Source of the DNA: Dimorphilus gyrociliatus
Taxonomy: Eukaryota > Animalia > Annelida
Direction of reading: 5' to 3'
DNA: 64,000 nt
Assembly (NCBI GenBank): GCA_904063045.1
Contig: CAJFCJ010000013.1
Span: 788,156 to 852,155 of the forward strand
Both the position numbers and the translations under genes were made by a program. How positions within the stretch are numbered: position 1 is the stretch's first letter; each line of letters begins with the position of its first letter. Positions 1 to 64,000 of this stretch are shown in pieces. The notes under the pieces were generated by a model, which was not told the DNA's origin, searched no databases, and saw nothing but the letters and a program-made list of their open reading frames with translations.

Positions 1-77
1 GTCCAGATTACATAGACTTTATGCAATATTACCTATTAAAAACATATCAGATTAAATATTCCCTTTGTATTTTACAG

Positions 78-595
78 TTTGTCTTAGAGCTGTTGGTGGC
101 CAGGTCGGTGCTACTGCCTCTTTGGCCCCTAAAATTGGTCCCTTGGGATTGGTAAGGTCTAGTGAAATTGGCTATTTAAACTGTACTCACTTTTTCTTAT
201 TAAAATAGTCTCCAAAAAAAGTTGGTGACGATATCGCTAAAGCTACCCAAGATTGGTTAGGATTGAAAATCACCGTTCAACTAACAATCCAGAACAGACA
301 AGCTAAAGTCAGCGTTGTTCCAACTGCCTCCTCATTGCTCATTAGAGCTTTGAAAGAACCACCAAGAGACAGAAAGAAGGTGAAGAACGTCAAGCACAGC
401 GGAAACCTTTCCTTTGAGGAGGTTGTTAACGTTGCCCGTACCATGAGACCTAGGTCACTCGCCAGAGACTTGGCTGGAACCTGCAGGGAAATTTTGGGAA
501 CGGCTCAAAGCGTTGGATGTACGGTTGATGGACAACATCCTCACACCGTGATCGAAAAAATCAAGGCCGGAGAATATGATGTACCAGAAGAGTAA
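78..595 (+). CDS. RPL12: 60S ribosomal protein L12 (uL11), 5'-partial; exons 78-151 and 209-595, first exon lies upstream of the window
   Basis: Joined translation reads [24 protein letters not shown]|[32 protein letters not shown]...KHSGNL...[10 protein letters not shown], the hallmark RPL12 sequence. The 57-nt GT-AG intron at 152-208 keeps frame. Confidence 0.97.
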
Positions 596-2864
596 AGTTA
601 TTCTATTTGAATACATTCTCTGAAAGCTAAAGAATTTTTGCTTTTTTTCGTTGCTATCAGTTTTCGATACCTAATATGCGCTCTTTGTGGTGACCCTATT
701 TTAAGAAAGACATTTAGCACTATAGTTAAAAATCTCTTTACTGAGGGTATCTAAAGATTTTTCCATAGCAATTTGTCTATTAGCATTGTATATAGGCTTA
801 AATGAAAAAAGCACAATGGGAAGTTTTCAATAAAATATTGTTCCCATAAGCTCAGCTTAAACCATCTATGTCTCAAATTTTAAATCCCAAAGTTTAAAAA
901 CAAATATCAAAACGGCATGTTTATTGGACAAAAGATATAACATAAAAACTATGACCACATTTTCCTGTCAAAACATGAGAATTTAAAGTATTTACGAGTA
1001 TACGACCAAGGAAACAATTAGGTATAATTCAAGACCAAGGCTACCTTAATTTAAAGACTTTTCCAACAGATTTTAATAAAACTAATTTCACTTACTAACA
1101 ACAACTACAAAATCACTGCTATATGGAGACAGTATACTAGACCGGCATTTGCAATAAATTACACAATATAGTTACCGATTCAATTAGGTATTCTCTGAAA
1201 ATGAGAAGAGATACTATTTAAACATTTTCACAACATGCCATATCCAAAATAGCTCAAAAATTCCTCCATTACCAATTAACATGATATTGCAAACAAAAAG
1301 GAATTTCTTCGATACTCTTATTAAAATTGAGACGAACTTCAAAATAGCTGATAACAGTCCTTTTACGAAAATGATGCACAATGCATACAATGAATACAGT
1401 AAATTTCGGTAGAACTTTACGAAGGAACGCTTTAACGCTGTTCATTACCGCAAAAAGCTCTGGCTTTTTTATGCGGCTAAAAAGTAGTTACTGAGTAAAT
1501 TTGCTCCCCACTCGACTAATATCACAATTATGTTTATATACTGACTATGTACTAATTACGCTTTTTGTTTCAAAGTCTACAAATATGAATCCAGCCAAAT
1601 TTGCGTATTCAATATATAAAAAAAGTTATTACTATTCTGTTTGAATAAGCGTAAATTAAGAATATATTGGAAATAAAAGTATGAAGTCATGTAAAAATTG
1701 ATTATTTCTATTTTTACTCTTTATCTCTACAATTTCCTTTCTCTTCTTAAATCTTTATTTCTCCCACATTCTCATCCTTTTGTTCACCTACAACATCTTT
1801 ATATTATTTTCCTTTTCAAATAATATTCCCAAGTCAAAGGTTAATATGAAGAATAACCTTCTTCTTCAGTCAAAGAATAGGAAGATAATTAAATTTTTTC
1901 CATCCATTCTAGATGATTTACAATTTTTTTCTCATCCAAAAGATAAGCAGTACTGGTTAAATAAGACTATATGACATCTTAACAGTTACTCAGCTTCCGG
2001 AGCAAAAAAAAGGAAAAGTAATTCACTAGAACATCCTAAACTTACATTGTTTTTCTTTGTAGAACAAAAACGTTGTATAAAGGGAATATAAAACAAAAAG
2101 AATAGAAGGTTTTAGTTATTAATAATTTAACTCTTAAATATAATTTTCAGGTAAATTTTCTCCATTTTAAAACTAACGTCGCCATATTAGTTAATATTTT
2201 GTTCTTTTATTATATATTCTTTTTTTTTATTACTTCTATAATAATAGTAAAATCAATTTTTTACTAATGTTTTGCTGTAATCTTCATTTTAAAACTGATT
2301 TAAAGTGGTCTCCTTCTATTCATTTACCATATTCCTTTTATTGTTCTCAAAATAGAATATTAGAACAAAGAAGCGAACGCAAGGTTTTCCTGTTTATTTA
2401 TTATATCATTATTTACAATTATCCTATATAATGTATTAATATTTACTGCATCTATTTAGAATGAAGATAATAAATGTTTCTTGGAGCCCAACGACCTTTC
2501 AGTCTTTAATAGAACAATTGGATCTGGAAATAAATAAAATGACGTAGGCCTACGATTAATGGAAGTATCTTCCCGAATACGAAGCGAAGAGGCAGTTTAC
2601 GTCATCTTAAATTATTAAATAGTTAAGAAAAAGTTCAGCATCTTTAATCATTCATTCATAATGATAATAATAAAGATTTGTATATCTTTAAGCGTTCATT
2701 CTCCCAAAGGAAGGAGAAAAAGAAGAGGAAGAAGAAGAAGAAGTAGAAGCAGAATAAGATAAAAAAGGATTATAAAAGAATATTTATTATAGATAAAATT
2801 TTCTCTGAACAACGATAATAATAATAACATATTAGTGATTATGTTTTGGAGAGGTATACTCTTC

Positions 2865-5724
2865 TCAACTCTTCGTCTTAAAACTGCTGGCGTTGTTCTT
2901 GTATCTTGATACCACTTCGCTTAGTTCCGTCATAAATGATAGCTTTTTAATTTGTTCTGTAAAACAAACAAACAAGAATTAAAGATAAAATATAATAGAA
3001 AAATGACTACTGACCGTCGGGTGGAGCAAAACTATCGACATCTGCGTATAAATGCTCTTCGGTATTAGTTGATTCATCAATAATTGTATCTCTATGGGAA
3101 TACCCAGTCTTCCTTTGATATATAGATTCGATAAAGTCGTTATAATAGGTTAATTGATTAAATTCTGATTCGTTGAAGCTAAATGCCAAACGCGCATTTA
3201 TTCTACTAGCCAAGAGTTTATGTGATACTTCCAAATTCGTACAATACTGGCAAGATTTGTGCATAGCATGCACTAATAGTAAAGTAGAAGAATCTCTCTT
3301 CCGAAAAGATTTTCTTTCAATAATCTCATTTAGGAATGTTAAGGGATAGATATGATGGGCGTTAATTGAAAATATTATTCCATCGAATTGTTCTTCTTTT
3401 GTTAATGGAGCAAAGTTGTGTAAAGCAGCTATAACTATTTCGACAGATATTATCTTGTTATTATTCATTCTACATTGTACCCTCAGTGTTGTTTGGTTGT
3501 CATTGCTATAGTAGAACAGGGACTGGTGTTGCAGGAAAGATTTTAACGTATCAAGGCCAATATCTATACCGCAATCGAGCACCATCATTAAGGTTAAATC
3601 TGGTTCGAACGAAGGAGCCATATGGAATGGGCATAGGAACGTTCTTCTAATTTCTATAGAATTTAATATAACTTGTGGTATCGAATTTATCGACTCCGAT
3701 GTAAATATGCATTGTAAATTTGAGGCCATTCTTTCACCCTCCTGCCTCAAGCTTGGCTCGGAACAATAAACAACAGATGGCGCTCCGCGAAAAGGCGCAG
3801 CATCCGATTGAATTAGACTGAGTATGAGTGACTTTACGTATGATAAAGATGTCGAATCGCAGAAATGCAATAAAACCGAGTGAAAATCCAAGTTTGTCTT
3901 CTCCATAGTACTATAATATTCAAGCTGCTTGTCTTCGTAGAGAACCGGTAAACGAGTTAATAAATCAGTTTGGGTAGAAATGACTAGGATCCGAACCGAT
4001 TTTTCGGCTTTCTCTAAAGTAAACTTTGAAAATGGTTTAACAAATTCTTCGGGAGATGGAGCCAGTATTGCCGACGTCAAACAACAACTATGAATAAATA
4101 GGCAACGATTAACCGGTAAAATTATACAAAGGCGAGTTGTATCAACGAAACATTCTATGATCTTTCTTCTATCTTCTTCTAATGCTGCTAGATCCGTATA
4201 TCGCGGATCGTAGGAGATCATTTCACAAAATTCTTTTATTTTTATTGTCTTCCTCGCAGTTTCACAGGCCAAATCGACTAGATTTCTTAATAATGACTTT
4301 GTAATACGTTTCTGACACGTAAGGTATAGCTTCTCCTTAATCTGATCATTCAACTGATGAAAACATTCTCGACTTTTTATATAAATACTGATTTGGTTTA
4401 AATTCAAGCCCGGCTTGCAAAGATTCGGATTTTCGTCAAATATCGCCAGGAAATCTGCTTCGTTACGCTGTAGATCGGCTTCCTGTTTTTTATTTTCGAT
4501 GAATTGGTGATAAGCTTCTTCAGCCTGACTAGAGTATAGGAATTCAGAGGGAATTTTCGTTAGAGTCAAATCACCATTAGACGAATCTTTAATTAAAAAG
4601 TGAGCATCACTAGAAAAATGGAATGAATATTGAGGTTTGCAAAGTAGAGTTTGTCTGGTAGCTTTCCAATTATTATAAAATAACTCTTCTTCAGATATAC
4701 ACTTTAATTTGTCAATGACTAATTTACTATAAATTTTTGATCTTTCTTCAGCGAAATCCGAACCGAGTTTCGATTGAACCTTCTTAAATATTTCTTTAGC
4801 TTTAGTAATACCGCATTCATGAATCATCATCTTATAAGTTGGACGCTCTTTTATATGATTATCAACCTCTATCCAAGAATCTCGATGATTTTTTACCTGC
4901 TTTTGTAGCATTGTTTCAAATGATAGACTTATTTGAGACAGATATTCCTCTCTTCTCTTCAATGCCTCCTCGTAACTGCAAATGGTAATTGGAGTTGATT
5001 TTCTGCTTTTATACTTCTTCCATAAGATTTCGAACACGTGTTGTATGTTAACATTCTTCAATGCAGAGGTATGTACCAAAGGAATAGAATAGTTCTTAAA
5101 AGGTTTACCAGATAAAAGATACTGAACGTCCTGCAATACCGCCAAAGATTGACAATCGTTCTTTGTAGTAACTAAGACGATTGGTTTATTTGTGCTAATT
5201 AGCGATTTTAATAAATCTTTAGAATTGCAAAATTGTTCATCTCTCTTAGCTTCTTGATCTCTTGAGACGTCGTATACGTAAATGAAAGCGTCAACTGAAA
5301 ATTCATTTGGCATTTCCGCAACTCCATCTGGTTCCAAGCCTAGTTTATCTCTTCCCAAATACTGAGTTTTACCCGATGTATACAACTTTAACGTTTGACA
5401 TCTTTCTGCGTAGGTTTTGTCAAATTGAAAGGGTTTAAAAGTCATATCATCAAGAAATTGAGTATGTTCAATAATATGAAAGTTAACGCTTGTTTCCTTA
5501 CAGACTGCATGCTTCTTTGTTCCCCAATAGAGAAAGTGTTTATTGGCGATAGTAGCCGAACTAAAGTCCGTCGAAGAAATCAAGGAGCTATGATTTGTCG
5601 AAAATCTATCTTCCGAATGATTAAAAAATCTATCAATCAAGCAGCTTTTACCAATGCCACAGTATGCTTGACTACTACTCAAGCCTACAACGGCTACTTT
5701 GAGATTCGGAGAATTCCCACTCAT
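2865..5724 (-). CDS. RhoGAPp190: p190RhoGAP-family protein (N-terminal GTP-binding domain, FF-repeat region, probable pseudoGTPase region), apparently lacking the C-terminal RhoGAP domain; exons 5724-3015 and 2956-2865
   Basis: N-terminus VAVVGLS...CGIGKSCLIDRF...HSSLISSTDF...HFLYWG...IIEHTQFLDD...TKND...TSA matches the ARHGAP35/ARHGAP5 GTPase domain. A G|GTCAGT donor at 3014 and a TTTTACAG acceptor at 2957 (58-nt intron) add EQIKKLSFMTELSEVVSRYKNNASSFKTKS-stop. Confidence 0.85.
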
Positions 5725-5953
5725 TTTTTAGATGCTGAAACAATCCAATAAGCTGATCAACATAAACGTTTCAAAATTTAAACTGTATATACAGATATTA
5801 GATATTGCATTATTATTTTTATATTCTTTTCAATAATATTCATAAAAAATGCAGTAAAAGATACCATATTTCGCGGACATCTCCAATATTTACAACATTT
5901 CGAATCTCATCGACAGCCATTTTATGCGACCTTCACCTTTTTTAGATCCATGT

Positions 5954-5970
5954 TTCAGCGACATCTGCCA
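5954..5970 (-). promoter_or_regulatory. CTCF-like motif TGGCAGATGTCGCTGAA upstream of the p190-like start
   Basis: The 14-mer CAGATGTCGCTGAA recurs exactly at 57472-57485 (+). It resembles the AG(A/G)TG(G/T)CGC CTCF core. Confidence 0.35.
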
Positions 5971-6854
5971 GATGTTAAACCAACCGATAGCGTATGATTC
6001 ATGCCCATATTTCCATGAGGGTAACAATAGCATTATAAACGTGTTACCCAGTCCCTTTATTCTAAAATTTTCAATAATAACATCACGTAAAGGATAAATT
6101 ACGTCACATTTATACTTTTCCCTTGTTCCTCCCATGATATTCCCTCTATCAGATTAGTTGACCGAAAATAATTTCACTTCCCATTAAGCTTAATTATCGT
6201 TAATAACGTCTACAGTCAAGGACTAATTATGTTTTAATTATGCTTCGTTACTGTATGTGTTAGTCATTGTTGCCTTTCACAGAGCTGTCAAAGGATGAGT
6301 GTAAAATACTCACGAGTCACAGCAACAACAGTAGGTACTTATGAAAAACACAAGAAAAAAAGAGAAACAACAACTAACTCATAGAATTTTCAAACCAAAC
6401 TTTATCAACCATCCTTATCCCCTCCCTATCCAACTTGTATTACAATAACTATAAAGCAAAATAGTAACAATAGAATGGGATAGCACATAACATAATAGAA
6501 TAAATAGGAAACCTTTTCCAAAGAAAAAAAAAAAATCTTTTTCCATTTTTATGTGAAAAATTGCACATTGGAGACGAAATAATTTTTTGCCTTTCTCTTT
6601 TATAGGCGCATTTCCAAGCAAAAAGGGAAAAAGAAGTAAACTGCGCAAATATCAAACACAATAAGTATACAGAGAGCAAGAGTATATATATGTAACGGGT
6701 TTCCCTATACTTTGCTTTCTCGTAACAACCTCATAAGAAACTATGAGAAAAATAAAAGAGAAAAAATATCACTTTTTTCTTTTCAAAAAATATCATTATG
6801 CAAACAGAGAGAATTGATTAGACGCTTTTGGTAAAGTTTCACTTTAAGGCCTCG

Positions 6855-9456
6855 TTAGAACGCCATAGAAGGTCCTGGATAATAGATTCCATCTAAAAAA
6901 GTATTATATAAGTTAATTTCTTTGTAGTAGGTTAAAAAATGGAAATATCTTACTATCAATATTGGAATTCTTCGGGAAAATGTTATCCTCCTTGTTGCGA
7001 GATATTCTTGGTGGTTTCATGTTTCTACCTTCTTGCTGGTCCATCTTCTTTATTCTAATTTGTCTCTCTTTTCTTCGTCTAACTTTTTCCTTTTCTTCTT
7101 CCTTCCTCCTCTTAGCTTTCTCCTTTTCCTCTGCCTTTCTCTTCGCAGCTTGTTCTTTATCCTTTGCCTTAATGATTCTCAATTCAATTTTTCTCTCTTC
7201 CGTTAGTTCTTCTTGCGGTTCTTTTTTGAATGGATTTTTTAATGATGTTACTCGATCCCAAAATCTACGGAAAACACCTCTTTTCTCTAACATATTTAAT
7301 CGTTTCTCCAAGAATACAATGCGTTCTTCCATATCCTCAGTTCTTTGTTCACTCTGAAGAAGCAAAATATGAACTTCAATCGCCCGCCTAAATAAGGCTA
7401 AAAACTGTTCGGGAGTTCGTCTATCAATTTCTCCATTCGGTAACCTATAAGGTTCATTTTGAACAACTTCTTGATCTGTATTTCCTTCAGGATTCATGAT
7501 AGTTTCATCGTCGCTGCCCTCTTGCCCATCGAGACAAAGAGAGTGAAACTTTCCGCCCTTTTTCAATCTCAAAATGCAGTCATCTTCAGAGTCTTCGCCA
7601 AAATCGATGTCTTCGTCAAATTTCGCTCGTCGCCTCTCAGACCTTTTCCTAAATAATTTCCTCCTAATCTTAATTTTCTTCTTTTTCTTATCAACATTGT
7701 CTGCTCCTTGAATATAGATGGTCTCATAACCTAAGGTTTGTATTCCCTCGAAATCTTTCATTTTTTCGGCAAACGAAGTATATCGTTTTTCTTTTTCGGC
7801 TTCTCTAATACTTTCCCGTAAACTTTCAATAATTTCTCTACGACGTTGCATTTCCTCTTCATCTAATTCAACTTCATCTTCAATATCAAATACTTCGTCG
7901 TTTGTATAACAGTAATCGTCGTCGTCACCGTCCTCATCGACAACTTCGTCATATTCGTAATCAGTTTTTTCTTGAAAGTTTACAAGGTCAACTTGTCCAT
8001 TTTCTACCTCAGTTTCTATTTCAGTTTCTTTTTCTGTCTCTAGCTCGGTCTCACCTTCGATCTCTCGTTCAGTCTCTGTTTCAATCTCTGTTTCAGTCTC
8101 TGTTTCAGTCTCCCTTGCCATCTCTTTTTCGGTTTCTACTTCGGGATCTTTCTCTGCTTCAACCTCAGTCTCTACTTCGGTATCTGTTTCAGCCTCTTTT
8201 TCAACAACCTTTTCAGCCTCTTTTTCAACAACCTTTTCAGCCTCTTTTTCAACAACCTTTTCAGCCTCTTTTTCAACAACCTTTTCAGTGTCCTTTTCAT
8301 CCTCCTCTTCGACGTCTATCTTTATCTCCATATCAATTTTTTCATATTCTTTACGGGGTGTATTTTTCTTTTTTTTAATAGTAAAACTATATGGGTCTGG
8401 AAAGTAATAAAGAAAGTGCGAGTAAAAAAAAAATGCTGTGTAAAAATTCTTACTGTAAAGTCCAAGATCCATATCGGGGACACAGGCCTCTCTGAACATT
8501 TCTTGCTCGTTATACAATTCATTACTTCGAGTTCGACTCCTAAAGCCTTCCTTAAAATCGAAACTGCTGCAAGGTTCGTCGTCATACTTTGGAAGAAAGT
8601 TTAATTCTTGACAAGCCTTATCTCTACACTTATCAGCTAAATCGAAACCGCCGCATGCTTGATCTTCATATTCTATTCCAAAATCCATAGTACCAAATAC
8701 TTCTCTTATTATCTCATTTCTAGATTTCTTTTTAATGGCAATACGAACACCACTAGATTCTAAATCCAATTCACCACAAGCTTGATCGTAACCCTTGTCT
8801 TCAAATCCACCACAAGCTTGATCGTAACCCTTATCTTCAAATCCACCGCAAGCTTGATCGTAACCTTCGCTAGCATCGAATCCACCACAAGCCTGGTCGA
8901 AACCTTTGTCTTCAAATCCACCACAAGCTCCTTGGGCTTCGCTTAGATCTAGAGAATGGAGAAAATCAATAGTCAATTTATTGTCGTAATTAATATCTTT
9001 AAAATTAAAAGACTTTCCTACCTAAATCGACAGCTCCTGTGCATCCTTTGCCGCTTGAACCATCAACGTAACACTCCGCAACGGTTTGCTGTTCAGGAGT
9101 AGTAATAGTTGACATATCTGGCTCAGTATCGTTATCGGTCTCTTCGTTCAGCGGTTCAAAATCTGATTTCAATGAGAAAACTAGTGAAAAAAGTTATTTA
9201 AGATTTCATTCTTGTACTTACCAGAGGATGGAAAAAGGCAGCTGAGAAGTGAAGATGCGAAATCGTCTGGTTCTTCAATAATACCATATTCTTCTTTGAA
9301 AAGTTCAATCAAATCGTTACCGTACAGCATATCTAAGTATTGTTTGGTCATGAATGATTCCTTCTTTAACATCTGTACATTATTTTTCATTTCCTTCACT
9401 TGTCTCTTAATTTCTCTCTTGTTCATAATTACAAAGTAGTTAGCTTTATTAACCAT
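6855..9456 (-). CDS. Uncharacterised acidic, low-complexity protein with Cys-containing tandem repeats and a basic coiled-coil C-terminus; 5 exons (9456-9222, 9180-9022, 8948-8454, 8396-6954, 6892-6855)
   Basis: The 91-aa and 687-aa ORFs join in frame through canonical introns of 41, 73, 57 and 61 nt with matching phases. The model ends NIDNGIYYPGPSMAF-stop. I recognise no domain. Confidence 0.8.
8188..8288. repeat. Coding 24-bp tandem repeat, 4 perfect copies plus a partial (EKEAEKVV on the - strand)
   Basis: Unit TTCAGCCTCTTTTTCAACAACCTT read directly in the sequence. Confidence 0.95.
8768..8945. repeat. Coding ~36-bp imperfect tandem repeat, about 5 copies (EDKGYDQACGGF on the - strand)
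   Basis: Recurrent TCAAATCCACCACAAGCTTGATCGTAACCCTT(G/A)TCT units. A detached copy (YEDQACGGFDL) lies at about 8640-8672. Confidence 0.92.
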
Positions 9457-10353
9457 GTTTTAACAAGTTTTTTAGATACTTTAAGAGTGCTTGGATGAAA
9501 AATAATAACGCTGGCAGATCGATCAGAGCGCCTTATAAAGGCGATCCATGGTTGAGAACCTACTCAATACAAAAAGTTCACAAAAAACCATTTTAGTTCC
9601 AATTTTAACCGAATATTATCTTTTTATGCTAATTTTTAGAACACTCACGTTAGGTTAAAAGCGTTTTAATAGGCAAGATTGTATCTTTAAGCTGAAAAAT
9701 TACTCCTACAGGAGAGTTTATCGTTGTCTTATAATAATTACATTTAATTACAAATACACTTTATACTTTAACATTTCTGATCATATTCTTTCAAAAAATT
9801 TCCTTAAAATTGTTTTACAAAGCATATAACTTTCGAAATATTCTTCTATAGAACAATATAACAGTGTCTCTTATTTTTTGTTGAACCACGTGCTTTTTTT
9901 TAATTTTATGGTAATTTCATTAAAAAATTTCTTCCATTCTCCTCCTTTGATAGTGAGGAAACATTTTTTCCTATTACAACTAAAATATAATGTGTCATTT
10001 ATGAGAAAATTTCCGTACCAGATAAAGGACAGTGTATGACTATTTTTTAAAGCTTTCGATAGGCCTATTTTACAGCTACTTCCGGATTTTAATGGGTGAA
10101 ACTAATTACTGAACACAGAGTGTCATTAAATTAATTCAATAATTTTGAGATTTTTGAACGCATTAAATTATTATTATATTCAAATTTTTTAGAATTATTT
10201 TTAGCTCTTCAGCTAAATTAATGTAATATAATATCAGATATTGACTTAGGAGTAGAAATTGACACGCTTGAGGATTTTTTAAAATCTATCACTATGGTAT
10301 TGAGTAGCGGTTTGCAATACCACTTAATTGTGTGTGACACTTAGAGGTAACAG

Positions 10354-10652
10354 ATGTTAGTCTTTGTGGCCGTATCGTCCTTTCGCGTCGAGCTCTCCTT
10401 AAGGTAAGACCTGTGTCTTTATTATATATTAATTTAGTAATAGGTTTATTTGTAAGATTTAGAACTTAGGTTTAGTCTTTAGCAAAGCGCACTAATATAT
10501 ATTTCATTAACAAAATGTAAAAGTTATTGCGAGCTTTTTACAAATATTCTTAGCGTTAGAAAGTTTTAAGGCTTCTTTTCTGACCACGTGCTCTTTACAT
10601 ATTTGCACATTAGACAAAAAAATTAATTTTTTTTTTTGACAGAGGCGACGAG
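10354..10652 (+). CDS. Candidate distal first exons of BCAT: 10354-10403 (ATG..AG|GTAAGA) and 10643-10652 (10-nt exon, or a longer form to 10754)
   Basis: Strong splice signals (TTTTTTGACAG|AGGCGACGAG|GTAAGC). The phases join in frame to the BCAT exon starting at 12804, giving MLVFVAVSSFRVELSLRGDE|IFRK. No transcript evidence. Confidence 0.4.
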
Positions 10653-12159
10653 GTAAGCAGGCCTGCAGGGATTGAAAAAGTAGAAGGAGCTGATTCCAAA
10701 AATTTGGCCTTGCATTTCAACCTTGATGATAGGTGGTTAATCGATTGCTACGAGGTTAACCGCACTGGTACAATACGACGTCACTTGCAATAGAACATTC
10801 CTGTGACAACTCTTTGTTGAATTTTAACTGTTTATCTGAATTGTTACATTTGACTTTGAGAATGTTATTGAATGTTGTTGAATTATACCTTTTACAATAG
10901 GTACCATTGCGTTTTTCTCACCTTCCGCGGAAGTAAAATGTGAATTTGCTGTACCAAGTCTGCAGTAGTTTCATTTTTAATTGTTTTTAATATTTCAGAC
11001 GGGTCCATTTATATGTAACGTAAGAAGTCATGTTGTAAAATTATATACACTGTATAGCTTGCTTCGTGAACTCGACAACTTAGGGCATGATATACAATAA
11101 AAGCACTTCAAAAATATTTTCACATATACTTTTGTTCTAAGCGCGAAAATGCTCTATAGCATAAATACTAAGTACCTTTCTATAAATACATTATTAAGTA
11201 TTTGAGAAACTTACTTAGAAATTCTTCAAAATGCTTATGTTTTTTGATGAGATTGACCTTCAAGTTTGTCTATTTGCCGAACAGAACAACCTTTAAATTT
11301 TTAGAATTTGACGATGCATGTAATACAAATAAGTTGTTCCGGAAGATTGTTAGTCTGATAATTTGAAACTGATTGTTTACCTTTCGAAGAGGCTAAAAAA
11401 CTCTGGGTATTTTCTTACAGGTGAAAAAGGACTCTCTCTAGAGATTCTTGACATTTAGCTAAGAAGACAAATCAATTTCCTTTTTCAGATCAGGGAAATA
11501 GTAAAACATTTATCAAAAGAATGAAAAAGGATAGTTTACGTTATCATAGATATTAAAAGGAAATTGCTTTTAAAAAAAAAACAAATAATGAAACTATCAT
11601 CCATTTGCATTCGAGTAGTACAACCCTAAAAGAAGATTATGAATGTTGCAAGTCAACGAAAAGGATATCGCCGTGATATGGATGGTAAATCCTTAAAATG
11701 TAGATTTCGTTTGTCTTTAGAGAACGAGGCTTAATACTAGAAACTTTTAGGGTAAAATTCATTCATTCGTGTGGAAATCTTGAGGAAAACTGATTAGGCA
11801 AGTTAAATTGACGAAGCGAAGAAAAAATCAAACTAATTCACTCGACTATAAAAAGTAGTTTGAGTAAGATCTAAGTAAGAATTGGGAAGACTTTGACAAA
11901 CTATATCCAATCATCTAACAATGCTAATTGGTTAAAGGAAGAAAATAATTTAGAGGAATAATCATTATTAAAAATCCTCAATTTTTAAATAGAATTTATC
12001 CGACATCTTTTCTCTTTCCCTATCTCTGTTTATCGATGAAAATTTATGCTTTTTTTTTCTTTTTTAAATTCCAATACTAGGCCTACTCACTTTTTAATTT
12101 ATCATATCTGATTTGATGTATCTCATTATTATTCAATACTTAATGAAAGTTTGTATAGT

Positions 12160-12172
12160 CACTAGGTGGCGC
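12160..12172 (+). promoter_or_regulatory. CTCF-like motif CACTAGGTGGCGC about 45 nt upstream of a candidate proximal BCAT first exon
   Basis: Near-consensus match to the CTCF core C(A/G)C(C/T)AG(A/G)(G/T)GGCGC. Confidence 0.5.
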
Positions 12173-12214
12173 CCCTTGCTGATTACTTTAATCATTTTTA
12201 GATTAGATGAGCGA

Positions 12215-14053
12215 ATGAAAGTTGTAATGATTTCAAAGGTAATTATGTACTTTATGAATATATTGAATATTTTCATATGATTATTTTTACATAAAGTTCG
12301 ATTATAAAAATCTTTAGAAATAAAGAGAGAGAGAGAGAGAGAGAGAGAAAGAGTGAGAGAGAGAAAAACAGGGAAAAGAGATAAAGTAGAAAAAATGATA
12401 AAGCTTTAATCCGTTGAATAAGTTTTGAAGTTTTATAATATAGTTATGGTGTTTTTAAGTGTATTTTAAGTAAATCTTTGAATATTCTAAAGTATCTTTT
12501 ATCCTATTTCATTACAGATTAGTTAAAAAATAATCGTCTTCCTTATAAACTGCAATAAATACTGTAAAAAAAATTATCTATATTAAAAAGTACTCAATAT
12601 TATATAAAATACATTAATTAGCATAATGAAAGAGTTATTATCACAAATTTCCGCTCATATAAATATGTTACCGGTCAATTATTTGAAGGGTATCTGTATG
12701 CAACATATTTTTTGCATTAGGCCTAGATGTACATTACATTAATCCATATCTTTTTGTTTTTTCCCCCTTCTCCCCACCTCTTTCCTGATAATAAACAAAC
12801 TAGATATTCCGAAAAGTTGATAAGCTAAGACCAATAGTTTGCTGCTATTACCATGGCGGAAAAAGTTTCAAGGCTTCCGAATTGGATATTCAATTGACCA
12901 AAACTCCAAATCCCAAACCGGATGACAAAAATTTGCCATTTGGTAAGACTTTTTCGGATCATATGCTAAATATAGACTGGGATCCGAAAATGGGATGGTC
13001 CAGACCAAAAATTTTACCTTTTCAAAATTTTAGCATGCATCCAGCTAGTAAGGTTTTCCATTATGGAATTGAGGTTTGTTTTGTTTGTTTTTCTCATTTA
13101 AGATGTTTCATTCTCTTTATTTTTAGCTCTTCGAAGGATTGAAGGCCTATAGGGGTGCAGACAATGTTATCAGATTATTTAGACCAGATAAGAATATGGA
13201 AAGAATGATTGAGACGGCGAATCGGTGCGAATTTCCAGATTTTGATGGTAATGAACTGATCGGTTGTATTAAAAAATTGATAAGCATCGATAGAGATTGG
13301 GTACCAAATTCTCAATCATCGACTCTCTATATAAGACCAAGTATGATTGCTACAGAACCATGTATTGGGATAGGTTTTTCGAATCAAACGAAATTGTTCG
13401 TGATTACTGGACCAGTTGGAGCCTATTATCAGACTGGACTTAAACCAGTTTCCCTCTTAGCCGATCCTCAATTCGTTAGAGCTTTTGAAGGAGGAACCGG
13501 ATACTATAAAATGGGATGTAACTACGCGCCAACCATTCAAATTCAATTGAATGCTCTAAACGACCATAATTGCCAACAAGTTTTATGGTTATACGGTCCT
13601 GAAAGGGAATTAACGGAAGTAGGGACCATGAATATATTTATCTATTGGATTAATGAAAGCGGCGAAAGGGAACTGATTACTCCATCTTTAGAAAAGAAGA
13701 TAGTGTTACCTGGTGTTACTAGATTATCTCTACTTGAGCTAACAAGAAAAAAGAAGAAATTTAAGGTAACTGAAGGCAGAATAACAATGAGTCAAATAAT
13801 AAAAGCCTTGAATGAGAATCGTCTAATAGAAATGTTTGGTTCGGGAACAGCTTGCGTAGTTTGTCCAGTAAATAAAATTCTATACGATAAAGAATGGTAT
13901 GAAATTCCAACTATGGAACAAAAGGAGCCACTTTGTTTGCAATTATACAGCGAACTAACTGATATCCAATACGGCCGAAAATCATCAGATTGGGTAGAAG
14001 AAGTTGTAGAGAGTACCAATGAAAAAGATGTTCTTTCCAACTATAATTTATGA
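12215..14053 (+). CDS. BCAT: Branched-chain amino acid aminotransferase (PLP-dependent, class IV); core exons 12804-13073 and 13127-14053; candidate first exon 12215-12238
   Basis: Motifs SFKASEL, FGKTFSDHML, VFHYGIE|LFEGLKAYRG, YIRP, catalytic YKMGCNY, EVGTMN, LPGVTR and GSGTACVVCP (CxxC). ATG AAA GTT GTA ATG ATT TCA AAG|GTAATT joins the 12804 exon in phase 0. Confidence 0.95.
12324..12364. repeat. (GA)n microsatellite
   Basis: Direct inspection. Confidence 0.9.
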
Positions 14054-14367
14054 TCAGTCATTATTAATTAACAATCCTTTTTATCTCTTTGTTTATTAGA
14101 CAAACTATATCAGTTTTAATCATAGATTAGACAATTTACGAAAATTAATAATATGAAAAAAAAGAACAATAAAAAACCTATCGTAAATAGTCAATACATT
14201 TTCTTTTATCATAAAATGTCATAAGTTTGTCATAGATTTTGAACAAAATCGGAACTTCATTAAATTTCTCCATTCACGATATTCGTTAAAAGATTGATTG
14301 TTAAGATTGTTAAATATTAGATGAAAATTGAAGATAGAGAGAAGGACAATATTTTGATTAATTCTTA

Positions 14368-17300
14368 TCAGAAATAATTAAACTTGAAGAAAACTTGTGA
14401 CAAAGATATAGAAATAAAAAGATAAAAAGTATTAATAAATACAGTTGGGGCACTACTCTTTCCTTTGATTATAGCTGTATTGCATCTGTCGCCTGTACAG
14501 CATACTGAACATTCTGTCACTTTTATATTGCCATCCGCTGATTTACATACTTGATTCTTATCGGAGCAAGTCTCATTTACACATCCTCTAGAAATGTGGA
14601 TAGTTCCATTTTCGAATTTGGTGTGGGACATCTACAATAAGTTTTTAAAAGTATAAATACTGCGTTACTATTCTCGGAGATAGAATTTCAACCTTGCAAG
14701 ATTTAGTACTTCCCAGGCCGGGACAAACCGTATTTGTTGAATTTGTGTCTAATATTTCTTGAGCACAAGCGGAATCTTCTCCAACTCCGCTACAGGCAAG
14801 GCAAGATTCTATAGGAAATTATATTTCTCATTAGATTTTTGTTTGTTTGTTAATTTATCTGTTCTTTACCTGCACAGTTGAAACTATCAGGAGTAAGAAG
14901 GAAAGGAGATTTGCATTGAGAACAATAAGGTTTTTTGTCAAAGCAACTGTTACAACCACTTATACCGCAACCTACAAAGTTTTAATTACAGTTAGTTTTT
15001 TTAGTTGTTTAATCTAAATGCCGTTCTTTTAATAACTTACTTATGCAGGCGGTACCGTCGTCCTTCAGTACGTAGTCGGCCTTACACGCAGTGCATTTAA
15101 ATGTGCTTTGTGAGTCCAGGGAGCATTGGGAGCATTGAGGAAAGTTTTCAGAGCAAGCTATTCGTTTTCAAAGAAAAAAGAAAATTATCATTCTTATCTT
15201 ATCTCTGTTATGTCATTGTTTTGTTTGTTTTACCTTTACATTTTCCATCGGCAGCCTTAAAATGTGTTGATTGGCATTGAGAACATGCGTCGGCTGTTGT
15301 ACACGAGGCGCAGTTTGCAGGACAATTGGTGCACGCTTTAGCAGCTGCATCGAAGAAAGTACCAGATTGACATGATGAACAGGATTCACCATCCGAGCAG
15401 GATAAGCACTTGCTAATGCAGTTCTTACAGACTTTTGCAGTATCGTCAAAGTATGCGCTAGAACTTTGGCATTTATCACAACTGTCCGCTGATGTACAAG
15501 TTGCGCAACTGGTCGGACAGGCTGAGCACGATTTTGCAGTGTCGTCCCAAAATTTAGTTGCCGCACATTTACTACAAGATTGCCCATCTGAACATTCCAA
15601 ACAAGAGGCAACACAAGGTAGACAATTGGTTCCAGTACTATCTTTATAAAACTGTCCCATACAGGTATCGCACTTGGTCTTATCGGAAGAGCAATCGGCA
15701 CAATTGGCAACGTCGCAAGAGGTGCAGGTTTCCAAGAATTTTGTGTCCATGCAAGTTAAACAGGAAATTGTTCCCCCAGTAGCGTCTTTTTTACAAGTAA
15801 CGCAGTTTGCGCTACTTGTATGGCATTTCTTTTCAGTTTCGTCCCAACATCTATTACTCAGGCACAACGAACAAGATGTAGCACTTGTACATCGAGCACA
15901 ACCGTCCATGCAGTCTATCGGAAGAACGATTTTGTTTGAGGAGATAATGATTACAAAAGCTACAACTTACTCTCGCAAGATTTCTTCGCAGCGTCCCAAT
16001 ATCTTTCATTCTTGCAAGTAGTACAAACAGTGCTGCTCGAGCATACATTGCAGTTGTTTGGGCATGCTTTACAGGAATAATTTTGCGATAGTTAGCTAAT
16101 TTATTTCTGTAATAAATTAATAATAATAATAATATTTACCGGAACAAGATTTCGCACTAACGAAGAAGCCTGATCCACAAGCTGTACAACCTTGATCTGT
16201 TTCACAAGTGGAACAGGAAGGATGGCAAGCTGTGCAGACTTTTGCAGTTGTATCGAAATAATGATTAGCGTTACAAGTTTTACAGGTAGTTCCGTCAGCG
16301 CATTCGGAGCATTTGGTAACGCAAGCTAAATAATAAAAGAGAAGAGATTGAATGACAATGATCCTATAACGTAAGAGAACAAACCTTTGCATGATGTTGA
16401 TCCAGAGTCCCAATAAGTTCCGGCAATACATTTATCACAATTATCATTGGCTGTACACTTTAGACAATTTTGAACGCATGAAACGCACTCTGTTCCAGTC
16501 CAGTGTCTTCCAATGCTTGCTTGAACATTGCAGATGTTGCACTTTTCCTCCGTATCCAAAGTCATTCCTACAGTACACTGCTTACATTGGAAAGCATCTG
16601 GTGCTGCTTCATGGCGATAATATCCATTTGTTGAACATTTAGTACAAGTAGAACTGGAAGGACATTCAACACAGCCTTCTGAACATTTTCGACATTGGGA
16701 GGCCGCTGTTTCAAAGTAATTACCCCAGACTGCGGTACCGCATGATTTACATTCAGGTTCAGTTTCAATGAGACAATCTGAAGGAGAACAAAAAAAAAAT
16801 AAAGGATAATATGTGAATTTTAATTTTAATACTATTCCTTACCTGTGCATGATGATCCTGACCAAATTTTTCCAGTAGTACACATACTGCAAGAAGTTGG
16901 AGAAGAGCACGTTTCGCATTCGTTCGGGCAACTCTTACATTCGTTATCGTGCCAAACCTTTCTGGCGCATTGAGCACACTTAGCCGAAGAATCTAGAGTA
17001 CCAGAAGCACAGTTCATGCATTCTGATCCATCCCAGAACCAACCAGTCTTACATTGAGTACAAGTATCTTCGTCACAAGATGCGCAATTCATATCGCATT
17101 CTATAATTAGAAGAGAAAAGCGCAAATTTAAAACGAGTTGAATTGAACGACTAATCAACAGAGAAATAAAAAAAGAGGCAAAAATTTACTATAGCAGACA
17201 CCGGAAGCCATCGTCCAAGCTTTAGGCTGCATTGTTTTAGTTGCACAACCCATACATCTATCCGCCGAATGAATTCTTCCGGTTGTACAATTCATTGGAG

Positions 17301-20300
17301 TATCTAATTAAAAATTCATAAAGAGAATCTCGTTATTTGGTTATTTAAACAGACAAAAGAAAAAGATAAAACCTCTGCAAAGAGAAGATGAACTCTCCCA
17401 ATATTTATCCTCGCATTGATTACATTTTCGTTTAGTATTTAAATTCTGAGCGCAATTTACGACTAAATTGATAATAATGCGTTAAATGATTGTATAGAAG
17501 GTAATAAGGAAGATATAGCTGATTGTTTATCGTTACCTTTACAAGTTGTATCGCTCGGATCCCAGTATGTTTTTGGACATCTTTCGCATTTGATTTCATC
17601 AAGTGTTGAAGGATCATTCGGACAGACACCAATTTCTAAAGGTTTATAATAAGAAAAATGAATATAAATAACGTAAATAAGGAGGCTTACGTTTGCATTC
17701 AGCCAATTTCCAAATTAGTTGTTTGCAACTATTACATTTAGATTTTGTAGTTTTAGTTTCGGCAATTGTGCAATCCTCAGACATCACTGAAAAGAGATAA
17801 AGAGGGAAAACAATGATAAATGTTCATAAAGATAATAGAATTCTCTTACAAACGCAAGTGCCATTCTCCCAGAATACACCTTCGAATCTACAGGCATCGC
17901 ATTCAAGTTGTTTTGTGAAAGTTGCGAAGGTACTACAATCGGCCACAGCTAGAAGAAAGATGAATAATTTATACCCCATTTATATTGAATGCTTGAGTTT
18001 ACTTACTTTTACAAATGTTACTTTCAAAATAACGTTTGGGACAGGAATTACAAGCAGCTTCAGTTAGAGATGTGGCACCGCAATCGACAGCTGGAAAGAG
18101 TTTTTTTAAATTAGTACCGATTAATAACAATATATTTATAACTTGCCTTGGCATTCGTTTGATCCTGTATCCCAATTTTTACCTCTACATTGTTCACATT
18201 TAGTTTGATCAAAGGCACCAGAACAAGTGGGAGCAGCACAAGTACCGCTCCATACTTTTCCACAAGCTTCACACTCTAGCTGAGTGGTAGGAGCTGAGCA
18301 ATCTGATGCCTCAGTGCAGGTGCCATTGAAATAATAGTTGTACCAAGGTGCGCAGGAATTGCATTTATCAGCAGTATCAAGTCCAGCTAGATTAGTACAG
18401 TCCACTGTGGAACAGGTACCGCTAAAGTATCGGCCAGGACAAGCGTCACACTCTGCTTGATCACTTACATCGGCAATAGGTCTGGAACAATCGACGACTT
18501 GGCATTTATTAGCCATCCAAGCGTGATAAGGGCATCTTGAACATTTCATTTCGCTTCCAGAAAATTCTCCTTGACATCCTTCCGGAAGAGGTATACAAGT
18601 ATCGGGTTGCCAATAATTCAAATCACAAAGTTCACACTTCTGCTCCGAGTTTAAAAGTGCTAGATTATTGCAATCACTAGCATCTACGGATGAAGGGAAA
18701 CAATAGATTAGTTGAAATCTTTAATTAATATAATAGCTGTTAAATAAATAACGAACGGAAACAATCGTTGCTAATCCATCCCTTATTTGGGCATGCATTA
18801 CATTGAGTTTCAGTCAATGAACTCTGACTACAGTCAACATCTAGGATAAGGGTAAAATAGTTCGTTAAAATTGTTTTATTATACAAAGTATATCTTTTTT
18901 CGATTTTGAAGAGAGAAAAAACCAACCAGTGCATTGTCCACTCGCCCAGAAGAGAGATCTATCACTTTCGGGGCATTGCCCACATTTTCCAGCGGAATTT
19001 TTATCAGCAAATGCTGCTGGGCAAGTCTGGCAAGAAGATTCCCAATATTTATTAGGACAGGCTTGGCATTTAGCCTGAGAATTTAAATTAGCCGCTACGC
19101 AAGCTTTTAACAAAATTAATAGTATAATTTCTATATTAACATAATTATTAATCAATTATTTACCTTTGCAAGAGTTCGAATCCCAAACTTTACCATCGAT
19201 ACAACGTTGACAATTATTTGCCGCTGTACACATTAAACAATCCGTTGGACAGTCTAAAAAATAATGTAAAATGATGAATATTCACGAATAAATTACTACG
19301 AAATTAAAATAATTACAATCGCATTGATTACTATCCCAAAATCTTCCCAAATTTGTCTTCCTACATTTTGAGCAAGTTGTTGAAGTTAGAGAAGGACAAG
19401 CTAATTTTAATAAGAATTTTCATTTTAATTAATCATATATAAAGTTTTCCTTTCATCCTTCTAACCTTCGCAAGCATTATCTGTAGTTAATCTATATTCC
19501 TTATCGCACTCTGAACAACCAGTTCCATCTGCGTACTCTGAACAATGACTAGCAGCTATGACAAAACAAATTGGTATAGTTAATTATCATTTGGTTGATT
19601 TTTTTATTTGTTTATACATACAATTACACTTAGTTTTATCTGAAGTTAACCAATATCCCAACTCGCATGATTTACAACCTGAGCTTGTTTCGCAATTACC
19701 GCAATGATCGATACAATCTGCATATTTAGGCGTATTGGTTAAAAAAAAATAGCTAACTTTTAATACTTTTCTACTGACTTATGCATGTTGAATCTTTGAA
19801 ATATTTTCCAGTTGCGCACAAGTCGCAAGTACCTGCACTTTTGCATTTAAGGCATAGTAGATTATCGCCAAGACAAGCTTTAAATTAGGAGGACAAATTA
19901 GATATAAAGATATATTACAGTTTTTTTTACAGTTGTTTAAATATCTTACCTGCACATTGTTTAGTAGAATCTAAATAAAATCCTTGGTGGCAAACCTCAC
20001 ACATTGACGAAGATTTACACTGAGCACAGTTTGCAGGACAATCGGCGCATTGAATTTCGGATGGTTTATTAAAATAAACGGCCATACATTTTGTACAATC
20101 TTTTGTAGATGTACATTCTGCGCAGTTACCAGGACAAGCTGAACATTTTTTATCATCAGTTAAAAAGTAACCAGTTTGACATTGTGTACAAGTTGTCTTA
20201 TAGTCGTTGGATGGTTGAGTACACGAAAGGCAATTTGAAGGACAACCTGTAGTTTGTTTTTTTTTGGTAAGAAAATATTAATAAGATGAGAGAAATTATG

Positions 20301-20498
20301 ACAAACGAACGCACTTAAACACTTTAATTTGTCTTTTGATAATAGTTTGCCTGCTGAACAATCCATACAAATAGGATCGGGATTAGGGCACGTTTTACAA
20401 TTAGTTATAGCTGTACAAGCTTCTTCTTCAGCACTAGTTGGTACGTATAAATTGAGAAGAACTATTAAGAGTAAGATCTCAGTCCTGAACTTCTTCAT
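14368..20498 (-). CDS. Secreted, probably GPI-anchored Cys-rich protein: signal peptide, many furin-like/CxxC repeats, C-terminal Ly6/uPAR (three-finger) domain; roughly two dozen short exons
   Basis: ATG at 20498 starts MKKFRTEILLLIVLLNLYVPTSA. Exons encode CxxCxxCxxxxxCxxCxxGY/FY/W repeats, and those I traced are mostly flanked by phase-1 introns. The last exons give CLACSG...C...C...C...RGC...C...C...CCTGDRCN followed by a hydrophobic tail with no cytoplasmic part. The exon count is approximate. Confidence 0.85.
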
Positions 20499-21143
20499 TT
20501 CTTCGTTTTGTTTATTGTATGTTTTTTCCTCCTTCAAACTTGATGTTCTTATACCTATTTCTCGTTTGTTCTTACTATCTCGATTCCCTAAAAGTCTGTT
20601 CATTCTTCTTGACTTTATATACAAAAATTTTAAAATCTGTTTACGTATCCAAGGTAATACAACAAACAAAAATAATAGAGTAATTGGTAAAGTGATATTT
20701 AATTAAATATTGAAACTTATAGCTTACACAGTGAAAGAGGGTAAAAAGGCGAAAGCTGTTTATAAAACATATTTATTAAGATTACACTTAATCTTACGAA
20801 ATAAAAAAAACAATACAGAAATCTACTCAAAACTTTATTTTACAAACTTTACAAACTTGATAAACATATATCATTTTATGTAAATTTAATTTGTTAACTT
20901 AATTAGCCCTAACCTTTGACCTTTTTAACTTATTTAGTGTGCTATATAATATTTGTATTATTCTTTAAAAGCTAGTAATGAAAGAAACAAATCGTTTCTG
21001 TTTTTTCTTTTTTTGTCCGTAATAATTATCATCTAATACAAACGAATCAATTTATTATTGAATAATAGGCCTACTAAGTAAATAGTTCACGCATAACATA
21101 GAGGCGTTTAGTTTTGTTTTTTTTAAAAAAAAATAATAAGTTT

Positions 21144-22526
21144 TTAATAGTTAACTTTGAAAAGATGACAAATGGATTGTATATACTTCATAATGCTTAT
21201 CTTGCCTTGATTGTATTGTTCCCGGCAATTAATAGCAAATTGCCATTTAACCTTTTCATCAGCTTTCTCGATTGAAGGTGTTTCTAGTTTGTCAAGGATT
21301 GAATAAGATTTATTTTGTATACTCATAACAACGTCTATAAAATTCCATATATGTGGATTTGGGGTTAGGGTAAAACCTTTTTCTAATTGATAGAGTTGAG
21401 CGCAATTTGAAGATCTAGGAACAAACGGTCCCGGTTCATCCGCCCATAAACAAGGTGGAAATTTAGCATTAGGTCCCACAAAATTCTCCCAAACATAATT
21501 TATAAATCGATTTAATCTTTTATCATGGATTGGTTGAATTTCGATTAATTTCTGAAATACACCTTGAATTTCATCCGATCGAACGAAAGCCATACCAAAG
21601 AAATTAATTAACCAGTTGGAGACGGTCTTATCGTATCTATAGGCCGATAAGAGATCGTATTCGAATATTTTCCAATAGAATTTTCTCGATAAATTGAATC
21701 TACAACATTTAATAGTGGATTTTGGGAAAGTTATTTTGAAAGCTTCGATAGCATTACTTTCAAATTCAAGAATTAGATTTTCTGGTTGAAAATCTTGTCC
21801 ATATTGTAATGCGATACTTTTTAGGCAATTTAATATGTGTATATAATTCTTTAATGTATTTTCTGGTAGGAGAAAATATATAAGTGGCACGTAATGACCA
21901 TTAACAAATCCATGTAGAGTAAATAGCTGTTCAAAATATTTTGGGCAATAATTTTGGGTTGTATCGCCTAAAAAATAACTAAAATCTGATAGTTTTTGTA
22001 GATTAGTATCGCAGGAAAGGCCTATTATTTCATTTTTAGTATCGTTTAGAACAAGGAAACTTTCTTTTCTTGTTGTTTGTAAATTAAAACTTTCGATATT
22101 TGCTTGTAAATCTGCCCGACTTTGAGGTAATTTTCCATACTTTAATCTTTTAACGCGATAAACGGCTTCCTGTATTGATTTCTTATCCGAAGAATTCAAT
22201 AAATATTCCTTGTTTGTAAATTCCTTTTTCATTAATCTAGACGGTTTGGATAAAGGTTGACACTGCTCTTTAGCTATTTTCTTACAGGCATTTCGAATAA
22301 TATGCCTTTCAACAGATTGGCTAGGTAGGCCTTGATGATTATGTATACCTTTAACATTGACGATATTTTCGCTCTTTGAATCCGTTTCAATAGAACAACT
22401 ACACATTTTATTCGTACAGTACCAAGAAAACAATTCATTCTTCATCTTCCTCTTGAAAGTGAATTTATAACCATTCAGAATGATGCAGGGTCTACCCTTA
22501 TTGGACGTGGTAAGGCTAAATTCCAT
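21144..22526 (-). CDS. FLYWCH zinc finger plus Mutator (MULE) transposase-derived protein; intact single coding exon with degenerate catalytic residues, probably domesticated
   Basis: N-terminal NGYKF...WYCTNKMC...HNH. The MULE core reads DTTQNYCP..FEQLFTLH..PLIYFLLP..EFE.NA.EAF...FP...IKCCRFN...W...RSSN. A putative 5'UTR intron runs 22789-22538. I noticed no terminal inverted repeats. Confidence 0.88.
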   Translation of the reverse strand: MEFSLTTSNKGRPCIILNGYKFTFKRKMKNELFSWYCTNKMCSCSIETDSKSENIVNVKGIHNHQGLPSQSVERHIIRNACKKIAKEQCQPLSKPSRLMKKEFTNKEYLLNSSDKKSIQEAVYRVKRLKYGKLPQSRADLQANIESFNLQTTRKESFLVLNDTKNEIIGLSCDTNLQKLSDFSYFLGDTTQNYCPKYFEQLFTLHGFVNGHYVPLIYFLLPENTLKNYIHILNCLKSIALQYGQDFQPENLILEFESNAIEAFKITFPKSTIKCCRFNLSRKFYWKIFEYDLLSAYRYDKTVSNWLINFFGMAFVRSDEIQGVFQKLIEIQPIHDKRLNRFINYVWENFVGPNAKFPPCLWADEPGPFVPRSSNCAQLYQLEKGFTLTPNPHIWNFIDVVMSIQNKSYSILDKLETPSIEKADEKVKWQFAINCREQYNQGKISIMKYIQSICHLFKVNY

Positions 22527-22981
22527 ACTACAGATATCTAGAAAAGAATAAAATAAGGAGATGCAAAAGAGCAGCTAACAATAAACCAAAATAGAAAATC
22601 TTTAAAGAGTATATCATGAATATTGATAACTTATTATTTATTTTTATTGCAAGGCGTTAAAAAAATATAAAAGATTACCTAACAAACTTATATCTTCGTT
22701 CAAATCTTATTTACAAACATGCTCTCCAAATGAGACAAATGGTAAGAGCAAAAGCGGAAGAAATTAGTAAATAGTAATTAAATACTTACAAAAAAAAGAT
22801 ACTTTATGTCTGAAGTTACTTGGCAAACTGACTTTGGCAAACATTAAAAGTATGCCAAGTTAGTCAGAGATTTAATATATATATATATATTTGTTAATAT
22901 TTAATTATGATTTATTAACAAAAAACTCGTACTTTTATTTATAATCTAAAGTATCGTTATTTCATAACAAGCTGTAGCTAT

Positions 22982-23001
22982 TTCTCTCTCTCTCTCTCTC
23001 T
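22982..23001. repeat. (TC)n microsatellite
   Basis: Direct inspection. Confidence 0.85.
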
Positions 23002-23692
23002 TTCGCTTGTCTCTTTCTTTCTCTTCCTTTCCGTTTCAATATCCGATAAGAATTAACTTAACCGATGGAGTGCAAATAACTTTATGGCCTCTTGAAATCT
23101 TCTTTTTTTAAGTACAAACAAGTTAATTTAAATAAAAACGACTGTCTTAGTTACAATCTGAAGAGATTTATCTGCAGTTCAAAGTAATTTTTCATTCTAT
23201 ATTATTTATTACTTCCGTCTCGTTGAAAAATGGTTTTAGTCATAAAAAAACAAGTAACAAATGGTAAAAGTTCACTAAAAAGATTAGACTTTTTCCATTT
23301 CGAACGATAATTTTCAGCCCAAAAAAACAGCTTGTTTTTCTGTTTGAAACGTTAAAATATGAGTTATTGATTAGGAAACGAATAAGAATATCTATAAATA
23401 AAATAGATTATTGCAAAAAACATGATTTATTCTTAATAATATTATCTACTAAACAAGGCGGATAGTTACTATCTTTAATTAAAAGTAGCAATCTAATAAA
23501 AATGTTTCTCTTCATTTTTATGACTAATCATAAGAATATGATCTCTTGGCGTTATTATTTCTCGACTTATTTACACTCGACATGTGGTTAATCGAATTAG
23601 ATCCAAAGCGTCTAATTGGGTTGAGCAAATTTTATATTGACAAACGCTAATCGTTTTAAAGCCACTTGCAGAAAGGCGTTGATAAGTGAAAC

Positions 23693-26600
23693 ATGATGCT
23701 TTTCTTCATCTTTCTTACCTTTTTGATTAATACTCAACTATCTCTTGGGTATCAGTGTTTGTACAGGGAGATAAGGAATTCAAGTGAATACTGCTTCGTT
23801 GATTCTAAAGTTGATTTGAATACTTCGCTAGAAGTTTGCAATTCGCTCGCTTTGAGACTGGCTACCCTTGAAAGTCAAGACGCTCTGGACGAGGTAAAAA
23901 GTCTAAACTTTTGGGCAAACTTGAGCATGTGAGGACTTCATTTAAGACTTCATTTACATAAATTATGAATCAACTTACATTTTTTTGTATTTATAACTAG
24001 ACTGGTCAGCGTTTGGCTACCTTTACATAGTAAGTTGAGTGGATGGCGGTGGGATGACTGTCTACCGGTGACTTTTGATAATTGGAAGAATCCTATTTAT
24101 AAAGATAAAGAACCTGGCTCTTGTGCGTATATGCACCCGAATAGGGATTGTGTTTGGTACCCAATTTCTTGCTCCTCTACTACTATTTATCCTCTATGTA
24201 CTAATCGACCTTTAGACTGTCCAGAAGGTAAAGTATACTATTCCATTAGAATTCGTATGGATAATTCTTTAATTTATTTTTAATAAAGAAACTACAATTG
24301 CACAAACGACAAGCCGAATCACTTCTGCACCTCCCACTTCTCCTTCAACTATTACTTCAACCTCTATACTACCAACTTCAACTAAAATGCAAACAAAGAT
24401 ACAAACATCACTAGCACCACTATCATCATCATCATCGTCATCATCATCATCATCATCACCAACAACAACAACAACTAGTCATCCTCGATCTTCGCATTAT
24501 TCAACTAAAATTTTCTTTATCTCTCCCTCAGTTTCTACTTTTCAGACACAAAAAACAACTCAATTAGTCAACGAAAAATCTTCTATTCCAACATCTGTTG
24601 AAACAGCTACGCATCCTTCAACAATTTCAACTGAGAAAAACGAATATCAAACAACATCGAACCCGATTGATGAAAATATAAGAAAACTAAATCGTTAGTA
24701 ATGAATTAAACTCTATTTAATGAATTGATAACAACTTTATACACATCATAAAAAACAGCTATATCTTGCCATAAAAATAGGATTTACGAAGATTCGTTTC
24801 ATTATAGATGGGTCAAGGGTTACACGATTATAATTATGTGTAAATTAGGTTACGAACTACCAGACGGAACAACCTCTAGGACTTTTATTTGTACGAAAGA
24901 ACAGCAATGGAAAGATCAGATTTGCAGACGTAATATAAAATATATATTTTATACAATAATGAAAAACCCTGTTCATTGCAGCAAAGAGATGCAACTTGAA
25001 TGATGGAAACGTCATTAGCTACAATTCGAACACGATAGTAAAATGTCCTATAGAATTTTCTCAACATTGTACTTCTGTTGGAAGATTGTCTACAAATTCT
25101 TGCGAAAAGAAGCACATTTCCTGTGGCTTCTTCCCTTATATAACTAATCATTCTACAGTTGAATTGGATAGTACAAAAGATTATCTTATTTTTAAGTGTA
25201 ACGAAGGCTACAGATTCCCCAAGGGGGAGCGTATCAGAAGATTTTATTGCAAAAATAATAATTGGATACCTGAAACAGATGGTGATAGCCGATGCTTAGG
25301 TTTTGCAATTAGTCTTATAAAGTCTACCCTCCTTTCTATAGCAATTAATTGTTTACAGCTCTCACTTGCCCACCAGTACCAAGAGTTGACAACGCCGAAC
25401 CAAACACAACTTTAAGCATTTTTGACACAGTAGTCGAATACAAATGCCGAGTATCTTTTCACGTTGCCCCATTGATAAATAGCCAAGTGATTCGCTGCAT
25501 AGATCCAGGAATCTGGAACGGTAGCGTAAGATCTTGTTACGGTAAGATCCAAATACGTTGAGATTTCCCTATTATTAAAAAACAAGTATGATTAAATGTC
25601 TTATTTGTGAGAGACGTTTCTTTTTAGAGATTGATTGCGGAGAGCCTAAAGAATTGAAGGGATCGGAGAGATACTTTAATTCTACAACATATAATTCAAC
25701 TGTTGTTTATCGTTGTCCTAAAGGGCGCAGATTCTCCGATGGAACTACTCAAAAAGTATCAGTTTGTCTAAAAACATCTAAATGGCTTTTAATAGTTGAC
25801 GATTGCGATATTAATCGTTGCCCACCTCCTCCGCAAATATCAAATGCTTCAATTTTTTTCAAAAATACAAATCTTGGCAGTTTTGCCTACTATGAGTGCC
25901 GAAAAGGTCATGAAAAGACAAAAAACATATCTGGGGCAGTTATCTGTTCCGAAAGATTAAGATGGGAGGGTAACTTTCCAGTTTGTTCAAGTGAATTTTG
26001 TTAAATAGAACAAACAAAAAAAACAGGAATTTTATTAAAGATCTTGTTTTTTTTTTCTCAATTACAGTTGTTCGTTGCATGAGCTTGAATGTTTCGCAAG
26101 ATGTTGTTCTCAGTTCTCTTGATTCTCATTATAATTCTATAATAAATATATCCTGTAGGAATGGTTATTATTCAACATTTCCTAGTAATTTTTCACGATG
26201 CTCTGATGGAGGAGAATGGACAATAGAAGTTCCTTTCAATGTTTGTCAACGTCAGTTTTTTTTCATCCATAAATTGTACAACTCTAGTTAAAAACTATAC
26301 GTTTTCTCTTTTTTACCAAAGCAGCCATAAGTTGTTCGGAACCGTTACGTAAAAAGTATTCTTGGTACACTAAGTCAGCAAACTATGTCTTTGGAGATTC
26401 TATCGAGTTTCACTGCTTCAATGGTTTTGATTACGGAAAGGGCAAATTCTCATTTCATTCGAATTGTACAGTTTTTGGTTTATGGTCGAACGATAATGAT
26501 TGTAAAAAAACGGAATGCCCTTTCCTTGGCTTATGGGATGACTACGTTGCAAATAGTTCTGAAAAATTCTTCTCAACAGTTATCAATGTTACTTGCCAAA

Positions 26601-26918
26601 GTGGTTATTTTTTAAATAATGGTTTTGTCGTAACGCAATGTAATAAAACTGGTGATTGGGAGCCGTCTATTCCAGATTGTATTGGTTCGTTGATTGTAAA
26701 TTGAAAAATATAGAATAAATAATGAAATTCTGTCAATTTTAGATGGAGAACGTGAAACTAAAGACGTTCCTGTCGAGGCAAAATATTCTTCGAATATTGG
26801 AACTGCTGCAATTGTTATTTTAAGTGTAATTCTTTTCTTTATAATTGTATTAGACTTCATTACTATTGCGACTCAATATATGACAAAATCATCTGAAAAA
26901 TCTGTAATTATTATCTAA
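23693..26918 (+). CDS. Type I membrane protein: signal peptide, C-type lectin domain, Ser/Thr-rich stalk, about 9 Sushi/CCP domains, TM helix, short tail (selectin/furrowed-like architecture)
   Basis: Lectin signature LATLE...GWRWDD...FDNWK...EPGSCAYM...WYPISC..IYPLC. Repeated C-P/E..N...Y.C..GY/F....C....W....C modules follow. The last exon reads NIGTAAIVILSVILFFIIVLDFITIATQYMTKSSEKSVIII-stop (TAA 26916-26918). Confidence 0.88.
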
Positions 26919-27345
26919 AAGTTAAACATAGTAATTTTTTTGTTATCGTATTCTCAAATTTAAGAACAAACATGTCGTAAAAGGAACACTTTTCTTCTTT
27001 TATTCTTTGTTCGAAAGAAAAGATTCTATCTATCTATTTTTGTTATTGTTATAACTATGTATACTAATTATATTAAGGAAAAGACTATTTGTCGTACAAA
27101 TATAATTAAGACTTATTAATAAACAGATTTAGTTTACAAATTAATTATGAATAATCTGCTTACAAGAACATTTTAAATTAGATTCTTAGACGAGTTTTTA
27201 TCTCAGGTTTAGCACAAAACATTTGTATTGTCTATTATTATCCTTAAAACTCTTTTGCGTACAAAAAAAGAAAGTATTTTTTTGGCGGACGTAGAATAAT
27301 TCCATATATCGCCATTTCCCGTTTAGTAAAAACTTTTAACAAACA

Positions 27346-27357
27346 GGCCATCTGGTG
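27346..27357 (-). promoter_or_regulatory. CTCF-like motif CACCAGATGGCC
   Basis: Motif similarity only. Confidence 0.3.
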
Positions 27358-29055
27358 ATATTTATTGAAATGAGATACGAGTTTATTCCATTGCGTAAAA
27401 GGGGTGTAAGGAAGACTAAATATCAACTCTCCCAATAAAATACCTCATGTAAAAATCTCAATCTCACACAAATTAGTAATAAACCCGTCTAATATTTATT
27501 GATTAATAAATTTTCAGCTTGACTTTTGATTTCTTTAACGAAACGTTTAGCACAAATACCTTCTTCCCCCACTATAATTGACTATTCCATATTGGAACAA
27601 CGGAAAGGGAACTTTTCATACTTTTAAAAAGAAGATAATTATTTTCTCTATTATTTGAATAACAAAATATCTAGAGGAGTTGTGGAAGGGGTGGTGGGGG
27701 CGAAAAAGAAATAAAATCATATTACAAAAGTATGTCAAATACATGCGAAAAGCTCATAAACTTTAAGCTGAATGAGTTATACAATGCGATGATAGATAAG
27801 AAAGAGATTCCCCCTTTCTAACATAGACTTTTCTTTATCTTTGGTAGAGATTGATAGTTGAAGATTTTTATAATACTATCGAGATAATATGTGTATACAC
27901 GCTCCTTAATTACTATTATAATGACAGAAATTCTAATAAATACCAAATTAATTTCTAATTTTCTTATCATGTAGCTTATTAGTTTTTTTTTTACCATTCT
28001 AGTTTGTATGGTTTAGATTTGTACCACTTTAATCTTATAACCTTGAAGGAAATACCTTTGAATTATCTTTTAAAAATGACTTATGAAACATCTGGTAGGA
28101 TTTGCTTATTTTGAAAAGTTTATTTTTTATTCTTATAGGGGGGGGGGAGGGGGAGAATGAGGATAAGGAGGAGGAGGAAGTCGAGGGGGATGTCGAGTTT
28201 GACAAACGTAAGTATCTATTTATAGAATAGTCGTCATTCGCTTTTTTCGATTTCAATTTTCTAAAAATACAGCAACCTACAATAAACTACGTAATTGAAA
28301 AATCCATATTAAATTAATGACAAAAATAGCTATTCTTCCGAAATCTTCTTGATAAATGAATACGATGGGAAAAAGTGTCTGCAAAGTAATTATTTTAAAA
28401 ACAAATAGAATAACCCATTTCAGCATGGACTGGACGCTGGACGAGTTTAATACTGAAATAGAGTTTGCTATTTATTTTTATATCTAAAAACTGTCCTCTT
28501 CATTTCGTTGAGTAGTACATTTTAAACTTTTCCGGGTTGGCCTATATCATAATAAACTCGTCCGAATTGGTGAGATCGCGCGATTCTTTGATAATAGATA
28601 TAAAACGCAATTTTACACATTGAGATAAGAAAAACTCTAATTTACAACAAAAAATCTATGCGGCTTTATCTTTCTCTAATTATTGAATATGTAAACTTGA
28701 TTTAAAATTCTTATCGCTTAAATAAAGTAGCCATCCGATACCTAGTGATAACAGGAATAGACTCGCCTGGTATGGTTTTGCGAGAAATGCCCGATAAGGA
28801 AGTGTTGTAGATTTGAGAGAATTTACTATTAAAAAGAACCTAAAGCAATTTCTTTATCTACTTTTCGATTATAATTAATGAATAAAAGTTTTAATCTGAA
28901 AGTTTGAAAAATTTAACTTCCTATCTGTGGTTTTTGAAATGGTTTTCGATAACTGATATCGGCTATCGCTATAATAGACTCGCCTTCCGATTTCGCTAGC
29001 TATGGCACATCCCTCCAAGATAAAGATTTAGACTAGTCTAAAATATATACACGGT

Positions 29056-29070
29056 CACTAGATGTCTCTT
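29056..29070 (+). promoter_or_regulatory. CTCF-like motif CACTAGATGTCTCTT (copy 1)
   Basis: An identical 15-mer occurs at 30653-30667. Confidence 0.35.
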
Positions 29071-30652
29071 TAGCCAAAAAACTTGCTTAATTTCAAGAGA
29101 AGTAATTGATACGATGGGAAACGAAAGAAATTCGACATGTCTAAAGAAAACCTTGGAAAGTTCGTTATACTCTATATGACAAAAGTATAAGTGCAAAATA
29201 TGCTCAAATTAATGGATAAGAGAGATAGATAGATAGATAGAGAGAAAAGAAATATTTGTCCCCTGTCCAATATTTACAATCTCTTCGTTTCCTCAACTTT
29301 CCTCCACCTCCTCCCCTCCCATTCTCCCCTCTCCTCAACTCAGTTTGATTTATTCCGGTAAAAAAATCACTGCTTTATTATTCATAGTTTTAATATAAAA
29401 AAAACCGTGATAAAACCAAAGGGGAGGGAAGCTTCAAAAGGATAAATCACATCCCTTTTTTCAAACTCCCTGCAATAAGCAATTTGTATAGATTATTATA
29501 TATTAATATATTACACAGGCTGATGTCTTAGTGAACCTTGACCTAAGACTTTAAAAGTTATAAATTAGGTCTTTAAAAAAGAAATTGAAATGACAGAAAT
29601 AAATAAGTTGTCTTATAATTTAAACAAGTAACATATTGCTTTGTTACTGATAACGGTTGTCGAAATAATGAAGGATATACTTTCCCGCCCTTGACCTTAT
29701 TACAATAATATATCTTGGATAAAGTCATAAAAATGAATTTGTAAGAACTTGAGAAGAGAATACGTAATTTGTTTCGTGCGTAGAATAATCTATGCTATAT
29801 AAATTTTTAAAAGAGAGAATACTATAGGTTATAATTAATTATTACTTATCCTCTCTTTTAAACGATTTAAACCAATTTTTTTCTATTTCTTCTCTTCCCT
29901 AATTTATATTCTTTTCCTCTCATTTTTCATAATTATCTTAGTCAGCTTCTCTCAGTTTTATTTATGAATTCAAAAATTTTCTTCCTGAAGATTAGCAGAA
30001 GATTCTTAAAGATCTTTTAAAGTTTTATAATCGGCTGTAAAACAGAGGAAAATTTTTTAAAAGTACGTCTCTTAGGCTTTCAAAAACAAATTAATGTTTT
30101 TTTCACACGCTTTCCCCGCTATCCTCCCTCTCCATTTTAGTACGTTCCTTCCTATTGCCATCCGTAACCCCCCGCCTATATTATAATATTTGTTTTTTTT
30201 CGCCATAGTGGCTTTTAGTAAAAATTTTAATGTCACTAATTGCTTTTGTCACAAATGGAGGCTAAGTACTTTGTTGGAAAAAATGACCCAGAAATTTGTA
30301 GGCCTAGTCTCAGTACAGTTTATCTTATGGGGATGTCTGTTTTGCGTAATACACTTATTGTATAGAGAAAATTTACAAGAAATATCTTAATAAAGGTACA
30401 AATTTTTACGCGAACCATCCTTTCGAAACAATGAATATTTATGTATAGACCAGAAGCTTTTCTATGGTTGACTAAAAGGGAAATCATATGATAAAACCCC
30501 TTGATTTAGTTAGTCAATGCATATCAAATTTATACACTCTCTATTAATGCAACGTCTCCTATAATGAGCTTTCAGACGGAGAAAACTAAATAAAAATTTA
30601 AGCTATCACCCCTCCCCCCCTCTCCTCCTCCTTCTAATAACCTTTAAGAAGA

Positions 30653-30667
30653 CACTAGATGTCTCTT
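30653..30667 (+). promoter_or_regulatory. CTCF-like motif CACTAGATGTCTCTT (copy 2)
   Basis: An identical 15-mer occurs at 29056-29070. Confidence 0.35.
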
Positions 30668-31655
30668 ATTATTTATATAAAAAAAAACATATAAAGATTG
30701 TTAACAAATATTCATTACTTTTTGATCTTTTCAAGGAAAATTTTTCTGATGCTGATTAATTGATAATCAATAACTTTGGAAAAGAGCATAGAGTGTAAAG
30801 AAACACACAACTATCAATATAAAAGGTTGGTACTAAAAGAAATTTACAAACAAAACAGCGGTTTTAATTTTATTAAAAGAGAAAACTATATAGAAAGGTT
30901 GATTGATAGACAGATAGATAGATGGGGGAGAAGGGGGTAAGAGAAGAAACATTAAATATCTGCAGATGAGAGACATAGGGAAATAATAAGCTTTAAAATA
31001 TAGACGTATGATTGTATAATCTTGTATATTAACTAGAAAATTGTAATATTATATATAAGCCATTGTATATATTCTTGTATTGTTTTATTACTATAGAAGT
31101 TTTGAAGTAGCCTTAAGGCTAAAATCTTTGCTATTATAAAAATATCTCTTATCCTAGTTTAAATATAGAAATATATTGTATTTACTAGTATACTTCGTTA
31201 CAAGTTAGAGATTTAAAAAAAGTTAATTGTGGACGAGTTTAAAAAATCAGATTAGGCGTGTCCTCTCAATAAATTATAAAAAACGTTTCTTTTTTTATTC
31301 AAAAACCATTATTCTTTTGAATTTAAAAAGATATTCTAATATTAATTTCCGTCTGTTCTAACTTTTTATGATTTACAATTGAAAATTGAAAATATATATG
31401 TACATATCAATCCTTGTATAAAAAGTTAACACCCCTCATATTACAATTATCATTTAATATACTTTTAATAAGAACAAGCAGAAAGTTTACTGTGGACGGT
31501 GATCTTTGTGTAGAATGATACATTCTTCGATTGTTGATGTCAGATAACGATGTGTTGCGTTACTTGAGTGAAATTGTAACAGTCTACACTGTGTATATTC
31601 GCTTTTCCTTTTGTAACGAAACATGAAAGAAGTTCGTTTTTAAGTTTCTAGTAGA

Positions 31656-31667
31656 CACTAGATGGCG
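31656..31667 (+). promoter_or_regulatory. CTCF-like motif CACTAGATGGCG
   Basis: Close to the CTCF consensus core. Confidence 0.45.
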
Positions 31668-32163
31668 TATGGAAATATTGAACTTGAATGGCGGAAATAC
31701 AATCTTTATCAAGTTTTGTATCTTTGGTAGTTCTTAATCGTTTATTGACCTTTCATTAAAGTTTTGTTTTCTGTGCAAGTATTTTTATTGGGAGAAAAAA
31801 AGTTACAAAAGTTCTTAAACAAATTATGCTCGAAAAATCATACAATGTTAATGAATGTCAAATAGGAAACAATCGAATAATGAATTTTACTATCTAGCAT
31901 TCAAGTAAAATTTTATGTAACACAATGGATGCAATACTTAAATGTACGTTTTACTTACATTTCAGGCGTAAAAGTATTGACAACTAAATAATACCTTGAA
32001 GCACATTAAATAGTATATATTATTTATATACTTGATTAAACTTATATAAATGACACATCAATGCAACAGGCCCACCACTCGGGTGAAAAGAGTTTTATAA
32101 CATTCATATATATATATATATATATGTACCTTTTTAATATAAATTTTTTCTTAATAACATACA

Positions 32164-34613
32164 TCATACTTTGACATCTTCTTTCACATCACTCGAAGTA
32201 GTAACTTCCTCAGTATTTTCATTTTCATCATCATCTTCATCGTCTACATTTTCGTTTGCTTTGTCTTCTTCCTGATCAGTATTCTCAACCTTGTTCTCTA
32301 AATCTTGGCAAGGGTCTTGTAAAGCCAATCCTTGTTGAACCAATATAGTGTTGATGTGTAGATCCTAGAATATAGAATGTTGTGCAAAGAATGTTATTTT
32401 TTTTCAATACTTGTGTAAATGCTAGACTTGAATTGAAAATTTAAACACGCGACAAGATAGTGTTTTAAGTAGAAAAAAAGAAATACCGTATCTCCGACAG
32501 GAATGTATAAGTCGACCAATGGCTCATCATTGGCGTAACCTCTAACAGAGGCAACCATCTTTTGCGCATGTAGCATAGACTCTACTCTTTGCACAACGTC
32601 ATCTGGCGCACCTAGAGCAACAAATACCTTGTCAAATATAGTTGATCTAATCGTATAAGGTTAATCTTTTTTATTTTACCAGAGTTAATCTTTAAACCAG
32701 CCAGTCTACATTTGACTGCTTGGAAAGGTAGGCTCAAAAAGTCGATTCGTAATTGTCTTAAAGTGAAGCACGATACTCTCTGATAGCCACCATAGTCGAC
32801 ATACTTCACCTCACACTCATCTTCCTCGGGATAATATTTTCGTACAATGGCTCGATACCATCCATTATTTAGAGGAGCAGCACACACAATATTTGGTCGC
32901 ACAGGACGAGGTAATTGAGGAATTGTGGTATTTGCGTCAGTGTACACAAATTTCATGCATTCAATCAGCCTGCGAAAGTCGCAATAGCTAGGATGTCTAG
33001 ATAATTGAATAAATAACTCGCAAGGACTGTAAACACTTGAAACGACTACGTCGTGCTTCCCCTCAGTTAAGTTTAAATGAAGATCTCCCCAGTTGTATAT
33101 TGGACCATCTTGAGTTTGATCAATATCAGACAAATCAACTTCTCGGAAGCGTTTTTTCAATATATTTAATGCTCTTTCAACTGCAGGAGGGCTGCCTGTA
33201 AAATTAGAAATATTTTCATCAGAAAATTTGTAACAAATACGAAATTATCGTCGAACCTTTAAGGATACACAATTGATGGTCTTTATCAAATACCTTCGGT
33301 TTCATTGACAATTGAACTCCCGTTCTAGCTATTATACTGTCAACATTTTTACCGCTTCGACCAATCAAGAGTCCAACCAATTCTGAAGGAAAGTTAATTG
33401 TATGACGTCGTACAGGCTCAGTGCCATCATCGACATCGTTGTTTCCTCCAATACGAATTATAAATTCTCCATCACTGCCACTGGCTCCGTTGCCACTGTC
33501 ATTTGAGCACTGGAGAGGTTATTTATAGATTAGTTTTGTATAGCAAAAAAAAAGAAAGATCTTTACGTCTTTGAAAGGTGACGCGTTGATATTTACCTCA
33601 GCCTCGTCATTGCTACTGCAAGGCTCGTGTTTATTTTCCTTGGAAGCACAAGCCTCGTTTGATAATGTTGATGTTTCTTCACTTTTTGATTCAGTAGTAC
33701 CTTTTGTCTTTAAAATAACCTTTTTGTGTTTTTTAGGAGCTTTAGCCTCATTTAAATGCTGTTCATTTTCAGTTACTTTTTTGTTTGTGCTCGTACTGTT
33801 GCGTTGAAGTTGAAAGTTAACGCGCTTCGACTTTTTTATCTTTGTCTTTTGTTTCATAGGACTAATAAACTCTGAAGATGTGGTATTCTTTCTATATACT
33901 TTTACATGAGACGCATCCAAAGGATCATCAGAATGTTCATTTTGAACTTGAGCAATATTTTTCACAGTACCGTCTTTATCTGAGATTGAGGGGGTTTGCG
34001 ACTCTTTTTCAGTGTCTGAGGTAGGAGTAGCATTGTCAGCTTCATTTTCAAGCACCTCCTCCGATTCAGCCACAGTTTCAGGAAAAGTAGATAGTTCTTG
34101 CACACAACTTTTCTTGTTGTCAATTGACTCGAATTTTTCAACTTCTTCTGCCCATGATGACCGACTAGATGTTCTGAGCTTCGGTGAATCATCCGACCCA
34201 CTCTCGATTTCACTTTGAGGTCTTACCGCTGGCCATTTGAGTTTTTCGTATTCGCCCGATTCGTTTTTTTCATCAAGATGTTCATCATCAGTTTGCTCAT
34301 CATCTGAATAGGTTTCATATTCTAAATTACGATTTCTTATCAAACCACCCTTATTTGTTGGATTGCTATCATTAGTTGATTTTTGATTCTCAGATGTATT
34401 GAAAGTGTGCTTTGAATCAATATCTTCGGGTTTAACTCCCTCTTTTAACGGTTTTTCGCTGTCAGTTAATTTCTTTTCTTCAGAGTTTGACATTATAGCC
34501 TTGTCTTTATTAGAGTTATTCTTTTCTTTGAATTTTTTTCTACGAAACCAAATTAATGCTACGATCACTGCACACACGGGAACGGATATAACCAAACAAT
34601 TCCTAATCGACAT
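32164..34613 (-). CDS. AKAP1: A-kinase anchor protein 1 / spoonbill-like: N-terminal mitochondrial anchor, low-complexity linker, KH domain, Tudor domain
   Basis: N-terminus MSIRNCLVISVPVCAVIVALIWFRRKK; KH domain FPSELVGLLIGRSGKNV; Tudor domain VCAAPLNNGWYRAIV...VKYVDYGG...LRQLRIDFLSLPFQAVKCRLAG. Stop TGA at 32166-32164. Confidence 0.9.
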
Positions 34614-35160
34614 ATTCTTACTGAAAAATAGTTAATGAAATATTACATTATGTATGCGTTGTCGATAAGCAGTTGTATATATTCAATTATAACCAAAAAA
34701 GAGCAAAGATGGTGGCCTTTCAAAAACTAAGGATTAAATGTATCTATTTACCTGACAATTCCAGAAAATCTTAATCGTACTGTTGTACGATAGTTAAATA
34801 TATCTCTCCGATTACTTGAGAATACGTAAAATACACGCTTCTCTGAGAGTCTAGGAGAAAAATTTACACATATTGACCAACACACGGCACACGTGGTATG
34901 AAATAGCGCAGAATCTCGTCTCGACTTCTACGAGACTTACGCAAATTTTCGAAATAACACTTTTAAATATGTAAAAGGATTTTTTGTTTTTTTTTTGCAT
35001 TAAGGGATACCTTAATAAAATTTATCTTAAAGCTACTCCAATTATTTTTTAGACATATTTATAATATTTATAATAAAATTTCTATACAAAATATAGTACT
35101 TATAAAGCAAGGCTCCCGTTCCGCTGGAAACAGGTCATTAAACGAACCAGACCAGACTAT

Positions 35161-35187
35161 TTTGCGCGAAATCCTAAAATGACGTCA
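35161..35187. promoter_or_regulatory. E2F-like (TTTGCGCGAA) and CRE (TGACGTCA, 35180-35187) motifs in the AKAP1/NAGS divergent promoter region
   Basis: Motif matches between two head-to-head genes. Confidence 0.35.
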
Positions 35188-35962
35188 CAGTTTGTCTATT
35201 TTGATCGGCCGCTGTGGCTATTCCATCCATATAACATGTGAAGATTTTCCCCGATAAATAGCGCATTCGATAAGAAGTTACATCATCCCATTAATGAAGG
35301 TAAACTTACTGTTTAATGTTCTAAGTTTTAATAATTTCTTTCTAGTGATTTAGTTAATTCTCATAAATAAAATATATCCTAAATAATAAAACTGTAACGT
35401 GCCAAAGAAATTTAACATACTAACCCATTTTTAACATTTTAAAAATCAATTCTTTTATTGCCGATTAAATTTACTATTGTCTGGTGTAATATTAAGCTAT
35501 TACTATACATTAAAATGGATATGAAACAATACGATCTTCACAACTAAAGGATACCTATAAGCAATACTATTGTTGAAAATATTGTTAAGTATTTGCCACT
35601 AGAACGTCATTAGAAAAAAACCTTCTATTTATTGTCCGTTTGCGCTGACCTAACAGTTAATATATAATATATTTTTTTCAAAAGCTTGCTAACTATTTGT
35701 TTCAACTTAAAAAAACATTTACAGTTTTTGCTAAGTTAAAATAATGATAATAGAAAAGTTAAAACACTTGCCTTTGTTGTGAATTTTTGTGGATAACTGT
35801 TAACTTCAAGATTCTGTACGTAATTGAGTGACAAAACACAGTCGTCCTTTATTTGGAGGTGCCTGGTGAGAGTTAGAGCTAAAGATTCTCTTTTTTCTGT
35901 TTATTTACTTCGACAGAGTCATGTCATCTACTCATCTAGTTTCTAGCCGTCTATTCTTTACA

Positions 35963-35972
35963 GCGCATGCGC
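35963..35972. promoter_or_regulatory. NRF1-type palindrome GCGCATGCGC upstream of NAGS
   Basis: Exact consensus match in an otherwise AT-rich intergenic region. Confidence 0.45.
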
Positions 35973-36547
35973 CTAATAATCTGATTTTGTTCAAATTAAA
36001 CGACACTCTAAGGTTAAATTAAATACCCTGGCGGATTACTACCAGCCAATATTTATTTCTTTCTTTATTTTTAAAGAAATAAACACTTTTCAAACTTTTA
36101 AGAAGTATTTAGTAGTTTAAATATTGTACACTATGAGGAATATTGAAGAATTTTGATTATGTTCTTTTGTTCTTTTTTTTTAACATTAATTTAATCGGTC
36201 ATCTATAACAAAACCTTAAAAAAATTAAATTATAACCAACTGAAGCTTATCAATAGAAAAAAAAATAAAAAGAGAACTCCTTTTCGAAATGTAGAGTTGA
36301 GAAAAACTTATGCTTTTTCACATATATGATAACTTGTCCTTCTTTAAAAGTAACTATAATTTTACATATATCAGTTAAAAGCTTTTTTAAGATTAAATAC
36401 GTTTATATATATATTATATCGCTGTTCTTAATAAATCTATTTTAAACAGACCTAAAAGCCTCACTGGAGCAAAATTTGTTATTATCGAGAGATTAATAAG
36501 AAAAGAAAATTAAAAAAAAAATTAAAAAAAAAAGACCTTCCAAAAAA

Positions 36548-38804
36548 ATGAGTCATAAGAGTCTTCACCGTTCGCTCAAATATCTTTTGAATTTTCAATC
36601 CTTCAACAATGGAAATTATATGCTACCTTTAAAAAATGCTCGGTAAATTCCTTTTTTTCAATATTCTCTATTATCTATATATATTAGTAGGTAAATATAT
36701 GCAAAAATATAATATAATATAAAATATATATTTTTCATTTTAAAGAAACGCTAGTACGATGCATTTTATAAAAAATGAGCTATTAAATATAACTGGAAGA
36801 AATCAGCAGAGGGATGATCTTAGAATGTTTCTTAAAGAGGTTTGTTTTATAAATTTAATATATTATGTATTGCTGAATGCAATGTTGAAATTAAAAAAAA
36901 AAGAGAGAAAATGATTTAATATCTCTGTTAAAATAGATTGGAACCGATCCAAAAGAAGCTAGGTTTTGGATGAAACAATTTACAGCCGCAGTCGACCCTT
37001 TCAAACCATTTGCTATTGTTCAAATCGACAACCATGTATTTACTAACAGAGAATCAGTAAGAAATTATCTTTTTCAGTCTCTTTTTATGGACTATTTAAC
37101 TATTCATGCAATATAGGTTAAGAAATTGGGATCATATTTATCTTTCCTGCAAAGAAATGGTATGAAAGTGATGATTGTTCACGGATCTAATGGTTTTCCT
37201 CACGCTAAACCAACAAATCTTCAGGTATAATTCTCGTTGCTATAAATTATTGAAATAGTATGAAGAATATATTTATTATCTCATATAGACTTATCGTAGA
37301 GAAATTACAAATAATACAATGCTACTCGTTAGCATTTTAGAGTCTTTTGGAGCTGAAGCTAGACCAATATTTGGTGGCCATAATGTTTTGCAAGCCGATA
37401 GAATAAATTGGTAAATATTTTATCATTTATACTATATATACTGTGTATACATAGTTTTTATCCATTTCCTTTTCTTCATTAGTAATAATTTCTACGGAAG
37501 AGTAACTGAAATTAATAGAGACGTTATAAAATGGGCTTTACAATCTGGACATATTCCAGTTATTGAGGTAAATACAATTTTTCTTGTCTTTTCCGCTTGT
37601 CCTCCTTATTGTTCTATTTACTTTTTTTTTTCCTTCGTATAACTCTTTTTCTTATGTTTTTTATTGATAATCTATTTATTCAATATCCAGGCAATTGGTG
37701 AAACAGCTGATGGCCAATTATTAAATATTGATTTATGGGAGACTGTTGTAAAACTTTCAACTATATTTGTTCCTCAAAAAGTTATTAACGTGAATAAAGT
37801 TGGAGGAATTTTTGACGAAAATGGCAGAGTAAATATTATTTTATTATTGTTAACGTTGTTAACTGTTTTTTTGTTTTTTTTTTAGATTATTCCGAATATT
37901 AATTTTCCAAATGATTTGGAAAGTTCATTTAGTAAATCATGGTGTACTCCAGAATTAAAGGATAAAATTAGTAATATATCCGAATTATTACAACTACTAC
38001 CAAATGAGTGTTCAGTTGTTATTACTTCTCCAACAAATATTTTGACTGAACTTTTTACGCATAACGGTAAATAGTTTGTTAAAATTAACTTAATTCAATA
38101 TCTATGTTAAGTATTATATTATATTTTGTTTGTTTATTTGTTTTTTTATAGGGGCTGGAACAATGCTAAGATCTTCCGATAAGGTTTTAAAACTGGATAG
38201 CTTAAAGGCCATTGATGACGGTAAATTAACGACCCTACTCAATAAATCATTTAAGAAGAATCTTAAGAAATCTTATTTAACTTCTATTGAAGAAAGACCA
38301 CATACAATTTATTTATCTACTAGGTACTATCTCTTATCAGATTTGCCGTACTGTACATCCGTTTAATGGTTTTTCACTTTTATATTTGAATAGTTATTCA
38401 GCAGCAGCAATTATAACAATTGATAAGGAAGTTCCAATTCCGTATTTATGTAAATTTGCAATTAGTGAGACGAAACAAGGTGAAGGAGTTAGTGATCTGC
38501 TTTGGAAAATGATTAAACAAGACCATTCTAAGTTATTTTGGAGATCTCGATGGGATAATAGGATAAATCCTTGGTAAATATAGTATATTTCTATTTTAAA
38601 TGGCCAATACTAAAGGTTAATCTATTTTTTTGCTTTTTTTGTACTTTAAGGTATTTTAAACGATGCGAAGGTTCGTGGAGTAATGGAAAATGGACAGTTT
38701 TTTGGTATGGTATAAATAATCATCAAGAAAGTAGTGCTCTAATTGAACACGCACTTAGCTTACCAGATTGTTTTAATGTTGAAACATTACACTCTTCGGT
38801 ATAG
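36548..38804 (+). CDS. NAGS: N-acetylglutamate synthase, mitochondrial vertebrate-like type (amino-acid-kinase-like domain plus NAT/DUF619 domain); many short exons
   Basis: DLRMFLKE|IGTDPKEARFWMKQF; GHIPVIE; KVINVNKVGG; PYLCKFAISETKQGEGVSDLLW...LFWRSRWDNRINPW|YFKRCEGSWSNGKWTVFWYG. The first exon (ATG 36548, CG|GTAAAT) joins in phase 2. Confidence 0.92.
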
Positions 38805-39956
38805 AAATTTATAAGATTTTTAACAGAAAAAGATATTGAAATTAGATAACTATTATTTTGTTATCTCGATATTACCATATTATTCGTACTCTTTAATCGT
38901 TCTTGTATTATTATCAATAATTATGTGTCTTTTTAACAAAACAAAAACCTCTTACTAACGAACAATGTCATTTCTGAAAGCATTGAATTTTATGTTAAAT
39001 ATGAAAATTTATATATATATATATATATAAATTTATATATTATACATATATATGTTGTATATTTATATATATATACTGTATCATATGTATATTATATATA
39101 CAGTATATAAATAAAGAATAAACTATAAAATGTTATAATGAATATGCTATATAAATAATTATAAAATTCCTATTTCTCTTTGACAGAGTACCTCTCCTTG
39201 ATATTGTTTTTTATTAATAATCCCACGTCGCCGTGTTGGTGGAATCTACCCCTGAGATATTACGGATAATCTTTTTTCTGTAGAAGTCTGACTGTTTTCA
39301 ATCTTTTTTAAGAAGTATTCTTAGGGTATAATCTATTGCTTTATAATCTAAGAAGATTTTAGGGGGAGGATTATAAAGGTTAATTAATAAGCTGCTCTTA
39401 CGACGTTTGCAATTAGACACCCACCGATATAATAATTAGTATATTTAGTTCGTTAAACGGTCTTGACCTTTAAGTAAGAGTTTCTTAGTAATTATAAAAA
39501 TAGAAAGAATAATAGGAAAGTGAGGTCATCTAAGACGAAAGTAAAACAATAATGTTCATTTACTTTCTTTAAGATTTAATAGCAATAGGTGCAAATTTTT
39601 TTATCAGCTGTGTGAAAAAAAACACTTTAAAAGAATAGCAAAATAATTACGGTTTTGCTTAGAACAATCGTAACTATTTGATAAGATGTAGTAAACTTTT
39701 CTCTTTTTATCGTATCTATTTTCTTCATCTCTTTTTTTTCTCCTAGAGTCAACTGTCCAGTTTGATAAAAGAGATGGGTTTTTTTTGTGATAACAAAAAT
39801 ATATCGTTTATTCAAGTTTTTTAACAAATAGTTAATATATTCAAAGAAATAGAACCAATTTCAGTGTTTATAAAAAAAATGGCTTTCAAAGAACAGAATA
39901 CAAAATAAGTGTTAAACTGTCTTTTTGCTTTGTTTTTTCATAAACGTAGATTGATA

Positions 39957-40765
39957 TTATCTTCGTTTACTATTAAATCCAATTGTATTTTTGAATACTT
40001 CGAACAGAGCGAAGAAGTTATCAACACTCTGCTCTCCCATATTTCCCGTATCTCTTATAAATTTTCCAACAGTTGAGAGATCTTTTAAACGCCTATCTAA
40101 AAATTTCCAAGTTGCGTTAAAATCTTCAGATGTATCTTGAATCATATAGAATTCACTAGATTTGTAAACTGCTGCTAAAAGACCTCGTTTGGTATACCAG
40201 TTAATATCAGTAGATTTATCGCCTGCCTCGTACCATATATCGTCACAAAGTTGGGCTAAAAGTTTTAAAGATTCTGGAGCATTTTGGGGTAGTGCCATTT
40301 TTGCCATAGCGTTAGGCCAGTTACCAATAAATGGTGAATTTAATCTTAATCTATATTCGACAGCATCACGAATGAACGATGTCATATTTTTTTGAACGAT
40401 TTCTTTTTCAGTTTTCAAATGATTTACTAAATCCTGGTTGCAATGAGCATAAAAACCATGAATAAGATCGATGCCTCCTTTCGGAAAGAGGCCATGTGCA
40501 GTCGATGGTAGGCCAACAGATTTCGCTCCTATTAGAAATAGTAATTGTTTATCTAGGCTATTGAAAGTTGAAAAGGTCAAACTATACCTTCAGCAAGAGA
40601 AGTAGTAGTCCAACCGTGCTGCGGTACGAATTTAAGTGAGGCTAGCAATACACGAGTTCTTACGTCATTGTCGTTTTCCTGATCAGGTGCCTCGGATAAA
40701 AATCTTTTTTGTGATAGAGATAAGCGTAAATGCCTTGGAATTATTTGTCTTGACAATTTATACAT
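39957..40765 (-). CDS. COQ9: Ubiquinone biosynthesis protein COQ9; exons 40765-40588 and 40528-39957
   Basis: LKFVPQHGWT...LFPKGGIDLI...AVEYRLRL...DDIWYEAGDKSTDINWYTKRGLLAAVYKSSEFYMIQDTSEDFNATWKFLDRRL. Confidence 0.96.
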
Positions 40766-41069
40766 GTTTAAATACTAAGTCTTAAGCTATCAGTTTGACC
40801 TTGACTATTACGAAAATCCAAGAGTTTTTTTCGTACAATTTTATTGTGGGTTAAAGTATATTATTAAAAGAAAGGTTTTTTATATGATATGTTAAGAATA
40901 TTTAAACTTTGTAAAAATATATTTTCATTTATCTAGAAAATCGTACATTGTCTTTTCTGATTGGTTGTTCTTAAATTGCACACAGATTGAAAATGGCGAC
41001 CATTGAGCAAAAAAACACAAGCAGTCACAATTGAGAGCACACCTAGAATGCCTACAAGTACAAAACAGA

Positions 41070-44000
41070 ATGGAGGCGGAACAATTCACATCATCGCTTG
41101 TAGGACGTGAGGAGGATGATTCCAATTGGGATCGTGATGACAATACGATTCACAGTGGTCATTTTATGGTAAGTCGTGTTCACTCGGGCGAAGAAGAAGA
41201 AGGAGAAGAAGATGCCATCAGCCCGAAGAATACTGATCAAAGAGGTTATGACTTTACAAGTGCTGAACTGGATACAAGCAAAATTTATTTGTTTGGAAAT
41301 AGAAGCACAAATACTTTGACAGTAGAAAAGGAATTAACTACACTATTCGATTGTCTAACTATAGCATACAGGTTCTTATTAATACAAGGACAATTGATTT
41401 TAATTGTAATTAACAATTTCTTCTTTCGTTTTTATTAAAGTGCAAAATTAACTTCTCCTAAATGGAAACGTTTTAAAGGTGTAAAACTGCAATTAAAGGA
41501 CAAAATCCGCCTAAATAATATTATCTGGAGAGAATGGTATATGCAATATATACAGAATCGACATCCTGTTATTTGTCGATTTTCTGCTCCAATTGCTGAT
41601 GAGACGCATGCTAAACCAGAGGTAAGAAATGCAAGCTCATATTTCGTGTTTTTTTTATAAAAAAAAATCAATACATATTTAAAATATTAAAGGCTGTAGT
41701 TTTGGAGGGTAAATATTGGAAACGAAAGCTGGAGAATGTAACGGCGGAGTATAAGAAATGGCGCTCCTATTCTATGCATCAATTAAAGTTTAAAAATAAT
41801 GACCTTCTTGATATTTTTGCGGTATGTATCTAAAAAAGAAATGGCATTTCTATATCGTTTATATATAGTGTTCATATTACTTTTTTTATACGTCATTAAT
41901 GTTTTTCACTTTAGCATACCAGAAAGGATTCGCGAGACAGCGATTCATCTCTCCCGCTGTTCAATATAAACTCTAACCTTTCAACTATTATGAATGAGAT
42001 TATGTTTGATCAGCCGGAGGATATGGATTTCTCCGCCGATACTCTTTTCTCCAGTTTTTCTGTTCTTCCTTTTCCTAATCCGAAGGAAATATGTTAGTAA
42101 AAATAATAAATATAACATGATATTCTTATTATATATATTAAACAGTAGAGATATTGTTTTTTCTATTTTTGTAATTAATCTTATCTAATAATATCAATAT
42201 GTAAACAAAATATCTTTTTTTTACGTTAAGCCAACGCTCCAGTTCCCGCTGACGCTATTCAACCTGGCTTAGTTCAACTACAGCCTAACATTGATGAGTT
42301 AATGGAAATTGACGGTAACGGTACCGAAAAAATAAATTAAAATTGCTAATGACTTAATTATTTCAATCGCTTACATATTTCTTTTGTATTCAACCAGATA
42401 TATTCATAAATGGAAACGTTTCGATGTCGCAATCTCATTCAGTGGCTGAACCTGCAGCACCATCTGTGTCCTATACACCAACGTCTTTCTCATCTAGTCC
42501 GTCACTGTTTCGAGTTGCGGCTCCTGCCCAGCAGACTGCACAGAATACATCATTAAACGCTCTCCTGAACGCTTCGTGTATGTTAGGAAATTTTCCGTTA
42601 TTTATGTGATTAATTAAATGTTTATTTTTTATAGCAGCGAATAGTCAGCAGCAGTTGATACAAACCGTCCAGCCGATAGTAGTTTCCAGCGACTTATTAA
42701 ATCTAATAGTGCAGCAGTCTTCCGCTCCGGTACAATTGGTAACAAATACGACGCAATCTCAGCCTATCAAAATTGAAGAGACGCCCGTTTCGCCTCCTAT
42801 ACAACCATTTATCAATGATCAATTACGAACATTAGCTAAGAATAATACACCTAAACCACCGCCGGCGGTATCATCAACGTTGACGAGTAAGCCAACTGTG
42901 CAGCAACTCTTAGAGATGAAATCCAATCAGACGAAAATTTCTTCGCAAATTCAGGAAACGAGTCATCAATTACCAGCTACGACACCGAATAGCGAATTTA
43001 GAATTCCAAGAAATCCTCCGACAATAAGTAATAACACACATTTTCAAAACAACTTACAAAAGAAAAGGGTAGTTATTGTAGAGCCTCAACAGTCTAAGCA
43101 AAATCAATCGAAAAATAAGATACTCGCCAATCTATTGACTGGAACTCCAACACAATATCACTTGAACCACGAGCAGGTTAAGAAAGAAAAAAGCTATATA
43201 CCAATAAAACCAGCAACTAATGCAACTGTTTCATCATCTCAGTCGATAATAAATCAGATATCACCATCTTCGTCTGTTTTAATTAATCGGATATTCACTG
43301 AAAGGCAAACAGTCAACGATTTTCAACGTCAAGTTTTGATAAACGCGGCTGGAGATGCGTGTCAACCACCGGTTTTACAACCCCAATCTCCTATTACATC
43401 GACTACTGTTCAACAACCTACAAATTATACTAAGGCGCCTATGTCCCCTCCAACAAGTCAAGTTTGCGTAACTGTAGAAAGAGATTCTAATCGCAGAAAG
43501 TTAGGTCATAAGAATGCCGAACAAAAGAGAAGAGTTAACATCAAATACGGCTTTGATATGCTGCACGAGTTGGTTCCTTCTCTGAACTCTACTGCAGGTG
43601 GTTCGGGCAAAGTCTCTAAGGCTGTAACCTTGACAAAGGGAGCTGAATATGTACGAAAACTTAAAGCAGATAGGCAAAAATGTGACACTGAAATGGAATC
43701 TTTGAGAAAGCAAATCGAAGAGTTAAACAACGAAATCAGTAATTGCCAGGCACAATTACCCGCAACTGGCGTACCAGTAACCAGACAACGAGCGGACCAT
43801 ATGAAGAATATGCTCAACGATTACGTAAAGAAGAGAACTCTATCTAATTGGAAGTTTTGGATATTCTCCATTATCATAAAGCCACTTTTTGATACTTTCA
43901 GGGATATGGTTTCAACGGCCAGTGAAGCGGAAATGTGCCGTACAGTTTTGGCCTGGCTAGAGCAGCATTGTTCTCTTGTTCAACTTCGACCTGGTGTACT

Positions 44001-44100
44001 ATCTTCCCTAACAGAATTAAGCACAAAAACAGCTATTCTAACAGATCCTTCAAAAGTTCCAGAGCAGGCAACTTTAGCCGTTCAAGCGGTTAAGCATTGA
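41070..44100 (+). CDS. MLXIP: Mondo / MLX-interacting protein (bHLH-ZIP glucose-sensing transcription factor)
   Basis: Mondo conserved regions IHSGHFMVS, LTTLFDCL, KLTSPKWKRFKG...IRLNNIIWREWYMQY, LEGKYWKRK and QPGLVQLQPN; bHLH HKNAEQKRRVNIKYGF; C-terminal NWKFWIFS...WLEQHCSL..LRP. The start codon is uncertain (see findings). Confidence 0.95.
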
Positions 44101-44246
44101 CAGTTTTTTTTTCTTTGAAAAAAATTAAGATTTTTTTCGTTTACAAAACAGGAAAGAATTTGATAAAATCTTTTCACTCTGTTTTTAAACAACGCTCAAT
44201 GATATGTTAATGATAATGACGTTAGTGACTGTTGCGGCGATGTAAC

Positions 44247-44406
44247 CTACTACTACTACTATTACTATTACTACTACTACTACTATGACAATGGTGGTGA
44301 CGACGACGACGATGAAGACAGTTTCGATAGTGATGACGACGACGACGACGATGATGATGATGATATTGTTGTTGATGACGATGATGACGACAACAACAAC
44401 AACTAA
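44247..44406. repeat. Compound trinucleotide microsatellite (TAC/TAT, GAC/GAT, AAC) downstream of the Mondo stop
   Basis: Direct inspection. Confidence 0.85.
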
Positions 44407-44658
44407 ATGTTGGTGAGAATGAGGATATTGGCGATGTTTTTTGTTTACTATTTCCTTATTGTAAGGCGTACATACTCTTCAAAATTAATGTTATAAAATA
44501 TCAATGTCAAATGTATGTTAAATTAAGATTATTATCAATTATAATTATCAATTTCTTTTTTTAAATTTCTCCCTTTTTCCGCCATAAGTGAGACAGCGAT
44601 GAGGCAGCATCAATGCAATTTTCATATATCATTTCATTTCTTGCATAATTATATATAC

Positions 44659-44693
<35 letters not shown>

Positions 44694-44752
44694 TAAATAA
44701 GATCGATTGTAGTAGTGGAAACATAAAATGACAAAAAAACTTATATATTTAC

Positions 44753-44756
<4 letters not shown>

Positions 44757-44792
<36 letters not shown>

Positions 44793-44916
44793 CTTTTTTT
44801 TTAGTAATTTTTGAATCATTCACTACTTTTTCGATTTAAATGAAAAAATAATAAAACAATTGTTTTTGTGAAATATGCTTTTCTTTTGTTTCTTTATATG
44901 TCGTTTATATGATGGA

Positions 44917-44950
<34 letters not shown>
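44757..44950. repeat. Two (TA)n microsatellites (about 44757-44790 and 44917-44950)
   Basis: Direct inspection. Confidence 0.9.
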
Positions 44951-44956
<6 letters not shown>

Positions 44957-45629
44957 TATATAATTTATCTAAGCAGTGATGACAAGTATTTGGTAATATT
45001 ATTTGCAAATATATCAAGCTTTTTTTCTCGTTCTGTTACAATACTGCTTTTCTTTTCTGACAAAAAAAAGAAGATTTTTTCATTTTTGATCATCAATAAG
45101 GACAATCTATATAAAACGAAAAACTCTGAATATTTAACAATATGATTTAAACCAAAGGTTAAATTCATGCAATACATTGTATTGATTTTTAGAAACGAAA
45201 CAACTATTATGGGCGGCTTGGAAAGGGGAGGTAGTACAAAATATGCGATTTAGAAATAACTGGCACAATTCTTAAATGAATTGTATATGAAAGAAAAAAA
45301 AAGATTACAATGGAATTTCGATAAGATAATAGTCCTTCTCTTAATCAAAATGAATATTTTAATTATTGTACTATTATTCTTTTTTTTTGTTTTTGAAGTA
45401 CAGAACAGAAACTAGAACTTAATGTTTCGTTTTGTTTTTTTCATAAACAATTTTTTGCATATGATGAAAAAAATCACATATTTTTATAGATTGTAAACGA
45501 AATTAACATAATTAAGTGTAATAAATTTTGTAGTTATAATAGTTTATGCATTTGTTTCCTTTGTTATACAGTATATATGCAGTATATATACTTGAAGATG
45601 GAAAAAAAGAGAGAGATATTCATTTATTT

Positions 45630-47920
45630 TTAGGGAGGATTGGTAAAACTGAATAAAACTTGTTTTGTAATATATTCATGATTTTTCCAATAATTATCGC
45701 AGACAGTTTCAACAACTCCTGCTCTAGTATTTTCGTGGCGTGTGAATTTCACCTTTTTCTTCTTTAGGTAAGGAGTTTCTTGATATATAACCTCTTGCTT
45801 TCGACCCAAACTCCTTACTGCCTTTTGAATATCAAGAAAGTTCTTGCTAACCTCCGTTAAAGGACCTATCAATTTCATAGCACCCTCAAAGTCTCCGTTT
45901 AACCTGCATCGGTGTAAAGTTTCTAAAATATTCTTTACATTTGTATTAATAAACGGAGCCATTTTCTTTCTATCGCATTTTATGTACAAGTCTCCACTTG
46001 TCTTATCTGTGTCAAAGTCAAAAGGGCTATTTTCCAAGGACATAGCGTAGCTCAGAAAAAGAAATCTAGCCAAACAGTGGCTATAACACCAGGCCTTAGC
46101 TTTATCAATGTATAAAGTAAGGCCTTCAACTCCGTTTAACACGGCATTCATTAGCATAACCCATTGAATATCTTCGAGTTCGTAGTCTTCTCCAATATCA
46201 AAAATATCCATAATATCGTCGGCGGTTGTTAAAAATATTGATAAACATTGTCTCCGAAAAGTCTCCACAAGGACCGCCTTATCTCCGAATTTCCTCCTGA
46301 AAGAGTTGGGTGGTTCGTACCATTCATCGACTAACTCGCTTGGTAAATGAATTCTTCTATCTCCGCTGATAAAATAGAATTTTCCTCTTCTCTAGATCAA
46401 CAAATAAAATGTTAAAATACGAGTAAGAAAAGATAAAATCAATTCTATTACAAGACCTCTATAATTTCTCCAGCGGTCCATTCGCCCACAACACTTCTCA
46501 AGACCATATCGACCTTATGACAGTACAAACTTCCTATTTCGAATAAATCGTCCTCGTCCTCATCAAAACGAAACACAGCGCGAGACAATTCAATATGTCT
46601 ATAGGTAAGATCTATCACATTCTCGAAGAAAATCTTCTTCAATCCTTCGGCTTTTGGATCTACGTTATTTATTATTCACAGGCGATAGCTTTTAAATAAA
46701 AACGATTGTAAGACAAGTACTCACAAGCATCCTCTATGGTGTAATAGGGTATTCCTGGTCCATACCTGAGCAATCTAACGAATATAATTTCGGTTCCTTT
46801 TTCATTTAGATTAAGATTATAATCAATATTACAATTTGGTATCAAATTTGATAGATACCCAACTCTTTTTGTTAGAGAATCCATTCTAGTACCCCATCTA
46901 TCGCTGCGAATGCCAATAAAAGTTCTAAAAAGTCCCCTTGATCTCGTACGATCCCAATGCCTTTCGATAAATCCGGTTGAAAAGATAATCTTAGATTCGT
47001 AGGCCAATTTCCGAGCCTTTTGATGCTCGCTTGCGCTGCCTTTCTTAAAGTATTTCAGATATGCTTTAATCATATCTTTTGGGGCACTGGACATAAGGAG
47101 AATCCCCTCCAATTGGTGAACAATCTCATTCAGTATCTGAAAATATGAATCATAAAGGGGTCTAACAATTATTCTCTTTCCGGTTCTCGTCTGATATTCT
47201 ATAGGCCTACAGGGGACATCTTCTGTCTGACCAATATGAACATCGTAACAATTATCAATAGTTAGATGTTTCTCCATTCTAGTATTTAGGCTGGTTTTTC
47301 CTTTCGCTTCCAGGAATTCATTAACATCCATAATATCCTTTAGAGTACAATCGGGCGATATAATTTTCATATCTTCAGTTGTCCAGGAGAATAGGTCAAT
47401 ATATGCTCCCGTAAGATTTTTCCAAGCTGGATCTGATGCTAAAAGATCCGAAGGTGAAATATTCATGGTCATACTGTAAATATTCTCAAAGACGCTAAAA
47501 GCCAAATCGAAAGGCAAGTAGAAATTGGCTTGTTCAAAGTAATCGTAGGTACCGTAATTGCTCATAAAGGAAGATGCAAAATCGAGAAACTCTTCATATT
47601 CTTCATTGGAGACTATACCCCGATACGCAGCCGATCGAACATCGAACATTCTATTATTTTCAAGCATATGAATTATTCTCCAAAAGAGGAGAAAGGATGC
47701 ATTCGAACTCTAAATAGATTTTCGTAAAATTAATTAAAATATATTTGATTAAGTTTTTTCGAAGAGAAGTTAAACGAACCTGATACATGCTTATTAACGA
47801 TCCCATATCACAGATTTTCATCAATTTATAAACATACAATTGTTCACTTTCCGATAACTTTTCCATATCATCTTTGACGTCTAAACGACAAACAATCTTC
47901 TCTGATCCGCCGTATGCCAT
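45630..47920 (-). CDS. Divergent dipeptidyl peptidase 3 paralogue with both zinc motifs lost (predicted pseudo-peptidase); exons 47920-47780, 47709-46725, 46659-46457, 46391-45630; about 696 aa
   Basis: Colinear similarity to the neighbouring DPP3 (e.g. GFIE, GIP, WY...KF, I.DIF, LTLY, HCLAR). Two intron positions are shared with it. The joined length of 2091 nt is an open multiple of 3. Confidence 0.85.
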
Positions 47921-48030
47921 TCTATTTTCAATGAATATTACTTCTAATAAACCACTTACTATCAATGAAATTACAATATTAAATAACAGCTATTCTCTTT
48001 TTTGAAATTTTAACATTACGCCAATTTATC

Positions 48031-48041
48031 ACGCATGCGCA
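48031..48041. promoter_or_regulatory. NRF1-like motif ACGCATGCGCA about 110 nt upstream of the DPP3-paralogue start
   Basis: Motif match in the 440-nt gap between the two DPP3 copies. Confidence 0.35.
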
Positions 48042-48362
48042 AAGCGTCTACAAAGTATTCTCTTTTTAACTAGTACATTCATTCCATTTGTTCGATTTCC
48101 AAATAAATAGTTTCGTAGCACAATATAAATATCATTTTATTCATGCTTCAATTACAAACTATGCAAAAGTCAAACAGTTATTTGTTGCTATTAGAATATA
48201 AATTGATATGACCGACTTGTAAAGATTTTTCAGACTATCAGTAGTATTATTAATATAAGATAATTATACTTAGATATTTAAAAAAGAGGACTATTTTGTT
48301 TGTAACTTTTTCCTTGTTTTCAGCTTCAAAGTAATTTAAACGCTGACAGAAATTTAAATCAC

Positions 48363-50726
48363 TTAAGCGAAGAACTTATAGTTTTTTTTCATTTCCTGGT
48401 AGATAATATTATTGATATCACTGTCCGAGAATCGATCCTGCACGCTTTTGATTACTCCTGCGTAATTTTTCTCGTATGACTTCAACTCTACATCTCCTTG
48501 TTTGTCAATACTAGTGTGACATTGAAGCATCAGGTGTCTGGGCTTCTTTTTGGCAAGTACGATTTCTCTCCATTTGAGAAAATCGTATTTCATGCCTTCG
48601 ACTCTTGACAATCCTTCGTATAGCTTCCTTCCTTCTTCAACGTCACCAGTTGATCTATGAATTTGCAATTGAAGTAACAATTGTCCGATCGCCTCTTTGC
48701 CAATTTGCATCATAAGATCACGATTTAATGATAAATGGAGATCAAAAACCCCTTCATTTTCGCACATTTCAACTTTAACCAAATCTTCGCAATAATCCAT
48801 AAGATGCCTAAGAATGACGTATCTGGCTTGCATATGGGCTTGTCTCCACTTCCTGTTTGCTGGTGTATAGAATTCGAGTCCTCTAAGACCAGCATGTAAT
48901 TCGTTAAGCCAGTTAACATATATAATATTACCAGCTTCCTCTCCCTTAAATCCAAAAATTTCTAATATTTCAGGAATAAAGCACAAAAACATTCCAACAC
49001 ACTCAGCGCGGCACTCTTCGTACGAACTACTTATGTCTTGGAACTTTGAATCATATGATTCGTTTCCTTTATACCATTTATCAACCAATTTTCCTGTTAG
49101 AGGATTTATGGTCGAATCTCGATCGAAATTAAATTTTCCTACCGGATTCTAAAGGAAAGTAACAAGGTAAACATTTCAAATAGTTAAGTGCAAATAAATA
49201 TTTTATCGTTCTACCTCTTTAAACAGTAGACCGCTTCCATGACCCAACAATTCGTGCAGGCCAACTTGCAATTCGAATGCCGGAATTCGATACTTACAAA
49301 GGAGGGTGTTGTCTTCTGGCCCTAAGAAGGGAACGTTCGATTCAGAATATGCAGCGGTGAGAACATTTCCCAATGAAACATTTTTGAAGCCGTGCTCCTG
49401 TTTGACGTCTTCATAGTTTGGTATGTTGATGCCGGCGGGAATTCCACTTGAACCAAAAGCCAAAACGTCCAACGATGTAAAATCCGGAGTGACAAAATTT
49501 TCTCGTTCAAATGTGTTAGGCCAAGGTAGAAGTGGAACAAATTGCTTTTCAGCCGCCGCCACAAGGTTTTGAAATTTCTCAGATAGTGCTTTATTAACAA
49601 TAGCGGCAAAGCCTTCAAACTCTGCCCTCACGCCGAAAGGATCCCTATAAGATTCAATAAATCCAATATACGTTTCAATAATGGGACTTTTATTCAGTAC
49701 CCAAATTTTAGATCCTTCTTTATGCTCATCAATCGAACCAGTTTTAAAGGAATTAATATAATGACGAAGCATAACCTTTTCTCTTTCGTTTGCAAAATTC
49801 GTTTGTCGAGCTAATTCTAGAAAATTGCACGTTTTTTTAAGAATATCACAATAATCACCTTGGACAATTCGAATATTAATTTTCTGATTAGATTTTGTAG
49901 TAAATTCCATAAGTTCAGATTGACTTTCATTTACACTGGCAATGCGAATATCATAAGAGCCATCCTTATTTTTGACTACTCTTGTATTGTAAGGTGAAAT
50001 CTTTTTAGTTTCAAGAAATTCTTGTAAAATTTCTGCATCTTTCGCATCACAATTCTGCGAATAGTACGTCGTAATACCTTGATCGCCAAAACCAAGTTGT
50101 TGATTTTTATCTGTCAAACTACAAATATGATCTTTTACATTTGACCATATTTCATTGGTAATGGACGTTTCTTTTTCATATGCCTTCGATAGTTTAACAA
50201 TCTTCTCGAATTCAGAAAAGCCAATAGCCGGAATAATCTTTGTATCTCCAAATGACTTGTAATTTCCCATATTACAGAATATGCATGCTGTGTATGCCAA
50301 AAAATGCTCGTAGTCAATTTCTGACAAACCGCTATCAAGAACTTTTTGGGCCAGGCTGTTTACACTTTCAGTTTGAAATATTTTCAGCAGCAATAAAAAT
50401 ATACCTGGAGATTCTAATGACGTCTAAAAACAAAAAAGGAAGAAAAAAAAGAACAATTTTAGATGCCCTAATTTAAGGATGAGTAATCAAAATTTTTATC
50501 ATTTTTTTTTAGGAAGAATTAAATGATAAGGATTTATAGTTATATTTAAGTATTACATCAGTACCTGATAAAGACATACTAAACTACCATAATGGCCAGC
50601 TTGAGCCAAATAGTGGGCATACAATTTTTCCTCCTTCGTCAATTTTCCAAAGGCTTCAGAGCAGTCAAGAATAGCCACAGGGGTTTTCATGGTTGCAGTG
50701 AACAGATCTCTCTTTAATTCGGTCAT
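48363..50726 (-). CDS. DPP3: Dipeptidyl peptidase 3 (M49 zinc peptidase); exons 50726-50565, 50423-49215, 49148-48363
   Basis: Intact HELLGH and EECRAE motifs, plus GFIESYRDP, GIPAGINIPNY, GFKNVSLGN and QAHMQAR. Confidence 0.97.
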
Positions 50727-51436
50727 TTTCAGTACTTAACAACGTATAAGCAACCGCTTCACTTAAGGAGACCAATAATTTCTTTCAGCCTAACACCGGA
50801 TGTGAAACGAAGCCGGTTGTCAACTTTTATAGATGACACCACTGTTACAACATGACTAGCGACTTCTATATGATAGATTTAAAAACAGCTTCTTTCGCTC
50901 TTTAATGTCTCTTACTACTTTTTCTTTGATCGAATCTATTGTGTTTCGCTTCCTAATTTGCCTTTTAGTTCTTTGATTAAAACATAGCCCAAAGCCCTGT
51001 ATTGTTACTTCAATATTAGCTCCTACGCCACATTCTACCATCATCTCACCAATGTTAACGAGATTGAAACAACCAATTTGCTCCTCTAGCGAAATAATTA
51101 ACACCTATTGATACTCCATTTATATATATGATACAGCAAACTGTACACTATGTATTATATATTTATACGCTTTTACAATGCATGTAATTACACATGGGGT
51201 ATATACATACATATATATATATTTTATATACACATGAATATAAGCAGAATATATTTTACAGTATTATAGTGTATAAATAAACTAGACACGTACGTGTATA
51301 GTATATTTATTTATAACAAAAAATACATGGATATGAAACGAATAACTTTTTTTTCAATAGTTTGGCACGGAAGGCGAATAATCAACAAACAAAAGATTAT
51401 ATAATACTAGCAAACTTGAATGGCAACAACTAATAA

Positions 51437-52085
51437 TTATATTCCTTCAAATTCTGTGAATACTTTTGGATGTAGGTCTTTGAATCCTATGATTATTCTA
51501 CCGTCCTTGTCCAATTTAACTGGATATGTCTCGATGGATCTTCCCACGTGGTTAGGAGAAACAACTTTTCCATCAAGTAAATTAATTCTCCAGTTGTGCC
51601 AAGGGCATTTTACACAAGGCACTCTATTTCTCCCCACCATGAAATCCTCAATGTCACCTTGTTCTAAAGGTCCGCCTTTAAGTAGACATGGGGTCGTATT
51701 AGTTATTCAATGCTTTGTCATTACGTAAATAATTAACTTACTCTGATGAGGACACAGGCGGTCTATTGCGAAGATACGCATGCCATACCTGAATAGTGCA
51801 ATTTTTGAATAGTTACACACAACGGAGGCATTTCTTCCCAAGCAAAGGATATGATTTTCACTTCGGTTCCGTCGCCAGTCGCTCAATCTTGCTTCATAGT
51901 CATGTTTATGTGAACATGGCTTAGCCTTCCAGTCGTGCAACTCTGAAAAATAAAACTGCACAATTAAAAACAGGTATAATTACACGTTTTTATCTATAGT
52001 GGGTCAAAATTTAACCGTAAAAAAATTTTTCCGTGGGAAGATAGAAAGTATCCCCGTCAAACAGCATCTCAATGTATTTCTCCAT
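51437..52085 (-). CDS. RFESD: Rieske [2Fe-2S] domain-containing protein; 3 exons
   Basis: IFAIDRLCPHQ|SGPLEQGDIEDF...PCVKCPWHNWRINLLDGK supplies the CxH and CxxH Rieske ligands. The first exon (ATG 52085) is inferred from phase. Confidence 0.85.
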
Positions 52086-52769
52086 CGGTAAAAAATGAGT
52101 AGGAAAAAAATGTACAAAATCAAGTGTTAAATTGGCGGGAAAAGCGATTATAACTAGTTTTTACGTAATTTTAGAATTCGGAAATGGTGCGTAATAATGG
52201 ATAATAGCCGGACATATTTAATAACCTCGAAATTGATTCCCTTTTAATTTCTAAATCGAAAATAGTCCCAAAACGAAAAGTGGTTTAAAGGGGAAATTTC
52301 ATTAATAAATCAATTGTAGATATAATTTAAAGGACAAAATAGTTATATATAAAATTAAATTACTTATAATAGTAGATTAGAGGCAACGTCATTGTTTGTA
52401 TACATTATTATTTCAAAATATTTTGAGCGATAATATAGAGTTGGGTGGGACATAGTAGAATAGGATTCATTTTCGTAGTAATCATTTCCTATTCGATTAA
52501 GAATTTCGATAGAACTCCAGTTGTGTCTTGTAAAAGCTTTAACGATTTAAATTCATCAGATTATTATAGAATACCAAATTGAATAATATAAACTGTGTAT
52601 AAGGAAGACCGATTGGTGTTAAACGAAGTTGGATAATATAAAACGCTACACTCGGCCGAAAGAAGGCGTGGAAAGCGCGTCGTTCGTTTCTTTTCAGCAG
52701 TTTATTATGAGAGGACAGTTTGGCGCGAGAGCTGCTTTACAAACTCTGTGATATGTCGCTGTAGCAAGT

Positions 52770-55700
52770 ATGTCGGTAAGTGCTTTCTCTCTCTTGTACG
52801 CCATAGAAATAATAGCCCTTAATTGTAACGAAGCCAATTTTTTTACAATGAATTGTTTAAATGATTACATAATGTTGGTTAAAATAGGATAGAAAGGGAA
52901 TAGAGACAGTTATCTGGATAACAAGCGTAAAAATTTAATCACTAGATAGCTAAGAATAGCTAGTTATACTTTTTCAGGGTAAATAGATTTTTCTGTTAGT
53001 TGTCTTCAAGAATTTATTAACTCTCTAGCATTACTCTTTTTGGCAGCAATATCTGATGTTTATATATCTTCACCACTCTATTTTGCTCTTTTTTTTTTTT
53101 TTACTACCCTTCATTCTTTTTATCTATGCTTAAACAAACAAACCCATAGCGTCTTTTATCACTCAGTATTTACGCAATCTATACGCTTTTAAACGACAAA
53201 AAAGAGGAAAAGTAGCAATATAACGAGTGAGTGGCATGGAAAGAATGAAAAAATAAGACTAAAGCATTTATACGGCTTTACGTCAACGATTACAGTGAAC
53301 TTAGATTTGGATCGATATGACTAAAATTGCAATATTTAATAGAATAAAAAAATCTTTATTATAGATAAACACAGAGAAGAGATCGTCAAGATGGGTCTGT
53401 CCAAATGACAGGCAATTAGCTCTAAGGGCGCAGCTAGGCGCGGGTTGGTCAATGCATGCCGCTGATCAGAAGCAATCGTCTACCATTTCTGAAGACGAAC
53501 ACGCACAAATTATGCGAGTGATAGAGAAAGCGAACAATCTGGATAACTCTGAAGCCCTTCGGGTCGGAAAACTCGTAGATAGACTAGATAATATAAAGAG
53601 GAGTGCAATGGGTAACGGTTCGAACGAGTGCATCCTGTGTGCTCAGACCTTTGGTATACTATCTTCGGCGACTGCTATTGTCTGCATTGATTGTAAAAAG
53701 AACGTCTGCACAGAATGCTGTATAAATTTACAAAATGGTAATAAACAGTCGAAAAAGAATGTTAAAGTATATCTATGTAAAATTTGTGCTGAATCGAGGG
53801 AACTCTGGAAAAGATCTGGAGCGTGGTTCTTTAAAAGTATACCTAATTATGTTTTGCCACCACCCAAAAAAACGGAATCTCGGCGAGGAAGGTCGTGGCG
53901 CCCAATTACGTCTACAAATGAAGAAACATCAAACTCTGATAAAGGTAAATAAAAACCGTCTCGATTAATTAGTACAATCTATAGTTTGTCAACCAGAGGG
54001 TAGATTGTCTTTCGATATTTATCGACTCTCACTTAATAGCTAGGTTAAATCCAGCGTGAAAATTCAGTTGATATAATGCGTTAGTGACAAGAACGGTCCG
54101 AGCTGGGAACGTTTTATAGAACAAACTATACTCAGTGTTTGCATAGGGTAAATTCACCATATGAGATTTGTGTTCGTGCATTTCAGGAGCGATTCTACAG
54201 GGAAAGAAACGATCAAGATAATAATGTTCACCTCGTGCGTAAATTGTTGTATCGACATTTCAATATTTTTTCTTCGCAAATTTCTTCTTTTCTTTTTTCT
54301 TTAATTTCTTTTATTTTTAGCTTTTCCCTTTTTTTAATAGAAAAATTGAATTATAAATTTATATATCTTAATTATTAAGGAAAAGAAAAAACAAACGACT
54401 GACGGATTATAATAACTAGATTTCGTATTAGGAAAAGGGGAGGGTATATTACCAGAATATGAGGTTTGCCGATTAAGTCAGTCGGTTCGACTGCACTTCA
54501 CTCACCTTTTCACGTGTACTCAACAACGGATAAGTTGACTTTACACGCTCTATGTAATCTTTTCGCCTTTATCTTGAAAATAATTTTCCGATGGTCTATT
54601 TAAAAAAAATATATCATTCATAAAAATCAGTCATCGCACACTAGTTGAATCTTTTACAAAGCTTTTTTTTATGAATATGTCCCGAAATGGTCGTTTTTCT
54701 TCTTCATTAGACACAACATAGTTTCTGTACTTGATTTATTTTTATTCTTGTTATTTGTGTCTGCTGCTGCATTTTTTTTCTTAGGTATATATTGTCTGTT
54801 TATACTACTGGATAAGGAGAATTATATATGCTGTATATAGCACGGAGTGGAAAGATTTATTAAGCCTATAGAGTGCTAAAAAATTTTATGTGACTGTGAT
54901 ACAACATTATTTCCTTATATGTATATTATTCACGTACGGAAATATTTACAAACTATTTAGTCTTAATACAATGACTGTAAAGGGAGCAGTCTCCTTTTTT
55001 AAGGAAATCATTTACGATTATCGAATGAAGAGAACCCTTGTAGGGCGTCCATAAGCGTACACCATCGATTAATAATCCTCTAGCGTTTAGTTTTTGCAGT
55101 GTTTGTAAAAGTTCCCCCCTACCCTCACCCTGCCTCCCAACCTCTTAAACGTAATAAGTTTTTAAGAGTAAGCTGCATGAAGCCCCATACTTGTTTTACC
55201 TCTCCTCATTCCCTTCCCTGTCTTCTAGTCTAGCGTAGTGTTTTAGGAATTAATTTGATATATATCTTTAAGATTCAATTAATTCGTTCCAACATGTTGA
55301 CTTAAAAATAAAACGTGATAAAGAGGTAAGTTAAAACCTTGCGAATCTCTCTATTACAGAACGTGTAACGAATTAACGGATAAATATGACTTTTGACACG
55401 TTTATTTTTACACTTACTTTCTATGCAGTAGGTAAAGAAAAAAATGATTACGTCATAGTAAAACAAATAAGAAGAGAAAGATCCGAAGATAGCGACGATG
55501 GTAATAAAAAATAATAAAGCAACTATTCATCCAATAAATTTTTTTTTTATTTCTTTGTTTATTTTTGTTTGTTTACATTTGGGTTTATTTCGTTAATTAT
55601 AGATGACGATGACTTTGACGAAGTGGATAAAACGGAAAGCGCGAAGAGCTTCAAAGTTGATGCAGAATTTGAGACTAATGGTTCCACGACAACTGCTGTC

Positions 55701-56828
55701 TCTAATCAACAGCAAAGTCTTGCGTCGCTAACATCCGATTATGTTACGGAATCGAATCAATCGTCGCCGTCGGCTTCCAAAGGGAACGAATCTAGAAGAT
55801 CCGTAACATCTGTTTGCAGTAGTGAGTCACCTCCAAGCACTGAATCTGGAAAAACTGCTTCCGACTTGTCTTCGTTACATTCATTAAACGAGTCATCGGG
55901 ATCCTCGGGCACTATTGAACTATCATTGGGTTATAACCCTTCGAGAAAATGTTTTACTTGTCACGTGATAGCTGCATATAATTTAAGGGCGATTGCTGAT
56001 ATTTACGCGGTTCTGAAACTTGAGCCTAACTTTTCCAAAGTTGTCACGCATAGGAGTAGCGTACAAAAGAGAACACTTAATCCCAGATGGAACGAAATGT
56101 TTCAATTTCAAGAAATTGGTAGAAACGATCTGGATAAACGTTTTTTAGAGATACATCTCTTTGACCAGAATGCTGCAGCCTCTTCGAATTTTATCGGTCA
56201 AGCGTCTATTGCCCTCAAGGATATTCGTCACGAGAAGCAACAAGTTTACAAGCTCAAGTTATCTGATCGTAAATTTTCAGTGCCTAAATCAGAACGATTT
56301 CTGCCCCATAGAGGAGAGATTGAAATTGTTTTGACTTATAAAAAAGAGCCAAAAGCCCAATTAATCATAAGAATTATACAATGCCGACATTTAGTTGCTA
56401 TGGATAAAAATGGTCTTTCAGATCCATATGTTAAACTGTAAGTATTCTACTATATATCATTGTTTTTCCCTCTCCAAGTAATTTTCTTTTATCACAAAAT
56501 AACGATATAATATTTCACTTATAGCTACTTAAAGAAGAGAGGCGACCGGGATAAAAAAAGCAAGCATAAAACATCGATTAAGAAGAAAACATTGAATCCG
56601 GTTTATGATGAAGAGTTCCGATATTATGACTCTAAAGGGGAAGAACTCTTTAAAAAGTCTTTAGAGGTTACAGTATGGGATCACGACTTAGGATCCTATA
56701 ACGATTTCATAGGATGTATTAATTTTGGTCAGGATACTTGTAAAGATACACGTGACCACTGGATGATGGCTTTCGAAAATCCAAATATGGAGATAAAAAA
56801 ATGGCATATTCTGCAGCCAAAAAGTTAA
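52770..56828 (+). CDS. RPH3A: Rabphilin (Rab3/27 effector FYVE-type Zn domain with SGAWFF, C2A, C2B); inferred exons 52770-52775, 53365-53944, 55459-55500, 55603-56438 and about 56524-56828
   Basis: WVCPNDRQLALRAQLGAGWS lies upstream of the ORF-track ATG; RVGKLVDRL..GNG...CILC; LWKRSGAWFF; C2B AMDKNGLSDPYVKL...TLNP...WDHDLGSYNDFIG. Confidence 0.93.
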
Positions 56829-57469
56829 TATGATTTATTGTTGGTGCTTGTACAAGTTATTCAGGATAATTTGTCTTCTTTCTTCGTCCATCGTTCCCTT
56901 GGAAAAGGGAGGAAATACATTTTTCAAGTGTCTTCAGTCTCTCGATCAATTAATCTAACTATCATTCTTAAACGCTCGGGTAGATAGTTTAAAAATACAA
57001 TACACAATATAAAGTATATATTAATATATCTATATTGTATATACTGTATATATATATCTATATATATGTATATATACACTTGCAACGGCAGCTTATCGTG
57101 TGTAAAGTAATAAATTTATAGGGCCTGGTTACCACTGCTGCCAGCATACATAGTTAATGTCACGTGGTAACACTTATTTGTCTGTATAATTGTCGTCTAG
57201 CAAGGATATTTCAACAAGATGAGTGTTCCTAGCAGCAGATCATTAAGTTTTTCTTTAGAATTTCCTTTTTTGCCAACTATTAAATTTTCAGAATTTTTAT
57301 AGGCTAAACTCAAGGTTTTTCAGCACATTAGCATTTGTGTTTTTATAAGTGATATATGCATATACACAGGTAGGATAGATATATGTTTAACTATTAAGAG
57401 ATATTTTATATACTCTCAATTCTATTCTGTTCCAGCCTGAGGCTATATAAAAAATAATACTTAGAGAAC

Positions 57470-57485
57470 TACAGATGTCGCTGAA
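57470..57485 (+). promoter_or_regulatory. CTCF-like motif TACAGATGTCGCTGAA next to a TATA-like element (57445-57452)
   Basis: Shares an exact 14-mer with the 5954-5967 site. Confidence 0.3.
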
Positions 57486-59380
57486 GCTGAATATTAATAG
57501 GGAAACATTTTTATATTGTATGTTTTGTTTGCGAAAAGTATCTACAATTAGCTTTGATGGATTTAAAAACTTTTATCAATGGGAACCTCTAAGTGAACAA
57601 CGCACTTCCTCTTTCCCACTGTTTTTTCAATCAATGACCTAAGGAGCTAAGAGGGTATCATAAAAGAGGATTTCTTAAGAGATAACTTTAGGGATGGGAA
57701 TTTATACAGAGTATGGTGGTGATACGTTGTTGATTCACCACTTTTGTGGTTCTGAGTCTAATATACTAATGGTTACAGAATTCATTTTCACATTTAAAAC
57801 TGATTATCAAGAAATAAATGACCTTTACTTGCAAAAATAACCCAACTATGGCTAGAAAACGCTAATTAACCAGTATTACGTAAGCAGATCTCCTTAATAC
57901 GCTATCTTAATGGATTTTCTCTTTAAATGATTATTAATGAATTTACTATTATGATGAATTTTTCAGGTAAACACTGTGTATTGAAAAAGAGCAATAATTC
58001 GTTTACACTATACCTTAAACGATTCTTATCATTCACTTGTCATCTATCACATGGCCAAGTAGATGATTTGTCTTATTTCCTTCTCCTTTCTCTTATTCTC
58101 TCTTTCTCTCTGCCACGCACAAACACATACATACATACACGCACATTTTCATATCAACCTAAATTTCTTTATACATTTACACCCTAATTATTTTACTTTG
58201 AAACCAAAGGTTTTACCCACAACTAATATTAAAACCGCTTTTAAAGGTTCCTTCCTTAAAATACTATTCGCGGAAAGCATACAAGCCATTATGAATTGAA
58301 AGTAAAGAAACTACTTAACAATCTAATTATAATATCTAAGATTAGGGCCATTATCCACAGGTTTGAGCCTAGTTAACTCTTTCTTTCCCTTTTTTTATTT
58401 CTCTTCTATTCACAGACGAATTTTTTTTTTTGATAAAGCAACGAGAAAGAATCCATAGAGAGATATATATGTAAAACTATTACTAGCTTTCAGGATTGCT
58501 TTCAGCTACTTTAGTAGTATCATTCAACGATTAGCCAGAAAGAGTTTTACAGGTATAGGTCCTCTTGCATCAAATCTAATTGCAGAATTCTGTAATTCTC
58601 TTATTAATTTACTTTTATTGAGATGATTAGAACAATTTAAATATAAATTTTTTTCTTTGCTATAATAACTAAATAATCTGAGCAATATATCATTAAAGGC
58701 GTTATAATTGCTGATTATCGATAATAATGGTAGCGTTACAAAAGATAGGATATATCTCATAAAAAAAAGAAAAACAAGGCCACTCTTTTAGGAGGAAGGC
58801 CTGTTTAAGATGAAAAGCGTAGAGACAATTTGAAGACATAATCAAGTATTTTAAAAGGGTGGGAAGGGGTAGTTTCACCCAACCATCTTAAGGCTGCTCA
58901 ATTAGGTTATTACTCCGAAATTACTATCGTAACTAATTTCTTAAAAGGCCTATTAAAATCTCTTGCTCCCTCTCTATTTTTTTCAGAGATTTAAAGGATG
59001 CTAAAACATCTTCCTTTTCCTTATATTATTATTAGTTAGTTAGTTAGTTAGTTAGACAGTTAGTTAGTATTCCCATTATATTCATAGTATAGTAAGTCGT
59101 GAAAATGTCAAGGAAGTATTGATGGCTAGACTCTTAAGAAGTTCACTGGGTGTAATTTGGTTCCCTGACGAAGATGCTTTGGAGTTCATGCAACAAGTTT
59201 ATTTAGTTAACATCTGCGGGTAATAATAGAGCACTATTAATAGGGGTTACGGGGAAGGGGCGAGGGGGGAGAGTAAATGTTGTTTTGTGAAATACCTTTT
59301 ACGAATAAGGACGCTATTAAGCACATATTTCAACAAGTTTTTCAAACTATGACAGATTGGTGAGGACTATTGATCAAACT

Positions 59381-59680
59381 TTAGCTTTCCAAATAAGCTT
59401 GGAAAATATTATGAAGTGTCTCAGACCTTAAGTCGACGTATTTCGAGGACTTTAAAATAGTACCAAGCCTGTATTTAGTAGGGTTGGTATATTGCATACA
59501 AACAGGAAAATCTATAGAGAATATAATGAAAGCAATTAGGGAAAAGCTTGCCCAAATCCATGAATTAAGATTAACAAACAGCATCAAAGAGCCATTTGGT
59601 TTATTAACGTGTTTCTCTTCTCTTTCTTCGCCGTCTCTCTTTCCATATTCAATATAAAATTGCCTATCGCTCCAATACAT
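59381..59680 (-). CDS. Candidate 99-aa small protein with one hydrophobic segment
   Basis: ATG-initiated ORF preceded by a strong acceptor (CTCTCTTTACAG at about 59698). Hydrophobic stretch LMLFVNLNSWIWASFSLIAFIIFSI. No recognisable homology. Confidence 0.3.
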   Translation of the reverse strand: MYWSDRQFYIEYGKRDGEEREEKHVNKPNGSLMLFVNLNSWIWASFSLIAFIIFSIDFPVCMQYTNPTKYRLGTILKSSKYVDLRSETLHNIFQAYLES

Positions 59681-61636
59681 CTACTGGATGAAAATATCTG
59701 TAAAGAGAGTGAGAGAGATTTGAGCTTAGAGGAAAATGGTGCTTGACAATAAATATTCCCCAAAGAGATAGCTAATGATATTTAAAGTTCTGTAAACATT
59801 TCCAATTAGACACGGTCTAACAAATTAGCGGAAATTATATTAAATATGGAAAAACACTATTTATTATGTTAAGGAATTCAGTGGCTAGATTTTTAGAAAA
59901 TATAGAAGTAGCTGTCTCCGAGAACAGTATAGAAACAACAATTTTCATTTTGCAGTCTCATTTTTCGCTGATATATCATTCACACTGTCGAGTTTGTTTT
60001 TTTCCTCTCATTTTTTTCCTGTTTTGTCAATGAATATAAATAATATTCCGTTTCTTTTATAGTTATAATTATATCCTTATAGTTATTTATTGCTCCATTA
60101 CTTATTTATCGTTTGATAAAGATTCTGTTGAAGAATTTTTCCTCGCGCGCGACAATAGATTGATGCATCAAGATATATCCTTGAAGGTAGTCTTTAAAGG
60201 TCGAATAAATTTAAGTAGGCTTTCTTGACAATCTTAAATACGAATCGGGTAACAAGAAAAACCAATAAACCACCATCAATAACGTATTCTCTTCTAATAG
60301 ATATTTAATGTCAATAGCCATTCTCTATCCAACGTCCTTTTATTATTCTCAAATTCTTCAGTTGATGAATTTGAAACAAACGATTCCTTCTAAATGAGTT
60401 CATCAATCAAACTAAGTACGAAAAATCATTAATCTGTATTAAATCTTCACACGTGTTTTTCAATTTGAAATCAATATTTTAATTTAAATAAACAATACCT
60501 TACTCTACCATTTTTTTCCCATACGTTCTTCCTTCCCATCTTCCCTCAACTCTTGTCAACGCTTTTCAGTTCTTACCAATAAAGTAAGAAGATCAACAGT
60601 CTTCAAGTCATCTTATTGATCAAGTTAATACTATTTATAGGGAAATTCTATAGTTATTTAGCATCTATTATAAGGACTTAAAAGTGTAATTTGACTTTCA
60701 AAGTATTCTCTTTTCTTCAAGAAACAAGAACGAAAAAGGATTATCGTATATCTTGTAAATCTATATCTCTCTATTTATAAACAACGGATAAAGAATTTAA
60801 AATAATATATATTTACGGCTGATTACATTCCACCAATGAGATTAACAATTCCTAATTTGGGCTAAGAAAAGTCAATGCAATTTATTTAGATGATTAATGT
60901 TTCTTTCTTTCTTCTTTTTGGATGTTCCACGTTCTATTTATTAAAAATAAGATATAGTTTTTATTTGATAAAGCCATTAAACATATTTAATATGAATAGT
61001 GAATGAATCCCTTTGATGTTGAAAGTTGTTTCGGTCCAGTACATCAGGAGAAATCGATCGTTAACACAATCATACAGAAAAAAAATTATGAGAATGACAC
61101 TATCTTTATTGAAATGTCATACTTGTTACTATTCAATGGATAAGTTAATTTAACGATTATTATCTATTATCATCATTTATCGTTAATTATTAAGGTTAGA
61201 TTTGACATTATTCTTCTGATCTTCAGGTAAAAGAAATTCATCTCTCTTCTACTATTATAGTCAGTTTTAGGAAGTCCAACGGAAAAAAATCATTGAGTAG
61301 TTATACAAAAAAGAATATACTCAAAGGGGATGGGAGGAAATATTCGTAGTTTTTTTCCCTCATAATTAACGACATGTATAGAAGTCGCCACCAGTCGTAC
61401 AAAAAAAAAACTCAAACTTGTGTAGCTAGCTACTAAATGGTTCCTCCATTGGCTTAGAATTAATTATTCAACTATCGATGTTGAGTTTATAATTCATAGA
61501 AATCATTCAGGAAATCAATTAACTTTGATGCAGATTTTCCTATAATCCTAAAGGAGTATAATGAAACATTCCTTAGAACCGTTCGTAAAAAGATTAAGAA
61601 CAAGACAAACTAACGCTTTCTTGTAAGTCAGAAAAA

Positions 61637-61668
<32 letters not shown>

Positions 61669-63705
61669 GCCGTAAATATATTTTTGAAAAAGTAGCCCGA
61701 GAAAAGGCTTCGATTTCTCATAGTAATATCTATAGTGTAATGAAAAACTAGTTTTTAATCAGCGCCATTTTATGTGGTTATTCCGAAATGATTTTTCAGT
61801 ATTTATTACAAGAACTAATTTTCGGATTATACAAAATTACTAAACGCTATTCAACGTTTCGCTCTTAGTTTGTATTGATAGCGTTAACGAAATCAACAAC
61901 TTAGTCGAACGAATTACAGAATACGAAAGAGTGCGACGAGCTCTCTGGATTTGACAGCTTTTCTCGCCCTACATCTTTATATTATACGACTAAACGAAAT
62001 CTTACTCTATATAAAATGGACAAATAAACTTAAAGCATTGTACTATAAACGCCAGACGCCGCCTCCCTACCTCCCATCAGACGATTATGAAATTATCATT
62101 AAAATCTTGAATGAGTTATATTATCAAAGATTCCAAATGGTCTTGACAATCAGGTAGTTAGACTTCTGAGGGTGGCCTGTTAAAGTAAAGGAAAAATATA
62201 GCTAGTTCCTTAGTCGACGTTTATTAGTAAATCATCAACGAATGTTGATTGAATGACGGTTGTATGAGATAGAGGACTATAAGGGAGGATATGGGAACTT
62301 GCGAAAAATTCAAATTTAAAAATGCTGGCTATTAATTCTATTTATAAAACTCATCAATGTTAGTACACTCTCAGGGCTCTAGAGACCAAAACAGATATAA
62401 TGACACTTCTCTCTCTATCTGCGTTCTAATTAAAACATATTTGATAGGAGATTGGAAATGAGAATCAATTAGAAGAGTCTATCTCAAAAGAGAAACTCCT
62501 AATTTTTCACTTCTCTCGATTATTATCTGAAGATTATATTATCTAAAAATGTGCTAATGCAAAATTCTCTCCCTTCCCTAGGTTGTTTAACCCAAAAAAC
62601 ATAAACATTATTATCTTTAAAAGAAAAGGATAATGTCTTTGTTATATATGATATTCAGTCAATCCTAAATCATGTAAAATTCTTTGATATTGAGTCTTAT
62701 CGACCAGGTATAGCGGAAGAAAATTATAGAGTCGTCTTCTCGTCTAGAAACAGGGTTTCTAACCGCTTTGATCGGAGATTTTAAAATTCGCTACGACTTC
62801 TTGTGACCTCATAACGGGCTGCCGAGTTCATTTGTGGTTTTTATAAAGGGTTCATAAACTCATTGGCCCAATCACATGATTTAGGGTGCAAGCAATATAT
62901 AAAAGCCAATTTAATTCTCTAGGGAATACTGGGCTACCAAGTAGAAGTCATCCAGAAACATCATTGATACTTGTTAGAATCAAAAAATTTTACATAGTAC
63001 ATCTATTAATATGCTACTGCATTTGGTAGGTTTTGACTATTTCAACGTTATGGCGTACAGTTTACTTGCGCAAAGTCCCATTTGCCAGATAGGGCATAAA
63101 TGTTGCTATTATCGGAGGAAGTTATTAATATGGCAGTGCTCTTTAGGAGCGCGAAGACGTTTTTTCTCGAAGATGCTCAGTTAATGTATATTCTTTTTTT
63201 TAAAAATTCTATATTTTTAAGCCAACAAGGAAGAATCAGATCCTAATTTAGATTACTGCCTGTATACTCCTTCAAGTAATTAAATCTTTAAATTTTACTG
63301 TACACTCCACTGGAGATGCGCGTTTTTTTATTAAATAAGTTGAAAATAATTTTCTAATTTTCCTATTTTGTAAAGCTTGTGTAAAATTACGCTTGCAGGG
63401 GCTAAATTTAAAGCCAATAGCTCTTCAGAATAGCTTAGACTTTGGCCTATTGGAATAGTAACTTTGATCATTCTAATAGCATTACTATTTAGACTTATTA
63501 AGAAAATTAAATATTAAATTAGAACGATTTTATATACGATTGTTGCAAATCAAAACAAAGATAAGCATCAAATTCTTATCAGATCTGATAAAGTAACTTC
63601 GTTTAATCCTTTTCCTCAGTTTAAAATACTAAAGTCTAAATGACAATTAGAAAAAAAAAATAAAACAACATACAATATATGAAATATAAACATAAAATTC
63701 TTTGA

Positions 63706-64000
63706 CTAATCAAAATAGCCGCCAGATCCAATAGCTACAGATTCCTCTGATCCAATTGGCATATAGTCGAGAATCCACATTAAGTCGGTAAGAACAACTA
63801 TAAGAAATTGGAAAAAAATTTGCTAAGAATACAACTTTAACGTATTTGAAAAGGATAACAAACGTAATTCTTTCGGCTTTAATGTTGTATAAATTGGTGA
63901 ACAAGTTGAATTACATGGTTCGCGTGGTGTTAATCGAAATTTATTTTCACCCTTTAGTTGCGCAATCCAAACCATAGGCAAATTTATATCGGCTGGCTTA
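63706..64000 (-). CDS. 3' end of an unidentified gene entering from beyond the window; exons >64000-63864 and 63797-63706; possibly a cupin-like/C6orf89-like family
   Basis: An open frame KPADINLPMVWIAQLKGENKFRLTPREPCNSTCSPIYTTLKPKEL joins through a 66-nt phase-1 intron to LVLTDLMWILDYMPIGSEESVAIGSGGYFD-stop. The family label is a weak recollection. Confidence 0.6.

Follow-up and report, generated by a model that had tools for sequence, protein, structure and literature searches.

A DPP3 paralogue, very probably catalytically dead and held by purifying selection, beside the active gene in the annelid Dimorphilus gyrociliatus

Introduction

Canonical DPP3 (family M49 of MEROPS and Pfam) is represented by human (3FVY, 5E33) and yeast (3CSK) structures, and the active peptidases of this family are marked by the motifs HEXXGH and EEXR(K)AE(D) together with a set of substrate-anchoring residues. 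DPP6 and DPP10 are inactive dipeptidyl-peptidase-like proteins of another family, S9B; both are membrane proteins, and their partners are Kv4 channels. Non-catalytic roles of DPP3 itself are of general interest because human DPP3 binds KEAP1. Our literature search found no paper on a DPP3 (M49) pseudoenzyme with selection evidence, and the sole precedent it returned is a passing mention of An01g02980, a member of M49 in Aspergillus niger that lacks HEXXXH and was not expected to act as a protease (PMC7804941). An earlier sequence-only reading of the present locus had taken no M49 pseudo-enzyme of this kind to be described; M49 homologues without the motif are, however, not wholly without precedent.

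The locus described here lies in a window of 64,000 nucleotides (the whole stretch of DNA that was analysed) from Dimorphilus gyrociliatus, an annelid for which published RNA-seq, CAGE and ATAC data are said to exist.

Results

The sequence-only reading had recognized a tandem DPP3 pair, an active enzyme (copy A) next to an intact copy of about 696 amino acids in four exons (copy B), and all of its coordinates hold (Table 1). The analysis worked on single exons throughout, in searches and alignments as well as in substitution counts and folding. Copy A has both catalytic motifs intact, is 50% identical to the DPP3 of molluscs, fish and insects, matches the human DPP3 structures with an E value of 4e-122, and scores 415 and 259 bits against Pfam Peptidase_M49 (gathering cut-off 21). 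Copy B, 443 nt downstream on the same strand, has a coding length of 2088 bases, or 696 codons, interrupted by three GT-AG introns (70, 65, and 65 nt). Both introns of copy A recur in copy B at the same codon boundary and in the same phase, as had been read from the sequence, the first after ...LYQ in A and ...MYQ in B and the second 14 residues past the first residue of the HELLGH equivalent. Copy B is a member of M49 (DPP III) as a protein family: its exons 2 and 4 exceed the same Pfam cut-off (PF03571; 48.3 and 94.2 bits) and score 47.8 and 112.1 bits in a genome-wide profile search. It is nevertheless far diverged, with 20-25% identity to copy A and Pfam scores one fifth of those of A. The window is not human DNA, having a GC content of 33% and introns of 65-140 nt in a genome of 78 Mb.

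Table 1. Coordinates of the two M49 genes and their features, numbered from the first letter of the window
Feature	Position	Strand	Remarks
Copy A, canonical DPP3 gene	48363..50726	-	3 exons, 718 aa
Copy A exons	50726-50565, 50423-49215, 49148-48366; stop 48365-48363	-	
Copy A HELLGH	49256-49239	-	intact
Copy A EECRAE	49019-49002	-	intact
AATAAA, candidate poly(A) signal of copy A	48136..48141	-	pattern match only; between copy A stop and NRF1-like motif of copy B
GCGCATGCG, NRF1-like motif	48032..48040	-	112 nt upstream of copy B ATG
Copy B, putative M49 pseudo-peptidase gene	45630..47920	-	4 exons, 696 aa, open frames
Copy B exons	47920-47780, 47709-46725, 46659-46457, 46391-45633; stop 45632-45630	-	
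GFIERH, replacing GFIESY	46957..46974	-	human E316 equivalent kept, Y318 to His
Extra phase-1 intron of copy B	46660..46724	-	absent from A; common to copy C and both orthologues
RSVVGE, replacing HELLGH (zinc-binding and catalytic motif)	46481..46498	-	aligned to A without gaps; the intron shared with A, 14 residues downstream, serves as anchor
ETFRRQ, replacing EECRAE	46248..46265	-	from alignment; third zinc ligand (human E508) to Thr
YSHCLAR, replacing QAHMQAR	46065..46085	-	human H568 equivalent kept in B and B'; Glu in copy C

The NRF1-like motif that had been noticed upstream of copy B is present. The window holds two such sites against 0.07 chance hits expected, the scan counting three hits as the second site is palindromic and matches both strands. 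It was rejected as a conserved promoter element, being absent at the loci of the other species, where the locus of the B orthologue differs anyway.

A second dead M49 paralogue of 707 aa, copy C, is found on contig C19, away from any DPP3 gene. It is 25-36% identical to copy B and has a four-exon structure like that of B; because this includes the extra phase-1 intron, the catalytic loss appears to be older than the duplication that gave rise to B and C. For every one of the three copies there is a single orthologue (A', B', and C') in a second species, the one other species compared, whose sequences were taken from unannotated read assemblies. In B', all four exons and all splice sites are present and there is no stop. 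AG and GT border all exon ends in the two species, the GC donor of copy C intron 1 is conserved in both, and exon 3 measures 203 nt in both B and C, with ends that match in B' and C'. When 1.84 billion representatives were searched exhaustively with HMMER, the matches besides the B and C orthologue clusters were canonical DPP3 whenever full-length and otherwise short fragments; a word-based protein search with exon 2 of copy B, whose length window leaves out full-length proteins, returned one orthologue cluster. Net charge was considered as a clue to a ligand and set aside, since copy B is acidic like A (-11) and copy C basic (+12), with no shared trend.

All three zinc ligands (H450, H455, and E508 in human numbering) and the catalytic E451 are replaced in copy B, and the four motif substitutions that had been read by eye (Table 1) proved correct. 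The HELLGH equivalents are RSVVGE in B, KNVVGE in B', KTIIGG in C, and KAIIGG in C', and those of EECRAE are ETFRRQ, EMFRRE, EVLRRE, and ESLRRE, respectively, so that the third ligand position is Thr in B and Met in B'. A whole-sequence motif scan found neither HExxH nor HExxxH anywhere in B, C or C'. A candidate alternative zinc motif, HEYLTH, occurs near the C-terminus of B' only, was discarded as not conserved, and reads HEYITK in B. The losses extend to the equivalents of human Y318, E327, E329, N391, N394, K666, and R669. Among the substrate anchors E316, Y318, N391, N394, H568, K666, and R669, copy B keeps only E316 and H568, the rest being replaced or deleted; it thus has neither HEXXGH, nor EEXR(K)AE(D), nor the substrate-anchoring set of an active M49 peptidase. 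Copy B retains approximately one-third of the positions that are invariant across 17 canonical sequences. Other residues are fixed in all four dead copies, namely FFENVI, TAGEI, FRRxCL, and RTF/RTY, and where the enzyme has H450, E329, and A511, all four have Arg or Lys. We infer from these replacements that copy B lacks peptidase activity, and binding of peptides in the manner of DPP3 is unlikely because most of the substrate-contact residues are gone as well.

AlphaFold models of two pieces of copy B, exon 4 (pLDDT 80) and exon 2 (pLDDT 75), match DPP III structures only (E 9e-10 and TM 0.66; E 3e-13 and TM 0.43, respectively), and in these two predicted pieces the DPP III fold is kept.

Between the two species, amino-acid identity is 77.9% for A/A' (pN 0.139, pS 0.776), 69.5% for B/B' (pN 0.184, pS 0.753), and 71.5% for C/C' (pN 0.152, pS 0.580), and the non-synonymous divergence of B and C is close to that of the active copy A. 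Synonymous sites are saturated, with pS approximately 0.75 for A and B, and introns are 46-63% identical, about the level of chance. The pN/pS of copy B, approximately 0.24 and not near 1, is an upper bound on dN/dS because dS is saturated.

In the second species, B' lies at a different locus, not beside A', and the function of copy B would therefore be independent of the tandem arrangement. Downstream of A' there is instead a frameshifted B-type relic in which about 75 residues remain recognizable (40 bits, compared with at most 22.7 in 200 shuffles), which implies that the tandem is ancestral. An M49 gene relic was looked for at the RFC1 locus of the D. gyrociliatus genome and was not found, and this favors relocation in the second species over reciprocal loss. 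B, B', C, and C' form one clade with support of 100/100 in two independent regions. In the C-terminal tree, A and the dead clade are grouped by a branch supported at 18/48, and the N-terminal tree is affected by long-branch attraction to the outgroups; for the origin of this clade, the relic and the tandem position give better evidence than the trees.

Discussion

Copy B is very probably a catalytically dead member of the DPP3 family held by purifying selection rather than a decaying duplicate. It combines the features of a pseudoenzyme, with its catalytic residues gone and an intact frame that appears to be under purifying selection across species. The sequence-only reading had argued from an intact but stripped frame to selection for a non-catalytic role, and that argument is now strengthened by the B' orthologue, by its divergence values (pN 0.18, with pS saturated at 0.75), by copy C, and by the contrast with the relic. 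It is hardly credible that copy B is a pseudogene, either young or in slow decay, with a frame that has stayed open by chance, although its great distance from copy A is what such decay might produce. A frame of 696 codons and three conserved introns have been kept in two species despite saturated synonymous sites, pN is one quarter of pS, and the dead state would predate the duplication into B and C. The copy that does seem to have escaped selection, near A', has been reduced to a frameshifted trace of 75 residues, and this decayed relic may be taken as a neutral yardstick that shows what an unselected copy becomes. An error in the four-exon model, such that copy B were shorter, spliced in another way or transcribed as a non-coding RNA, is also very improbable. 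Two of the donors, GTTCGT and GTCTTG, are indeed weak, but the orthologue and copy C preserve the exon ends with their phases and AG/GT flanks, exon 3 is of identical length in B and C and its ends match in both orthologues, and the spliced length fits DPP3 from end to end in an alignment unbroken across every junction.

The possibility that copy B is still an enzyme, either a peptidase with other ligands (Glu at 455, E507, and H568) or a catalyst of different chemistry on the M49 scaffold, we consider improbable, if somewhat less so. The equivalents of E507 and R510 are retained in all copies and those of H568 and R572 in B and B', and the E507 and H568 equivalents, together with Glu at the H455 position in B and B', might form an unorthodox metal site. 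A fungal member of the DPP III family has reportedly been described as an aflatoxin oxidase. Against this, the general base E451 has become Ser, Asn, Thr or Ala in the dead copies, the candidate ligands differ between B and C (Glu and Gly at position 455; His and Glu at position 568), the substrate anchors N391, N394, Y318, K666, and R669 are gone, and no zincin motif survives anywhere in B, C or C'.

A dead copy B under purifying selection can be accommodated in the following scenario, in which the order of events is our inference. DPP3 would have been duplicated in tandem in an ancestor of the lineage, and a burst of change would then have stripped one copy of its three zinc ligands and catalytic Glu. 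The dead gene would have duplicated again to give B and C, whose rate of evolution since then would have been almost as low as that of the enzyme. The present product of copy B would most likely be a zinc-free, two-lobed protein of the M49 fold that binds something and performs no hydrolysis. The former cleft looks remodelled for a different partner, rather than preserved as a peptide trap, because the substrate residues are gone and new residues are fixed in the four dead copies. It is conceivable, if rather unlikely, that B and C are the first representatives of a functional class of M49 pseudo-peptidases, in which a remodelled cleft binds, but does not cleave, a particular ligand or protein, for example to sense or buffer neuropeptide-like peptides or to regulate active DPP3, and that this class arose in a miniaturized annelid lineage that otherwise prunes paralogues.

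Pseudoenzymes are common, and what is new here is the occurrence of two dead M49 paralogues alongside the active enzyme, with evidence of selection. Both appear to have been conserved since the two species diverged, long enough ago for silent sites to have become saturated, with the relic at hand for neutral comparison. Copy B is homologous to canonical DPP3 over its whole length, keeps the E507, R510, and GFI[ED] equivalents, and is predicted to share the fold in the two modelled pieces; it differs in being without the zinc ligands, the catalytic E451, and most of the substrate contacts. Copy C has undergone the same class of motif loss, likewise conserved in the second species, and differs from B in being basic, in having Glu for the H568 equivalent, and in having no adjoining DPP3 gene. 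An01g02980 resembles copy B, as far as its description allows the comparison, in being an M49 member without the zinc motif, but it is fungal and appears only in a degradome list, and PMC7804941 gives no evidence on its selection, orthologues or function. In another family, DPP6 and DPP10 are also dead dipeptidyl peptidase paralogues, with a non-catalytic binding role of the kind that copy B may have, and they differ from it in their unrelated fold and catalytic class, in being membrane proteins, and in having known partners.

RESULTS

Copies A and B lie head to tail on the minus strand of an AT-rich window (G+C ~33%), with 443 nt between the stop of A and the start of B. Copy A is a canonical DPP3 with HELLGH and EECRAE both intact; Pfam Peptidase_M49 scores it at 415 and 259 bits, mollusc, fish, and insect DPP3s are ~50% identical to it, as are the named DPP3s closest to it, which come from spiralians and other bilaterians, and human DPP3 structures match it at E 4e-122. 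Copy B has introns of 70, 65, and 65 nt, all GT-AG, and both introns of A recur in it with matching codon boundary and phase, together with one additional phase-1 intron. The sequence-only reading had described B as an intact pseudo-peptidase sharing two intron positions with DPP3, and each coordinate and replacement it gave proved exact on re-checking: RSVVGE for HELLGH, ETFRRQ for EECRAE, GFIERH for GFIESY, YSHCLAR for QAHMQAR (His kept), and an NRF1-like motif 5' of B. The sole other occurrence of this motif in the window is palindromic and so matches both strands. Short open frames between DPP3 and a rabphilin-like FYVE/C2 gene resemble a small Rieske-type iron-sulphur protein, and a Mondo-like gene lies convergent to copy B, facing its 3' end across an AT-rich spacer.

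Coordinates of features (window positions unless a contig is named)
Feature	Coordinates	Strand	Detail
Copy A, canonical DPP3, 718 aa	50726-50565, 50423-49215, 49148-48366	-	Pfam M49 and motifs
Copy B, 696 codons	47920-47780, 47709-46725, 46659-46457, 46391-45633	-	open frames and splice sites
RSVVGE in B	46498-46481	-	for HELLGH
ETFRRQ in B	46265-46248	-	for EECRAE
NRF1-like motif	48040-48032		GCGCATGCG, 5' of B
Second NRF1-like site	35963-35972	both	GCGCATGCG
Rieske-like frames	51437-51961	-	CPH...CPWH pattern, just upstream of A
Rabphilin-like gene	53452 onward		FYVE/C2
Large exon, Mondo/MLX-interacting-protein-like factor	42655-44100	+	C-terminal bHLH-zipper part
TA-rich microsatellite in spacer	44900-44960		YIYIYIY in translation
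GC donor, C intron 1	L006:2471-2472		GCAAGC
GC donor, C' intron 1	L009:6629-6630		GCAAGT
Copy C' insertion region	L009:8106-8999		35 residues, near C-terminus
Relic near A'	L010:7687-7785, 7784-7909		frameshifted B-type exon 4

A Pfam search of the whole 77.9-Mb assembly (349 contigs) found exactly three M49 loci, namely A, B, and a second motif-less paralogue on another contig (copy C, on C19). Every step, from family scans and searches to alignments, substitution counts, trees, and folds, worked on the individual exons. Copy C has 707 codons in the four-exon plan of B, with an exon 3 of 203 nt in both, and it carries the extra phase-1 intron of B at the same Tyr codon. The two motifs are replaced in C by KTIIGG and EVLRRE, and identity between B and C is just 25-36%.

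When exon 2 of B was searched exhaustively with HMMER against 1.84 billion cluster representatives, the only close clusters were P0001 (67% identity) and P0002 (31%), both traced to unannotated read assemblies from a single further species. The remaining matches were weak (E >1e-7), the full-length ones being canonical DPP3s that all carry HExxGH and EEC[RK]A[ED] and the others short fragments. The contigs behind P0001 and P0002 hold complete orthologues of B (B', on L007, with KNVVGE and EMFRRE) and of C (C', on L009, with KAIIGG and ESLRRE), and the same route led to A' (P0020, on L010). AG and GT flank every exon end in both species, except at the GC donor of C intron 1, found in both. C' has a very acidic, Asp/Glu/Asn-rich insertion that is absent from copy C.

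Throughout B, C, and C', neither HExxH nor HExxxH was found. Of the columns invariant among 17 canonical DPP3s, B keeps 19/58, 4/14, and 5/9 in three regions. Fixed in all four dead copies are FFENVI, TAGEI, FRR[EQ]CL, and RTF/RTY, replacing SLGNVL, GSGLLF, CRAECV, and EGF, respectively.

Functional residues in the dead copies (human DPP3 numbering, from alignments to solved structures)
Residue	B/B'	C/C'
H450	R/K	K/K
E451	S/N	T/A
H455	E/E	G/G
E508	T/M	V/S
Y318	H/Q	L/L
E327	L/L	S/T
E329	R/R	R/R
N391, N394 strand	shortened and replaced	likewise
K666, R669	lost	lost
E507, R510	kept	kept
E316	E/E	D/D
H568	H/H	E/E

Divergence from the one comparison species (Nei-Gojobori, counts summed over exons)
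Pair	Amino-acid identity	pN	pS
A/A'	77.9%	0.139	0.776
B/B'	69.5%	0.184	0.753
C/C'	71.5%	0.152	0.580

Amino-acid change in the dead copies runs at just 1.1-1.4 times the rate of the enzyme. Synonymous sites of A and B are saturated, and the value for dN/dS is therefore an upper bound (pN/pS ~0.24) rather than an estimate; intron identity between the species, 46-63%, is roughly at chance level. In trees of two independent regions, B, B', C, and C' form one clade (100/100) with a very long stem and short tips.

B' of the second species stands apart from A', between RFC1 and the next gene, in a region otherwise collinear with contig C9 of D. gyrociliatus, where no M49 trace was found between the two flanking genes (~440 nt apart). 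A' retains its rabphilin neighbour, and ~0.8-1.0 kb downstream of it, where copy B stands in D. gyrociliatus, is a decayed B-type remnant with the B-specific WxxSHC segment, 36-40% identity to B, and a score of 40 bits versus at most 22.7 in 200 shuffles.

DISCUSSION

The extra intron, exon plan, and motif loss shared by B and C, at such low identity to each other, indicate that catalysis was lost once, ahead of an old B/C duplication. The segments fixed in all four dead copies point to a cleft that was probably rebuilt and then conserved, without the look of relaxed ruin, and a long stem with short tips is the pattern expected when a burst of change gives way to constraint. The placement of the dead clade relative to A is tentative, as the best C-terminal tree groups them with support of just 18/48 and the N-terminal tree is affected by long-branch attraction.

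The simplest history is that the tandem pair was already present in the common ancestor of both species, and that in the lineage of the second a copy of B would have moved to the RFC1 locus, after which the original tandem B decayed. The relic serves as a natural control for the extent of erosion that a copy without selection undergoes in this length of time, and the reading of B as a young pseudogene is therefore ruled out. It also shows that the function of B is independent of an adjoining A.

AlphaFold models of the exon-4 and exon-2 pieces of B (pLDDT 79.9 and 74.7) match only DPP III structures (E 9e-10 and 3e-13), and so the DPP III fold appears to be retained, as far as these pieces show. 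RNA-seq, CAGE, and ATAC data exist for D. gyrociliatus (PMC7854359). The best reading, its last step inferential, is that B is a zinc-free M49-fold protein with a binding or scaffolding role, whose ligand would differ from DPP3 substrates.

Dead peptidase paralogues are a well-known kind, and B is a further case, here in M49, well supported as real and selected. Full-text literature searches turned up no paper in which DPP III or M49 is linked to "pseudoenzyme". A single precedent was found, a note on an Aspergillus niger M49 homologue without HEXXXH, judged unlikely to be proteolytic (PMC7804941), which resembles B in being an M49 member that lacks the zinc motif.
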